Below are positions 1 through 34,578 of a stretch of DNA of 34,578 nt, one piece after another. The notes below the pieces were generated by a model. It saw only the letters and a list, made by a program, of their open reading frames with translations. It did not search any database and was not told where the DNA came from. The first letter of the stretch is position 1, and each line of letters begins with the position of its first letter. The DNA comes from Eubacteriales bacterium (lineage in GTDB: Bacteria; Bacillota; Clostridia; Oscillospirales; CAG-382). Position numbers and translations under genes: made by a program. The stretch covers positions 1-34,578 of the forward strand of contig JAZRPU010000073.1 of NCBI GenBank assembly GCA_045649365.1. Reading direction: 5' to 3'.

Positions 1-564
1 TACTAAAACTACGTGATTAGGGCTATTCAAAGCATCTCCAGGCTGTAATGTGTTCGTTGCGCTGCTAACGGTTACAGCACCCATATTCTTGGATACATCA
101 GGAATAAAATACGTTGTTGTTCTTTCAATCCCCCACGCCCACGAAACGTATGAAGAACAGTCCGTTGTGTAATAAGGGGCTGAAGGGCCATCATAATAGC
201 TTCTTCCTGTGTAAAAAATACTCCCCGCAGTTGCGGCGGCATTAATAAACTCCTCCACAGTAGCATCATATCCAATATATTCTCCCGAATATATCGGCTG
301 TCCGTATGGAATATGATATGTATTTCCTTTCACAAAAGTACCCGACCAGCCCTCAACGGTTTGTTTTGCAACCCAGGTTATATTGTACATATAGTTTCCG
401 CGAGCAACTATATTCCTTTGATTTTGAGTGATTCCAACAGAATGAACAAAAACGTCTTCTAAAAAAACTTCAACGCTTTCACCCTTTACGCCAATGGGAA
501 AAGAATTGATTACAACAAGAACCAACAATAAAGATATAATCTTTTTAACAATGTCTTTTTTCAT
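1..564 (-). CDS. Secreted NlpC/P60-like cell-wall peptidase, 3' end runs off the window (absent from the ORF track)
   Basis: Manual translation from ATG at 564 (GGAGG RBS at 571-575) is open to base 1: MKKDIVKKIISLLLVLVVINSF signal peptide, then TDCSSYVSWAWG and LQPGDALNSPNHVVLV, matching the NlpC/P60 DCS and PGD...H motifs. Confidence 0.8.
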   Translation of the reverse strand, partial: MKKDIVKKIISLLLVLVVINSFPIGVKGESVEVFLEDVFVHSVGITQNQRNIVARGNYMYNITWVAKQTVEGWSGTFVKGNTYHIPYGQPIYSGEYIGYDATVEEFINAAATAGSIFYTGRSYYDGPSAPYYTTDCSSYVSWAWGIERTTTYFIPDVSKNMGAVTVSSATNTLQPGDALNSPNHVVLV

Positions 565-607
565 AATGCGCCTCCAAAATGTAATATTTTATCGGTCTTC
601 TTAATGT

Positions 608-636
608 ATTATATCACAAATTAACAATCAAATCAA
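608..636 (-). promoter_or_regulatory. Sigma-A promoter for the NlpC/P60 gene
   Basis: TTGATT-17bp-TATAAT with TG upstream of the -10. Confidence 0.65.
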
Positions 637-798
637 GATAAAAACAATCCCAATAGAAAACAGAGTTATAAAAATCGCAATTACGAGGAAAACTCTCCAA
701 ATAAAAATTAGCAAATGTGCAGGAATTTGAAATAGCTAACTGTCATCGATGCCTTGGCTCATGATAAAGCATCATACTTCTCACGGATACTTCCGCCC

Positions 799-860
799 CC
801 TCGAATCCCTTCCCGATAAAAACGAAAACAGACACCTCGAGGTGTCTGTTTCCGTTTTTG
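799..860. repeat. 62-bp direct repeat copy 1 (CTCGAATCCC plus palindromic hairpin)
   Basis: 59/62 identical to 1906-1967; palindrome core AAACAGACACCTCGAGGTGTCTGTTT. Confidence 0.95.
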
Positions 861-899
861 TATATGGGCTACAAAAAAGATATTTTAAGAAACAAATAA

Positions 900-1682
900 T
901 TATGTTTTTTCTCCTTCGTTAGCAGTAGTTTTATAAGCCTTGTTTTCTAAGTATGCAGAAAACTCCTGGGGATCCCCGTTAAAAACATTTACATCAATGT
1001 ATTTTTCTTTTCCGTTATACCCTTTGAGCCTTTCACGATTCGTATATTGCCAAAATGTCCATGCCCTTTCGTCATACATTTTAGGTTTTGAAATAACGTT
1101 TCTAATCCAAATATCGTATTCTTTATAGTCGTTGGATAAATACAGCTCATAAGACTTTTCTGTGGCATAAATAATAGGTTTTTGATTGTAATGCTCTTCC
1201 AACAAAACGAGCATTACCTTTAATTGTTTTTCTACATCTGCTCTGTCAGGTGGATTTTTTTCTTTATCACCGTAAAATTCCAAATCAATAACTGGTGGCA
1301 ACATTCCTTCAAATGGAGCAACTGTATTTATGAAATTTTCCGCCTGCGTCTTTCCTTCACTGTCATAGCTAAAAAAATGATAAGCTCCCACGGAAAGCGA
1401 AGTTTTTTGTGCCTCTTGAAAATTATAAGCAAAGTATTTATCCACAAAAGAACTTCCCTCGGTTGCCTTTATAAATGCAAAAGAAATTTTTTGTGACGAT
1501 AGAATATTCCAATCTATCTCTCCCTGATATGATGAAACATCGATACCTTTTATATCGTATTGGTAACTGGATATGCCGTTTAAAATGATTATGCCGTTCC
1601 AAACCAAAGCAAAAATAACAATACTAACGACTAATAATGCGGAAACTGCAATTAACATTATCTTAAGGAGTCTATTTTTCAA
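900..1682 (-). CDS. Glycoside hydrolase family 25 muramidase (lysozyme) with N-terminal membrane anchor
   Basis: GIDVSSYQG, KATEG, GAYHF, catalytic DLE, WQY and DVN motifs; hydrophobic N-terminus; TTG start. Confidence 0.93.
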   Translation of the reverse strand: MKNRLLKIMLIAVSALLVVSIVIFALVWNGIIILNGISSYQYDIKGIDVSSYQGEIDWNILSSQKISFAFIKATEGSSFVDKYFAYNFQEAQKTSLSVGAYHFFSYDSEGKTQAENFINTVAPFEGMLPPVIDLEFYGDKEKNPPDRADVEKQLKVMLVLLEEHYNQKPIIYATEKSYELYLSNDYKEYDIWIRNVISKPKMYDERAWTFWQYTNRERLKGYNGKEKYIDVNVFNGDPQEFSAYLENKAYKTTANEGEKT

Positions 1683-1702
1683 AATATCACCACCTTTTAT
1701 TC

Positions 1703-1731
1703 ATTATACCATACTTTTGTTTGTATTTCAA
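1703..1731 (-). promoter_or_regulatory. Sigma-A promoter inside the cassette
   Basis: TTGAAA-17bp-TATAAT with extended -10 TG. Confidence 0.7.
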
Positions 1732-1810
1732 TTCTTCGCCACAGATATGTTTCTTTTTTGTGAGAGTTCAAATCTAACTTGAGAAAAATATCTTTTTTGT
1801 AGCCCTTTGA

Positions 1811-1831
1811 TGGTGGAGACGGTAGGATTCG
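1811..1831 (-). repeat. Duplicated 3' end of tRNA-Ala (att-like)
   Basis: TGGTGGAGACGGTAGGATTCG matches 1966-1986 at 20/21, including the CCA end. Confidence 0.9.
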
Positions 1832-1905
1832 GTCTCATGGCTCGACGCCCTTCGGTCTTCCGCGGCTCTTGGCTTGCCACTGGCAAGTCAATTCACTACC
1901 GCTCA
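1832..1905. repeat. GC-rich REP-like palindromic insert
   Basis: Nested stems GCGG...CCGC around the hairpin CTTGCCA-C-TGGCAAG. Confidence 0.55.
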
Positions 1906-1967
1906 CCTCGAATCCCTTCCCGATAAAAACGGAAACAGACACCTCGAGGTGTCTGTTCTCGTTTTTG
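1906..1967. repeat. 62-bp direct repeat copy 2; its hairpin probably terminates the tRNA transcript
   Basis: 59/62 identical to 799-860; on the minus strand the hairpin follows the tRNA CCA directly and ends in a T-run. Confidence 0.9.
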
Positions 1968-2041
1968 GTGGAGACGGTGGGATTCGAACCCATGACCTAT
2001 GCGTTGCGAACGCATCGCTCTCCCAACTGAGCTACGCCCCC
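1966..2041 (-). tRNA. tRNA-Ala (anticodon CGC)
   Basis: 76-nt cloverleaf GGGGGCGTAGCTCAGTTGGGAGAGCG-ATGCG-TTCGCAA-CGCAT...GGGTTCGAATCCC...CGTCTCCACCA; G3:U70 alanine identity pair; encoded CCA. Confidence 0.97.
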
Positions 2042-2055
2042 GTTATTTTATTTTA

Positions 2056-2217
2056 AAATCTCAACGCTACATCGATGACCGAATACTATTTATTCATCGC
2101 TGAATATATACGACATTAGCCCTCCGCCTGCAATTTCGCGCCTCTACAAGAGCAAACCATCGAGTATTGTCTACATTTATTGGCTATATAAATACGATAT
2201 TGGCACTCCGCTAGGAG
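2056..2217 (-). ncRNA. Two tandem diverged copies of a candidate structured RNA motif in the tRNA spacer
   Basis: Copies 2130-2217 and 2056-2127 share GCGGA-NN-GCYAATRTCG...TCGATG...YGARATT and internal hairpins; a third copy lies at 29105-29210. Confidence 0.45.
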
Positions 2218-2291
2218 TGGAGCGAGTGACGGGAATCGAACCCGCGTAACCGGCTTGGGAAGCCGACACTCTACCATTGAGTTACACTCGC
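2218..2291 (-). tRNA. tRNA-Gly (anticodon CCC)
   Basis: 74-nt cloverleaf GCGAGTG...TCGGC-TTCCCAA-GCCGG...GGTTCGATTCC...CACTCGCTCCA; U73 discriminator. Confidence 0.97.
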
Positions 2292-2310
2292 ATATCACAC
2301 AGCATGTGAA

Positions 2311-2339
2311 ATTTTACCACATTACGCCTGATTTGTCAA
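2311..2339 (-). promoter_or_regulatory. Sigma-A promoter of the tRNA-Gly/tRNA-Ala operon
   Basis: TTGACA-17bp-TAAAAT with TG extension. Confidence 0.8.
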
Positions 2340-2376
2340 GTGCTAATAAAAAAATTAGCAGTTCCATTTTGTCTGT

Positions 2377-2419
2377 AAAGGCTGTTATAACGATTTATTA
2401 TTTCGTCATAGCAGCCTTT
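2377..2419 (-). terminator. Probable terminator hairpin downstream of sigK
   Basis: Imperfect inverted repeat AAAGGCTGTTATAACGA...TCGTCATAGCAGCCTTT. Confidence 0.55.
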
Positions 2420-2464
2420 TAAATCACTCATTTTAAATCTAAAACCCATTTACAATTACTTTGG

Positions 2465-3154
2465 CTATTCTTCATCAATCCCACAGCTTCTCATATATGC
2501 CTCTATCTTCTCCAACGCTGTTTTTTCTATACGCGACACGTAGGAACGGGAAATACCAAGTTGCTTTGCTACCTCACGTTGCGGAAGCTCTCCACCGCTT
2601 TTCAATCCGTACCGCTTTTCTATTATTACTCTTTCTCTCTCGTCGAGAACGTTTTCAATAGCCCGCATCATAACAGAAATTTTTATTGTTTTATCTACCG
2701 TTTCCAAAACGTTGTCATCTTCTGAAAGTATTTCCATGTATGTCAGCGGATTCCCGTCCTTATCCACATCAATACTGTCATTCATAGAAGTTTCATTGAC
2801 CAGCTTTTTTTGTGCTCTGAAATGCATTAATATTTCATTTTGAATGCATTTTCCCGCGTATGTCGCAAACCTTGCTCCTTTTTCCGCGTTAAAAGAATCA
2901 ATAGCCTTTATAAGCCCGATTGTACCTATTGATATTAAATCATCCTGGTCCTTTACTGTGGAATAATATTTTTTAACGATATGTGCCACAAGTCTTAAAT
3001 TGTGAATTATCAGCTTTTCCCTTGCTTTAGAATCTCCTTTCGACATTAATGAAAAATATTCTTTTTCTTCTTCTGTTGAAAGAGGGTCAGGGAACGAATT
3101 TGTCCCGTTCACTCTCAAAAACAGAAAAACAAACTTTAATAAAAATTGAAGCAT
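2465..3154 (-). CDS. sigK: Sporulation sigma factor pro-SigK
   Basis: NSFPDPLS, HNLRLVAHIVKKY, DLISIGTIGLIKAI, ATYAGKCIQNEILMHFR, QREVAKQLGISRSYVSRIEK; start moved to ATG 3154 after AGGAGG; hydrophobic pro-sequence. Confidence 0.9.
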   Translation of the reverse strand: MLQFLLKFVFLFLRVNGTNSFPDPLSTEEEKEYFSLMSKGDSKAREKLIIHNLRLVAHIVKKYYSTVKDQDDLISIGTIGLIKAIDSFNAEKGARFATYAGKCIQNEILMHFRAQKKLVNETSMNDSIDVDKDGNPLTYMEILSEDDNVLETVDKTIKISVMMRAIENVLDERERVIIEKRYGLKSGGELPQREVAKQLGISRSYVSRIEKTALEKIEAYMRSCGIDEE

Positions 3155-3226
3155 AACGCCCCTCCTGAATATATCTGATTTTATTATATTCAAAAGCGAG
3201 CCTAAAGTTTCCAATATATTTAAAAC

Positions 3227-3255
3227 AAAAAAACGGCTCATAAAAGCCGTTTTTT
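3227..3255 (-). terminator. Intrinsic terminator after putP
   Basis: AAAAAACGGCT-CATAAA-AGCCGTTTTTT. Confidence 0.75.
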
Positions 3256-3329
3256 GAATTTATATTTATCTTACAAAGGTAACTAAAGATAGTCTAACAC
3301 CTAAAGTTCCCTTTTTGCACTTTATATAA

Positions 3330-4934
3330 TTAATTGTTTTCTGTATCGTAAACTGTTCCCGCACGAACTGCCTCGAAATCCTCTTCGATTTCCTTTGAAG
3401 GCGCTTTGGTTGCAAGTGAAACAATAACAATAACGATAGATGAGAAAATGAACGCGGGCAAAAGCTCGTAAATTGCAAAAGCACCGCCCCATTTGCTGAT
3501 AACAAGCTTCCAAAGGAATACCATTCCGGCACCGCTTATCATACCTGCAATAGCACCTGGTTTGTTTACGCGCTTCCAAAACAATGAGAAGAGCATAAGA
3601 GGGCCAAACGTTGCACCGAATCCTGCCCATGCAAAAGAAACGATAGAGAAGATAACACTATCCTCATCAAGAGCAATAACAACGCCGATAAGAGTGAGCA
3701 CCAAAAGAGTAATTCTGGAAACAGTCATTACCTGTTTATCTGTAGCATCTTTCTTTACAACGCCTTGGAAAATGTTTTTGGAAAGCGCAGATGCCGCAAT
3801 AAGCAAATAAGAGTCAGAAGAGCTGATTGTAGCAGCAAGAATACCCGCCATAACAAATCCGGCCAAAAGAGGAGGCAAACAGTTTGTTGCAAGAATAATA
3901 AAGATATTCTCCGCTCCGCTCTTTGTAGCGAGAACTTCAGAGCCTTTAAGGTCAGAAACAGCAATTTGTCTTCCAACAATACCAATAAACACAGCAACAG
4001 CAAGAGAAATAACTACCCAAACCATTGCAATTCTACGGGAACGTTTCAATTCCTCTTCTTTACGAATAGCCATGAAACGAAGGAGAACTTGAGGCATTCC
4101 AAAATAACCAAGTCCCCATGCCATCATTGAAAATACAGTTAAAAGTCCATAAGGAGCAGCTTTTGATTCAAAAATAGGTTTAATTCCATCAAAAAGCTGT
4201 TTTCCTGTTTCGGCATCAGTCACAGGTTGTGCAAGTCCGAAAAATTCCAAAAATCCCGGAATGTTCTGTGCATTTTCGATAACTGAATTAATTCCACCCG
4301 CTTTAATGGTGCTTATTATAACGATAACCGTAAGAGCTATTAACATAACAATAGCTTGCATGAAGTCAGAAACACTTTCTGCAAGGAATCCGCCTAAAAT
4401 AGTGTAAAGCAAAACGAATGCCGCACCTAAAATAAGCATTGATTGATATGACGTTCCAAAAAGAGTTGAGAAAAGCTTTCCGCAAGTAACGAAACAGCTT
4501 GAAGCATAAACAGTAAAGAAAACAAGAATAAATGCAGCAGCAATGAGCATTATTGTCTTTTTCTTTTCGCGGAAACGATTTGAGAAAAATTCCGGCAAAG
4601 TGATAGAGTTGTTAGCACGAACACTATAACGGCGCAAGCGCTTTGAAACAATAAGCCAGTTAATATATGTACCTACCGCCAAGCCCAAAGCTGTCCAAAA
4701 CGCGTCAGCAAGACCGCACCAATAAGCAACACCCGGAAGTCCCATCAAAAGCCAACCGCTCATGTCAGAAGCCTCCGCACTCATTGCGGTTACCCATGGG
4801 CCGAGAGAACGGCCGCCTAAAAAATATTCTTCCGAATTTTTGTTTGCACGCTTTGCATAAAGCGCACCGATTACGATAACCACCGTCATATAGATGACCA
4901 TCGCAATTAAAATCTGTACCGTACTTTTATCCAC
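3330..4934 (-). CDS. putP: Sodium/proline symporter
   Basis: YFLGGRSLGPWVTAMSAEASDMSGWLLMGLPG, WGLGYFGMPQVLLRFMA, AWAGFGATFGP; probable GTG start at 4934 after AGGAGG. Confidence 0.9.
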   Translation of the reverse strand: MDKSTVQILIAMVIYMTVVIVIGALYAKRANKNSEEYFLGGRSLGPWVTAMSAEASDMSGWLLMGLPGVAYWCGLADAFWTALGLAVGTYINWLIVSKRLRRYSVRANNSITLPEFFSNRFREKKKTIMLIAAAFILVFFTVYASSCFVTCGKLFSTLFGTSYQSMLILGAAFVLLYTILGGFLAESVSDFMQAIVMLIALTVIVIISTIKAGGINSVIENAQNIPGFLEFFGLAQPVTDAETGKQLFDGIKPIFESKAAPYGLLTVFSMMAWGLGYFGMPQVLLRFMAIRKEEELKRSRRIAMVWVVISLAVAVFIGIVGRQIAVSDLKGSEVLATKSGAENIFIILATNCLPPLLAGFVMAGILAATISSSDSYLLIAASALSKNIFQGVVKKDATDKQVMTVSRITLLVLTLIGVVIALDEDSVIFSIVSFAWAGFGATFGPLMLFSLFWKRVNKPGAIAGMISGAGMVFLWKLVISKWGGAFAIYELLPAFIFSSIVIVIVSLATKAPSKEIEEDFEAVRAGTVYDTENN

Positions 4935-5040
4935 AGATTCTACCTCCTGCATTTTATTTTTTTCGCAGTTTTCAGGAAAATCGAATATTTATAAAACTTC
5001 AAAATAATAAATAAATATCCAATTTAAATCCAATGAAGAT

Positions 5041-5069
5041 ATAATACTAATTTTGCAAACATTTGTCAA
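5041..5069 (-). promoter_or_regulatory. Sigma-A promoter for putP
   Basis: TTGACA-17bp-TATTAT. Confidence 0.65.
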
Positions 5070-5219
5070 GTCTACCATTAGTTACTTTATAAAATATTTA
5101 CATTTTTAGGACTTTATAAGCTCTTTTTTGCAAAAAAAGATGGAGCCGCCTTCATCCATACAAAACGCAACTCCATTATTTATTGTTAGACAATTTTTTC
5201 AAATCAACTCTTCTGTCAA

Positions 5220-6104
5220 TTATCTTTTTAAAAATTTACTAATCAACCTCATAACAAAATCCAACGCATTAAACCTACGAGTCTTAATATCTATAACCTC
5301 AAAATCTTTTGACGAATTATAAGTATGCATTCCATCAAGAAAAATAGGTTTATCAAAGCTTAACTCATTGGGATAAAGTTCTTTTAGTTCAGATTCGTTA
5401 TACTCACCGTCTTTATTCATACAGCACTCATAAAAAACCAGTCCTTTACCATAGCCTCTGCCTGTATCACGGGAAATTTGAGCGGGTCTTACTGTTTTTC
5501 CCTCAAAACAAAACACATTTCCCGCAGGACGAGAACGAAGATTGTTCTTGCAAGTCACGGAAAAATCCTCACGATTCCCCGAAAAGTCAACCAACAATAA
5601 TTTTGGATTTTCCGAATCGCTCACTTCGTGAGTTAATGCAAGCTGCTCTTCAGACTTTGGAAAAGGCGTTGTATCAGCATATTTAACGTCTTTTCTGACA
5701 ATATGCTTTTCCGACCACTTTGTTGGCAATTGGATTGACTCATACACGGTTAAAACTTTTCCTTCGCCGGATTCCGGCATCATAAACATCTTACCATTCT
5801 TCTCGATTATACAAGGATACGACAAATGATAGTCTTCTTTCAGCAAAGGCTTCCATTTGCTTGTTTTGCCATTTTCTACTGTACAGAAACCTATAATTCC
5901 TTTTCTCGAAATATAGTCATACAACTCGGCAAAGATATATGCTTTATCTCCTCTTTCAACTATAAAAGGATCCGCTGCCCAATATCGAAAGTTATTTTTT
6001 ATTACGGTGAATTGCTTTTTGTTATCCTTAAGTATATCACCAGAGCTTCCTTTTCTGAAAGCAACATTCCAACTTTCTGCATAAATAAACGTATCTCGAA
6101 GCAT
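5220..6104 (-). CDS. Beta-propeller glycoside-hydrolase-like protein (GH32/43-like fold)
   Basis: WAADPF, HLSYP, MMPES, SRPAG, RPAQ and MHTYN motifs seen in propeller proteins of polysaccharide loci; ATG 6104 after GAGGTG. Confidence 0.6.
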   Translation of the reverse strand: MLRDTFIYAESWNVAFRKGSSGDILKDNKKQFTVIKNNFRYWAADPFIVERGDKAYIFAELYDYISRKGIIGFCTVENGKTSKWKPLLKEDYHLSYPCIIEKNGKMFMMPESGEGKVLTVYESIQLPTKWSEKHIVRKDVKYADTTPFPKSEEQLALTHEVSDSENPKLLLVDFSGNREDFSVTCKNNLRSRPAGNVFCFEGKTVRPAQISRDTGRGYGKGLVFYECCMNKDGEYNESELKELYPNELSFDKPIFLDGMHTYNSSKDFEVIDIKTRRFNALDFVMRLISKFLKR

Positions 6105-6234
6105 TTCACACCTCAATTTTACTATTCTAACTTTTATGAGCTGTTGTCATTAATAAAGCTTATGCTTATATTGAATGCAAATTTTGTTCTCAAAAAAGCA
6201 AAGCCGCCATTTTAAACATTTCAAACATTGGTTA

Positions 6235-7422
6235 CTATATTTTGCACGCCAGCTTCCAAAGCTCTATATTACCTTCAAGCATTCCCTTTTCAACATATTT
6301 GAGGGAATAGGATAAGCTATATTTTTCAGAAGGCTTATATTTCATCAGAAGTTCTCTTCCCAAAGAGAACAAAGCAAATAGCTCTTCCTCTTCCATGTAA
6401 ACAAAGTCGTTATAATAAAAAGAACCTAAATGTCTGAGAAGCAATTTGTAAAAAATAACGTCTTTAGGAAGTCCTAATCTTTCCGTTTCTTCAATACATC
6501 TCAAAAGCATCCAATAATTCTGAACGCTTCTTCTGCGAGCTTTTCCTTGAGTGTGAGAAAAGTTGTTTTCATACCAACGGTATTCGTATTTCACCTCGGG
6601 AACGTACTCAAAAGACTTGCACAAACGGAAAGCTAAAAACTGTATTATAGTGTCCTCGTACCAATAACCGGGGAAGAAACGAAGGTTTTCAAAAATTTCT
6701 CTTTTGTAAACCTTGCACCAAGGAAGTCCTGCAAAATTAAAAATATAATCTCCGTCTTTATATCCCATAAGATTGTAATCGGGATAAACGTTAGGCTTCA
6801 CATAATATATCTCGCCATTTCTTTCTTTGGAAAGATTGTGCGCACACATAACTATATCCCTGTTGTTTTTAATCGCGGTGGATACAAGGCATTCAACGAT
6901 ATCATCATGGACTGTATCGTCACAATCAACAAACATAAAGTATCTTCCCGCGGCATTATTCAATCCCGTGTTACGAGCCGCGCCGATTCCAGCGTTTTCC
7001 TGATGTATAACCTTTACGTTAGGTCTGCCTTTATATTTTTCCAAAATATCCTTTGCGGGTTTATCTGACCCGTCATCAACCAAAATAAGCTCATAGGTAT
7101 ATTGCGTTTTCTGATGGAGTATCGCTTCAATGGTACCCTCTATGACGTTTTCATAATTATAAATTGGCACTATAATAGAAAGGTCAATTTTATCATCCAC
7201 AGGTTGATTAATTATTTCAGCCTTTTCTGTAACGTAGGGATAAAGCCCCTCTACAATTTTCAGAGCCTTTTCTCTGTCCATCTCAACAATTCGTTTTTTG
7301 ATAAACAATTTTTTAAACCAAAATCTTAAACAAAAAGGGAAATAAGCCAGATTTGCCAAAATAACGCATATCCACTCTACAGGCAACTTTCTGTAGAAGA
7401 ACATATATAATCCTTGTTTCAT
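6235..7422 (-). CDS. Glycosyltransferase family 2
   Basis: SIIVPIYN, ILVDDGS, QENAGIGAARNTGL, FVDCDD, YED. Confidence 0.92.
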   Translation of the reverse strand: MKQGLYMFFYRKLPVEWICVILANLAYFPFCLRFWFKKLFIKKRIVEMDREKALKIVEGLYPYVTEKAEIINQPVDDKIDLSIIVPIYNYENVIEGTIEAILHQKTQYTYELILVDDGSDKPAKDILEKYKGRPNVKVIHQENAGIGAARNTGLNNAAGRYFMFVDCDDTVHDDIVECLVSTAIKNNRDIVMCAHNLSKERNGEIYYVKPNVYPDYNLMGYKDGDYIFNFAGLPWCKVYKREIFENLRFFPGYWYEDTIIQFLAFRLCKSFEYVPEVKYEYRWYENNFSHTQGKARRRSVQNYWMLLRCIEETERLGLPKDVIFYKLLLRHLGSFYYNDFVYMEEEELFALFSLGRELLMKYKPSEKYSLSYSLKYVEKGMLEGNIELWKLACKI

Positions 7423-7428
7423 GAAAAA

Positions 7429-7977
7429 TTACCTCAATTCTCTAAACAGGGGTTGTTTTTTATCCTTTTCTGAAAGCAAAACCGTCATATCATCTGTAAT
7501 GGGCCATTCTATTCCAATATCTTCATCATTCCAAAGCAATCCACCCTCATCTCCCGGATGGTAAAAATCAGTACATTTATAACAAAATTCTGCTGTATCT
7601 GATAAAACAAGGAATCCGTGAGCAAAGCCTTCGGGAATATAAAACTGCTTTTTGTTTTCATCGGAAAGTTCAATTCCAAACCATTCTCCATAGGTTTTGC
7701 TTTCCTTGCGCAAATCCACAGCCACATCAAAAACCGTCCCCTTGATAACTCTCACAAGCTTTCCTTGAGGATACTGCTTTTGAAAATGAAGGCCACGCAA
7801 AACTCCCTTTGAGCTCATGCTTTGATTATCCTGAACAAAAACCATGTCAAGACCAGCTTCTTCCATGTCTTTTTGGTTATATGTTTCCATGAAATATCCT
7901 CTGCTATCTCCATGAACAGCAGGCTCGATAATGCAAAGTCCTTCTATATGAGTTTTTGTTACCTTTATTTGTCCCAT
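7429..7977 (-). CDS. rmlC: dTDP-4-dehydrorhamnose 3,5-epimerase
   Basis: GDSRGYFMETY, VQDNQSMS, GVLRGLHFQ, FAHGF. Confidence 0.97.
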   Translation of the reverse strand: MGQIKVTKTHIEGLCIIEPAVHGDSRGYFMETYNQKDMEEAGLDMVFVQDNQSMSSKGVLRGLHFQKQYPQGKLVRVIKGTVFDVAVDLRKESKTYGEWFGIELSDENKKQFYIPEGFAHGFLVLSDTAEFCYKCTDFYHPGDEGGLLWNDEDIGIEWPITDDMTVLLSEKDKKQPLFRELR

Positions 7978-7978
7978 A

Positions 7979-8875
7979 TTATTTTACTCCGATTTCTTCT
8001 AAATATCTGCAAAGTGCATCTTTCCAATGTGGAAGAGGCTTAAAGCCTTGATTTTCTAATTTACTCTTATCAAGTCGGCTGTTGAAAGGTCTTTTTGCCT
8101 TTGAAATTCCGTATTCTTCAGTAGTCACAGGGGTGACAGCGGTTTTCATTCCCGCCTCTTTAAAAATTTCACATGCAAATTCGTACCAGCTTATATATCC
8201 GCCCTCATTCGTAGCGTGATAATAACCGTATTTTTTGCTTTCTCCCATATCCACAAGAAGACGAGCGAGGTCATAGGTATATGTAGGCGTTCCTATCTGG
8301 TCGGAAACAACTCTCAACGAATCGTATTTTTTTCCAAGATTCAACATTGTCTTTATGAAATTCTTTCCGTTTACGCCAAATACCCAAGCAATACGAACAA
8401 TAAAATACTTTTGGAGAATCTCACTGACCGCTTTTTCTCCATCAAGCTTACTTTGACCGTAAACGTTGATAGGAGCATATTCCTTACAATCTGCCTCCCA
8501 TGGGCACACACCATCACCGCTGAAAACGTAATCCGTGGAAATGTATATCATCTTACAATCCGTTTTTTTACACGCCAAAGCAATATTTTCTGTTCCTTCA
8601 ACGTTTATGGAGCGTACTTTTGATATGTTTTCCGAATCTTCAGCCAAATCAACAGCAGTCCATGCGGCACAATGAACTACAACGTCGGGAGAGATTGAGC
8701 TGATAGCTTTTTCCGAATCTTCTTTTTTTGTTATATCCAGCTTCAAATATGGGGCTTCAATTGCAGGGCAATCTTCAAGAATATCCGTTCCGACACATTC
8801 ATGGCCTCTTCTCAAAAGCTCCTTCATAACGTCATATCCAAGCTGTCCGCCAACGCCCGTCACTAAAAACTTCAT
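7979..8875 (-). CDS. rmlD: dTDP-4-dehydrorhamnose reductase
   Basis: VTGVGGQLG, HCAAWTAVD, ISTDYVF, YGQSK, DQIGTPT. Confidence 0.97.
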   Translation of the reverse strand: MKFLVTGVGGQLGYDVMKELLRRGHECVGTDILEDCPAIEAPYLKLDITKKEDSEKAISSISPDVVVHCAAWTAVDLAEDSENISKVRSINVEGTENIALACKKTDCKMIYISTDYVFSGDGVCPWEADCKEYAPINVYGQSKLDGEKAVSEILQKYFIVRIAWVFGVNGKNFIKTMLNLGKKYDSLRVVSDQIGTPTYTYDLARLLVDMGESKKYGYYHATNEGGYISWYEFACEIFKEAGMKTAVTPVTTEEYGISKAKRPFNSRLDKSKLENQGFKPLPHWKDALCRYLEEIGVK

Positions 8876-8884
8876 AATTATCCC

Positions 8885-9904
8885 TCAACGGTTTCCGTAC
8901 ATTTTTTCATAATAATTCTGATATTCACCTGAAATGATATTTTCCCACCAGGAACGGTTATCCAAATACCATTTTATTGTTTTTTTAATTCCATCCTCAA
9001 ATTTTGTTTCAGGCAACCAACCCAATTCATTATGTATTTTTGTTGGGTCTATAGCATATCTCAAATCATGACCTTTTCTGTCTGTAACGTAGGTTATAAG
9101 GCTTTCAGGTTTACATAACTCTTTGCAAATTATCTTTACAATTTCTATATTTTCTTTTTCGTTATGTCCACCAACGTTATAAACTTCGCCCACCTTACCA
9201 CCATGGATAATAAGGTCAATGGCCTTGCAATGGTCTTCAACGTAAAGCCAATCTCTTACGTTCTTTCCTTCCCCGTAAACAGGGAGCGGTTTATCGTTAA
9301 GTGCGTTCGCTATCATCAATGGAATGAGCTTTTCCGGGAAATGGTAAGGCCCATAGTTATTTGAGCAACGACTGATAGTAACAGGCAAACCGTATGTACG
9401 ATGATAAGCAAGAACAAGTAAATCAGCTGAAGCCTTGGATGAAGAATAAGGACTGCTTGTATGAAGGGGCGTTGTTTCTGTAAAAAACAAATCCTTTCTG
9501 TCCAAGGGAAGATCTCCATAAACTTCATCAGTAGAAACCTGATGATAACGGTCAATCCCATATTTTCTGCAAGCGTCAAGCAAAACTGACGTTCCGATTA
9601 TATTTGTTTTTAAAAAGATGTCTGGTTCCTCGATACTTCTGTCAACGTGGCTCTCTGCGGCAAAATTCACTACAACGTTTGGCTTCTCTTCTTCAAACAA
9701 AGAATAAACTGCTTCTCTATCACAGATATCTGCCTTTACAAATCTGAAATTCGGATTTTTCATTACAGCTTCCAAGGTGGAAAGGTTGCCTGCATAAGTA
9801 AGCTTATCCAAACAGATTATACGATAATTAGGATACTTTTTGAGCATGTGGAAAACAAAATTACTTCCAATAAATCCCGCTCCGCCTGTAACGATTATAT
9901 TCAT
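8885..9904 (-). CDS. rmlB: dTDP-glucose 4,6-dehydratase
   Basis: VTGGAGFIGSN, FAAESHVDRS, STDEVYG, YSSSK, FPEKLIP. Confidence 0.98.
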   Translation of the reverse strand: MNIIVTGGAGFIGSNFVFHMLKKYPNYRIICLDKLTYAGNLSTLEAVMKNPNFRFVKADICDREAVYSLFEEEKPNVVVNFAAESHVDRSIEEPDIFLKTNIIGTSVLLDACRKYGIDRYHQVSTDEVYGDLPLDRKDLFFTETTPLHTSSPYSSSKASADLLVLAYHRTYGLPVTISRCSNNYGPYHFPEKLIPLMIANALNDKPLPVYGEGKNVRDWLYVEDHCKAIDLIIHGGKVGEVYNVGGHNEKENIEIVKIICKELCKPESLITYVTDRKGHDLRYAIDPTKIHNELGWLPETKFEDGIKKTIKWYLDNRSWWENIISGEYQNYYEKMYGNR

Positions 9905-9915
9905 AATAACTTCCC

Positions 9916-10806
9916 CTATTTATCTATATATTTTCCATTCAATACGTCCATAAGATATTGTCCGTATTGATTTTTCTTAAGCTCTTCGTAAGCTTTCAAA
10001 ACGTCTTCTCTGCTTATCCACCCATTAAGATAAGCAATCTCTTCAAGACATGCAATCTTTCTATGTTGATGGGTTTCTATGTTTTTCACAAAATTGGTTG
10101 CATCCACAAGGCTTTCGTGTGTTCCTGTATCAAGCCATGTAAAGCCTTGCCCAAGAAGCTCAACATTCAACATTCCTTTTTCAAGGTATATTTTATTTAA
10201 ATCTGTTATTTCAAGTTCATTTCGCTTACTGGGTTTTAATCCCTTGGCGTATTCCACAACCTTATTATCATAAAAGTACAAGCCCGTAACACAATAATTT
10301 GATTTAGGCTTTTCGGGTTTTTCTTCGATGCTTATTGCTTTCCCATTTTTATCAAACTCAACGATTCCGAATCGTTCGGGGTCATCAACATAATACCCGA
10401 AAATAGTTGCTCCTCTGCCAGCTTCGGCTTTTTCAACAGCGTTCAAAAGACGCTTTCGCAAGCCATGTCCCGAAAAGATATTATCGCCCAAAACCATTGC
10501 TACAGTATCGTTACCGATAAATTCTTCACCAATAATAAACGCTTGCGCTAATCCGTCAGGGCTTTTTTGAACTGCATAACTCAAGCTTATGCCAAACTGC
10601 GTTCCATCTCCCAAAAGCTCTTCAAATCTGGGAGTATCTTGAGGAGTTGATATTATCAATATCTCCTTAATTCCCGAGCGCATCAAAACCGACAAAGGAT
10701 AATAAATCATCGGTTTGTCATAAACGGGTAATAGCTGCTTTGAAGTTACTTTTGTAAGTGGATAAAGTCTTGTTCCCGACCCGCCTGCAAGTATTATTCC
10801 TTTCAT
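9916..10806 (-). CDS. rmlA: Glucose-1-phosphate thymidylyltransferase
   Basis: [41 protein letters not shown]. Confidence 0.98.
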
Positions 10807-10881
10807 AATTACCCTCGTTTCATTTTTTGAATTTATATAATTTTTATTTTTTATAAAAATTATTTCTTTTCGACTAATAAC

Positions 10882-10910
10882 ATATTACAGCAAAAGTCAA
10901 AAAAAGTCAA
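10882..10910 (-). promoter_or_regulatory. Sigma-A-like promoter for the rml operon
   Basis: TTGACT-17bp-TAATAT. Confidence 0.5.
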
Positions 10911-10976
10911 TAGAATATTGATATTTTAAGACTAAAACAGCAAAATGTGATATACAAACATTAAATATAACAAAAC

Positions 10977-11010
10977 GCTGTCAACAGCTATGTCTTAAGC
11001 TATTGACAGC
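10977..11010 (-). terminator. Terminator after the acyltransferase gene
   Basis: GCTGTCAACAGCT...AGCTATTGACAGC hairpin followed by TTTT on the minus strand. Confidence 0.65.
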
Positions 11011-11017
11011 ATTTTAT

Positions 11018-12052
11018 TTATACAACGTATTTTTTCAAAACGGGAATATGATTGAATATTACAGAAACAATTAACGAAGCAATTATTGTTATTGCGGTAG
11101 CAATCAACAGAGCAACAGGAGGAAAATCTCCAAGCGTTTTCGAAATCCAAGGATGTATCATTGTTATTATTAAATCATGCACTAAATACATTCCAAAACT
11201 GTATTTCGAAATAGCAAGAATTATTTTTTTCCATTTTTGAGAAAAATTCACTTTGGAAATATAGTTTTTAGCAACAAGGAAAACTCCAACACATTCCAAT
11301 GTAACAGGAAGGAAAAAATGGCTGTAATAAAAGGGGGCGTTTTCGTTATTTTTGGTCAGCACCGTAATCACTATAGAACAAATACAACCCAAAGCTCCGC
11401 AAATAATCAAAGCAATATTTATTTTCTTTCCCAAATCAAACTTGCTTAAATAGTAGCCAAGCACAAAGAAAAAGGCGTAGTCAGCAAAAAAATTCAATCC
11501 TATTTCGTTAAAAACGTAACCCGAAACACCAGGAGCAATATTTCCCAAAGGTGACATGTTAAACGTAAAAACGCCTATTCCAAAAATTACTCCTAATACG
11601 AGAAAATATTCTGTTAATTTTTTATCCGCCGTAATCTTTCTGAGAAGCGGAGTTATCATATATAGTCCCACTATCATAAGCAAAAACCACATGTGATATC
11701 TTCCCATGATAACGCCTTCTAAAAAGAATATAGGTGTAGAATAATTATAAACAGCATAAACCACAGCCCAGAAAACAAAAGCGGTAACTATTCTCAAAAT
11801 ATTTTTTCCATACAGCTTTTTCATAGAAAGTTCTCTTGAATTATCAAGGAACAACGAGCCGCTTATCATAACGAATATAGGAACACTCCATCTCGTAATA
11901 CCCGAGCATATTAAAGAAAAATCTTCAGACCACGGTATAGCGGGATTTTCAGCAACACCAAGTTGATGAAAAAATATAACCGCCAACGTTGCTCCTATTC
12001 TTAATATATCAAGATACAACGTTCTTTTTCCTGTATTTATGTTGTTTCCCAT
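11018..12052 (-). CDS. Acyltransferase family 3 membrane O-acyltransferase
   Basis: YLDILR...VIFFH, VPIFVMISG, HMWFL, SFGMYLVH; about 10 TM helices. Confidence 0.88.
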   Translation of the reverse strand: MGNNINTGKRTLYLDILRIGATLAVIFFHQLGVAENPAIPWSEDFSLICSGITRWSVPIFVMISGSLFLDNSRELSMKKLYGKNILRIVTAFVFWAVVYAVYNYSTPIFFLEGVIMGRYHMWFLLMIVGLYMITPLLRKITADKKLTEYFLVLGVIFGIGVFTFNMSPLGNIAPGVSGYVFNEIGLNFFADYAFFFVLGYYLSKFDLGKKINIALIICGALGCICSIVITVLTKNNENAPFYYSHFFLPVTLECVGVFLVAKNYISKVNFSQKWKKIILAISKYSFGMYLVHDLIITMIHPWISKTLGDFPPVALLIATAITIIASLIVSVIFNHIPVLKKYVV

Positions 12053-12059
12053 ATCTCAA

Positions 12060-13346
12060 TTACTTCTTTTCTATTTTTTCCATGCCTCCCATATATGGGC
12101 GGAGGGCAACAGGAATATTAACGCTTCCGTCAGCGTTAAGATTGTTTTCCAAGAATGCAATAAGCATACGAGGAGGTGCAACAACGGTATTGTTGAGGGT
12201 ATGAGCAAAGTATTTTGTTTTATCTGCTCCCGCAACGCGGATTTTAAGACGTCTTGCTTGAGCATCGCCAAGGTTGGAGCAACTTCCGACTTCAAAATAT
12301 TTTTTCTGTCTGGGGGACCATGCTTCAACGTCGATGGATTTTACTTTCAAATCAGCCAAATCACCTGAACAGCATTCAAGAGTACGAACGGGAACGTCGA
12401 GAGAGCGGAAAAGCTCAACGGTGTAGCTCCACATTTTATCAAACCATTCCATACTGTCTTCTGGTTTACAAACAACTATCATTTCCTGCTTTTCAAATTG
12501 GTGAATACGATAAACGCCTCTTTCCTCGATACCGTGAGCACCTTTTTCTTTACGGAAGCAAGGAGAATAGCTTGTAAGAGTTTGAGGAAGCTTATCTTCG
12601 GGAATGATAGTATCAATAAATTTACCTATCATGGAATGTTCACTTGTTCCGATAAGATAAAGGTCCTCGCCTTCGATTTTATACATCATGGAATCCATTT
12701 CTGCAAAGCTCATAACGCCCGTAACAACGTTTGAACGAATCATAAAGGGAGGAATGCAGTAGGTAAAGCCCTTATTAATCATGAAATCTCTTGCATAAGC
12801 CGTCATTGCAGAATGAAGTCTTGCTATATCACCCATAAGATAATAGAAACCGTTTCCTGCAACTCTTCCTGCGCTGTCAAGGTCGATTCCGTCAAAGGAT
12901 TCCATTATTTCCGTGTGATAAGGAACGTCAAAATCGGGAACAACAGGGTCACCGTAACGTTTAACTTCCACGTTTTCGCTATCGTCTTTTCCGATAGGAA
13001 CGCTATCATCTATAATGTTGGGGATAGTCATCATTATAGTTTTTACTTTTTCTTCCAATTCAGCTTCTTTAGCTTCAAGTTCAGCAAGACGGTCTGATTT
13101 TTCGGTGACTTTTTTCTTTGCTTCTTCAGCTTCAGCCTTCATGCCTTTAGCCATCAATCCGCCAATTTCTTTTGAAATTTTATTTCTTTCTGCGCGAAGT
13201 GAATCTGCCTCTAATTTAACAGCTCTTGATTCTTTATCAAGCTCTAAAACTTCGTCAACCAAAGGAAGCTTTGAATCCTGAAATTTCTTTTTGATGTTTT
13301 CTTTTACTAATTCTGGGTTTTCTCTTACAAGTCTGATATCAAGCAT
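12060..13346 (-). CDS. serS: Serine--tRNA ligase
   Basis: N-terminal coiled coil, LIGTSEH, FRKEKGAHG, RIHQFEKQE, HTLNNT. Confidence 0.97.
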   Translation of the reverse strand: MLDIRLVRENPELVKENIKKKFQDSKLPLVDEVLELDKESRAVKLEADSLRAERNKISKEIGGLMAKGMKAEAEEAKKKVTEKSDRLAELEAKEAELEEKVKTIMMTIPNIIDDSVPIGKDDSENVEVKRYGDPVVPDFDVPYHTEIMESFDGIDLDSAGRVAGNGFYYLMGDIARLHSAMTAYARDFMINKGFTYCIPPFMIRSNVVTGVMSFAEMDSMMYKIEGEDLYLIGTSEHSMIGKFIDTIIPEDKLPQTLTSYSPCFRKEKGAHGIEERGVYRIHQFEKQEMIVVCKPEDSMEWFDKMWSYTVELFRSLDVPVRTLECCSGDLADLKVKSIDVEAWSPRQKKYFEVGSCSNLGDAQARRLKIRVAGADKTKYFAHTLNNTVVAPPRMLIAFLENNLNADGSVNIPVALRPYMGGMEKIEKK

Positions 13347-13382
13347 TTTTGCATCTCCTGTTTTATTCTATATGTTATTAGT

Positions 13383-14393
13383 TTATTTATTATTTGATTT
13401 TTTATCTTCCGCTAAACTTAGTGCGTAAACCGCAATAAAACCAACTATGGCAAGAAGTCCGCAAGCTATCCAAACAGCCACGGTCAATTCATCTTTCATT
13501 ATAAATCCGTTTTCCGAAAGTTGAGTTGCAGTTCTGACGATTTCCATTCCGCCTTTTTCAGATTCAAATTTAGCTACTTCGCCTAAAATATTTTTATAGC
13601 AATTGCCAACAGAATCCGTTGCTGAAGAAGAAATAATTCTTCCCAAAGCGTCTTTGATAAGTCCGCCCACAGAGCCGATTACAAATCCCATTACTGCAAG
13701 GTATGTCTGACGTTTGCATTTTTTCATAAGAACTTCCATTCCTCCCGACGTGCAAACAACACCGAGAACAAGTCCGATTCCAAAGGGAATCAAAGGTATT
13801 ATATCCAGCTTTGAAGCAGAATCATAAACAAAAGTATATAATCCCATTGTAAGAAGCATTTGCGAAACGCTGATTCCGGGGAGAACCAAAGCGGCAGCGG
13901 CAATAACACCGCCAAGTATCTTTACAAAGGTACTTCCGCCTGTAAACAGCCCTTCGGGAAGGAACATCAGTCCTATAACAGCGGCAATTCCCACCGCTAT
14001 CCACACAAAATCTGAAAAACGGACTTTTGTTGCTTCGGCAGCCTTGAAGATAAGAGGGATTCCTCCCGCCACCGTTCCCACGAAAAAGAAGCTCATTTGT
14101 ATTCCAAAGGTAAGCATTAGAAAGCTTATAAGCTTATATAAAGTAAAAAGTCCGATTATTGCACCCCCACCCGCTTCAAGTAGGAAAAGGAAGTTTTCCA
14201 ATTTATCTATCTTTTTGTCTTTGTTTGGCTTAAAAAGGGAATTGAGCGAAAAAATCATTTTATCATAGATTCCCAAAATCATTGCCATCGAGCCACCGCT
14301 TACGCCCGGAACGGAAAGCGACCCGCCTATCCAAAGACCTTTTAAAACTGTAATTATTCTTTCTTTTAAAGATGCTTTAGTGTTTGAAGCCAA
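13383..14393 (-). CDS. DUF368 membrane protein (putative undecaprenyl-phosphate translocase family)
   Basis: Twin re-entrant motifs VPGVSGGSMAMILGIY and LPGISVSQMLLTMGLY; TTG start after GGGAGG. Confidence 0.85.
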   Translation of the reverse strand: MASNTKASLKERIITVLKGLWIGGSLSVPGVSGGSMAMILGIYDKMIFSLNSLFKPNKDKKIDKLENFLFLLEAGGGAIIGLFTLYKLISFLMLTFGIQMSFFFVGTVAGGIPLIFKAAEATKVRFSDFVWIAVGIAAVIGLMFLPEGLFTGGSTFVKILGGVIAAAALVLPGISVSQMLLTMGLYTFVYDSASKLDIIPLIPFGIGLVLGVVCTSGGMEVLMKKCKRQTYLAVMGFVIGSVGGLIKDALGRIISSSATDSVGNCYKNILGEVAKFESEKGGMEIVRTATQLSENGFIMKDELTVAVWIACGLLAIVGFIAVYALSLAEDKKSNNK

Positions 14394-14410
14394 AATAATA
14401 CCTCCCAGCT

Positions 14411-14986
14411 CTAAATATATTCAATAACACCACACTCTGCAAGCATTTTATAAAGAGTGGAAACGGGGAGTCCAACCACGTTAAAATAATCACCCTTTAT
14501 TCCGCTGACAAAAACAGAGCCAAAATCCTGAATTCCATACGCTCCTGCCTTATCTAAAGGAGAAGCACTTTTTATATAATGTAATATTTCTTTATCGAAA
14601 AGCTCTCTGAAGGTGACTTCCGTTTCAACAACCGCAGAAAGCTCACTTTCATCAGTTATAACAGAAATTCCCGTATAGACACTATGTGTTTTTCCCGAAA
14701 GCTCTTTAAGGAAGGAAAAAGCCTCTTCCTCGTTTTTTGGTTTTCCAAAGCCTTTTCCGTTAAGATAAACCGCTGTATCCGCGCCGATTACAGCATATCC
14801 CTCTTTTTTCAAGCATCTTGCCTTTTGAGTGGCGTTAAAAACCACAACTTCTTTTCCGCACCCGTCCTTAAGGCTCATTTCTTCAACCGACGGTGACGCG
14901 CATTCGTAGTCAATACCGATAGTTCCCAAAAGCTCTCTTCTTCTTGGAGAAGCAGAAGCAAGAATAACCTTTTTCGTTTGTATCAT
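14411..14986 (-). CDS. maf: Maf family nucleotide pyrophosphatase
   Basis: ILASASPRRRELL, IGADT, GKP, DKAGAYGIQ, NVVGLP. Confidence 0.95.
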   Translation of the reverse strand: MIQTKKVILASASPRRRELLGTIGIDYECASPSVEEMSLKDGCGKEVVVFNATQKARCLKKEGYAVIGADTAVYLNGKGFGKPKNEEEAFSFLKELSGKTHSVYTGISVITDESELSAVVETEVTFRELFDKEILHYIKSASPLDKAGAYGIQDFGSVFVSGIKGDYFNVVGLPVSTLYKMLAECGVIEYI

Positions 14987-14987
14987 A

Positions 14988-15662
14988 TTATTCTATTTCC
15001 CAATTTATTTCTTCAATTCCGTGCTTTTTCAAAAAGCTGTTCGCCAATGAAAAATGCTTACATCCAAAAAATCCGTTATATGCAGAAAGAGGGCTGGGAT
15101 GAGCTGCTGTCAAAATCAAATGACGATTCCCGTCAAGCAAAGATGCCTTGCTTTTTGCAAAGCTCCCCCAAAGCATAAAAACCATTGGTTGTTCTCTCTG
15201 ATTGAGAAGCGAAATAACTTTATCTGTAAAGATTTCCCAACCCATTCCTCTATGGCTTGTTGGCATTCCCTCTCTCACAGTCAAAACCGTGTTAAGCAAC
15301 AGAACTCCATTTTTTGCCCAAGAAGTCAGTTCTCCATGAGGTGGCACGGATATGCCTATATCCGATTTCAATTCCTTAAAAATATTGACCAAAGACGGCG
15401 GCGGAGCTGTTCCCTTTTGCACAGAGAAACAAAGCCCGTGAGCCTGACCCGCACCATGATAAGGGTCCTGACCGAGAATAACCGCTTTAACGTTATTATA
15501 GTCGGTATATTTAAGAGCGTTGAAAATATTGTTCATTTCGGGAAAAATTCTATGCTTTCCGCCTAAATATTCTTCCTTCAAAAATTTTCTCAACTTGAAA
15601 TAATAGTCCTTATTAAATTCATCTTTAAGAATATCATCCCAAGAATTGCCCAAATTCACCAT
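14988..15662 (-). CDS. ung: Uracil-DNA glycosylase
   Basis: GQDPYHG, GLCFSV, PPSLVNI, LLLNTVLTV, HPSPLS; ATG 15662 after AAGGAG. Confidence 0.97.
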   Translation of the reverse strand: MVNLGNSWDDILKDEFNKDYYFKLRKFLKEEYLGGKHRIFPEMNNIFNALKYTDYNNVKAVILGQDPYHGAGQAHGLCFSVQKGTAPPPSLVNIFKELKSDIGISVPPHGELTSWAKNGVLLLNTVLTVREGMPTSHRGMGWEIFTDKVISLLNQREQPMVFMLWGSFAKSKASLLDGNRHLILTAAHPSPLSAYNGFFGCKHFSLANSFLKKHGIEEINWEIE

Positions 15663-15732
15663 ATTACCAACTCCTTCCTCATATATTAACACAATGGGCG
15701 GAAAAAATCAATACTTGATTTAATAAAATCTA

Positions 15733-15761
15733 TTGAAAATCCCCGCTCTATGTGGTACAAT
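15733..15761 (+). promoter_or_regulatory. Sigma-A promoter for the surface protein gene
   Basis: TTGAAA-17bp-TACAAT with TG extension. Confidence 0.6.
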
Positions 15762-15803
15762 GCGAAAAAGGTGAATTAAATAAAAAACTGTTTGGAAAGA
15801 ATT

Positions 15804-17318
15804 ATGAAAAAAACAATATTATTTTTGATGATTTTTGTTTTTCCGTTTTTATGCAAATCTTTCTCCGCGTCAGCAAAAGAAGCCTCTGTTCCTTTTTCCA
15901 TGGAAGACGTTTCTGTTGATTTCTCATCAGAGGGATATATGCCTTCAGCAAAATGCGAAAATGAGGAAATAGCTTCTCTTATTTCTTACTTTGCCATTGA
16001 TACAAAAACCTCATCTCCCGTTCAGTTACCACTTACCGCTCCAGGAACGTATCAGGTTTTTGCTGTTTTTTCGGGGAATGAAAGCTATGAGAAGGCTGAA
16101 GCCGCTTCATTTGTTACCATAAATCCTATAGAAGCAAAAATTATTACAAACTACAGAACTGTAGCTTATTCCCGCATGGAAAACCCAATTAAATATTCCG
16201 TTGAGCCAAAATGGGCAGAAGAGTTTCTGGACATATCCATTGACTATTTTCCCATAGAATCCCTTGACTCCTATTCAGAAGAAAAGATTGATGTCCCCGT
16301 TAACATCGGAATGTATTACACGGTGTTCAACGTTAAATCGAAAACTGACGGCATTTCTTGCGAAAACAAATATATGATTTATGAAATCGCCGCGTACAGA
16401 GGAAAAAAGCTATCTTCAAAAGAAAGAGCCGCGTCTGTACAAAGTACATTTAAATGTACCTTTCAGAATCTGAACACTACTTATGAAGAAAACAAGCCCG
16501 TTTCTGTTCAATATACCCTTTCCCCTGCGGCAATATCAGGCGAAGTTTTATACAAAAAAGTTCACAGCGACGGTACTCATTCCGCATATACTTCTGAAAT
16601 TCCCATTCAACCGGGAGAATATATTTGCGGATATTTTTTAGGAAGCACATGCATCGGAGAAGGCAAAATCTTCATTGATAAACAAGAGGTTTTTATAACC
16701 ATTGAAGATGAAACAAGAGAATTTGTTTCAAGCGGAATTGTCCCTACAGCCCAATGTGAGAATAAAAACGTTAAAATTGCTTTTACCGCTTTTGCTCTTG
16801 ATGAAAACGGAAACGTTACAATGGAAGAAGTTTCCGTTCCCATAAAAAAATGCGGAAAATATTCTATTATCGCTTATCCCGAAAACACAGAATTTTTCAA
16901 AAGAACATACTCCTACGCATACGTTGAAATTGTTCCTGCCACGCCGAAAATCACAGTTACGGAAACGGAATTTATTTATGACGGAAAGCCAAAAAACATT
17001 GGTTTTTATGTTTTTCCCGGAGATGCATATTGCACCGTGGAATATTATAAATGGGAAGAAAAAGAAAGCGGGATTCCTTTGGGAACGTCACCAAAGGGCG
17101 AGGGAAAATATCTTGCGGTTATTACCTCAAGCGACAAAGACGGGAATTACAATACCGTATCAAAATCTGCCATAATGTATATTCAAAAAAGCAATGAAAA
17201 AAACAGTTTTTCCAAAGGCGAAATAATCCTTTTGTCTTTATTAAGCGCACTTTTGGCAGGAGCTTTAACAACGGGAGCTATTTTTTCCATCAAGGCTTTG
17301 AAAAAGAAAAAAGGATAA
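15804..17318 (+). CDS. Surface protein with repeated MBG/Ig-like stalk modules and a C-terminal membrane anchor
   Basis: Signal peptide; five P-x-x-x-G-x-Y-like motifs (APGTY, PVNIGMY, PIQPGEY, PIKKCGKY, PKGEGKY); YDGKPK; C-terminal TM helix plus KKKKG. Confidence 0.6.
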   Translation: MKKTILFLMIFVFPFLCKSFSASAKEASVPFSMEDVSVDFSSEGYMPSAKCENEEIASLISYFAIDTKTSSPVQLPLTAPGTYQVFAVFSGNESYEKAEAASFVTINPIEAKIITNYRTVAYSRMENPIKYSVEPKWAEEFLDISIDYFPIESLDSYSEEKIDVPVNIGMYYTVFNVKSKTDGISCENKYMIYEIAAYRGKKLSSKERAASVQSTFKCTFQNLNTTYEENKPVSVQYTLSPAAISGEVLYKKVHSDGTHSAYTSEIPIQPGEYICGYFLGSTCIGEGKIFIDKQEVFITIEDETREFVSSGIVPTAQCENKNVKIAFTAFALDENGNVTMEEVSVPIKKCGKYSIIAYPENTEFFKRTYSYAYVEIVPATPKITVTETEFIYDGKPKNIGFYVFPGDAYCTVEYYKWEEKESGIPLGTSPKGEGKYLAVITSSDKDGNYNTVSKSAIMYIQKSNEKNSFSKGEIILLSLLSALLAGALTTGAIFSIKALKKKKG

Positions 17319-17376
17319 AATAAATATACGATAAATAAAGCAAATACATTCATCAATACTTCATTTACATCAAAAA

Positions 17377-17405
17377 AAGGCTATGCGAAAATTTCGCATA
17401 GCCTT
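17377..17405. terminator. Bidirectional terminator between convergent genes
   Basis: AAGGCTATGCGAAA-A-TTTCGCATAGCCTT perfect inverted repeat. Confidence 0.8.
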
Positions 17406-17427
17406 AATTCATTTTAAAAAACGCTTA

Positions 17428-18369
17428 TTATTTCTTTTTCTTTACAACGATTACTACAACCACTGCAATTACAACAACCGCAGCAACGATTCCGATAATA
17501 AGTCCAACAGGAGTTGAGCTATCAGCATTATCATCAGCTTTGGATTCTTCTGCTTTAGATTCTGTTTTAGATTCTTCTGCTTTAGATTCTGTTTTAGATT
17601 CTTCAGCGGATTCTTCTGCAGATGCTTCTACAGATACTTCTGCAGATTCCTCTACAGTAGATTCGTCAACAATTTCTTCAGAAGGTTCATCGGGAACTTC
17701 GGGAGTAGGAATAGAATGTCCATTACCCCAGATTTCGATTTCACTGAAGGACAAGCAATATGCAGGTCCGAAAACCATCAATTGAATAGTTTTTGCGGTA
17801 ATAGGAGTATTGAATTTGAATGTAATATCATAATAACCGTTTTCAGAACCGTCTTCTGTGTGGTTCTTCTTGATTATTTCGTAATCTTTTGTTCTTTTGA
17901 GGTCAGCACCGTTAGGAGAGATGTTGATTATAGCTTTATCATAAGAGAAACCTCTGTTTCCTTTTCCGTTTTCGCCATTTTCCCAACCAAATTCAACGGA
18001 ATCCCAAACGTTACCAAAGGTAATTTCTGTAATGTCATCGTAAGTTGCGCCCAAATCAAAATTGATTGTGTTAACTACGCCTGAACCTGCAAAAACAACG
18101 CTTTCACCGGGGTTTTCGCTGCCTGCAATAACTTTGCCTTCTTCTGTAGTTGTTGTGTAGAAGGGGCTTACACCGTCTGTAAGGATAGTGCAAGAATCGT
18201 CACCGTAGTATTTTGAGCCATCGGTGGATGCAAGGAATGTGGTTGCACTGTCATATTCGTATGTAGCATTAGTTGCATAGTTTACCGCTTCGCCTTCAGC
18301 AGATACGGTTAATGCACACATCGAGCAAAGAACTAACAATGCGATTAAAATTGCTGAAATTTTTTTCAT
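17428..18369 (-). CDS. Membrane-anchored surface protein with a discoidin/F5-8 type C-like domain and acidic stalk
   Basis: Signal peptide; NYA...LTDG...FDLG...GNRGF...SEIEIWG; E/S-rich linker; TM helix plus KKKK. Confidence 0.7.
   Translation of the reverse strand: MKKISAILIALLVLCSMCALTVSAEGEAVNYATNATYEYDSATTFLASTDGSKYYGDDSCTILTDGVSPFYTTTTEEGKVIAGSENPGESVVFAGSGVVNTINFDLGATYDDITEITFGNVWDSVEFGWENGENGKGNRGFSYDKAIINISPNGADLKRTKDYEIIKKNHTEDGSENGYYDITFKFNTPITAKTIQLMVFGPAYCLSFSEIEIWGNGHSIPTPEVPDEPSEEIVDESTVEESAEVSVEASAEESAEESKTESKAEESKTESKAEESKADDNADSSTPVGLIIGIVAAVVVIAVVVVIVVKKKK
17543..17604. repeat. 27-bp coding tandem repeat (KTESKAEES), about 2.3 copies
   Basis: GATTCTTCTGCTTTAGATTCTGTTTTA twice plus a partial copy. 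Confidence 0.9.
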
Positions 18370-18429
18370 GTTTTTTTCCTCCGAAAAATTTTTTTATTAC
18401 ACAAGGCAACCGCCTTGAGTAAAAACCAA

Positions 18430-19062
18430 TTAAGCCTTAACCATGTAAGGATTAAACTGTCTTTCATAAGACAGCTGTGTAGACATTCCATGACCGGGAT
18501 AAACCTTATATTCTCCGGGATAGCGTTTAAGACGCCTCATGGAGTTCATCATCTGATTGATATCTCCGCCATAGAAATCAGTTCTTCCAACCGTTCCTTT
18601 AAAAAGAGTGTCGCCTGTAAACATGTTATCTCCGAAAATATAACAAACAGAGCCTTCCGTATGCCCCGGAGTGTGAAGAACAGTAAACTCAAATCCCTTT
18701 AAATTGTATCTCCCCTCTTTTTCAAAAATAAAGTCTGCGGGAGCAAAGGGTCTTGGGTCGTATGGTAACACCGAAGTAAACGTGTCTTGTTCCGTTAAGG
18801 AATGAGCATCGTTTTTATGAATCGCAACGGTTGTTCTCGCCGTTCTCAAATCCCCAACAGCAAGTATGTGGTCAAAATGTCCGTGAGTAAGAAGTACAAG
18901 GGCGGGGTATGCATTCATATCAAAAAGAACGCTTTTTATAACATTAAGGTCATCGCCCGGGTCAATAACCACCGCAGGACCTCTTTCCGCACCCTCTTTT
19001 CTGAATATATAGCAGTTGGTTTCATAACCAACAACAATTTTTTTGAATATATAGCCTTTCAT
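18430..19062 (-). CDS. MBL-fold metallo-hydrolase (glyoxalase II/YcbL-like)
   Basis: TNCY, IDPG, THGHFDHI, HTPGHTEGS, FTGDTLF, PGHG; start moved to ATG 19062. Confidence 0.9.
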   Translation of the reverse strand: MKGYIFKKIVVGYETNCYIFRKEGAERGPAVVIDPGDDLNVIKSVLFDMNAYPALVLLTHGHFDHILAVGDLRTARTTVAIHKNDAHSLTEQDTFTSVLPYDPRPFAPADFIFEKEGRYNLKGFEFTVLHTPGHTEGSVCYIFGDNMFTGDTLFKGTVGRTDFYGGDINQMMNSMRRLKRYPGEYKVYPGHGMSTQLSYERQFNPYMVKA

Positions 19063-19129
19063 AAACACGGTAAAAAACCTCTGAATTAAAAATAAAACCA
19101 AAAACTCTCTGAATTTTCCACGAATATCA

Positions 19130-19159
19130 GCATAAACGTAATGCATTCGGGACATAATA
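19130..19159 (+). promoter_or_regulatory. Probable SigG-type forespore promoter
   Basis: GCATA-18bp-CATAATA upstream of the coat-protein pair. Confidence 0.55.
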
Positions 19160-19188
19160 CTAACAAATACGAAAGAGAGGTATTCAAA

Positions 19189-19362
19189 ATGAGTCCAAAA
19201 GAATTACAGTACGTTGATGACGCCCTTAGCCACGAACAATTTTTAAAATGCCAATGCGAAAACACCGCACAACGACTTTCAAATGCAGACCTTAAAAACT
19301 TCGTAACGCTTCTTGCCTCTGAACATCAAGAGATTTTCGGGAAAATTTTCTCTACTCTTTAA
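19189..19362 (+). CDS. Small spore-associated helical protein
   Basis: MSPKELQYVDDALSHEQ..., GAGG RBS; typical partner upstream of Coat F-like genes. Confidence 0.65.
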   Translation: MSPKELQYVDDALSHEQFLKCQCENTAQRLSNADLKNFVTLLASEHQEIFGKIFSTL

Positions 19363-19410
19363 TTTTCAAAAGGTCAATCCAAACTAAATTCAATTTACGA
19401 GAGGTATTAT

Positions 19411-19653
19411 ATGGACGACAAAACGTTAATGGAAAACTTGCTTTTAACAACAAAAGGTGCTTGCGACCTTTATCTCCACGGATGTATAGAATCATCCAAT
19501 GAGTCTGTGAGAAACGCTTTTTCTACAGCTCTTGACAAAACCTTGAAAATGCAAAAAGACATTTATGCAAAAATGGAAGCAAACGGTTGGTATGCCAAAG
19601 AAACCGCGCAACAAACAGAAATAGATAAAACTCATCAAAAGTTTTGCTGCTGA
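19411..19653 (+). CDS. Spore coat protein (Coat F-like)
   Basis: MDDKTLMENLLLTTKGACDLYLHGCIESSN...MEANGWY. Confidence 0.8.
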   Translation: MDDKTLMENLLLTTKGACDLYLHGCIESSNESVRNAFSTALDKTLKMQKDIYAKMEANGWYAKETAQQTEIDKTHQKFCC

Positions 19654-19677
19654 TTTCGCTTCAAGCAAATTCAATTC

Positions 19678-19700
19678 AGCCGTCTTGAAAAAGGCGGCTT
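19678..19700. terminator. Terminator between convergent genes
   Basis: AGCCGTCTT-GAAA-AAGGCGGCT. Confidence 0.7.
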
Positions 19701-19725
19701 ACTTATTTCATTCAAACAATAAAGC

Positions 19726-20085
19726 TTATTTTCTGTAATACTTATAATACGCCAGAACTGTTCTTACTTGTTCCAAATCCAAATCAAAGCCCGTTATCGT
19801 TGCTCCTTCAAGACTCATGAATTCCCAAGCCTCCATTTGCAAAACAACGGTACGAAACATAACCTGACCACCGCAAATTACTGCAAGCTCATCTCCTGAA
19901 ACGTGGATAAAGCCTTCTCTGCCAATGATTCTTTCCTCTCCCTTTTCATCTCTTTCAAGGAGGTAGCGAATATGCATTCCGTCAAGCTTATTTGCCATGT
20001 ATCTTTTAAACTTCGGACTTTTCGGATCTTTCGGGGGTTTATCCTTTCGGAAACCCAATTTATCTAAAAAAGACATATTAACCAA
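19726..20085 (-). CDS. Hypothetical protein
   Basis: 119-aa ORF overlapping the stop of the upstream gene. Confidence 0.7.
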   Translation of the reverse strand: MVNMSFLDKLGFRKDKPPKDPKSPKFKRYMANKLDGMHIRYLLERDEKGEERIIGREGFIHVSGDELAVICGGQVMFRTVVLQMEAWEFMSLEGATITGFDLDLEQVRTVLAYYKYYRK

Positions 20086-21358
20086 CCATTATTTCGTTTA
20101 TCTCACGAATGATTTTGGACATATAAGTATAGTTGCTTGAAGCGCCTGAACTGTTGTATGTATAAAGCACGAGAATATAGGGCTCGTCTGCCATTACAAT
20201 AGCGCAATCATGATGATATCCGCTACCCGAGCCACTCTTGTGAGCAACCTCGTATTCATAGCCTAAAGCTTTATCTATCATGTTGCCGGTAGCGTTAACA
20301 AAAGTTGTGTAAAGAGAGCTTCCCAAAGAATCTTCTCTGCAGAAATTGTAAATTTCATTCCACCAGAGTGCCGCATCTCTTGCGGAAACTTTGGGCCAAT
20401 TTTCTTTTGCAAGAAGATAGTTATCACATCCCATATCCTTGCACATATTGGAGATTCCCTCTGCGCTGAGATAATCTCTTAACATAATATAAGCAGAGTT
20501 ATCACTATGTAAGATAGAATATGATACTAAAGATTTAAGCGTATATTTTGTTCCCGAAGCAGACTTTTTGATAATTCCGCTTCCCGGATAGTAATACTTT
20601 GAAGAAGTATAAGTCATCTTTGTGGAAAGATTAAGCTTTCCTTCTGATGCAAGCTTATAGGCGTAAAGCGCGGTGGGAGCTTTGAAGGTTGACATACATC
20701 TCCATTGCTCGTCAACGTTATAGCCAATGCTTGCTCCGTCGCTGATTCTGATTGCAAGGAAGCTGGCATCACAGCGGGAATTTGACTTTATAGCCGCCAT
20801 AAGCGCGCTTGTATCTTCCGAAAGGTCATTTTTCGACGATTGGATAACCGTAACGGAATCAGCAGAATATTTATTATTTTGTATCAAGCTTGCAAGTCCG
20901 TTGGCGGGAGCAATAAGTGAAACGTTTTCATTTTTATTTGAAGTGCTTCCCGAAGTATTTCCCGAAGGATTCTGAACAGGCTTTGAAGACCCGTTTGCCT
21001 GATTTTTAAGAGCCAGCAACGTAGCGTATGAAGCTTGTGCTCCCAAAGAGCCGGCACTCGTTCCTTGCAGCTTAACAGTTGAAACCTTATCGCTGGAAGC
21101 AGTTTCATCTGACGGAACGTAGAAAAAGATATCTTCACCGTCAAATTCAGGAATATCCAAAACAATTTCTGTGTCTGCAGTCCCGAACAATATTTCACCG
21201 GGCTCTGTTATTGCAAGCGACCCCTTATAGTCGGGAAGCTCGCTCATAGATGAGCTTGCCTGACACGAGGAAAGGAGAAGCGCAACAGAAGCAAGAGCTA
21301 CAGAAGATATTCTCTTGAGCAGACGGGAGCTATTCAACCTTTTAAATTTTAAAGTCAT
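20078..21358 (-). CDS. Lipoprotein serine hydrolase with a class A beta-lactamase-like (PBP-like) fold
   Basis: Lipobox LSSC; SxxK (STFK), SDN and KSG motifs. Confidence 0.85.
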   Translation of the reverse strand: MTLKFKRLNSSRLLKRISSVALASVALLLSSCQASSSMSELPDYKGSLAITEPGEILFGTADTEIVLDIPEFDGEDIFFYVPSDETASSDKVSTVKLQGTSAGSLGAQASYATLLALKNQANGSSKPVQNPSGNTSGSTSNKNENVSLIAPANGLASLIQNNKYSADSVTVIQSSKNDLSEDTSALMAAIKSNSRCDASFLAIRISDGASIGYNVDEQWRCMSTFKAPTALYAYKLASEGKLNLSTKMTYTSSKYYYPGSGIIKKSASGTKYTLKSLVSYSILHSDNSAYIMLRDYLSAEGISNMCKDMGCDNYLLAKENWPKVSARDAALWWNEIYNFCREDSLGSSLYTTFVNATGNMIDKALGYEYEVAHKSGSGSGYHHDCAIVMADEPYILVLYTYNSSGASSNYTYMSKIIREINEIMVG

Positions 21359-21505
21359 AATACTTAACCTTACTCAAATTAATTATTCAAATTTTGCAAA
21401 TGATTCAATGCATTTGTGGGAACTCTTATATAAATCATATTTAATCATATTTAAATTCCAACGCACAAAAGGGCAAACCACCCCCTTGATTTTTTTACCA
21501 ATAGA

Positions 21506-21534
21506 ATTGTATCACAAAAAAACAAGTCTGTCAA
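21506..21534 (-). promoter_or_regulatory. Sigma-A promoter for the serine hydrolase gene
   Basis: TTGACA-17bp-TACAAT with TG extension. Confidence 0.7.
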
Positions 21535-21572
21535 CACCCATTTTTGTTTAAAAAGTCAAAAAGCACCCTTTG

Positions 21573-22973
21573 TCAGATTCTCACAATCTGATATGCATTA
21601 ATTTTTTCAGCTTCTTTTTCGTCATGAGTGATAAAAATAACTGTTTTACCCGCAATATATTTTTTCACCGTTCGTATAACCGAATCTTTAGTTTTTTCGT
21701 CAAGTCCTTTGAAGGGCTCGTCTAAAATAAGCAAATCACCATCTGCGCATGACGCTCTGCAGATAGAAACTCTCCGTTTCATTCCTCCGGAAAGTCTGGA
21801 GGATTTTTTCTTCAAAGAATCTTCTTTTGAAAGTCCCATTTCAGAAAGAAGATTTAAGATATCTTCCCCGCTTTTTTTCTTTCCCGATACCGCCGCCACG
21901 TTTCCTATGGGCGTAAATTCTTCAGAAAGTCTGTCTTCTTGAAAAACTGCAGATATTTTTTCGGGAACTCCTTCTATTTTTCCGCTGTCAACGTCTTCAA
22001 GTCCCAATATCATGTTAACTATAGTTGTTTTTCCGCTTCCCGATTCACCAAGAAGCACCGTTACACCCGTTGAAAATTCGGCAGAGAAATTCTCAAGAAT
22101 CTTTTCATTTCCAAAGCTTTTTGAAACGTTGGAAAGCTTCACCGTGCATTTTTGTGTTTCTTCTCCCAAAGAGCTTGTCTTTTTAGGATAAGGAGAAATG
22201 AAGCAAAGGGAAAATAGACCCTTTAAAGCAAGAGAAAAAAGCTTTTCCGTGCCAATGCTCAAGGCAACGATTATCACAGTCCATGCAAGAAGCGTTTCTG
22301 TGTCAAGGTAAACCTTCGATTCAAATAACACCTCACCGATTGACCCGTCGGGAATACCGATAATTTCAGCGGCTATACCCGATTTCCAAGCAAGCCCCGA
22401 TGCAACTGCCGAGCCTGAAATCAAATAAGGCTTCACCGCGGGCAACCACAAATATTTGAGGCGAACGGAAAACGGAAGCTTAAAAACCTTTGCCATTTGT
22501 GTCATTTTAACGTCAAGACTTTTTATGCCTTGCAAAACGTTTGTGTAGATAATAGGCAAAACCATTAAAAAAGAAATAAACGAAGAAAGATTTTCAGACC
22601 CAAACCAAAGCAGGCTCAAAACTACAAAGGAAGCAACAGGAACAGCTTTAACCGTTGAAACAAAAGGCTTTAGCAATATTTCAACGTTTTCCCACTTTCC
22701 AGCAACTACCGCAAGAACAGTTCCTATAAATGCCCCTGCCAAAAATCCTGCAATAATTCTTCCAAAGCTGAAAGCAAGTACAGAAAGGAACGTTTTTTCT
22801 CGCAAAAGCTCAATTAACCTTCCGAAAACGTCGGTGGGAGAAGCAAGAATTATATTCTGGTCAATCTTCACAGCAACTGCTTGCCAAAGAGCGAGTGCAA
22901 AAAACGAGGCGACCAAAAGCTTTATTTTTTTGTTAATCTTTTTGTTTTTCAAAAGTCCCACCCTCCGTTTCAT
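21573..22973 (-). CDS. Fused ABC permease plus ATPase (NitT/TauT, SsuC/SsuB-like)
   Basis: N-terminal TM domain (PVASFVVL, WKSGIAAEII); Walker A GESGSGKT, LSGGM, LILDEPF, ITHD; alternative TTG start at 22952 after GGAGG. Confidence 0.88.
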   Translation of the reverse strand: MKRRVGLLKNKKINKKIKLLVASFFALALWQAVAVKIDQNIILASPTDVFGRLIELLREKTFLSVLAFSFGRIIAGFLAGAFIGTVLAVVAGKWENVEILLKPFVSTVKAVPVASFVVLSLLWFGSENLSSFISFLMVLPIIYTNVLQGIKSLDVKMTQMAKVFKLPFSVRLKYLWLPAVKPYLISGSAVASGLAWKSGIAAEIIGIPDGSIGEVLFESKVYLDTETLLAWTVIIVALSIGTEKLFSLALKGLFSLCFISPYPKKTSSLGEETQKCTVKLSNVSKSFGNEKILENFSAEFSTGVTVLLGESGSGKTTIVNMILGLEDVDSGKIEGVPEKISAVFQEDRLSEEFTPIGNVAAVSGKKKSGEDILNLLSEMGLSKEDSLKKKSSRLSGGMKRRVSICRASCADGDLLILDEPFKGLDEKTKDSVIRTVKKYIAGKTVIFITHDEKEAEKINAYQIVRI

Positions 22974-22989
22974 GATATTTTCGGGAAAA

Positions 22990-23021
22990 TTTTACCGACA
23001 GACTTTTGCCCGTCGGTAAAA
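22990..23021 (-). terminator. Hairpin/terminator after the DUF2752-like gene
   Basis: TTTTACCGAC...GTCGGTAAAA. Confidence 0.55.
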
Positions 23022-23024
23022 CAC

Positions 23025-23447
23025 TCATACTATTTTGTAAAGAACGGGTAAAATATTCCGTCCAAGTAAATAAGCAAGAACTATCCCGCCCGTTACAGCA
23101 ACAAGCTTTATGTTGCACAGCCTTAAGAGAAAGTTTTTCGCTTTTTCAGAATGGAAAATCCACGAAGCGTTCAAAAGAACAAGCAAAACCAAAAGAGCAA
23201 ACAACAAAACGGGAACGAAAGCATTATAGCTGAAAGCTTCAAATATTTGTCCTCTGCTCAAAGCGTTAACACAACGCGTTCCGCCGCAAGTAAGACATTT
23301 GATACCCAGCTTTTTATAAATTTCACAATCCCCAAGTCTGCTCATCATCATTTCCGTTATTTTGCGAGAGAAAAGAGAAACGGAAACGAAAAGCAAATCC
23401 AATGAAACCGCAAGGGCTATTTTCCATTTATCGTTTTTCAGATACAT
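23025..23447 (-). CDS. DUF2752-like membrane protein
   Basis: C...GIKCLTCGGTR...A..YN motif with TM helices. Confidence 0.8.
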   Translation of the reverse strand: MYLKNDKWKIALAVSLDLLFVSVSLFSRKITEMMMSRLGDCEIYKKLGIKCLTCGGTRCVNALSRGQIFEAFSYNAFVPVLLFALLVLLVLLNASWIFHSEKAKNFLLRLCNIKLVAVTGGIVLAYLLGRNILPVLYKIV

Positions 23448-23450
23448 GCA

Positions 23451-24119
23451 TTAAATGGTAAATTCAGATCCCGCATAATATCCTTCGCGAAAAGCTTCTT
23501 TAAATTCTTCACCATAGCCGAGAGAGAAAATAAGAACTACCATAAGCACCAAAAGGAGCCAGAAAGCGAAGTGAACAATAGAGATAATCATTCCCGCTGT
23601 AGCGAGTCCGTTTTTCTGGTTTACTTTGCGAGCTTTGGAACGACCTATGATAGAGAAAATAAGAGCCATAGTGTTAGTTATAGCAACCATTATTATTCCG
23701 CCGATACAGCAGCTGAAGAAGGAAACCAAGCTCAACACAAAACCCGCAATTCCCAAACCTTTTCCGGGTTTTTCAGGCTCTGACGGTTGTTGATAGGAAT
23801 ATCCGCCCTGTTGTCCGTATTGATTAGGTGTATATTGATTATATTGATTTTGCGTATATTGATTAGGCGTGTATTGATTATATTGATTTTGTGTATATTG
23901 ATTAGGTGTGTATTGATTATTCTGACCTGCTGAAACGTATGGATTGTTTTGCATGGGGGAAGATGGATTATTATATCCATTATAATTATTATCCAAAGGC
24001 TGATTGTTTTCTACTATAGGTTTGTCGTTCAATAAAGAAGCTTCGCTTGCATTTTGAGATGATTCATTGTTTTCAGGAGTTTCGTTAACACCATTGTTTT
24101 TTTCATTGTAATTATCCAT
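23451..24119 (-). CDS. DUF4190-like membrane protein with an N/Q/Y-rich low-complexity N-terminus
   Basis: GLGIAGFVLSLVS, FSIIG, GLATAGMIISIV; disordered repeat region. Confidence 0.75.
   Translation of the reverse strand: MDNYNEKNNGVNETPENNESSQNASEASLLNDKPIVENNQPLDNNYNGYNNPSSPMQNNPYVSAGQNNQYTPNQYTQNQYNQYTPNQYTQNQYNQYTPNQYGQQGGYSYQQPSEPEKPGKGLGIAGFVLSLVSFFSCCIGGIIMVAITNTMALIFSIIGRSKARKVNQKNGLATAGMIISIVHFAFWLLLVLMVVLIFSLGYGEEFKEAFREGYYAGSEFTI
23818..23920. repeat. 39-bp coding tandem repeat (QYTPNQYTQNQYN), about 2.6 copies
   Basis: Units start at 23818, 23857 and 23896. Confidence 0.9.
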
Positions 24120-24159
24120 TGTTATACCTCCGTAATCTTGTTTTAATTATATCATGTAA

Positions 24160-25293
24160 TTATTTCGTTTGCAATAGTTTTTTTGATATTTCAACAACTT
24201 TATTACAAAAAACAGAAATTTCTTCTTCCGTGTTGGAATAGGTAATTCCCACTCTTATAGCCGATTCTGCCAAGCTACGTTCTAATCCGAAAGCTTTAAG
24301 AATTCTGTTTTCTTTTGCATGAGTCGAACAAGCAGAAGATGCGGAAACAAAAATCCCGTCAGCAGACAAGCTGTTTATAACCGTTTCGCTTTTAATTCCG
24401 GGAATAGAAAAATTAAGCACAGAACAAACAGATTTTTCGGGAAGATTAAGAACAACTCTTTCTCCCAAAGAATCAATAAGCTTTTGAGAAAGAATGTTTT
24501 TTAAACCAAGAATATGAGAATTTCTTTCTGATTTCTCATCATTCCAAGCTTTTACAGCGGCAGAAAACGCCATTATGCCAACGGTGTTTTCTGTTCCCGA
24601 CCGAAATCCGCTTTCTTGTCCACCGCCTTTTACAAAAGGCTCTATTTTCAGTCCCTTTTTCAGATAAAGACCGCCACAGCCTTTCAATCCCCCAATTTTA
24701 TGAGCAGATACAGAAGCCGCATCGCAGTATTTTGAAAAAGGTTCTGAAACCTTCATAAAGCTTTGGACACAATCGGAATGAAAAAGCGATCCGCAACCGC
24801 TTTCGTCAATTTCCTCCCTTATTTTCTCCAAATCGTAAAGCGCACCCGTTTCGTTATTTGCTTGCATCATAGTAACAAGACAAGTCTTTTGAGAAAGCGC
24901 CTTTTGAAGCATTTCAAAATCCAATTTTCCCGACACAGTTGGGATTCTTATTATCTCATAACCATTTTTCTCAAGATAAAGAAGAGGTTCTTCAACAGAG
25001 GGATGCTCCGAATCCGTCGTTACAATACGTTTTGAGTGACGGGAGTTTTTTTGTGCAAGTCCCAAAATGGCAGTATTATTACTTTCGCTCCCACCCGACG
25101 TGAAAAACAATTCGGCAGGTTGACATTTCATGGCAGAAGAAACGTTTTTTCTCGCCTCTCTCACCATAGAAGCAGCCACACCGCCAAGGGAGTGAGGAGA
25201 AGAAGGATTACCGAAATTTTCCATTGCAGATAATGCAGCCTCAACCGCTTTTGCATCGGGCTTTGTCGTGGATGAATTATCAAGATATATCAT
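24160..25293 (-). CDS. Cysteine desulfurase (IscS/NifS family)
   Basis: YLDNSSTT, GNPSS, FTSGGSES, EHPSV, NNETG, SAHK, RSGTEN, SASSACS; ATG 25293. Confidence 0.92.
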   Translation of the reverse strand: MIYLDNSSTTKPDAKAVEAALSAMENFGNPSSPHSLGGVAASMVREARKNVSSAMKCQPAELFFTSGGSESNNTAILGLAQKNSRHSKRIVTTDSEHPSVEEPLLYLEKNGYEIIRIPTVSGKLDFEMLQKALSQKTCLVTMMQANNETGALYDLEKIREEIDESGCGSLFHSDCVQSFMKVSEPFSKYCDAASVSAHKIGGLKGCGGLYLKKGLKIEPFVKGGGQESGFRSGTENTVGIMAFSAAVKAWNDEKSERNSHILGLKNILSQKLIDSLGERVVLNLPEKSVCSVLNFSIPGIKSETVINSLSADGIFVSASSACSTHAKENRILKAFGLERSLAESAIRVGITYSNTEEEISVFCNKVVEISKKLLQTK

Positions 25294-25336
25294 AAAACTT
25301 TCCTCAATTCGCTCAAAGGTTTTATTCATCGTCAAA

Positions 25337-25365
25337 ATTATACTACAAAAATAAAAAAAAGTCAA
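25337..25365 (-). promoter_or_regulatory. Sigma-A promoter for the cysteine desulfurase gene
   Basis: TTGACT-17bp-TATAAT. Confidence 0.65.
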
Positions 25366-25418
25366 TTTTTTACTGTTTTTTTATCTATTTTTTTCATAAC
25401 ATTTTTTTCCTTAAGGTA

Positions 25419-25447
25419 TTTACTTTTTGTTCGTTTTAGTGTATAAT
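25419..25447 (+). promoter_or_regulatory. Sigma-A promoter for the rny operon
   Basis: TTTACT-17bp-TATAAT. Confidence 0.55.
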
Positions 25448-25540
25448 ATAATTAGTTTGAATTATGAGGGATTTTTTGAACTTTTTTCGGATAAAACAAT
25501 TTCTTTTGGTTCAGACAATTACATATATCAGGAGGTACAA

Positions 25541-27085
25541 ATGGACAAAACAGTTGTTGGCATCATTTGCGCAATTGTTGGCTTATGTTTGGGCTTTCTT
25601 GCCGGTTTTATATACCGCAAATTCATTGCCGAAAAAGCAATTGGAACAGCGGAAAAAGAAGCAGTCAGAATAGTTGAACAAGCCAAAAAAGACGGCGAAT
25701 CAAAAAAGAAAGAGCTTTTGCTCGAAGCCAAGGAAGAAACCTTGAAAATCAAAAACGAGCATGAACGCGAAAACAAGGAAAGCAGAGCTGAAATTGCCAG
25801 AATGGAAAAAAGAGCAATTCAGAAAGAAGAATCCTTGGACAAAAAATTAGAAGCGCTCCAAAAGAAAGAAGAGCTTCTTGCAGAAAAGTTAAAGGCTAAT
25901 GAAGCCGAAGTCGAAAAAATCAACGAGTTGAAAGCAAAACAACTTCAAGAACTCGAAAGAATATCGGGAATGACAACCGAAGAAGCGAAAGAGCTTATCG
26001 TTTCCAAGGTAGAAGACGAAGCAAAAATCACAGCGGCAAAACGTTTGGTAGCTATTGAAGCCGACCTTAAAGAAACCGCTGAAGAAAAAGCTAAAGAAAT
26101 TATCGTAACCGCAATGCAGAGAATAGCCTCTGACAGCGTTGCAGAAAAAACAGTTTCCGTTGTAGACCTTCCCAACGATGAAATGAAAGGCAGAATTATC
26201 GGACGTGAAGGTAGAAATATCAGAACAATCGAAACACTTGCAGGTGTTGACCTTATTATCGACGATACTTCAGATGCTATTACAATCTCCACTTTCGACC
26301 CAACGAGAAGAGAAATTGCAAGAATTGCTCTTGAAAACCTTGTAGCAGATGGAAGAATCCATCCATCGCGCATTGAAGAAATGATAGAAAAGAGTCGCAA
26401 AGAGGTAGAAAACACAATCAAAAAAGAAGGTGAACAAGCCACATACGAAACAGGTGTTCACGGTGTTAACTCCGAGCTTATCAAAACGCTAGGTAAACTT
26501 AAATTCCGTACAAGCTACGGTCAGAACGTTCTCCGACATTCTATCGAAGTTGCACACCTTTCAGGTATGATAGCAAAAGAGCTTGGCGTTGATGCTTATA
26601 TAGCCAAACGTGCAGGTCTTCTTCATGATATCGGCAAGGCAACAAGCCAGGAAGCAGGCGGCTCACACGTTCAAATCGGCGTAGAACTTGCTAAAAAATA
26701 CAAGGAAAACAAAGACGTTGTACATGCAATTGAAGCGCACCACGGTGACGTTGAAGCAAAGAGCGTTTACGCTATAATCGTTCAGGTTGCAGACGCTATA
26801 TCCGCGGCAAGACCAGGTGCAAGAAGAGATAACCTTGAAAACTACATTCGCAGATTACAAAGACTTGAAGAAATTGCAACAGGCTTTGAAGGTATTGAAA
26901 AAGCATTCGCAATTCAAGCGGGAAGAGAAATTCGCGTTCTCGTAAATCCCGAAATGATAAGCGATGCAGACATGATACTCAAAGCAAGAGATATTGCAAC
27001 AAAAATAGAAGAAGAATTGGAATATCCGGGTCAAGTTAAGATAAACATGATAAGAGAAACGAGAGTTTTCGATTATGCCAAATAA
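25541..27085 (+). CDS. rny: Ribonuclease Y
   Basis: N-terminal TM, coiled coil, KH domain ([14 protein letters not shown]), HD domain (LLHDIGK), RPGAR; ATG 25541 after AGGAGG. Confidence 0.97.
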
Positions 27086-27863
27086 TTCTTTGGTTGTTCT
27101 TACGCTGGGAGATGTTACAGGACAAGCAGCTTTGGATTACGTTTGCTCAAAGCTTCGCAAAATAAAGCTTTTATACGGTGCAGACGTTGTTATAGTCAAC
27201 GGCGAAAACGCTTCAAAAAGCGGTGGTTTAGACGGTGAAGACGCCAAACGATTGCTCAATTCGGGAGCAGACGTTGTTACAGGCGGAAATCACACTTTAA
27301 GAGGCAGAAGAATTTCAGAAGCCATGGAAGAATATCCCGAAATTATTCGTCCTTTAAACTTTCAGGAATCATGTCCGGGAAAAGGATACGTTGTAATAAC
27401 CGTTAAAAACGGATTAAAGCTTTTGGTTTTAAACGTGGCGGGTCAAGTATATATGGACCCTGCAGATTCTCCCTTTGCTTGCACAGACAGATTATTATCC
27501 AACGTTAAATATGATTATTCCATTGCCGACTTCCACGGAGAAGCGACAAGTGAAAAAGCGGCTTTTGCCAGATATTTTGACGGAAGAATCAATTTTATAT
27601 TCGGAACGCATACTCACGTTCAAACAGCAGATGAAACTTATCTTCCGAAAGGAAGTGGTTTTATTACCGATTTGGGAATGTGTGGCCCTATAGATTCCAT
27701 TTTAGGAACAGACCCGCAAGTGATTATTAACCGAATGGTAAAAAGAGAGCTTGCCCCTTTCACAAAAGCAACAGGCTCAATAAAAATCTGCGGTGCGGCA
27801 GTTACAATCAACACAAGCACAGGATACGTTACTGAAATTAAACGAATCCAGTTTTCAGAATAA
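27075..27863 (+). CDS. ymdB: YmdB-family metallophosphoesterase
   Basis: [44 protein letters not shown]; directly after rny. Confidence 0.93.
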
Positions 27864-27892
27864 TTTCCATTTTCAATAGCGAGGTTTATTTA

Positions 27893-28330
27893 ATGAAAAG
27901 TATTTTTAAAAAATGTCTTTCTGCTATAGGCGCAGTTTTCGCTCTTTCAGCAGTTTCATTAACTGCTTTTGCAGAAGGCTCTGCTGCTGATAATTCTGCA
28001 GTTCCCCAACAATCTCCAACCACTTCCCTTTTGTCTTATGGTGTTATGATTGTTGTTTTCCTTTTGGTTGGATATTTCTTTTTAATCCGCCCCGAAAAGA
28101 AGCGTAAAAAAGAAGCTCAAGATTTGAGAGATAACTTAAAACCGGGAAACAGAATAACAACTATTGGCGGTATAGTTGGTACCGTTGAAAAAGTTACTGA
28201 TGAAGAAATTTTTCTTACAAACGGTTTAGTTCTTAAGCGTTGGGCTCTTCGTTCTATTGACGAAGTTGCTCCCGAAGGAAGCTCTGCTGTTACCTATTAC
28301 GAAGAAGACGAAGAAACCGAAAGCAAATAA
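27893..28330 (+). CDS. yajC: Preprotein translocase subunit YajC with an N-terminal extension
   Basis: YFFLIRPEKKRKKE, LKPGNRITTIGGIVGTV. Confidence 0.9.
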   Translation: MKSIFKKCLSAIGAVFALSAVSLTAFAEGSAADNSAVPQQSPTTSLLSYGVMIVVFLLVGYFFLIRPEKKRKKEAQDLRDNLKPGNRITTIGGIVGTVEKVTDEEIFLTNGLVLKRWALRSIDEVAPEGSSAVTYYEEDEETESK

Positions 28331-28375
28331 TTAAAAATTGTTTGCAAAATAGTTACTTCTCATAAGAAGAACAAC

Positions 28376-28415
28376 AAACTCCGACAGATTTTAAACGTCT
28401 GTCGGAGTTTTATTT
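28376..28415 (+). terminator. Intrinsic terminator after yajC
   Basis: AAACTCCGACAGA...TCTGTCGGAGTTTTATTT. Confidence 0.8.
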
Positions 28416-28500
28416 ATTATGGATTTTCTATTTTCATTTTCGCCTTTGTTTAGCAAAAGCAAAGGAAAACGCGCATTCACTATTATTTGACTTTTATAAT

Positions 28501-29004
28501 TTACCAGCGGAAATTTTTTCCCGACATCACCCTTGAAAGTAAGCTTTTCAAAGCTCCCTCAACGTTAATAGGCAGAGCTGATGCATCAACTATGTATTGT
28601 CTGTCATCTGAAAGGAATAAATACACATCCCCGTCATTATATATAACCTTTTTTACGTTGGAATAGTCAATCCATTCTGTTTTTTCTTCCACGCCCTTTT
28701 TTGAAGCCACACGAAAGCCTTCTTCATCAAACATAAGCATAACCGATGCATTATATAGAGGGTCTTTTTTGCAAACCAAAAAAGGCAGAAGAATCATCGT
28801 TACAGAAAAAGCTACATTTATAAATGATAAAAAAGCACATTGACCGTATAATATTTTACCGTCGGAAAATGCAAGCATCATTACTATGGAAACAACGTTT
28901 GCTAAAACAAGAATAATCCATATCCACGTTTTATTCCATAAATCGTATTTCTTCAGTTTTATCATTTTTTCGCGAGTATAATCCAAGCTCACTACTATAG
29001 GCAT
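28501..29004 (-). CDS. YcxB-like membrane protein
   Basis: Two TM helices, then FDEEGF...IDYSNVKKV...YLFL...YIV. Confidence 0.7.
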   Translation of the reverse strand: MPIVVSLDYTREKMIKLKKYDLWNKTWIWIILVLANVVSIVMMLAFSDGKILYGQCAFLSFINVAFSVTMILLPFLVCKKDPLYNASVMLMFDEEGFRVASKKGVEEKTEWIDYSNVKKVIYNDGDVYLFLSDDRQYIVDASALPINVEGALKSLLSRVMSGKNFRW

Positions 29005-29026
29005 AATGTTTCCCCTTTATTCAATT

Positions 29027-29056
29027 AGTCCCGTATCGCTTTCGCAATACGGGACT
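29027..29056 (-). other. Strong GAAA-tetraloop hairpin lacking a minus-strand U-tract
   Basis: AGUCCCGUAUUGC-GAAA-GCGAUACGGGACU, 13 bp with one G:U pair. Confidence 0.7.
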
Positions 29057-29104
29057 TTGACTATTTATAAATTACCAATTCAACTTCTGTCAGACCGCGA
29101 CTTT

Positions 29105-29210
29105 GGACTAATTTCATACTACTAATGTGTCTGTTCTTCAGAAAAGTAAACCATCGAGTGATGTTTTAAACTTTATACTAAAGTAGACGTGACATTAGCT
29201 GTCCGCAAGG
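29105..29210 (-). ncRNA. Dispersed third copy of the candidate structured RNA motif
   Basis: Shares AAACCATCGAGT and GAYATTRGC-NN-TCCGC with 2130-2217 at nearly the same spacing (50 vs 49 nt). Confidence 0.45.
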
Positions 29211-29212
29211 AA

Positions 29213-30976
29213 TTAGTTGAATTTTCTTCTGGAAACGATAACTGCACCTGCAAGGGAGATAGCTGCTACAAGAGCAACCACAGCAAAACCTGCATCACCA
29301 GGGTTTTCGTTTTCATCGGGGTTAACTGCTCCACCGGAAGCGCCACCACCGATAACTTCGATTTCACCAAGAGTGAGAACGTATTCTTTGCTTGTGAGAG
29401 TAACTCTAACGTATTTAGCTGTTACATCTTTTGCAAGAGCGTATTCAATGTTAAATGTGTTAGCAACTTCTGTTTCAACTTCTGCGTATGTGTAATCATC
29501 AGCAGAAAGCTTTGTGAAAGAAGAACCGTTGTTGGACACTTCGATAATAACGTCTGCAAATTGACGGTTTCCATTGATAACAACGCCGTCGAATCTGATT
29601 TTGTTGATGTCTGTGCATTTTTTGCCGAGGTTAATTGTTATTGTGTTGGTAACTTTTGAGCCTGCAAAAGCAACTGTTTCAAAAGGAGTTTCAGATGTAG
29701 GAATAATTCCGTCTGTAAGCATTTCACCATTGTCGGTTTTGCTTGCATCAAGATATTTGAGAGCGCCTTCGATTGTGTATTTTTTGCCTGCTGCATAGTT
29801 TACTTCAACAGGGTCTTCAAGCATATCTTCTGTAACCTGAACAAGAACGATAACAAAAGCTGTGGGGTTTGTTACATCGTAAGTTGCGATTTGAACAGCG
29901 GATGTTTCAGGGTTAACAACGATTGCTCTTGTTGCGGAGCAAGCGGGGAAGATAGAAACAGCATAACCTGAAATACTGGTTTCGGGGTCAGAAGCATCTT
30001 GGATAAGTGTAACGCCATATCTTTGAGCAGCACTGTCATTACTGTCCCATGCTTTAACGTTAGTTCCGTCAGCATCAAGTCCGTCTTCAATATCGAGAAC
30101 TTTGCCTGTTGCTTTGTTGGAAATTTTGTATTTTCCGTCTTCTTTAAGTTCGAATTTCCAAACCAATTCGCTAAGGAGTTTTGTTTCTTCTGTAACAGGA
30201 ACTGCTGTTACGAAATCATTTTCTACTGCCCAAATTTTTCCTTCAGCAGAAGCAACTACGAAATATTTGCCATCGAAAGGATCAGCAGGAACTACGGGAG
30301 CTTCAGAGCCGTCTTCAGAAGCTTCTTCAGAAACTTCTTCGGAGGATTCTTCAGAAACTACGGGAGCTTCAGAAGATTCTTCTGTAACAATAGCTTCACC
30401 TCCAACAACCTGAATTTCATTCATAAGAAGAACCCATTTGTTGCTATATACGGTAAGTTTAACGTAACGAGCTTTGAGGTCGGAAGAGAAGTTGTAGATA
30501 TAGTTGTAATAACCCATATCGTCGCCTTCTGCCCAAACTTCTTTTTCCATTGTGTATTTAGCTACTTTGAAATCGGAACCGTTTGTGGATGTTTCAATAC
30601 GAGCTTTGTCACGGCAGAAGCCTCTGTTTCCCGCTTCAAAAGCATCGGAGTCACGAACGTTGATGATAACTTTGCTGATATCACTGTAGGATTTGCCAAG
30701 GTCAATAGTAAGAGTTACTACTTTAGCTGTACCTGTAATACCAACAGACTTTCCGCCTTCTTCAGCGTAGGGGAGAACACCGTCTGTGAGAATTTTTCCA
30801 TCGTCTGCTGTGCCGGCTAAATATGCATATTCTTCAGCATAAGCATAGGATTTACCATAAGCATAGTTTTTTTCGCCTTGTGCAAGGTTTGCATTTTCGC
30901 CTTCAGCCATAACTGTAAAGGAGAAAGTTGCCAAAACCATAACAAGAGTTAAAAGAATTGCGGTTATCTTTTTCAT
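29213..30976 (-). CDS. Surface protein: F5/8C-like, acidic linker, ricin-B-like, F5/8C-like, then a sorting-signal-like C-terminus
   Basis: Signal peptide; two NYA...LTDG...DLG/NLG...GNR...EIxV modules; YKISNKATGKVLDI...DGTNVKAW...AQRY; NPGDAG plus hydrophobic helix plus RRK. Confidence 0.75.
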   Translation of the reverse strand: MKKITAILLTLVMVLATFSFTVMAEGENANLAQGEKNYAYGKSYAYAEEYAYLAGTADDGKILTDGVLPYAEEGGKSVGITGTAKVVTLTIDLGKSYSDISKVIINVRDSDAFEAGNRGFCRDKARIETSTNGSDFKVAKYTMEKEVWAEGDDMGYYNYIYNFSSDLKARYVKLTVYSNKWVLLMNEIQVVGGEAIVTEESSEAPVVSEESSEEVSEEASEDGSEAPVVPADPFDGKYFVVASAEGKIWAVENDFVTAVPVTEETKLLSELVWKFELKEDGKYKISNKATGKVLDIEDGLDADGTNVKAWDSNDSAAQRYGVTLIQDASDPETSISGYAVSIFPACSATRAIVVNPETSAVQIATYDVTNPTAFVIVLVQVTEDMLEDPVEVNYAAGKKYTIEGALKYLDASKTDNGEMLTDGIIPTSETPFETVAFAGSKVTNTITINLGKKCTDINKIRFDGVVINGNRQFADVIIEVSNNGSSFTKLSADDYTYAEVETEVANTFNIEYALAKDVTAKYVRVTLTSKEYVLTLGEIEVIGGGASGGAVNPDENENPGDAGFAVVALVAAISLAGAVIVSRRKFN

Positions 30977-31016
30977 TGGAATTGCCTCCTAAAATATTAA
31001 TTTTTTCCGCAATGTC

Positions 31017-31045
31017 ATTATACTATAGCTTTTTTTATTTGTCAA
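31017..31045 (-). promoter_or_regulatory. Consensus sigma-A promoter
   Basis: TTGACA-17bp-TATAAT. Confidence 0.85.
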
Positions 31046-31189
31046 TAGGATTTTTGGCTAAAATAGTGATTTTTGCACATATTATTTCCAATTGTTAATC
31101 TCTTTTTCACAAATTGTTTTTTGTTCCCGTTCTGTTGTTTTATCCTTACTTTATTTAAAGGGAATTTAATCTTTTCAATAACCATATAC

Positions 31190-31262
31190 GAGCAAAAGCA
31201 CGAAAGAGATATCCACAAATATAAGCTTTTTTAAAGATGGATTTTCATAAGTTTATCTCCTT
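31190..31262 (-). pseudogene. Frameshifted remnant of the RBS and signal-peptide region of the 31473-32327 gene
   Basis: AAGGAGATAAACTTATGAAAA-TCCATCTTTAAAAAAGCTT aligns with AAGGAGATTTACTTATGAAAAAGACATCTATCAAGAAGCTT; a 1-bp deletion gives a stop after 5 codons. Confidence 0.55.
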
Positions 31263-31349
31263 GTGTTTTATATTTTAAAGTTTATAAAACATAAAAATTC
31301 AGCTTTGGTAATCAGACAATCTTTAGTTTTATCAGCCTTTAAAAGAAAT

Positions 31350-31388
31350 AAAGCCCTGTAAAAATCGTTACGCTTTTTACAGGGCTTT
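31350..31388 (-). terminator. Terminator after the 284-aa surface protein gene
   Basis: AAAGCCCTGTAAAAA...TTTTTACAGGGCTTT. Confidence 0.75.
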
Positions 31389-31472
31389 TATTATTGTCCG
31401 TTCACACGGTCATTTTGCATAGAATTACTTAATTGTAATTATGAAATCGGAACCGTATTCAGCAGTTTTTAA

Positions 31473-32327
31473 TTATTTGCTGTTCTTTTTCTTGAGAACA
31501 ACTACTACAGCTGCAATAACGATAACTGCTACAACGCCGATAACTACGAAAGGAACGATGCTTCCCTTGTCTTCGTCTTTATCATCTGCTTTGGATTCTT
31601 CAGCTTTAGATTCGGTTTTGGATTCTTCTGTAGATTCAGCAGCAGATTCAACAGTAGATTCTACTGTGGATTCAGCAGCAGATTCTTCAGATGTAGCGTC
31701 TGTAGATTCAGCTACGGATTCAGTAGCAGATTCTTCAGATGTAGCTTCGGAAGCAGCTTCGGAAGTTTCTTCAGAAACGTCTTCGATAACTTCTTTAACA
31801 GTGATTTCGAACTGTTGGTTGGGGTTTGTTGCAACGAAGTCGCAAAGCTGTGCATTGAAGTTAACAGCGTTAACGTCAATAACCTGATTTTCAGAGTGGT
31901 TAGGTCTTGCAAGATATTTCAAGCAATATTCATAGAAATAGAATGTCTGGCATTCGTGTCCTTCGCCTTCATCAACAACCATGATATTTGCGATATCGCC
32001 TTCTGCTTCTGTTTCAGCTGTAAGGCATCTTCCGTCGAGTTTACTTGTGATTTTGTATGCTTCGCCAACTTTTTCGAATTTCCAAAGTTGAGAGTCATCA
32101 CCAGTTGTTGTGTCAGCCCAAACATTGTAATTACCATCGTTTGTAAGAGCTTTACCTTCAAAAGGAAGAACGATTGTTGCATAGAATGCATCACCGAAAT
32201 CTTGAGGCGCCTTATTAAGAGGGGAATCATCAGCACTTGCTGTGATGGAAAGAGAAGCGATTACCGCTGTGAAAAGAACGAGGGAAAGCATTACGGATAA
32301 AAGCTTCTTGATAGATGTCTTTTTCAT
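31473..32327 (-). CDS. Membrane-anchored surface protein with a ricin-B-like lectin domain and acidic stalk
   Basis: Signal peptide; SQLWKF...YKITSKLDGRCL, CQTFYF, NQQF (QxW-like repeats); E/S/T/A linker; TM helix plus KKK. Confidence 0.75.
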   Translation of the reverse strand: MKKTSIKKLLSVMLSLVLFTAVIASLSITASADDSPLNKAPQDFGDAFYATIVLPFEGKALTNDGNYNVWADTTTGDDSQLWKFEKVGEAYKITSKLDGRCLTAETEAEGDIANIMVVDEGEGHECQTFYFYEYCLKYLARPNHSENQVIDVNAVNFNAQLCDFVATNPNQQFEITVKEVIEDVSEETSEAASEATSEESATESVAESTDATSEESAAESTVESTVESAAESTEESKTESKAEESKADDKDEDKGSIVPFVVIGVVAVIVIAAVVVVLKKKNSK

Positions 32328-32381
32328 AAGTAAATCTCCTTATATTTTTTTCCAAAAGCTTTACACCTTAGGATAATACGT

Positions 32382-32410
32382 ATTCTATCACAAAAACACA
32401 TTATTGTCAA
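32382..32410 (-). promoter_or_regulatory. Sigma-A promoter
   Basis: TTGACA-17bp-TAGAAT with TG extension. Confidence 0.75.
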
Positions 32411-32491
32411 TAACCTCGCGCGAAATCTACACAAAAATTCAAAAAGGTGATATTTTATTAACAAAAGATGTTCTTTGTGTATCTTAACATC

Positions 32492-32532
32492 AAAAAAACG
32501 GAAACCGCTTCTTTGAAAAGGGTTTCCGTTTT
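32492..32532 (-). terminator. Intrinsic terminator after tpiA
   Basis: AAAACGGAAACC...GGTTTCCGTTTT with a T7 tail on the minus strand. Confidence 0.8.
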
Positions 32533-32562
32533 GCAATTATTTTATAATACAATCAGGTAATC

Positions 32563-33339
32563 TTATTGAGCAGCTGCATCAATGATAGCTACAAAGTCGG
32601 GAGCTTTAAGAGAAGCACCGCCGATGAGTCCGCCATCAACGTTTTTCTTTGAAAGAAGTTCAGCAGCATTCTTTGCATTCATAGAGCCACCGTATTGGAT
32701 AGTTGTTGCTTCTGCAACGTCGTTTCCGTAAAGCTTAGCAAGAACGCCTCTGATGATAGCGCAAACTTCTTCTGCTTGGTCAGCAGTAGCAGTTTTGCCT
32801 GTTCCGATAGCCCAAACGGGTTCGTATGCGATGATGATATTTTTCATATCTTCTGCAGAAACGCCGAGAAGGTCAACTTTTGTTTGCATGGAAACGATTT
32901 CTTCTGTGATTCCTTGTTCTCTCTGTTCAAGAACTTCGCCAACACAAAGAATTACTTTGAGTCCGTTTGCAAGTGCTGCTTTAACTCTTGCATTTACTGT
33001 GTTGTCTGTTTCACCGAAGTATTGTCTTCTTTCGCTATGTCCAATGATAACATATTCAACGCCAGCTTCTTTAAGCATTGCGCCGGAAATTTCGCCTGTG
33101 AAAGCTCCTTTTTCTGCCCAGTGGATATTTTGTGCAGAAATTTTGATATTGCTTCCTTCAGCAGCTGCAATAGCGGCTGAAATGGAGGTGAAAGGAACAC
33201 CAGCGATGATTTCGCAATATGATGTGTCTTTTCCTGCAAGCTCTGCTTTGATAGCGTTGATAAGTGCTGTTGCCTCTGCGGCAGTATTGTTCATTTTCCA
33301 GTTACCAGCGATAACTGCTCTTCTTTTGGATTTATCCAT
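32563..33339 (-). CDS. tpiA: Triosephosphate isomerase
   Basis: AGNWKMN, GAFTGEIS, IIGHSERR, AYEPVWAIGTG, YGGS, LIGGASL. Confidence 0.98.
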   Translation of the reverse strand: MDKSKRRAVIAGNWKMNNTAAEATALINAIKAELAGKDTSYCEIIAGVPFTSISAAIAAAEGSNIKISAQNIHWAEKGAFTGEISGAMLKEAGVEYVIIGHSERRQYFGETDNTVNARVKAALANGLKVILCVGEVLEQREQGITEEIVSMQTKVDLLGVSAEDMKNIIIAYEPVWAIGTGKTATADQAEEVCAIIRGVLAKLYGNDVAEATTIQYGGSMNAKNAAELLSKKNVDGGLIGGASLKAPDFVAIIDAAAQ

Positions 33340-33368
33340 TTTTATTATCCTTTCGTGATATCTTTTTC

Positions 33369-34556
33369 TTATTTATCGTTAAGACATGCAATACCAGGGA
33401 GTTCAAGTCCTTCGAGGAATTCGAGGGATGCACCGCCACCTGTGGAAACGTGAGTAATTTTGTCTTTGTATCCGAATTTTTCTACTGCTGCTGCACTGTC
33501 ACCACCGCCAATAATAGAGATAGCATCAGAAGCTGCAACTGCTTCTGCAACTGCTTTTGTACCAATTGCAAAGTTGTCAAATTCGAAAACGCCCATAGGT
33601 CCGTTCCAGATTACAGTACCTGCATTTTTGATAGCCGCAGAGAAAGAAGCTATTGTTTCTGCACCGATATCAAGGCCCATGTAGTCTTCAGGGATTTCTT
33701 TTGTCTTGAAGGTTGTAGCAGGAGAATCATTAGAAAATTCTTTTGCACAAACTGTATCTGTGGGGAGAAGAAGATTTACGTTTTTAGCTTTTGCTTTTGC
33801 AACAAGTTCGCAAGCAAGATCAAGCTTGTCTGCTTCGCAAAGGGATTTACCAATTTCGCCGCCCTGTGCTTTTACGAAAGTATAAGCCATACCGCCGCCG
33901 ATAATGAGAGTATCAACTTTTTCAAGAAGATTGTTGATTACACCGATTTTATCAGAAACCTTTGCACCACCCAAAATTGCAACGAAAGGACGTTTGGGTG
34001 TTTCAAGAGCTCCACCCATGATTTTGATTTCTTTCTGAATAAGGTATCCGCAAACTGCAGGGAGATAGTCAGCAACACCCGCTGTGGAAGCATGTGCTCT
34101 GTGAGCTGTTCCGAAAGCATCGTTTACGTAAATTTCAGCAAGAGATGCCAATTTTTTGGAAAATTCTGCATCATTCTTTTCTTCTTCTTTGTGGAAACGA
34201 ACGTTTTCAAGAAGCATAACGTCGCCATTGCCAAGAGCAGCAGCTTTCGCAACAGCATCTTCGCCTACAACGTCTTTTGCGAGAGCAACTTCTTTGCCCA
34301 AGATTTCGGAAAGTCTTTTTGCTACGGGAGCAAGAGTATATTTCATGTTAAATTCTCCCTTGGGTCTGCCGAGGTGAGAACAAAGAATAACTTTTGCACC
34401 GTTATCTACCAAATATTTGATAGTGGGCATTGCTCCAACGATTCTGTTTTCGTCGGTAATTCTTTCTCCGTCAAGGGGAACGTTAAAGTCACATCTTACA
34501 AGGACTTTTTTTCCTGTTACATTGATATCTTCAATGCTTTTTTTGTTCATGTTCAT
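33369..34556 (-). CDS. pgk: Phosphoglycerate kinase
   Basis: [58 protein letters not shown]. Confidence 0.98.
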
Positions 34557-34578
34557 AGGTATAAACCTCCTAAAAAAT

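Follow-up and report, generated by a model that had tools for sequence, protein, structure and literature searches.

A widespread and apparently undescribed hairpin element behind tRNA and tmRNA genes of gut and rumen Clostridia, often accompanied by defence genes

Introduction

No landing sites of genomic islands are better known than tRNA and tmRNA genes, a preference that has always been explained by an integrase carried on the incoming DNA. Tycheposons carry tyrosine recombinases and accumulate by tandem accretion at tRNA and tmRNA genes (10.1101/2020.12.28.424599). Elements of the CTX-phi type exploit host Xer recombinases by means of a folded single-strand attP (cf. PMC3442271). Integron cassettes, including attC clusters without integrase, are non-autonomous, recombinase-less units with a structured site that is kept by pairing rather than by sequence; they carry variable cargo, often defence genes, and form arrays at one site. 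REP and BIME sequences, REPIN-RAYT systems and MITEs are small, noncoding intergenic palindromes near terminators, present in many copies per genome. Finally, the Gut-1 RNA motif (Rfam RF01706) occupies tRNA and tmRNA tails of gut Clostridia.

Here we describe a hairpin element that has features in common with all of these systems and is hosted by gut and rumen Clostridia. It is widespread and apparently undescribed, as searches of the literature turned up no account of it. Read along the tRNA strand, each unit leads from a segment X (a copy of the tRNA, position 54-56 to CCA) through a terminator hairpin, with or without cargo genes, and a spacer to an inverted target copy, X', and a core of ~70 nt with two hairpin arms. 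The element shares with integron cassettes the properties listed above, probably including that of a structured recombination site, but it targets the T-loop of tRNA and tmRNA genes and not attI, its stem is a locus-specific copy of the target, its junction sequence is strongly conserved, and its cargo (a GH25 gene) has a promoter-like site of its own. As in CTX-phi, two inverted target-like segments less than 100 nt apart would fold into a mimic of the chromosomal target, and the observed order of inverted copy, spacer and direct distal copy would result if a single strand were exchanged and the product then replicated; tandem arrays are formed, and the element does not encode the enzyme. The inverted target-like sites are here X' and X, which flank the core, pair with each other and match the local gene. 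However, the target is not dif, 56 of 86 copies standing behind tRNA or tmRNA genes and repeating their 3' ends, and the units measure 130-155 bp instead of a phage genome and occur in no phage record searched.

With tycheposons and related islands the element shares tRNA and tmRNA targets, partial tRNA repeats around the cargo, the outward displacement of older units by newcomers, and defence or adaptive cargo. It is bounded by the direct tRNA 3' repeat expected of tyrosine-integrase islands, but no integrase or remnant was found inside or directly beside it in the loci searched, and in contrast to tycheposons it combines the lack of an integrase with a conserved folded module and an inverted target copy; the preprint text contains neither 'hairpin' nor 'without integrase', and has 'inverted repeat' once, in the reference list. 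Unlike REP/RAYT systems, the element does not co-vary with Y1/RAYT transposases, and, compared with MITEs, its terminal inverted repeats are target-derived and locus-specific, and neither a fixed short target duplication nor a linked transposase was seen. Near-threshold matches to Gut-1 lie directly downstream of an element in the same tRNA and tmRNA tails, but the sequence and fold of that motif differ from those of the core.

The tRNA-Ala locus and its first unit

The window, that is, the whole stretch of 34,578 nucleotides that was analysed, contains a tRNA-Ala(cgc) gene at 1966-2041 on the minus strand (ARAGORN; Rfam tRNA, 63.2 bits), whose final 21 nt, tRNA positions 56-76, constitute the repeat copy X1 (1966-1986). 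Next to it stands a palindromic hairpin, T copy a (1925-1966, unstranded), which is terminator-like on both strands and has 21-nt arms that are 90% complementary. A 3-nt spacer and X' follow (1906-1924, minus strand), the latter repeating in inverted form the T-loop and the 3' strand of the T-stem of the tRNA and serving as the left arm of stem P1. Within X', the stretch 1908-1916, GGGATTCGA, is reverse-complementary to TCGAATCCC, and GGGATTCG (1909-1916, minus strand) is complementary to CGAATCC in both copies of the tRNA 3' end, a complementarity already pointed out in the first-pass annotation. The core occupies 1832-1905 on the minus strand and is the tRNA-Ala variant of a family core (nhmmer, E 1.9e-28; covariance model match at C73:1820-1919(-), 59.8 bits, E 1e-15), with stems P2 (~1899-1902 with 1862-1865), P3 (1882-1889 with 1871-1878, one A-C mismatch) and P4 (1847-1849 with 1839-1841); the same variant is found behind tRNA-Ala in G002, G003 and G004. 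The unit is closed by X2 (1811-1831, minus strand), a direct copy of tRNA positions 56-76 that is 20/21 identical to X1 and supplies the right arm of P1.

The first-pass annotation had read this region as a constant frame with exchangeable, largely unrelated inserts, each with a structure of its own, and many of its observations stand. The 62-nt direct repeat (799-860 and 1906-1967) is 59/62 identical (95%), and a palindromic hairpin is present in each copy (818-859 and 1925-1966); both 42-nt palindromes scored as terminator-like, in a region with 6 terminator-like hairpins against 1.3 ± 1.3 in shuffles. The repeated tRNA 3' end proved real and longer than had been claimed, extending over 29 nt (1811-1839 against 1966-1994, 86% identical, spacing 155), and the inserts have no similarity beyond ~10 nt. 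The BLAST search that had been recommended for the 62-mer returned no other copy of this frame in the genome (other matches ≤18 nt, E ≥ 0.19), and the core of insert 1 recurs in the genome and in relatives. The architecture itself has to be turned round: the frame, made up of the terminator and the inverted T-loop copy, is locus-specific, the conserved family core is 'insert 1', and 'insert 2' falls outside the family. The proposed unit of ~155 bp does belong to a family at tRNA and tmRNA 3' ends, and 1811-1965 is best explained, in our evenly balanced judgement, as a single unit of this family, whose members would be small, non-autonomous DNA elements at the segment of tRNA and tmRNA genes that extends from the T-loop to the 3' end.

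A putative older unit with a GH25 cassette

The second copy of the hairpin, T copy b (818-859, unstranded), is a terminator-like palindrome of 42 nt at the start of a degenerate unit 2. It is followed by a second spacer and X' copy (799-817, minus strand), with which the 62-nt repeat ends, and by insert 2 together with a T-loop-like 11-mer (720-798, minus strand; the 11-mer, TTCAAATTCCT, at 720-730). The opening ~10 nt of insert 2 (730-798) resemble the start of P2, and the family similarity then stops: the family covariance model does not recognize this insert, the sole match of the family HMM is a weak one on the 19-mer of the frame (E 0.36), and no match was found elsewhere in the genome or across 12 relatives. 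The claim that each insert has its own structure holds for insert 1, with its three-armed family core, and is not borne out for insert 2, whose RNA fold is no better than that of shuffles (-22.8 against a mean of -22.81, z = 0.00) and whose DNA fold gives z = +0.29. We read insert 2 as a truncated core followed by flank, and not as a second kind of insert. A match of insert 2 to the native flank seen in G003 was considered and rejected (alignment score 14.5 against a shuffle maximum of 15.5).

The cargo gene at 900-1682 on the minus strand encodes a membrane-anchored GH25 muramidase of 260 aa (Pfam PF01183, E 1.8e-40) and has a promoter-like site, 11/12, at 1703-1731. A perfect 21-nt inverted repeat, absent from the first-pass annotation, brackets the cassette gene (left copy 866-886; right copy 1785-1805, with the motif also in G001; both unstranded). 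In other genomes this motif (minus strand), with ATAKAC and a terminator after it, forms the conserved end of a second tRNA-tail element of Gut-1 type. The GH25 cassette is 93% identical in G001, where it lies within a tRNA-Pro-linked islet. For ~720-1810 of the window the best explanation is an older second unit with the GH25 gene and a truncated core, an account that we consider about equally apt to be right or wrong.

A family at tRNA and tmRNA genes

Five further copies are present in the window's genome, of which four lie behind tRNA-Ser(gct), a tRNA-Ser-like 3' end, tRNA-Glu(ctc) and tRNA-Gln(ctg), and the fifth lies after a hairpin on a contig (C227) on which no tRNA was found. The element was detected in 10 of 41 related genomes by BLAST and in 15 of 41 by covariance model, and an exact 22-mer occurs in at least 118 places in public genomes, 80 loci having been retrieved from among the listed matches. 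At least 17 kinds of tRNA or tmRNA gene serve as targets. In the 56 of 86 core copies mentioned above, a tRNA or tmRNA gene of one of 17 kinds lies on the same strand less than 600 nt upstream. X matches the local gene exactly over at least 18 nt in 29/56, X' matches the local reverse complement exactly over at least 9 nt in 46/56, and identity to the tRNA begins at C56 in 24/39. Moreover, X' tracks each local T-loop variant. In every copy the tRNA is followed by a terminator, then by the local T-loop and T-stem in inverted form, the core, and finally a direct copy of the local tRNA 3' end, and complete units measure ~130-155 bp. The expectation, named beforehand as a check, that units behind other tRNAs would bear that gene's own 3' end was borne out. 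In the far left flank, a tRNA copy was inverted in two and direct in one of 50 loci. About 10 copies, plus those of G027, lack a tRNA and lie in GC-rich repeat clusters. Some copies (class 2) are found within clusters of GC-rich hairpins.

Pairing in the core points to a DNA hairpin

The element has a three-armed fold of ~95 nt, the core of which is insert 1 in the window. In a structure alignment of 69 sequences and 28 pairs, with 500 shuffles as control, 92% of cells are paired (78.4 ± 0.5 in shuffles), 23 pairs have double changes (13.1 ± 1.5) and double-change cells number 242 (66.9 ± 8), values that 0 of the 500 shuffles attained. Slid controls are 29-48% paired, and 84% of the P1 cells are paired. 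The junction has conserved unpaired bases and the stems are kept by Watson-Crick-only covariation; because the exact 22-mer was the means by which 46 of the 69 rows had been collected, conservation of that stretch is overstated. G-T pairs occupy 0/481 cells of P2 and 3/614 of P3, against 46/783 in terminator hairpins and 108/897 in tRNAs of the same loci (6-12%). The two strands adopt the same three-way structure (-24.1 and -22.7 kcal/mol, z -2.3 and -2.4). Strong covariation together with the near-absence of G-T pairs points to a stem that is a DNA hairpin rather than RNA.

An Rfam 15 search, of the kind that the first-pass annotation had suggested, left the core of the window without a match to any curated family, tmRNA, hammerhead and other ribozymes and Gut-1 among them, either at gathering score or at E ≤ 10. 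In L035 there is a weak permuted-tmRNA match (23.4 bits against a cut-off of 47), owing to the T-arm copy present there. Two likenesses noted by eye were rejected: no Rfam model supports a hammerhead-like junction, and none supports tmRNA-like ends, for which the required acceptor pairing is absent.

Empty sites, arrays and cargo

At tRNA-Ser(gct), related genomes offer 6 empty and 5 occupied sites, and tRNA-Ala is followed by differing terminators or cargo from species to species. The suspicion that units can build arrays was confirmed at other loci, where tandem arrays comprise 2-4 units; one and the same hairpin is proximal in L119 and distal in L108. Arrays commonly end in a core-truncated unit with no further X, as in the window, C60, L108, L117 and L148. 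Cargo with both ends seen includes a type II methylase and restriction enzyme in L144, an islet of 4.8 kb in G001:C206 that contains the GH25 cassette and lies between tRNA-Pro and a core followed by a tRNA-Pro 3' end, and the cargo of G002:C251, L088 and L115. Cargo comprises restriction-modification, Thoeris, OLD-like nucleases and other defence genes, and GH25 in the window.

The terminator that follows the second X copies the one that follows the tRNA in at least seven single-unit loci (L077, L116, L131, L132, L141, L150 and L152), and the same is true of the 4.8-kb islet of G001. The flanking repeat varies in length from 21 to ~70 nt. Terminator, P2-P3 arm and P4 arm form mosaic combinations between species.

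Search for an enzyme, partner or vehicle

The first-pass annotation had seen no integrase in the window, and this agrees with the wider search: PF00589 has no match on the window's contig, with 5 matches elsewhere in its genome, and 77 of 80 loci have no integrase or integrase remnant within ±10 kb. A home-made profile of limited sensitivity picked out 3 Xer-like ORFs among the 2339 ORFs of the 80 loci, at 2.4-2.9 kb from the core and none adjacent. A link to RAYT or HUH transposases, also put forward at first, fared badly, as Y1 transposases (PF01797) occur in 5 of the 15 genomes with the element and in 9 of the 26 without it, and do not co-vary with the element across these 41 genomes. In the same 41 genomes, TnpB (PF07282) was found in one and IS110-type recombinases (PF01548) in three, every one of them element-negative, and, in contrast to integrons, no integron integrase (TIGR02249) exceeded the curated cut-off of 265 bits, the best match (81 bits) being a generic Xer-like recombinase. 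When the 2339 neighbouring ORFs were clustered, no family kept a constant position with respect to the core, with one exception, an ORF of ~155 aa directly upstream of tmRNA at 12 loci.

Neither 50,697 phage records nor 72,556 plasmid records contained a match to the element, and 2.9 million viral contigs gave one, at a contig end. This near-absence leaves no known vehicle that would supply single strands. The best-matching sequencing sets, all assembled contigs, had 0.20-0.24 of sampled words in common, and four such sets compared with window positions 600-2000, as assembled contigs only, gave patchy cover and no joint. In this material, neither a circular nor a single-stranded free form of the element came to light.

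Proposed mechanism and alternative explanations

We give an even chance to a model in which the element is a non-autonomous cassette whose folded stem mimics the tRNA target and which integrates in the T-loop. From the layout and the pairing we infer a folded intermediate, a strand exchange and an enzyme. In a single strand or an extruded cruciform, X' would pair with X to give a three-way junction whose stem has the sequence of the duplex tRNA gene, a target mimicry comparable to that of the folded attachment sites of integron cassettes and the cholera-toxin phage. A recombinase or nickase provided in trans would bind the conserved junction, and one strand would be exchanged within the T-loop between an element circle and the tRNA gene. 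The product would consist of tRNA(1-55), joined to X, terminator or cargo, spacer, X' and core, joined in turn to X and the original downstream DNA, which is the layout seen. The incoming X would restore the tRNA and the incoming terminator would close it, so the site would stay open to further hits, with the newest unit beside the tRNA and older units decaying. Since the carried terminator should differ from the native one, loci with matching terminators are better fitted by duplication of X plus terminator or by Campbell-type homologous recombination. The model accounts for core-truncated array ends only through later deletion, and gives no account of how a lineage reaches a new tRNA without breaking that tRNA. 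The failed search for an enzyme, the lack of matches in the phage and plasmid records, and the copies in repeat clusters without a tRNA also count against it.

A more far-reaching interpretation, which we advance tentatively, is that of a programmable, integrase-less cassette system, in which a DNA junction module of ~70 nt would be read by a host or unlinked enzyme and the address would lie in the adjoining stem. As that stem is a copy of the target, one module would have been re-addressed to at least 17 tRNA and tmRNA genes. With similar reserve, the system may act in the manner of an integron, as a landing pad on which terminators and defence genes pile up behind tRNA genes.

A tRNA 3'-end direct repeat starting in the T-loop is the classic signature of integrase-borne islands, and we have considered, as rather unlikely, that the copies are scars of prophages, islands or tycheposon-like elements that entered at the T-loop and later lost most of their length, integrase included. 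The remnants would be attL, some cargo and the attR-proximal end, and arrays would arise by accretion and unequal crossing-over. Restriction-modification, Thoeris and OLD-like nuclease genes are island-type cargo, newer units lie beside the tRNA as the tycheposon preprint has it for repeated integration, a broken integrase lies beside tRNA-Pro in the window's genome, and a predicted prophage adjoins the array in L072. Against such scars speak the 77 of 80 loci free of integrases and remnants, the distance of the Xer-like ORFs in the other three, and the small size of complete units. In addition, one core is associated with 17 tRNA and tmRNA targets, whereas an attP arm would co-vary with its integrase, and Watson-Crick-only covarying hairpins with an inverted target copy are foreign to known attP sites. 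Movement by nick-and-join (HUH-type) or by a rolling circle or rolling hairpin, which we hold to be unlikely, would have a nickase cut the T-loop in an extruded T-arm DNA hairpin and the element at the junction beside X, and the concatemers that arise when a dumb-bell circle (X, T, X', core) is copied by the rolling-circle mode would be inserted. The zig-zag order of units (X, T, X', core, X, T) is the form expected of dumb-bell copying, arrays with identical units stop at an incomplete one that borders on unrelated DNA, in the window too, and Watson-Crick-only stems are expected where one arm serves as template for the other; the three-armed hairpin resembles those at the termini of parvoviruses, in shape only. 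The one HUH family tested, Y1, is nevertheless distributed without regard to the element, and no free replicon turned up in the phage, plasmid or viral collections searched.

Ordinary homologous recombination needs no dedicated enzyme, in keeping with the failed search for a partner. A looped-out circle containing X, often X plus terminator, would re-enter by a Campbell-type crossover, cargo would be swapped between strains through homology on either side, in the tRNA and in the X'-core-X block, and the core would have another role, e.g. in stimulating recombination or replication of the circle. This would cover both kinds of locus, matching terminators providing ~60-70 nt of homology and differing ones X only, as well as the mosaic of terminators and arms between species; yet it gives no reason why the core should be conserved and covary or why X' should exist, leaves the spread of one core to 17 tRNA and tmRNA genes unaccounted for, and 21 nt is a short homology for recombination of the RecA type. 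We regard it as decidedly unlikely. A structured small RNA or tRNA-like RNA, read through from the tRNA and ending in CCA, seems highly improbable. The three-way junction does have a single-stranded 3' tail equal to the tRNA acceptor strand plus CCA, and X is often trailed by a terminator, but P2 and P3 are nearly devoid of the G-U pairs that make up 6-12% in RNA hairpins of the same loci, the two strands fold alike, a strong terminator separates the tRNA from the element, the ~10 nt between terminator and element in some copies leave no room for a promoter, and no Rfam family matches the core even at E ≤ 10.

Concluding remarks

At tRNA and tmRNA sites, this hairpin family comprises units of 130-155 bp as well as kilobase-sized defence islets without an integrase, and all that stays constant in it is a DNA hairpin junction, to which a copy of the target is attached. 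Should the stem supply the address, the family would represent a new route to site-specific integration, near to attC and CTX-phi in concept but re-addressable, and would be of relevance for the biology of mobile elements and for genome engineering. On the most conservative reading, it explains many of the contig breaks, and of the repeats left without annotation, that are met behind tRNA genes in genomes of gut and rumen Clostridia, shows where small defence islets are located in these bacteria, and implies that partial tRNA copies at such sites should not be taken as prophage scars.

Anatomy of the tRNA-Ala locus

Read on the minus strand, the region carries tRNA-Gly(ccc) (2218-2291) and tRNA-Ala(cgc) (1966-2041), followed by a 42-nt palindromic hairpin (1925-1966), the 19-mer ATCGGGAAGGGATTCGAGG (1906-1924), the 74 nt that the first-pass annotation called insert 1 (1832-1905) and a copy of the 3'-terminal 21 nt of tRNA-Ala (1811-1831), identical at 20 of 21 positions and reaching 29 nt at 86% identity. 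Then come a 21-nt motif (1785-1805), a promoter-like site (1703-1731, 11 of 12 matches), the gene of a 260-aa GH25 muramidase (900-1682; PF01183, E 1.8e-40), a perfect inverted occurrence of the 21-nt motif (866-886), the hairpin and 19-mer once more (799-860) and the 69 nt of insert 2 (730-798). The two 62-nt repeats are identical at 59 of 62 positions and are confined to these sites within the 1.9-Mb assembly; both hairpins have an intrinsic-terminator-like score on both strands. Coordinates and repeat identities agree with the arrangement of tRNA, hairpin, 19-mer, inserts and cassette in the first-pass annotation, from which the 21-nt inverted repeat around the GH25 gene was absent.

A conserved core in a locus-specific frame

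Searches of the same genome with a 1.3-kb query and then a small HMM revealed that the insert 1 stretch (about 95 nt) recurs at five further places: behind tRNA-Ser(gct) (contig C163), a tRNA-Ser-like 3' end at a contig end (C24), tRNA-Glu(ctc) (C60), tRNA-Gln(ctg) at a contig end (C18) and a hairpin on a contig without a tRNA (C227). The copies share a layout of tRNA, its own terminator-like hairpin, a short spacer, X', a conserved core and X, where X' is the reverse complement of the T-loop and 3' T-stem strand of that tRNA and X is a direct copy of the same tRNA from T-loop to CCA. Since every copy surrounds the conserved core with the X and X' of its own tRNA and its own terminator, the frame belongs to the individual locus, and it is the insert that defines the family. 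The miniature element proposed from the sequence was thus broadly right in targeting tRNAs, regenerating its site and building arrays; its constant part had been misjudged. The hairpins assigned to insert 2 did not hold up, as shuffled sequence folds at least as well (z 0.00 for RNA, +0.29 for DNA). The HMM and the covariance model both fail to recognise insert 2, which has no relative in its own genome or in 12 related genomes and resembles the start of the core over its first 10 nt or so only; from its sequence we read it as a probable truncated core followed by flank. A one-off local duplication is unlikely as the origin of the locus.

Among 41 related genomes, BLAST matches to one copy were obtained in 10 and the covariance model found the element in 15, its positives including each of the 5 further congeners and 11 of 24 additional family members; with the same model, no element was found in many close relatives. 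An exact 22-nt junction motif occurs in at least 118 stretches of a species-representative genome collection, from which 80 loci were fetched. Record titles among the matches listed name uncultured gut or rumen Clostridia, Oscillospiraceae, Ruminococcus and Eubacteriales. A match in Saccharibacillus was rejected as a chance occurrence within a gene, leaving, among the matches listed, 79 fetched loci with 86 core copies.

A same-strand tRNA or tmRNA gene lies within 600 nt upstream of 56 of these 86 copies, the targets being tmRNA (16 copies) and 16 tRNA species. The expectation that each copy would bear the 3' end of its own tRNA was borne out: X matches the local gene exactly for at least 18 nt in 29 of the 56, and X' matches the local reverse complement exactly for at least 9 nt in 46 and at least 12 nt in 21. 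Identity sets in at C56 in 24 of 39 copies and at T54 or T55 in the remainder. Every local T-loop variant is mirrored in X', which in some loci extends into the acceptor strand, for nearly 23 nt in locus L138.

About 10 of the remaining 30 copies lie in tRNA-less, GC-rich hairpin-repeat clusters, and the others near contig ends or kilobases from a tRNA. Copies in related genome G027 occupy similar clusters without a tRNA. Such tRNA-less cores (L038, L046 and L053 in G027; L078, L084, L092, L096, L099, L103, L122, L135, L136) have GGTAGCGAAGCG-like sequence on their upstream side and GCTGTCA...CTGATGAGG-like sequence on the downstream side; this is another setting in which the module is found.

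A fold probably formed in DNA

X' pairs with X as stem P1. The core contributes two further arms, a long one made of P2, an internal loop and P3 and a short one, P4, with conserved unpaired runs connecting them. The fold was assessed on 69 tRNA-linked copies, 23 from relatives and 46 from the motif scan, leaving out 13 copies in non-tRNA contexts and those with insertions in P3 or P4. Paired cells amount to 92% (78.4 +/- 0.5 in shuffles), 23 of 28 pairs have changes on both sides (13.1 +/- 1.5) and double-change cells number 242 (66.9 +/- 8); none of 500 shuffles attains the observed pairing and double-change values, and sliding partner columns by 1-3 lowers pairing to 29-48%. Conservation of the junction and P4 is inflated, because the 46 scan rows were picked by an exact 22-mer; P2 and P3 are unaffected by this bias.

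None of the 481 P2 cells and 3 of the 614 P3 cells are G-T pairs, against 46 of 783 (5.9%) in terminator hairpins and 108 of 897 (12%) in tRNAs of the same loci. The three-way junction is identical, and of equal stability, on both strands, and no Rfam family matches. A fold constrained to pair on both strands points to a DNA hairpin or cruciform, and a structured RNA is an unlikely reading.

Hairpin tips seem to be insertion sites. Several copies have a small GC-rich hairpin of roughly 45-50 nt, its arms of the form GGGGTCCCCGCAAAAC..., lodged precisely in the P3 or P4 tip (L041, 1642-1781; L052, 1499-1630; L064, 1692-1850; L059, 1218-1561; L031, 1080-1210), and the terminator hairpin of L115 holds in its loop a gene of 1.1 kb that has inverted repeats of its own.

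Occupied sites, arrays and cargo

At the tRNA-Ser(gct) site, the tRNA is followed in six related genomes by a single terminator and unrelated flank, with no unit; five carry at least one unit, and one locus stops at a contig end. Behind tRNA-Ala(cgc), G003 has the unit of the window, G004 a unit with a different terminator, and G002 about 1.1 kb with two ORFs and then two units, one with a nested insertion; G005 starts in the same way as G002. In G003 the functional tRNA-Ala (L039, contig C63, 198-273) differs at two T-loop positions from its own X and X', which keep the sequence of the window's tRNA; gene and copy have different histories.

Arrays of 2-4 units occur in G005 (behind tRNA-Glu), G002, L087, L097, L124, L126, L141, L142 and L144. 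The unit farthest from the tRNA is frequently degenerate or truncated within the core (the window, C60, L108, L117, L119, L148). The tRNA-proximal hairpin of L119 is the second-unit hairpin of L108, which fits entry of new units beside the tRNA.

In loci with both ends visible, genes sit between the tRNA-side X and the terminator preceding X', and the GH25 gene of the window holds this position in the second unit. Such cargo comprises a type II methylase and restriction enzyme (PADLOC, E 1.7e-210 and 1.8e-82) carried by unit four of the L144 array, an HTH-CAAX protein (L088), an HTH-TPR protein within the split terminator hairpin of L115, two small ORFs (G002:C251) and, in G001:C206, a 4.8-kb stretch with genes for a zinc-ribbon protein and a BspA-like LRR protein besides a GH25 cassette that shares 93% identity with that of the window. 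The latter islet is bounded by tRNA-Pro(cgg) on one side and by a tRNA-Ala-type core, then a tRNA-Pro 3' end (20/21), on the other. At six further loci, MjaI-type restriction-modification, Thoeris ThsA and ThsB, a bSEFIR protein, OLD/GajA-like ATPase-nucleases and PDC-S01 are among the genes directly upstream of the core; with left ends beyond the fetched DNA, these are putative cargo by position. Recognised defence genes are present in 5 of 9 long loci.

Beside tRNA-Pro(cgg) (3722-3798, minus strand) on contig C115 of the window's genome lies a tyrosine-integrase gene interrupted by three stop codons (2536-3070, plus strand); the same tRNA in G001 bears the integrase-less 4.8-kb islet.

Neighbouring repeat families

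The 21-nt motif of the window's inverted repeat recurs in L226 (G007:C91, about 2026-2060) and L227 (G026:C20, about 2039-2070). Together with ATAKAC and a terminator that come after it, it forms the end of another type of tRNA-tail element, found in two further genera behind tRNA-Arg(acg) and tRNA-Leu(gag). In both cases this element begins with one and the same terminator and a series of Gut-1-like heptamer hairpins. Near-threshold matches to Gut-1 RNA (RF01706; 46.6 and 40.6 bits, cut-off 50) lie in L035 (1281-1357, plus strand; 1378-1452, minus strand), directly downstream of a hairpin element behind the tmRNA gene, and others downstream of the element in L065 (935-1110) and L214. Similar runs of GAAATC/GATGAAATC hairpins follow tRNA-Ala in G002 and G005. 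The Gut-1-like repeats are a separate family in the same landing zone.

Behind tRNA-Glu(ctc), a partial tRNA-Glu copy that starts near the anticodon stem and holds a structured insertion of about 140 nt in the anticodon loop is repeated with its own terminator (L031, G005:C34, 1260-1430; L235, G003:C2; L236, G001:C207). This may be a counterpart of the T-loop element that makes use of the anticodon loop.

Candidate enzymes and vehicles

No gene family keeps a fixed place relative to the core in the fetched loci, other than an ORF of about 155 aa directly upstream of tmRNA in 12 of them. A profile seeded with two recombinases of the window's genome found three Xer-like proteins among 2339 ORFs of at least 100 aa from 80 loci, each 2.4-2.9 kb from the core, and PF00589 has no match on the window's contig. 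Across the 41 genomes, Y1 transposases are found in 5 of the 15 with the element and in 9 of the 26 without it, TnpB in one and IS110 recombinases in three, all element-negative, and an integron integrase in none; neither RAYT, TnpB nor IS110 tracks the element. Phage and plasmid collections gave no match, and viral contigs a single occurrence, in which a contig predicted to be prophage has a pair of units at its end.

A proposed mechanism of insertion

The folded sites of integron attC and CTX-phi mimic a duplex target and are served by an enzyme encoded elsewhere. Our best reading, which we regard as an even call, is that a folded circular element exchanges one strand with the T-loop of a tRNA gene; a single exchange is proposed because the inverted copy, less than 100 nt of structured DNA and the direct copy all lie at the tRNA-distal end of the element. 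Exchange followed by replication would yield tRNA positions 1-55, then X, terminator or cargo, spacer, X' and core, then X and the native flank, which is the structure found. The tRNA would be rebuilt from the element's X and ended by its terminator, and the regenerated target could receive further units. In G001 the T-loop of a partial tRNA-Glu copy harbours a core, and no more than about 10 nt stand in place of X, terminator and X'; this fits strand exchange, as these long palindromes would be expected to vanish where no functional tRNA depends on them.

Several observations sit less well with this reading. The terminator after the second X is unrelated to the first in at least 13 loci but copies it in at least seven single-unit loci and around the G001 islet, a pattern better accounted for by duplication of X and terminator, or by homologous (Campbell-type) recombination involving a circle of local origin. 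Partial units at array ends suggest concatemer insertion or frequent deletion. Some terminators move between loci, since hairpins of one family (94-97% identical over 31 nt) stand in two different genomes after the second X behind tRNA-Arg(acg) (L090) and after both the tRNA and the second X at tRNA-Gln(ctg) (L152). The core arms, too, occur in mosaic combinations. These misfits sustain three alternatives to strand exchange, namely scars left by integrases, homologous recombination, and a nick-and-join or rolling-circle mechanism.

Relation to known systems

The closest mechanisms are those of integron cassettes, of which IntI is missing here, and of CTX-phi-type elements, whose target is dif, unlike that of the present element. 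The nearest biology is the tandem accretion of islands at tRNA genes in tycheposons (10.1101/2020.12.28.424599), whose integrase the present element lacks. Full-text literature searches turned up no description of such an element. These units apparently represent an undescribed family of DNA hairpin elements with defence cargo.

Follow-up and report, generated by a model that had tools for sequence, protein, structure and literature searches.

How does a single muramidase gene come to stand between the CCA end of a tRNA-like sequence and a terminator? In the stretch of DNA analyzed here (34,578 nt; hereafter, the window), a segment of 950 bp at positions 861–1810 separates these two features. 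We consider it probable that this segment is a non-autonomous cargo cassette, belonging to a family that occupies the junctions between CCA end and terminator of tRNA, tmRNA, and tRNA-like genes in an order of gut Clostridia and the members of which have moved between species.

Anatomy of the cassette and its flanks

The segment is bounded by an inverted pair formed by GGGCTACAAAAAAGATATTTT and its exact reverse complement (repeat finder and sequence reading; Table 1). The arms are 21 nt long, 100% complementary, and 898 nt apart, and they enclose one ORF and one promoter-like site and nothing else, in full agreement with the first-pass annotation. At ≤3 mismatches, the 21-mer has two matches in the window compared to 0.02 expected, a number that was reached in none of 100 shuffles. 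In the window's own assembly (71.77% complete, 316 contigs) this pair makes up the only two matches, and there is therefore no sign of activity in this genome. Among 164 genomes of the family, 56 have the core motif, mainly as single copies, so that it is not private to the cassette; at ≤2 mismatches, the window pair is the sole close inverted pair among these 164 genomes. The GC content of the cassette is 32.5%, compared to 38.2% for the window.

Table 1 Features of the cassette and its flanks in the window
Feature	Position	Strand	Evidence or description
19-nt copy of the 5′ start of the tRNA-like element (TLE), outer part of the 62-nt repeat	799..817	-	Repeat family, 95%
Terminator hairpin, second copy	818..860		A-run, 11-bp stem, T-run; terminator-like 826–851
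Linker, distal core to terminator	861..865	-	ATATA (minus); with the next base GTATAT (plus)
Distal core, copy A, inward-pointing	866..886	+	Repeat finder, locus comparison
GH25 muramidase gene, 260 aa, N-terminal hydrophobic anchor	900..1682	-	ORF and Pfam
Sigma-70-type promoter (predicted), TTGAAA-17-TGgTATAAT	1703..1731	-	11/12 consensus, TG extension present
Inner half of proximal end, TCTCAAGTTAGATTTGAACTCTCAC	1760..1784	-	Homologous to the GAACTC-containing half after the core at other loci
Proximal core, fusion of direct copies C and B′	1785..1805	-	Two-piece alignment, 1801–854 and 1815/1813–1788
TCAAA linker	1806..1810	-	Links core and CCA end at all proximal junctions observed
TLE, ~110 nt, structured non-coding element	1811..1924	-	Repeats, genus comparison
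Terminator hairpin, first copy, directly after tRNA-Ala CCA	1925..1965	-	Repeat and terminator finders
tRNA-Ala (cgc), intact, CCA encoded	1966..2041	-	Score 63.2 bits

The protein encoded by the ORF belongs to the Pfam family PF01183 (Glyco_hydro_25), with a match of E 1.8e-40 and 139.7 bits (cut-off 27) that extends over residues 47–221 and covers positions 1–179 of the 180 in the profile; a search of NCBIfam yielded no name for it. The promoter is kept in relatives. We regard the GH25 gene as cargo that is transcribed from its own predicted sigma-70 promoter, and the second terminator copy is predicted to close this transcript on the minus strand.

Read on the minus strand, the tRNA-Ala-like 3′ end (1839–1811, ending in CCA) is followed by TCAAA, the cassette, ATATA, and the terminator copy, which bears out the 5-bp distances on both sides that were noted on first pass. 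The terminator copy is part of a 62-nt direct repeat (799–860 and 1906–1967, 59/62 identical) that, from 860 to 799 on the minus strand, comprises the terminator and 19 nt beyond it. Downstream of these 19 nt, a degenerate second copy of the TLE lies at 798–~730 (minus). The linker between distal core and terminator is the local form of a conserved GTCTAT that precedes the core elsewhere (consensus ttttttGtctatGGGCTAC), and the distal core of the window is without the ~30-nt inner half present at other loci. Close by, the intact tRNA-Ala has its CCA joined directly to the first terminator copy, and this pair gives a picture of an unoccupied junction.

The sequence adjoining the cassette had been described as a duplicated tRNA 3′ end. 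The copy itself is confirmed, as the last 29 nt of the TLE match the tRNA-Ala 3′ end at 25/29 positions and terminate in CCA; however, this is not a bare duplication, but the 3′ end of the ~110-nt TLE, the 5′ end of which pairs with the tRNA-Ala copy. The TLE is also found elsewhere in the genus and four more times in this genome, and it shows the classical direct repeat of a tRNA 3′ end at its borders (20 nt identical in contig C60). Searches of Rfam gave no family for the TLE (E up to 10) or for the core. Priming of a reverse transcriptase on the tRNA CCA was dropped as an inference, since CCA is encoded anyway in 30 of the 31 tRNA and tmRNA genes of this genome.

Relatives of the GH25 cassette

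Nucleotide homology to seven other loci spans the window from 854–886 to 1744–1815 and ends there, with identities to the window cassette of 95.3% (L034), 95.8% (L035), 93.0% (L036), 89.1% (L037), 86.0% (L038), 85.1% (L039), and 84.5% (L040). These values are far above the background: positions 2300–12,000 of the window are only 67–73% identical to G001, the genome of the same genus that holds the 93% copy, the contig of which could be foreign given an estimated contamination of 5%. Over the 9 kb around this copy, G001 matches our genome only in the cassette, the TLE, a tRNA, and short repeats. Attachment differs among the loci, being to tRNA-Leu(tag) in L035 and L039, to a partial tRNA in L040, to a tRNA-like end in the window and L034, and to none in L036; another GH25 cassette (L046, 73% at the amino acid level) is attached at a full tRNA. 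Judged from these alignments, the GH25 cassette is a discrete, transposase-free unit found in several genomic contexts.

Contigs from four animal-gut sequencing runs cover positions 857–1801 of the window at 88–99% identity. The runs recovered in the run search contained at most 0.22 of the sampled words, and comparison of the four runs at 88% likeness yielded short contigs only, none of which bridges either cassette end into the window flanks (bins 683–804 uncovered; 1842–1902 covered in X1 only). Among the joints listed for the contigs of these four runs, none skips 861–1810 or switches strand, which is a weak result as contigs drop rare variants.

As to empty sites in relatives, which the first-pass annotation had anticipated, no clean empty allele of the window locus was found; G004 and G003 have the TLE without the cassette, but with other flanks. 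Likewise, the methylase cassette of G221 has no clean empty allele in the same-genus genomes G293, G242, and G394, and the whole tRNA-proximal region of G293 differs from that of G221, homology resuming 240 nt past the cassette. An unoccupied site was seen in relatives at a different place, the tRNA-Tyr site of a large element described below.

Asymmetric ends and the origin of the perfect repeat

In gene orientation, the cassettes are ordered as CCA, TCAAA, a core (GGGCTAC-R-AAAAAGATAT) with an inner half that ends in GAACTC, the promoter, and the cargo, followed by the inverted core, an ATAGAC-like linker, and an A-run with the terminator hairpin. Beyond the core the two ends differ, with a hairpin and terminator on one side only. 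The hairpin in question (hairpin C) has a GGGCNNN/NNNGCCC stem and the loop AAAAAAGAT, and its pairing is kept through two-sided changes (TAC/GTA, AAT/ATT, GAT/ATC, TAT/ATA). At five of the eight closest GH25 loci, two direct core copies stand ~90 bp apart upstream of the gene with a terminator between them, which argues against the 21-bp repeat being the ancestral terminus. The ancestral proximal end consisted of hairpin C, the terminator, and then a second direct core copy (B′) with its inner half. The perfect 21-bp repeat is secondary: in the window, a ~90-bp deletion fused C and B′. This deletion also removed the intervening terminator, leaving a perfect repeat with the distal copy.

Active inversion or gene conversion would also keep the arms perfectly identical, and a site-specific recombinase inverts, rather than excises, the DNA between inversely ordered sites. 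An invertase that flips 887–1784, and so acts as a switch for GH25 expression or for read-through out of the tRNA operon, is nevertheless very improbable. The C/B′ fusion accounts for the identity of the arms, which in G001 have diverged to 15/21; the cargo runs from the tRNA-proximal to the distal end in all 11 repeat-bounded cassettes, with none flipped; and the promoter lies inside the segment, so that flipping would leave the gene on. The window copies at first resembled two inversion products, since the distal one has the canonical outer flank but no inner half and the proximal one the reverse. This idea was dropped, as both ends have the inner half in relatives and the orientation of the gene does not vary.

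Other cargo, tRNA junctions, and conjugative relatives

Cassettes with the same ends carry different passengers, an outcome that the first-pass annotation had named as support. Cargo other than GH25 consists mainly of DNA methylase genes, with restriction-modification genes and genes for unknown proteins also among the passengers: L114 holds N6_Mtase and Methylase_S genes, and the same 826-aa N6_Mtase is found after tRNA-Trp in L149 and after tRNA-Ala in L218. Two further cassettes encode proteins without a Pfam match (L115, 722 aa; L162, 421 aa). Repeated adjacency to tRNA CCA ends, also foreseen, was observed as well, with 16 of 24 distinct proximal-type sites lying directly after an ARAGORN tRNA and 12 anticodon classes represented. 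A search of 401 genomes of the order with the junction CATCAAAGGGCTAC gave 20 matches, spread over 18 genomes, compared to none for the reversed control, and near-identical proximal ends are present in four families of the order.

The same proximal end also begins much larger elements. In G443, it forms the start, at a tRNA-Tyr, of a conjugative element that is at least 38 kb long and encodes ArdA, two DNA methylases, a thioester adhesin, a sortase, TrbL, a VirB4-like ATPase, a MobL relaxase, and a coupling protein, and a related conjugative element with this end is located at tRNA-Met in G472. In G340 and G295, which are of the same genus as G443, the terminator directly follows the tRNA-Tyr CCA, representing the unoccupied site. 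Searches of five genomes with large-serine-recombinase and tyrosine-integrase families did not find the right end of the conjugative element or its integrase, and a search with the coupling protein found only G443 itself. When the far flank was sought through the empty site of G340, one contig matched (G443:C23), which is without a core.

Candidate enzymes

We propose that a site-specific enzyme acting in trans moves or exchanges the cassette as a whole, and that the inverted cores would be its binding sites. No target duplication is visible at the window cassette, the flanks of which are TCAAA and ATATA and the junction of which maps to the border between CCA and A-run, or at the junctions of relatives that were read. 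This point, already made on first pass, is more in keeping with a recombinase than with a DDE transposase. The cassette was rightly called transposase-free: neither a recombinase nor a transposase was found in it or in the nearby window, and the 11 repeat-bounded cassettes are likewise without one (0/11), and no integrase is encoded by the ORFs of window positions 1–5000 or inside the cassettes.

The tentative assignment of the cassette to IS-derived elements of the IS1595 type is not supported. It would be a mobile insertion cassette served by an IS1595-like DDE transposase from an autonomous copy elsewhere, and such cassettes are known; the inverted ends, the passenger gene, the missing transposase, and the several contexts would suit one, as would the rve-type transposase gene of L155, which lies inward of a lone distal copy at a distance of 1.9 kb and inside which the contig ends. 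We nevertheless judge this origin improbable. Apart from the lack of a target duplication and of a DDE transposase in the 11 cassettes, the surveyed genomes (164 from the family and 401 from the order, overlapping samples) and five metagenome contigs contain no DDE gene between paired cores, the ends are unlike each other beyond the core, and the autonomous copy that had been predicted was not found, the autonomous relative being a conjugative element and not an IS.

Large serine recombinases were rejected as the mover for want of consistent co-location and are kept only as a candidate class. A gene of this kind adjoins only one distal copy (L164); the contigs of G017, G121, and G120 that carry the motif are without one, and G430, with six copies, has none. 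A phage origin was also rejected, as the exact 21-mer had no match in a viral contig collection.

Comparison with known systems

Mobile insertion cassettes are IS-derived, transposase-free carriers of passenger genes, such as the MIC231 type. The cassettes described here resemble them in having short inverted ends, one or a few passengers, no transposase, and presumed mobilization in trans, but differ in the lack of a target duplication and of a matching IS, in their asymmetric ends, and in their fixed placement between CCA and terminator, with a conjugative element as the sole autonomous relative seen. Large serine recombinases act on attP sites with inverted half-sites and a 2-bp crossover, which leads to inverted ends without a duplication, and they usually use one attB. 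Inverted ends, a precise junction, and no duplication are shared with such elements, and the joined ends of the cassette would be dyad-symmetric; however, many tRNAs are occupied instead of one attB, and no recombinase gene is consistently co-located.

Elements and satellites that target tRNA genes place cargo islands at tRNA 3′ ends, together with partial tRNA copies, and some of them lack an integrase. Each classical member is tied to a single tRNA, the 3′ end of which is found again as a direct repeat at the far border. The cassettes are similar in their cargo at tRNA 3′ ends, in the partial tRNA copies, and in the absence of an integrase, whereas their distal border consists of core, linker, and terminator with no tRNA fragment, and their exact placement after CCA extends over 12 anticodon classes; the adjoining TLE does show the classical repeat. 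Tycheposons, as outlined in their description, are tRNA-targeting elements with cargo islands (bioRxiv 10.1101/2020.12.28.424599). The dif (pdif) modules of Acinetobacter plasmids are, in the accounts drawn on here, accessory modules between inverted XerC/XerD sites (PMC6449649, PMC13141974, PMC12907356). As characterized there, they are comparable in architecture only, having no recombinase of their own, short sites in inverse orientation, and many contexts; in contrast, the cassettes are chromosomal, always have a tRNA-like CCA end on one side, and by eye lack an 11-6-11 core dyad.

If a dedicated enzyme exists, uncultured gut Clostridia would have a compact trade in single accessory genes at tRNA flanks, which would include cell-wall hydrolases, methylases and restriction systems, and other defense genes. 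The target rule, any tRNA-like CCA end, would then be wider than that of classical tRNA-specific integrases.

Spread of the core and Gut-1 units

The core is common in the order, and its commonest setting is as a single copy that closes a non-coding unit of ~300 bp, composed of a terminator, arrays of small hairpins matching Rfam Gut-1, the inner half, and the core. Gut-1 (RF01706, threshold 50) scored 73.6, 69.3, 63.9, and 52.2 bits in L031, L019, L020, and L030, respectively, with weaker neighbors, and had no match in the window itself. The 2010 paper on Gut-1, in its treatment of this motif, reports human-gut sequences only and a likely non-coding RNA (PMC2864571); beyond it, a search under 'Gut-1 RNA' and 'Gut-1 motif' found a single further paper, on training data for structure prediction.

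A broader reading, which we offer tentatively and regard as doubtful though possible, is that one putative site-specific system recognizes the 3′ end of tRNA-shaped genes, places DNA exactly between their CCA and terminator, and serves three tiers, with Gut-1 RNA included. Its targets would include the TLE and copies next to tmRNA as well as tRNAs, the latter from 12 or more anticodon classes, and the tiers would be conjugative elements, cargo cassettes of 1–3.5 kb (lysozyme, methylases and restriction systems, unknown proteins), and the abundant ~300-bp non-coding units. A single enzyme, perhaps supplied by the conjugative members, would act on all of them, and the transcripts of the ~300-bp units would be the orphan Gut-1 RNAs. 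Gut-1 RNA would then belong to a mobile element, gaining a genomic home and a testable role, and tRNA flanks would be general docks for cassettes.

Some of the same observations could arise without any dedicated enzyme, if the core with its inner half were static regulatory punctuation (a conserved promoter or operator and terminator-associated signal, placed downstream of tRNA genes and ahead of accessory genes) and cassettes spread by transfer and subsequent RecA recombination in conserved flanks, namely tRNA, core, and terminator, in a region after tRNA genes that is a mere hot spot. This alternative is rather unlikely. Homology of tRNAs is unable to place the exact CCA-TCAAA junction at 12 anticodon classes, and near-identical proximal ends are present in four families; the spacer and the near-palindrome GAATTCGAACTC are conserved beyond the needs of a sigma-70 promoter, and the covarying stem positions of hairpin C indicate a binding site with structure or dyad symmetry. 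Several features do suit it. Direct terminator repeats of 41–62 nt surround the cassettes of the window, L115, and L162, which is the outcome expected of one crossover within the terminator, and these repeats suit homologous events of the Campbell type no less than site-specific ones. The C/B′ deletion is an ordinary repeat-mediated event, the core has an A/T-rich tract with a possible -35/-10 pair, and genes are read inward from it in L181, L168, and L185. As no more than a shared regulatory signal, the core would still be a useful marker of post-tRNA hot spots for accessory genes in this order. The core is directional and mostly single, and of the ~30 distal loci that are informative, 20 have it facing the 3′ end of a tRNA or tmRNA, with Gut-1-like hairpin arrays between.

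Structure of the lysozyme cassette

The GH25 lysozyme gene lies within a 950-bp span (861–1810) between a CCA and the second copy of a tRNA terminator, and the inverted repeat around it is 21 bp long and perfect. This 21-mer has only two sites in the window (0.02 expected by chance), and its own assembly (72% complete) holds no others. Because the repeat is perfect and restricted to these two places, the inverted-repeat GH25 cassette described in the first-pass annotation is accurate in arms, coordinates and flanks; as stated there, no clean target duplication is visible at the borders of 861–1810. Next to the cassette lie a sigma-70-family factor of 258 aa containing regions 2 and 4 (2465–3241, minus strand) and, at 1–564 (minus strand), a secreted protein that is cut off by the contig end and only faintly resembles the peptidoglycan hydrolase RipC (E 0.0097, well short of the cut-off).

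Features of the cassette region, with members of the tRNA-like element family elsewhere in the assembly (C-numbers, contigs)
Feature	Position	Strand	Remark
tRNA-Gly(ccc)	2291–2218	minus	
tRNA-Ala(cgc)	2041–1966	minus	
Terminator hairpin	1965–1925	minus	immediately 3' of tRNA-Ala CCA
tRNA-like element, ~110 nt	1924–1811	minus	final 29 nt copy the tRNA-Ala 3' end (25/29 identical), CCA-terminated
TCAAA linker		minus	between CCA of the ~110-nt element and proximal 21-mer
Proximal 21-mer GGGCTACAAAAAAGATATTTT	1805–1785	minus	
25-nt stretch after proximal 21-mer		minus	terminates in GAACTCTCAC
Promoter-like site TTGAAA-17-TGgTATAAT	1731–1703	minus	11/12 match
GH25 ORF	1682–900	minus	260 aa, hydrophobic N-terminus, full domain (PF01183, E 1.8e-40)
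Distal reverse complement of 21-mer	886–866	minus reading	13 nt past GH25 ORF, then ATATA
Second terminator copy + 19 nt	860–799	minus	59/62 identical to 1967–1906
tRNA-like element	C163:4381–4486		
tRNA-like element	C227:3772–3862		
tRNA-like element	C24:9726–9814		
tRNA-like element	C60:12971–13057		

Transfer of the cassette between species

A search for proteins related to this GH25 enzyme, with each species represented by a single genome, confirmed 177 places. The best 80 were retained, and the eight closest loci (82–95% amino acid identity) were read. Five of these (L034, L035, L036, L039, L040) have the conserved core motif upstream and, inverted, downstream of the gene (L036, the same contig as G001:C206 from the DNA search, was counted once). 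L037 has the upstream copy only, both copies are reduced to degenerate remnants in L038, and L041 has none on either side of the gene. A locus at 73% amino acid identity (L046) has a complete proximal end (the tRNA-CCA side) and a truncated distal end (beside the far terminator). In every compared GH25 locus, nucleotide homology to the window ends at the cassette borders (854–886 and 1744–1815). Cassette identity ranges from 95.8% down to 84.5%, whereas the rest of the window is 67–73% identical to the related genome G001 and 75–82% to four other same-genus genomes. Beyond the cassette, the 9 kb around the G001 copy has only a tRNA, the tRNA-like element and short repeats in common with the window's own genome. 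GC content is 32.5% in the cassette vs. 38.2% in the window, and contigs from four animal-gut runs span 857–1801 at 88–99% identity. From these comparisons, we infer that the GH25 cassette is a discrete unit transferred between species. It is unlikely to be an inverton, because the cargo always reads in the one direction and its promoter lies inside the segment. A ~44-nt dispersed repeat at the start of the G001 contig (L033:11–54, G001:C206) matches seven of the window's own contigs at 95–100% (C101, C22, C167, C260, C117, C223, C128), several at contig ends.

Origin of the perfect repeat

In six relatives (L034, L035, L036, L039, L040, L046), the proximal end runs CCA, TCAAA and GGGCTACAAAAAAGATAT-AGCC (copy C of the core, self-folding), followed by a terminator hairpin and ~35 nt; then come copy B', (A/G)ACGTACAAAAAAGATATTTTT, and the inner half. 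Paired changes occur in the copy C stem (GGGCTAC/GTAGCCC, GGGCAAT/ATTGCCC, GGGCGAT/ATCGCC, GGGCTAT/ATAGCC). The window aligns to these two-copy loci in two pieces (1801–854 and 1815/1813–1788), without the ~90 bp separating the direct repeats TACAAAAAAGATAT. Its proximal core is a fusion, joining GGGC of C to TTTT of B' in a 21-mer identical to the distal copy. This deletion probably occurred more than once, because a similar fusion is present in L037, which is not the window's closest relative.

Distribution of the core and docking at CCA ends

A DNA search of 40 relatives found many short matches to window 855–886 (90–97% identical) in other genera and families. The recurring frame in the fetched loci is a terminator hairpin, which varies in sequence, followed by TTTT, GTCTAT, GGGCTAC(A/G)AAAAAGATATTTT, and then ~30 nt terminating in GAATTCGAACTC. 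Of 164 genomes in the family, 56 carry the 21-mer with ≤2 mismatches (reversed control pattern, 9 matches); an 18-mer (≤1 mismatch) turned up in 73 of a 401-genome sample of the order (control, 8 matches; both controls are table counts). The 21-mer is therefore not confined to the window's cassette.

The junction pattern CATCAAAGGGCTAC... (≤2 mismatches) gave 20 matches in 18 of 401 order genomes (control, 0). Repeated adjacency to tRNA CCA ends was borne out at 16 of 24 distinct proximal-type sites, which lie directly behind a tRNA called by ARAGORN and terminating in the A of CCA, in 12 anticodon classes (Leu tag/gag, Ala cgc, Pro tgg/ggg, Tyr, Met, Gln ttg/ctg, Trp, Ser cga/gct). Among the other eight, two follow tRNA look-alikes, two follow tRNA-like elements (those of the window and of L115, where a tmRNA-like 3' end lies alongside), and the remainder have no visible tRNA. 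Because the look-alikes terminate in GCA or TCA before TCAAA, the sequences suggest that this CA is part of the inserted DNA. Since the window and L115 cassettes sit behind the CCA of a tRNA-like element and not of a true tRNA, whatever positions the cassettes would, it can be argued, read a tRNA-like 3' end.

The cassette does adjoin a CCA-ending tRNA copy, as first proposed, but this copy is the end of a separate ~110-nt element conserved in four related genomes (G001–G004; a tandem pair in G002). A profile built from five copies found five places in the window's own genome (see table); the element also occurs behind tRNA-Gln on contig C18. At three of the five hits, a tRNA gene with its terminator precedes the element (Ala at the window copy; Ser; Glu). 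In these copies, the 5' arm is complementary to the neighboring tRNA from T-arm to CCA, and the 3' arm duplicates that same stretch. On C60, 20 nt are identical between arm and tRNA, and the terminator is repeated too. The element core (…GGTAGTGAAT-hairpin-AGAGCCG…GACCGAG-hairpin-GAGAGC…) has paired substitutions in its two internal hairpins, the arms are locus-specific, and a search of Rfam with the element matched no family. In G004, the tRNA-Ala to tRNA-Gly spacer (L006:900–1350, G004:C7) is enlarged by tandem repeats, some made of units terminating ...attagccgtccgctaggacc and others forming a series of ttttcttttatacg-like units; no tandem repeats of this type are present in the window's spacer.

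Other cargo and a large conjugative relative

The order survey yielded two further close inverted core pairs, and other fetches more. As anticipated, such pairs enclose different passenger genes: an N6-adenine methylase with a type I specificity subunit (G317:C51), a 722-aa protein without Pfam match (G189:C8), an 826-aa N6-methylase behind tRNA-Trp (G221:C14), the same methylase gene behind tRNA-Ala on a metagenome contig (L218), and, between two distal-type ends with a 41-nt terminator direct repeat, a 421-aa protein (G423:C44). Transposase and recombinase domains are absent from all 11 repeat-bounded cassettes, and the predicted autonomous copy with a DDE transposase did not appear among them. 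Genes near single distal copies encode an MmeI-type enzyme, an Eco57I-like methylase, a TOTE-type primase-helicase-PLD protein, and Fic, TnpV, sigma-factor-like and leucine-rich-repeat proteins. Two such regions are of defence type: L122:2789–7039 (G121:C26; TOTE-type AEP primase-helicase-PLD protein, HTH and DUF6036 genes) and L181:1024–5695 (G189:C1; HTH_17-Fic and a complete MmeI-type enzyme).

The proximal end, which has almost the same sequence in four families of the order, is in many assemblies located no more than a few hundred bases from where the contig stops. Where the contig extends, this end opens a large conjugative element, starting at tRNA-Tyr in G443 (L144 and L145, G443:C1:243400–282245) and at tRNA-Met in G472 (L146, G472:C28). 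The element (at least 38 kb, reaching the contig end) encodes ArdA, C5 and N6 DNA methylases, a thioester/SpaA adhesin, sortase, TrbL, a VirB4-like ATPase, MobL relaxase, a Toprim protein, a coupling protein and a group II intron. Searches for its far end and integrase located neither. In the same-genus genomes G340 and G295, the terminator directly follows the tRNA-Tyr CCA. The expected empty sites in relatives were seen at the site of the large element; no clean empty allele of the window's own locus was found. A diverged element occupies the same tRNA-Tyr place in G383.

Positioning of the cassettes

These observations fit an element family docked at the CCA/terminator junction in three size classes, with the window block as a cargo-only member moved between species. 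The principal competing reading makes the core a shared regulatory signal, with exchange by homologous recombination; the long terminator direct repeats flanking three cassettes keep it in play. For the docked family, a putative site-specific recombinase acting in trans would position the cassettes at the junction. The absence of target duplication, the inverted ends and the exact junction together favor such a recombinase over a DDE transposase. The initial proposal of an IS1595-like cassette mobilised in trans is upheld in its discreteness, varied cargo and CCA docking, but not in its type of enzyme. Mobile insertion cassettes are similar in architecture, dif modules of Acinetobacter plasmids more closely so, and tRNA-associated islands with cargo-only satellites are alike in location, but the cassettes here lack defining features of each. 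We found no account of cassettes or conjugative elements exactly behind the CCA of many tRNAs in literature on Gut-1, mobile insertion cassettes, dif modules and tycheposons, and do not claim its absence from print.

Gut-1 RNA units between core and tRNA

Among 40 fetched core loci, ~30 had at least 700 nt of inward sequence, and in 20 of these the core aims at a tRNA or tmRNA 3' end 230–350 nt off. The intervening space is taken up by a conserved terminator and by small hairpins arranged in arrays, with heptamers in between (e.g., ATGAAAT, GTGATAT). The arrays match Rfam Gut-1 (RF01706), four of the hits exceeding the gathering score and more falling short of it, and these non-coding units are sometimes tandem-repeated behind one tRNA. 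Human-gut metagenomes are the only source given for Gut-1 RNA in PMC2864571. Arrays sited between the tRNA/tmRNA terminator and the core occur in L019, L020, L030, L031 (e.g., L031:3110–3282) and many other loci; in the window's own genome, a Gut-1-type array follows tRNA-Leu (24541–24623) on C309. They are often arranged as two converging halves, and the heptamer between hairpins differs from genome to genome (ATGAAAT, GTGATAT, GTGAAAT, ATGATGT), a layout that would suit a protein-binding (sponge-like) RNA. At L164:300–700 (G214:C107), a Gut-1-type unit adjoins the 3' end of a large serine recombinase gene, whose frame terminates ...GGTGCACCA TGA, so that the unit again stands behind a CCA and provides the stop codon.

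What the first reader, a model, noticed from the sequence alone, without database searches (positions are those of the whole stretch)
2056..2217. Candidate unrecognised structured RNA, tandem in the tRNA operon spacer and repeated 27 kb away
Seen: three diverged copies on the same (minus) strand, A 2130-2217, C 2056-2127 and B 29105-29210, share GCGGA-NN-GCYAAURUCR, then UCGAUG about 50 nt later, then YGARAUU. By-eye folding gives the same closing stem with a purine-purine mismatch and changed pairs: CAAUAUCG/CGAAAUUG (A), CUAAUGUCA/UGAAAUUAG (B), AAUGUCG/UGAGAUU (C). The first hairpin is kept despite different sequence (UAUUUAU/AUAAAUG; ACUUUA/UAAAGU; UAUUCA-GCGA-UGAAUA, a GNRA loop). A and B also share ACUCGAUGGUUU exactly. 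Copy A starts right after the tRNA-Gly CCA and copy B right after a stop codon, each downstream of a good sigma-A promoter with no obvious intervening terminator. Inference: a multi-way-junction ncRNA, processing element or small dispersed repeat that I cannot assign to a known family.
Basis: partly seen in the sequence, partly recalled or inferred. Interest (0 to 1): 0.75.

Follow-up and report, generated by a model that had tools for sequence, protein, structure and literature searches.

The report
Genus-specific gene-end interspersed tandem repeat
The three look-alike stretches are copies of a small repeated DNA element, found only in this one gut-bacterial genus, that sits directly after the ends of genes and multiplies into tandem arrays; it resembles the known BOX repeats of pneumococcus more than a folded RNA gene.

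Summary
The motif GCGGANNGCYAATRTC occurs only at copies A, B and C in the 1.9-Mb genome, and 0 of 100 shuffles gave any match. The copies belong to a family of about 67-nt units: a 4-bp hairpin, then GGCUAAUGUCGU, a diverged interior and a CUCGAUGG box. A sequence model finds the family in 6 of 6 genomes of the genus and in 0 of 115 genomes of 14 sister genera. Rfam has no match.

In relatives the units form tandem arrays with periods of 20 to 109 nt. The first unit starts 0-1 nt after the tRNA-Gly CCA, or 0-34 nt before the end of an ORF's stop codon, at 8 of 8 ORF sites. Orthologous sites are filled, empty or eroded in sister species.

Only the 4-bp hairpin covaries.

Verdict: a new family of small interspersed, tandemly amplifying intergenic repeats, closest in behaviour to pneumococcal BOX elements. 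It is not a multi-junction ncRNA. Why it abuts gene ends is unexplained.

The parts
2311..2339 (-). promoter-like site of the tRNA-Gly/tRNA-Ala unit (TTGACA, 17 nt, TG-TAAAAT)
   Evidence: 11 of 12 matches with TG
2218..2291 (-). tRNA-Gly (anticodon ccc) with encoded CCA
2151..2217 (-). copy A, core unit: hairpin CUCC(2217-2214)/UAGC/GGAG(2209-2206), 5' box to about 2193, 3' box ACUCGAUGGUUUGCU at 2165-2151
   Evidence: (R1 hit 2156-2216, E 3.8e-11)
   Evidence: stem not better than chance
2064..2133 (-). copy C, core unit with a degenerate hairpin (UUGC/AGGC/GGAG, 3 of 4 pairs) and 3' box UCAUCGAUGUAGCG at 2078-2065
   Evidence: (R1 hit 2070-2132, E 1.5e-9)
1966..2041 (-). tRNA-Ala (anticodon cgc), the 3' limit of the spacer
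1933..1958 (-). intrinsic-terminator-like hairpin ending the tRNA unit
29213..30976 (-). 587-aa ORF (F5/8 type C and ricin-type lectin domains) whose TAA (29215-29213) abuts copy B
29145..29212 (-). copy B, core unit: hairpin UUCC(29212-29209)/UUGC/GGAC(29204-29201, 3 of 4 pairs), 5' box, 3' box ACUCGAUGGUUUACU at 29159-29145
   Evidence: (R1 hit 29150-29212, E 4.6e-12)
29027..29056 (-). GC-rich hairpin without a U tail between B and the next ORF; a similar hairpin follows the array in metagenome locus L145
   Evidence: unique in this genome
31017..31045 (-). promoter-like site upstream of the 587-aa ORF (12 of 12)

Best explanation
A, B and C are copies of a genus-restricted, non-coding, small interspersed repeat. 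The unit is about 67 nt. It has a 4-bp G+C hairpin with a 3-4-nt loop (consensus GUCC-UNGC-GGAC), a strongly conserved single-stranded box (GGCUAAUGUCGU), a diverged but homologous interior, and a 3' box (CUCGAUGG, often followed by UUUGCU). Shown: the unit lies on the transcribed strand directly behind the 3' end of a gene product. It amplifies and shrinks as head-to-tail arrays, including sub-repeats made of the hairpin box alone. It is present, absent or eroded at orthologous sites in sister species. Where it overlaps an ORF end, it supplies the stop codon. Inferred: it behaves like pneumococcal BOX or enterobacterial BIME mosaic repeats. That is, it is a non-autonomous element that reaches new gene-end sites by an unidentified insertion or recombination step, and then changes copy number by slipped-strand or unequal recombination. 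The hairpin plus box would be the part a protein recognises, as RNA or as single-stranded DNA, and this would keep it conserved while the rest drifts. In the window it is carried passively in the tRNA-Gly/tRNA-Ala precursor and in the 3' UTR of a surface-protein mRNA. Any effect on those RNAs is probably small.
For: Real and non-random: 3 motif matches in the window against 0 in 100 shuffles, and none elsewhere in the genome. Family and range: model R1 hits 6 of 6 genomes of the genus, with 3-9 unit hits each, and 0 of 115 genomes of 14 other genera of the family at E<=0.001. An exact 20-base box pattern found only 2 loci in the metagenome collection. Tandem amplification: identical 87-nt units (7 5' boxes seen, around a 100-base run of N) in G003:C3; 63-, 37-, 23- and 14-nt periods in G001:C51; 20- and 109-nt periods in G004:C7; four 108-nt units in G005:C10. 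Gene-end position: the hairpin starts 0-1 nt after the CCA in 5 of 5 tRNA-Gly loci that carry the element. At 8 of 8 independent ORF sites the gap from the stop codon's end to the hairpin start is 0, -17, -18, -7, -1, -34, 0 and -33 nt. The ORFs are ordinary genes: ABC transporter, PEPCK, SpoIIIAH, SHMT, radical SAM, RF-1, aminotransferase and an F5/8-type-C protein. Gain and loss: PEPCK ends ...ARLNK* in G003 and G000 but ...ARVLADG* in G001, where the array sits. The RF-1/lipoprotein spacer is 25-30 nt and empty in G000 and G003, but holds one 68-nt unit in G002. G005 keeps only 7 nt where G002 has the 71-nt unit after tRNA-Gly, and G001 has a 41-nt spacer with no unit. Hairpin selected: 76 of 80 cells pair, 3 of 4 pairs carry changes on both sides (GUCC/GGAC, CUCC/GGAG, GUCU/AGAC, CGCC/GGCG), and 0-1 of 500 shuffles reach the observed values. 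No larger fold. Precedent, from passages read in PMC3049150: BOX is boxA-(boxB)n-boxC with variable boxB number; 58 CDSs overlap BOX, 36 of them at the extreme 3' end with BOX encoding the stop codon.
Against: No mobilising enzyme or autonomous parent was found. Y1 transposase genes occur in 4 of 6 genomes, but the only flanks read in full (G005:C15) show no resemblance to the boxes, and a motif scan of all 8 loci gave one lone 9-base match. No target-site duplication or target consensus is visible at 14 junctions. Copy number is low, at 1 to about 8 loci per genome, unlike typical REP or BOX families. A neutral repeat does not explain three things: every first unit starts intact at the hairpin exactly at the gene end; 9 of 9 gene-abutting locus groups are co-oriented with the gene; and the 4-bp hairpin is kept by compensatory change. 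These point to a targeted insertion mechanism or a function that I have not identified. No usable transcript data exist. The assemblies are fragmented MAGs in which repeats are often collapsed.
Confidence: 0.7

Rival explanations
1. A functional cis-acting RNA module that marks the 3' boundary of a gene product. In the transcript, the hairpin plus the GGCUAAUGUCGU box would be bound or cut by a genus-specific protein such as an endoribonuclease or RNA-binding protein. This would define or protect the 3' end of the upstream tRNA or mRNA, or act on the terminating ribosome.
For: It is always placed on the sense strand directly after the CCA or stop codon: 5 of 5 tRNA loci and 8 of 8 ORF sites. 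It lies upstream of the terminator, so it must be transcribed with the gene. The hairpin shows compensatory changes. The box is nearly invariant between loci and species while the interior drifts.
Against: It is dispensable at orthologous sites: absent after tRNA-Gly in G001, eroded in G005, and absent from the PEPCK and RF-1 ends of sister species. Copy number at one site ranges from 1 to 8 or more. One copy (G002:C205) is antisense to both neighbouring genes. A 4-bp stem is too weak to block exonucleases on its own (inference). No RNA evidence was obtainable.
Confidence: 0.17
2. One reading: a discrete structured ncRNA with a closing stem carrying a purine-purine mismatch and two or more internal hairpins (a multi-way junction).
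For: The stems can be drawn in A, B and C. A similar 5'-box/distal pairing can be drawn for the G004 109-nt unit and G002:C205 by eye. The fold of B is somewhat better than shuffles (z -2.33).
Against: RNAalifold on 14 units gives 2 invariant pairs and no covariation. Duplex energy of the 5' box with the 75 nt downstream gives mean z -0.27 and Fisher p 0.26 over 19 unit types. Core-interior MFE gives mean z -0.07 and p 0.51 over 17. A and C fold no better than shuffles. Many array units of 59-63 nt have no room for the distal partner. No Rfam family matches.
Confidence: 0.04
3. A processed repeat RNA of a defence or addiction system: an antitoxin array of a type III toxin-antitoxin pair, or a degenerate CRISPR-like array.
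For: It forms tandem arrays of short units with a small hairpin, sometimes followed by a hairpin and an ORF of about 170 aa (B is followed by a 167-aa ORF).
Against: The 'spacers' are identical or homologous between units and between loci. Downstream genes differ at every locus: glycyl-tRNA synthetase-like, lipoprotein, tRNA-Ala. The 167-aa ORF has no Pfam or PADLOC match and has hydrophobic stretches. No CRISPR-like array was found in this assembly by a k-mer scan.
Confidence: 0.02
4. A and B are the diverged attachment-site repeats (attL/attR) of a 27-kb island integrated at tRNA-Gly.
For: They are direct repeats on one strand, one beside a tRNA gene, 27 kb apart. The DNA just downstream of B has no match in the five other genomes of the genus.
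Against: The 27 kb lies 5' of the tRNA-Gly gene, not behind its 3' end. B carries no copy of the tRNA 3' end. Identity is only 68%. The same unit sits at many unrelated loci and in arrays in relatives.
Confidence: 0.02

Closest known systems
BOX elements of Streptococcus pneumoniae (boxA-(boxB)n-boxC composite interspersed repeats)
   Same: Both are small, non-coding, modular repeats in a low-G+C Firmicute with an internal module in variable tandem number. Both are dispersed in intergenic DNA, often overlap the extreme 3' end of ordinary genes and supply the stop codon, and vary between related genomes. The mobilising agent is unknown or only hypothesised in both (passages of PMC3049150 read; here).
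   Different: No sequence relation was tested, because no BOX model was on hand. Here there are no complementary terminal modules that fold back on each other. Copy number is far lower (1 to about 8 loci against more than 100; the BOX figure is recalled). Range is a single genus of uncultured gut Clostridia. There is a much stricter start exactly at the gene end.
REP/BIME elements and their RAYT transposases (Enterobacteria, Pseudomonas)
   Same: Both are short hairpin-bearing extragenic repeats lying after stop codons inside transcription units, often clustered in mosaics with other repeat types. The hairpin is kept by compensatory change.
   Different: The REP hairpin is a 20-40-nt palindrome, against only 4 bp here. 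REPs alternate in orientation within BIMEs, whereas these units are strictly head-to-tail. In the one Y1 transposase locus read in full, the flanks carry no copy of the boxes. REP properties are recalled, apart from the passage of PMC3184786 read.
MIRU-type intergenic minisatellites of Mycobacterium tuberculosis
   Same: Both are 40-100-bp units in head-to-tail arrays in spacers within transcription units, with unit ends overlapping the stop codon of the upstream gene and copy number variable between strains (recalled; Supply et al. was seen only as a reference-list entry).
   Different: MIRUs are described as containing small ORFs that couple neighbouring genes (recalled). Here stop codons occur in all three frames of the consensus 5' box, and no ORF runs through the units.
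tRNA-operon spacer or trailer RNAs with regulatory roles (for example the 3' external transcribed spacer of an E. coli tRNA operon acting as an sRNA sponge)
   Same: Copies A and C lie between two co-transcribed tRNAs, so they would be released by normal tRNA processing as a free fragment of about 176 nt (2042-2217).
   Different: No evidence of stability or of a target exists. The spacer is not conserved: it is absent in G001 and eroded in G005. The comparison is from recall; no paper was read.

Membership tests
Any Rfam 15 family | Match to a covariance model at or near its gathering score | tested here: not met
   Window at gathering: only the two tRNAs. A/C and B regions at E<=10: only chance-level hits far below gathering. 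13 related loci at gathering: only tRNAs.
Pneumococcal BOX elements | Composite of terminal modules around a tandemly repeated internal module of variable number | tested here: met
   The hairpin-box sub-repeats and whole units vary from 1 to at least 7 copies per locus.
Pneumococcal BOX elements | Terminal modules (boxA, boxC) complementary to each other, folding into one long stem-loop | tested here: not met
   The 5' box against the 75 nt downstream is no better than shuffles (mean z -0.27, p 0.26, 19 unit types).
Pneumococcal BOX elements | Sequence homology to boxA, boxB or boxC | not testable with these tools
REP elements mobilised by RAYT | Imperfect palindrome of 20-40 nt, with REP copies flanking a Y1 (RAYT) transposase gene | tested here: not met
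   The palindrome is only 4 bp. PF01797 genes occur in 4 of 6 genomes. The flanks of G005:C15, the only locus read in full, carry neither box, and a motif scan of 8 loci gave one isolated 9-base match.
IS200/IS605-derived hairpin elements | Insertion 3' of a fixed 4-5-nt target, with subterminal hairpins at both ends | tested here: not met
   The 14 upstream junctions read share no tetra- or pentanucleotide, and there is no hairpin at the 3' box.
CRISPR array | Conserved repeats separated by unique spacers | tested here: not met
   The interiors are identical within arrays (G003, G005:C10) and homologous between loci.
Type III toxin-antitoxin (ToxIN-like) | Repeat array followed by a terminator and an endoribonuclease toxin gene | tested here: not met
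   Downstream genes differ at each locus. The 167-aa ORF after B has no Pfam or PADLOC match.
Conserved structured ncRNA (generic) | Consensus secondary structure supported by covariation over most of its length | tested here: not met
   Only the 4-bp 5' hairpin covaries. RNAalifold found nothing else.

The most novel reading that the evidence does not exclude
The element is a gene-end-seeking mobile module. Every dispersed copy begins at exactly the nucleotide that follows the tRNA-Gly CCA in the ancestral locus, and it lands at or just inside stop codons, in the sense orientation. This would fit one of two readings. In the first, an RNA-mediated, SINE-like copy of a processed tRNA trailer is pasted at the 3' boundaries of genes. 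In the second, a hairpin-plus-box signal is read by an unknown genus-specific nuclease or recombinase that cuts transcripts, or inserts DNA, precisely where a gene product ends. Reverse-transcriptase genes exist in 4 of 6 genomes, but nothing links them to the element.
Probability: 0.1. Interest if true: 0.75.

Novelty: new member of a known kind. Interest (0 to 1): 0.3.

Why it matters
As it stands, this adds one more family to the known class of small interspersed or tandem intergenic repeats, here in an uncultured animal-gut Clostridia genus. Its practical value is modest. It explains odd C-terminal extensions and variable tRNA spacers in these MAGs. It warns annotators against calling the copies an ncRNA gene. 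It offers variable-number loci for strain typing. The one feature worth a specialist's attention is the very strict geometry: an intact 5' hairpin starting 0-1 nt after a CCA, or at or inside the stop codon, at every gene-abutting site. Neutral insertion followed by selection does not obviously produce this. It could expose either a targeting mechanism for gene 3' boundaries or a 3'-end RNA signal.

Tried and rejected
I read only the titles. This is compatible with chance for 14 specified bases in 596 Gb and tells nothing about range.

2. The three out-of-genus exact matches (G022, G033, G044) lie in what reads as coding DNA and carry no 3' box. I treat them as chance; the reversed-pattern control gave 2 hits in the same 61 genomes.

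3. Sequencing runs: the best holder had 0.33 of the sampled words. The two RNA libraries covered only the tRNA parts. One DNA contig (X2) covers 2030-2186. One contig in an RNA library (X11) joins tRNA-Gly to tRNA-Ala with 114 other letters instead of 163. Nothing can be said about transcription, ends or abundance of the element.

4. Pairing of the 5' box with the 3' box (UGUCG with CGAUG) was considered by eye. Variation at the G/A/U/C position of the box is not matched on the other side (alignment), so I dropped it.

5. Y1 transposase / RAYT link: no shared sequence in the flanks.

6. Reverse transcriptase presence does not track copy number.

7. CRISPR-like arrays in the genome: none by k-mer scan.

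8. The downstream flank of B (28700-29100) has no match in the five other genomes, so no empty-site comparison was possible for B.

9. Resemblance of GGCGGACGG...UAAUGUC to a 16S rRNA segment, and of the reverse complement to a plasmid nick site, are recalled similarities only. They were not tested and are not relied on.

Full report
**Observation.** On the minus strand the window reads as follows. A promoter-like site lies at 2339-2311. It is followed by tRNA-Gly(ccc) at 2291-2218, copy A, copy C, tRNA-Ala(cgc) at 2041-1966, and a terminator-like hairpin at 1958-1933. Copy B follows the TAA of a 587-aa ORF with F5/8-type-C and ricin-type lectin domains. That ORF has a 12-of-12 promoter-like site at 31045-31017. 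The motif GCGGANNGCYAATRTC occurs 3 times in the window, against 0 in each of 100 dinucleotide shuffles. It occurs nowhere else in the 1.9-Mb, 316-contig, 72%-complete assembly. ACTCGATGGTTT is shared exactly by A and B only. Core identities are 59-68%.

**No known RNA family.** Rfam 15 gives only the two tRNAs at gathering thresholds. At E<=10 on the two regions it gives nothing but chance-level hits. Thirteen related loci give only tRNAs.

**What the relatives show.** In 61 related genomes the exact motif is found in 5 of 6 genomes of the window's own genus. Outside the genus it appears only as single hits in three genomes. Those three lie in what reads as coding DNA with no 3' box, and the reversed control pattern gave 2 hits. 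In the genus the motif is in head-to-tail arrays:
- 87-nt units in G003:C3, identical except in the hairpin's 5' strand and one later base. Seven 5' boxes were seen around a 100-base run of N.
- 63-, 37-, 23- and 14-nt periods in G001:C51.
- 20- and 109-nt periods in G004:C7.

I aligned 14 distinct units. From that alignment I built a sequence-only model, R1. R1 finds 3-9 unit hits in each of the 6 genomes of the genus. It finds none in 115 genomes of 14 other genera of the family at E<=0.001. A 20-base exact box pattern found only two loci in the metagenome collection.

**Anatomy.** The core is 59-68 nt, mostly 63-66. It starts with a 4-bp hairpin with a 3- or 4-nt loop. Next comes GGCUAAUGUCGU, then an interior whose first half is still recognisably homologous (GU-R-UUUAC-UU...). 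It ends in CUCGAUGG, followed in the window's subfamily by UUU-R-CU. The hairpin box alone can be repeated every 20 nt or, with a second partial box, every 37 nt. Other repeat modules often lie beside it: a GGAATTC heptamer run, purine-rich palindromes and terminator-like hairpins. The intergenic regions of this genus are therefore mosaics.

**Position.** In all 5 tRNA-Gly loci that carry the element, the hairpin starts 0-1 nt after the CCA. These loci are G000, G002:C251, G002:C192, G003:C63 and G004:C7. At 8 independent ORF sites the distance from the end of the stop codon to the hairpin start is 0, -17, -18, -7, -1, -34, 0 and -33 nt. The element therefore abuts the stop codon or contains it. 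The ORFs are ordinary genes. The consensus box has stops in all three frames: UAG in the loop, UAA in GGCUAAU, and UAG in GUCGUAG (read). All 9 gene-abutting locus groups are co-oriented with the gene.

Three groups differ:
- Two arrays are free-standing after a terminator-like hairpin (G005:C10, and G005:C4 = G002:C136).
- One copy (G002:C205) is antisense to both neighbours, a ParA-like gene and a convergently ending gene.

**Turnover.**
- PEPCK ends ...ARLNK* in G003 and G000, but ...ARVLADG* in G001, where the array replaces the last codons and the native 3' flank.
- The RF-1/lipoprotein spacer is 25-30 nt in G000 and G003. In G002 it holds one 68-nt unit directly after the TGA.
- After tRNA-Gly, G002:C251 has a 71-nt unit where its close relative G005 has only 7 nt resembling the unit's start.
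- G001 has a 41-nt spacer with no unit.
- Other genera have terminators directly after tRNA-Gly.

The element is thus dispensable and is gained, lost and resized on the time-scale of speciation. No target consensus or target duplication is visible at the junctions I read.

**Structure tests.**
- RNAalifold on the 14 units predicts only two invariant pairs.
Over 19 unit types the mean z is -0.27 and Fisher p is 0.26.
- Single folds give A z -0.28, C +0.18 and B -2.33.

The 5' hairpin is different. There are four fully paired stem types: GUCC/GGAC, CUCC/GGAG at four loci, GUCU/AGAC and CGCC/GGCG. Seven types have one mismatch. I then counted pairs on the 20 distinct rows that have 4-nt loops. 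I left out the 8 rows of alignment A3 that have 3-nt loops, because they do not align in register. In those 20 rows, 76 of 80 cells pair. Three of 4 pairs have changes on both sides. 0-1 of 500 shuffles reach the observed measures, and slid controls give 30-68% pairing. The rows are related copies, so this is support rather than proof. Wobble against A-C mismatches does not tell RNA from DNA.

**Who moves it.** Y1 transposase genes occur in 4 of 6 genomes. The flanks I read in full (G005:C15) carry no box, and a motif scan of all 8 loci gave one isolated 9-base match. Reverse-transcriptase genes occur in the same 4 of 6 genomes, with no link to the element. No autonomous parent was seen. MAGs often lack such repeats, so this absence is weak.

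**Comparison with known systems.** The closest analogue I could document is the pneumococcal BOX element. In passages of PMC3049150, BOX is a composite of boxA and boxC around a variable tandem array of boxB. The number of boxB modules varies between strains. 58 CDSs overlap BOX, 36 of them at the extreme 3' end with BOX encoding the stop codon. The present family shares the modular tandem behaviour and the gene-end overlap. It lacks complementary terminal modules, has far fewer loci, and starts much more strictly at the gene end. REP/BIME, MIRU and IS200/IS605-derived elements each fail a defining feature (see the membership table). CRISPR and type III antitoxin arrays are excluded by the identical 'spacers' and by the lack of a linked nuclease.

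**Verdict.** The finding is real. It is best read as a new, genus-restricted family of small interspersed, tandemly amplifying gene-end repeats, not as a multi-way-junction ncRNA. In the window, A and C are two old, diverged units of the ancestral tRNA-Gly trailer array. B is a single unit behind a surface-protein gene. Three things remain unexplained: the exact gene-end start, the sense orientation, and the selected 4-bp hairpin with its invariant box. These keep alive, at roughly 10-25% together, the readings that it is a 3'-boundary RNA signal or a gene-end-targeting mobile module.

Noticed in passing
window 1810-1916 (minus strand); also L181 (G003:C63) and L004 (G004:C7): A segment of about 105 nt after the tRNA-Ala terminator ends in a copy of the tRNA-Ala T-arm/acceptor 3' end plus CCA (1811-1839 against 1966-1994, 86%). 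It can close with GGAUUCG/CGAAUCC. It is conserved in three species. ARAGORN and Rfam do not call it; there is only a weak tmRNA_permuted hit, E 2.4. It may be an old integration (att) scar or a tRNA-like RNA.
   Followed up: partly
window 799-860 and 1906-1967: A 62-nt direct repeat (95% identical) consists of the tRNA-Ala terminator plus the first bases of the tRNA-like segment. It brackets a promoter-like site (1731-1703) and a GH25 lysozyme gene (900-1682). This looks like a small cassette or prophage remnant inserted at the tRNA-Ala locus.
   Followed up: partly
L163 1626-1713 (G002:C205) and many places in G000, G004, G005: A second, far more abundant repeat family is built around runs of the heptamer GGAATTC. 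It gives 19 to 63 BLAST hits per genome in three genomes of the genus, and 13 near-exact 16-mers in the window's genome. It often lies beside the element studied here (glyA, tRNA-Gly and parA loci).
   Followed up: no
L004 1820-2000 (G004:C7), L144 540-660, L177 (G005:C4) upstream of the array: Purine-rich palindromic repeats (runs of AGAAGAAAAGAA and their complement, partly in tandem) form another recurring intergenic module next to the arrays.
   Followed up: no
window 17519-17709, 30288-30370, 31570-31802: 12-nt-periodic repeats are shared between three coding regions, among them the 587-aa ORF upstream of copy B. They are probably low-complexity Ser/Asp/Glu-type linkers of surface proteins (families D1-D3).
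   Followed up: no
window 23818-23934: A 15/9-nt periodic repeat of TATTGATTA-like units, 7 copies (family D4). It was not examined.
   Followed up: no
window 28700-29100: The DNA downstream of copy B, including the 167-aa ORF with no family match, has no match in the five other genomes of the genus. This part of the window may be strain- or species-specific.
   Followed up: partly
L007 1806-1905 (G003:C3): A run of 100 N interrupts the 87-nt array. It is either a scaffold gap in a collapsed repeat or a withheld stretch, so the true copy number there is unknown.
   Followed up: no
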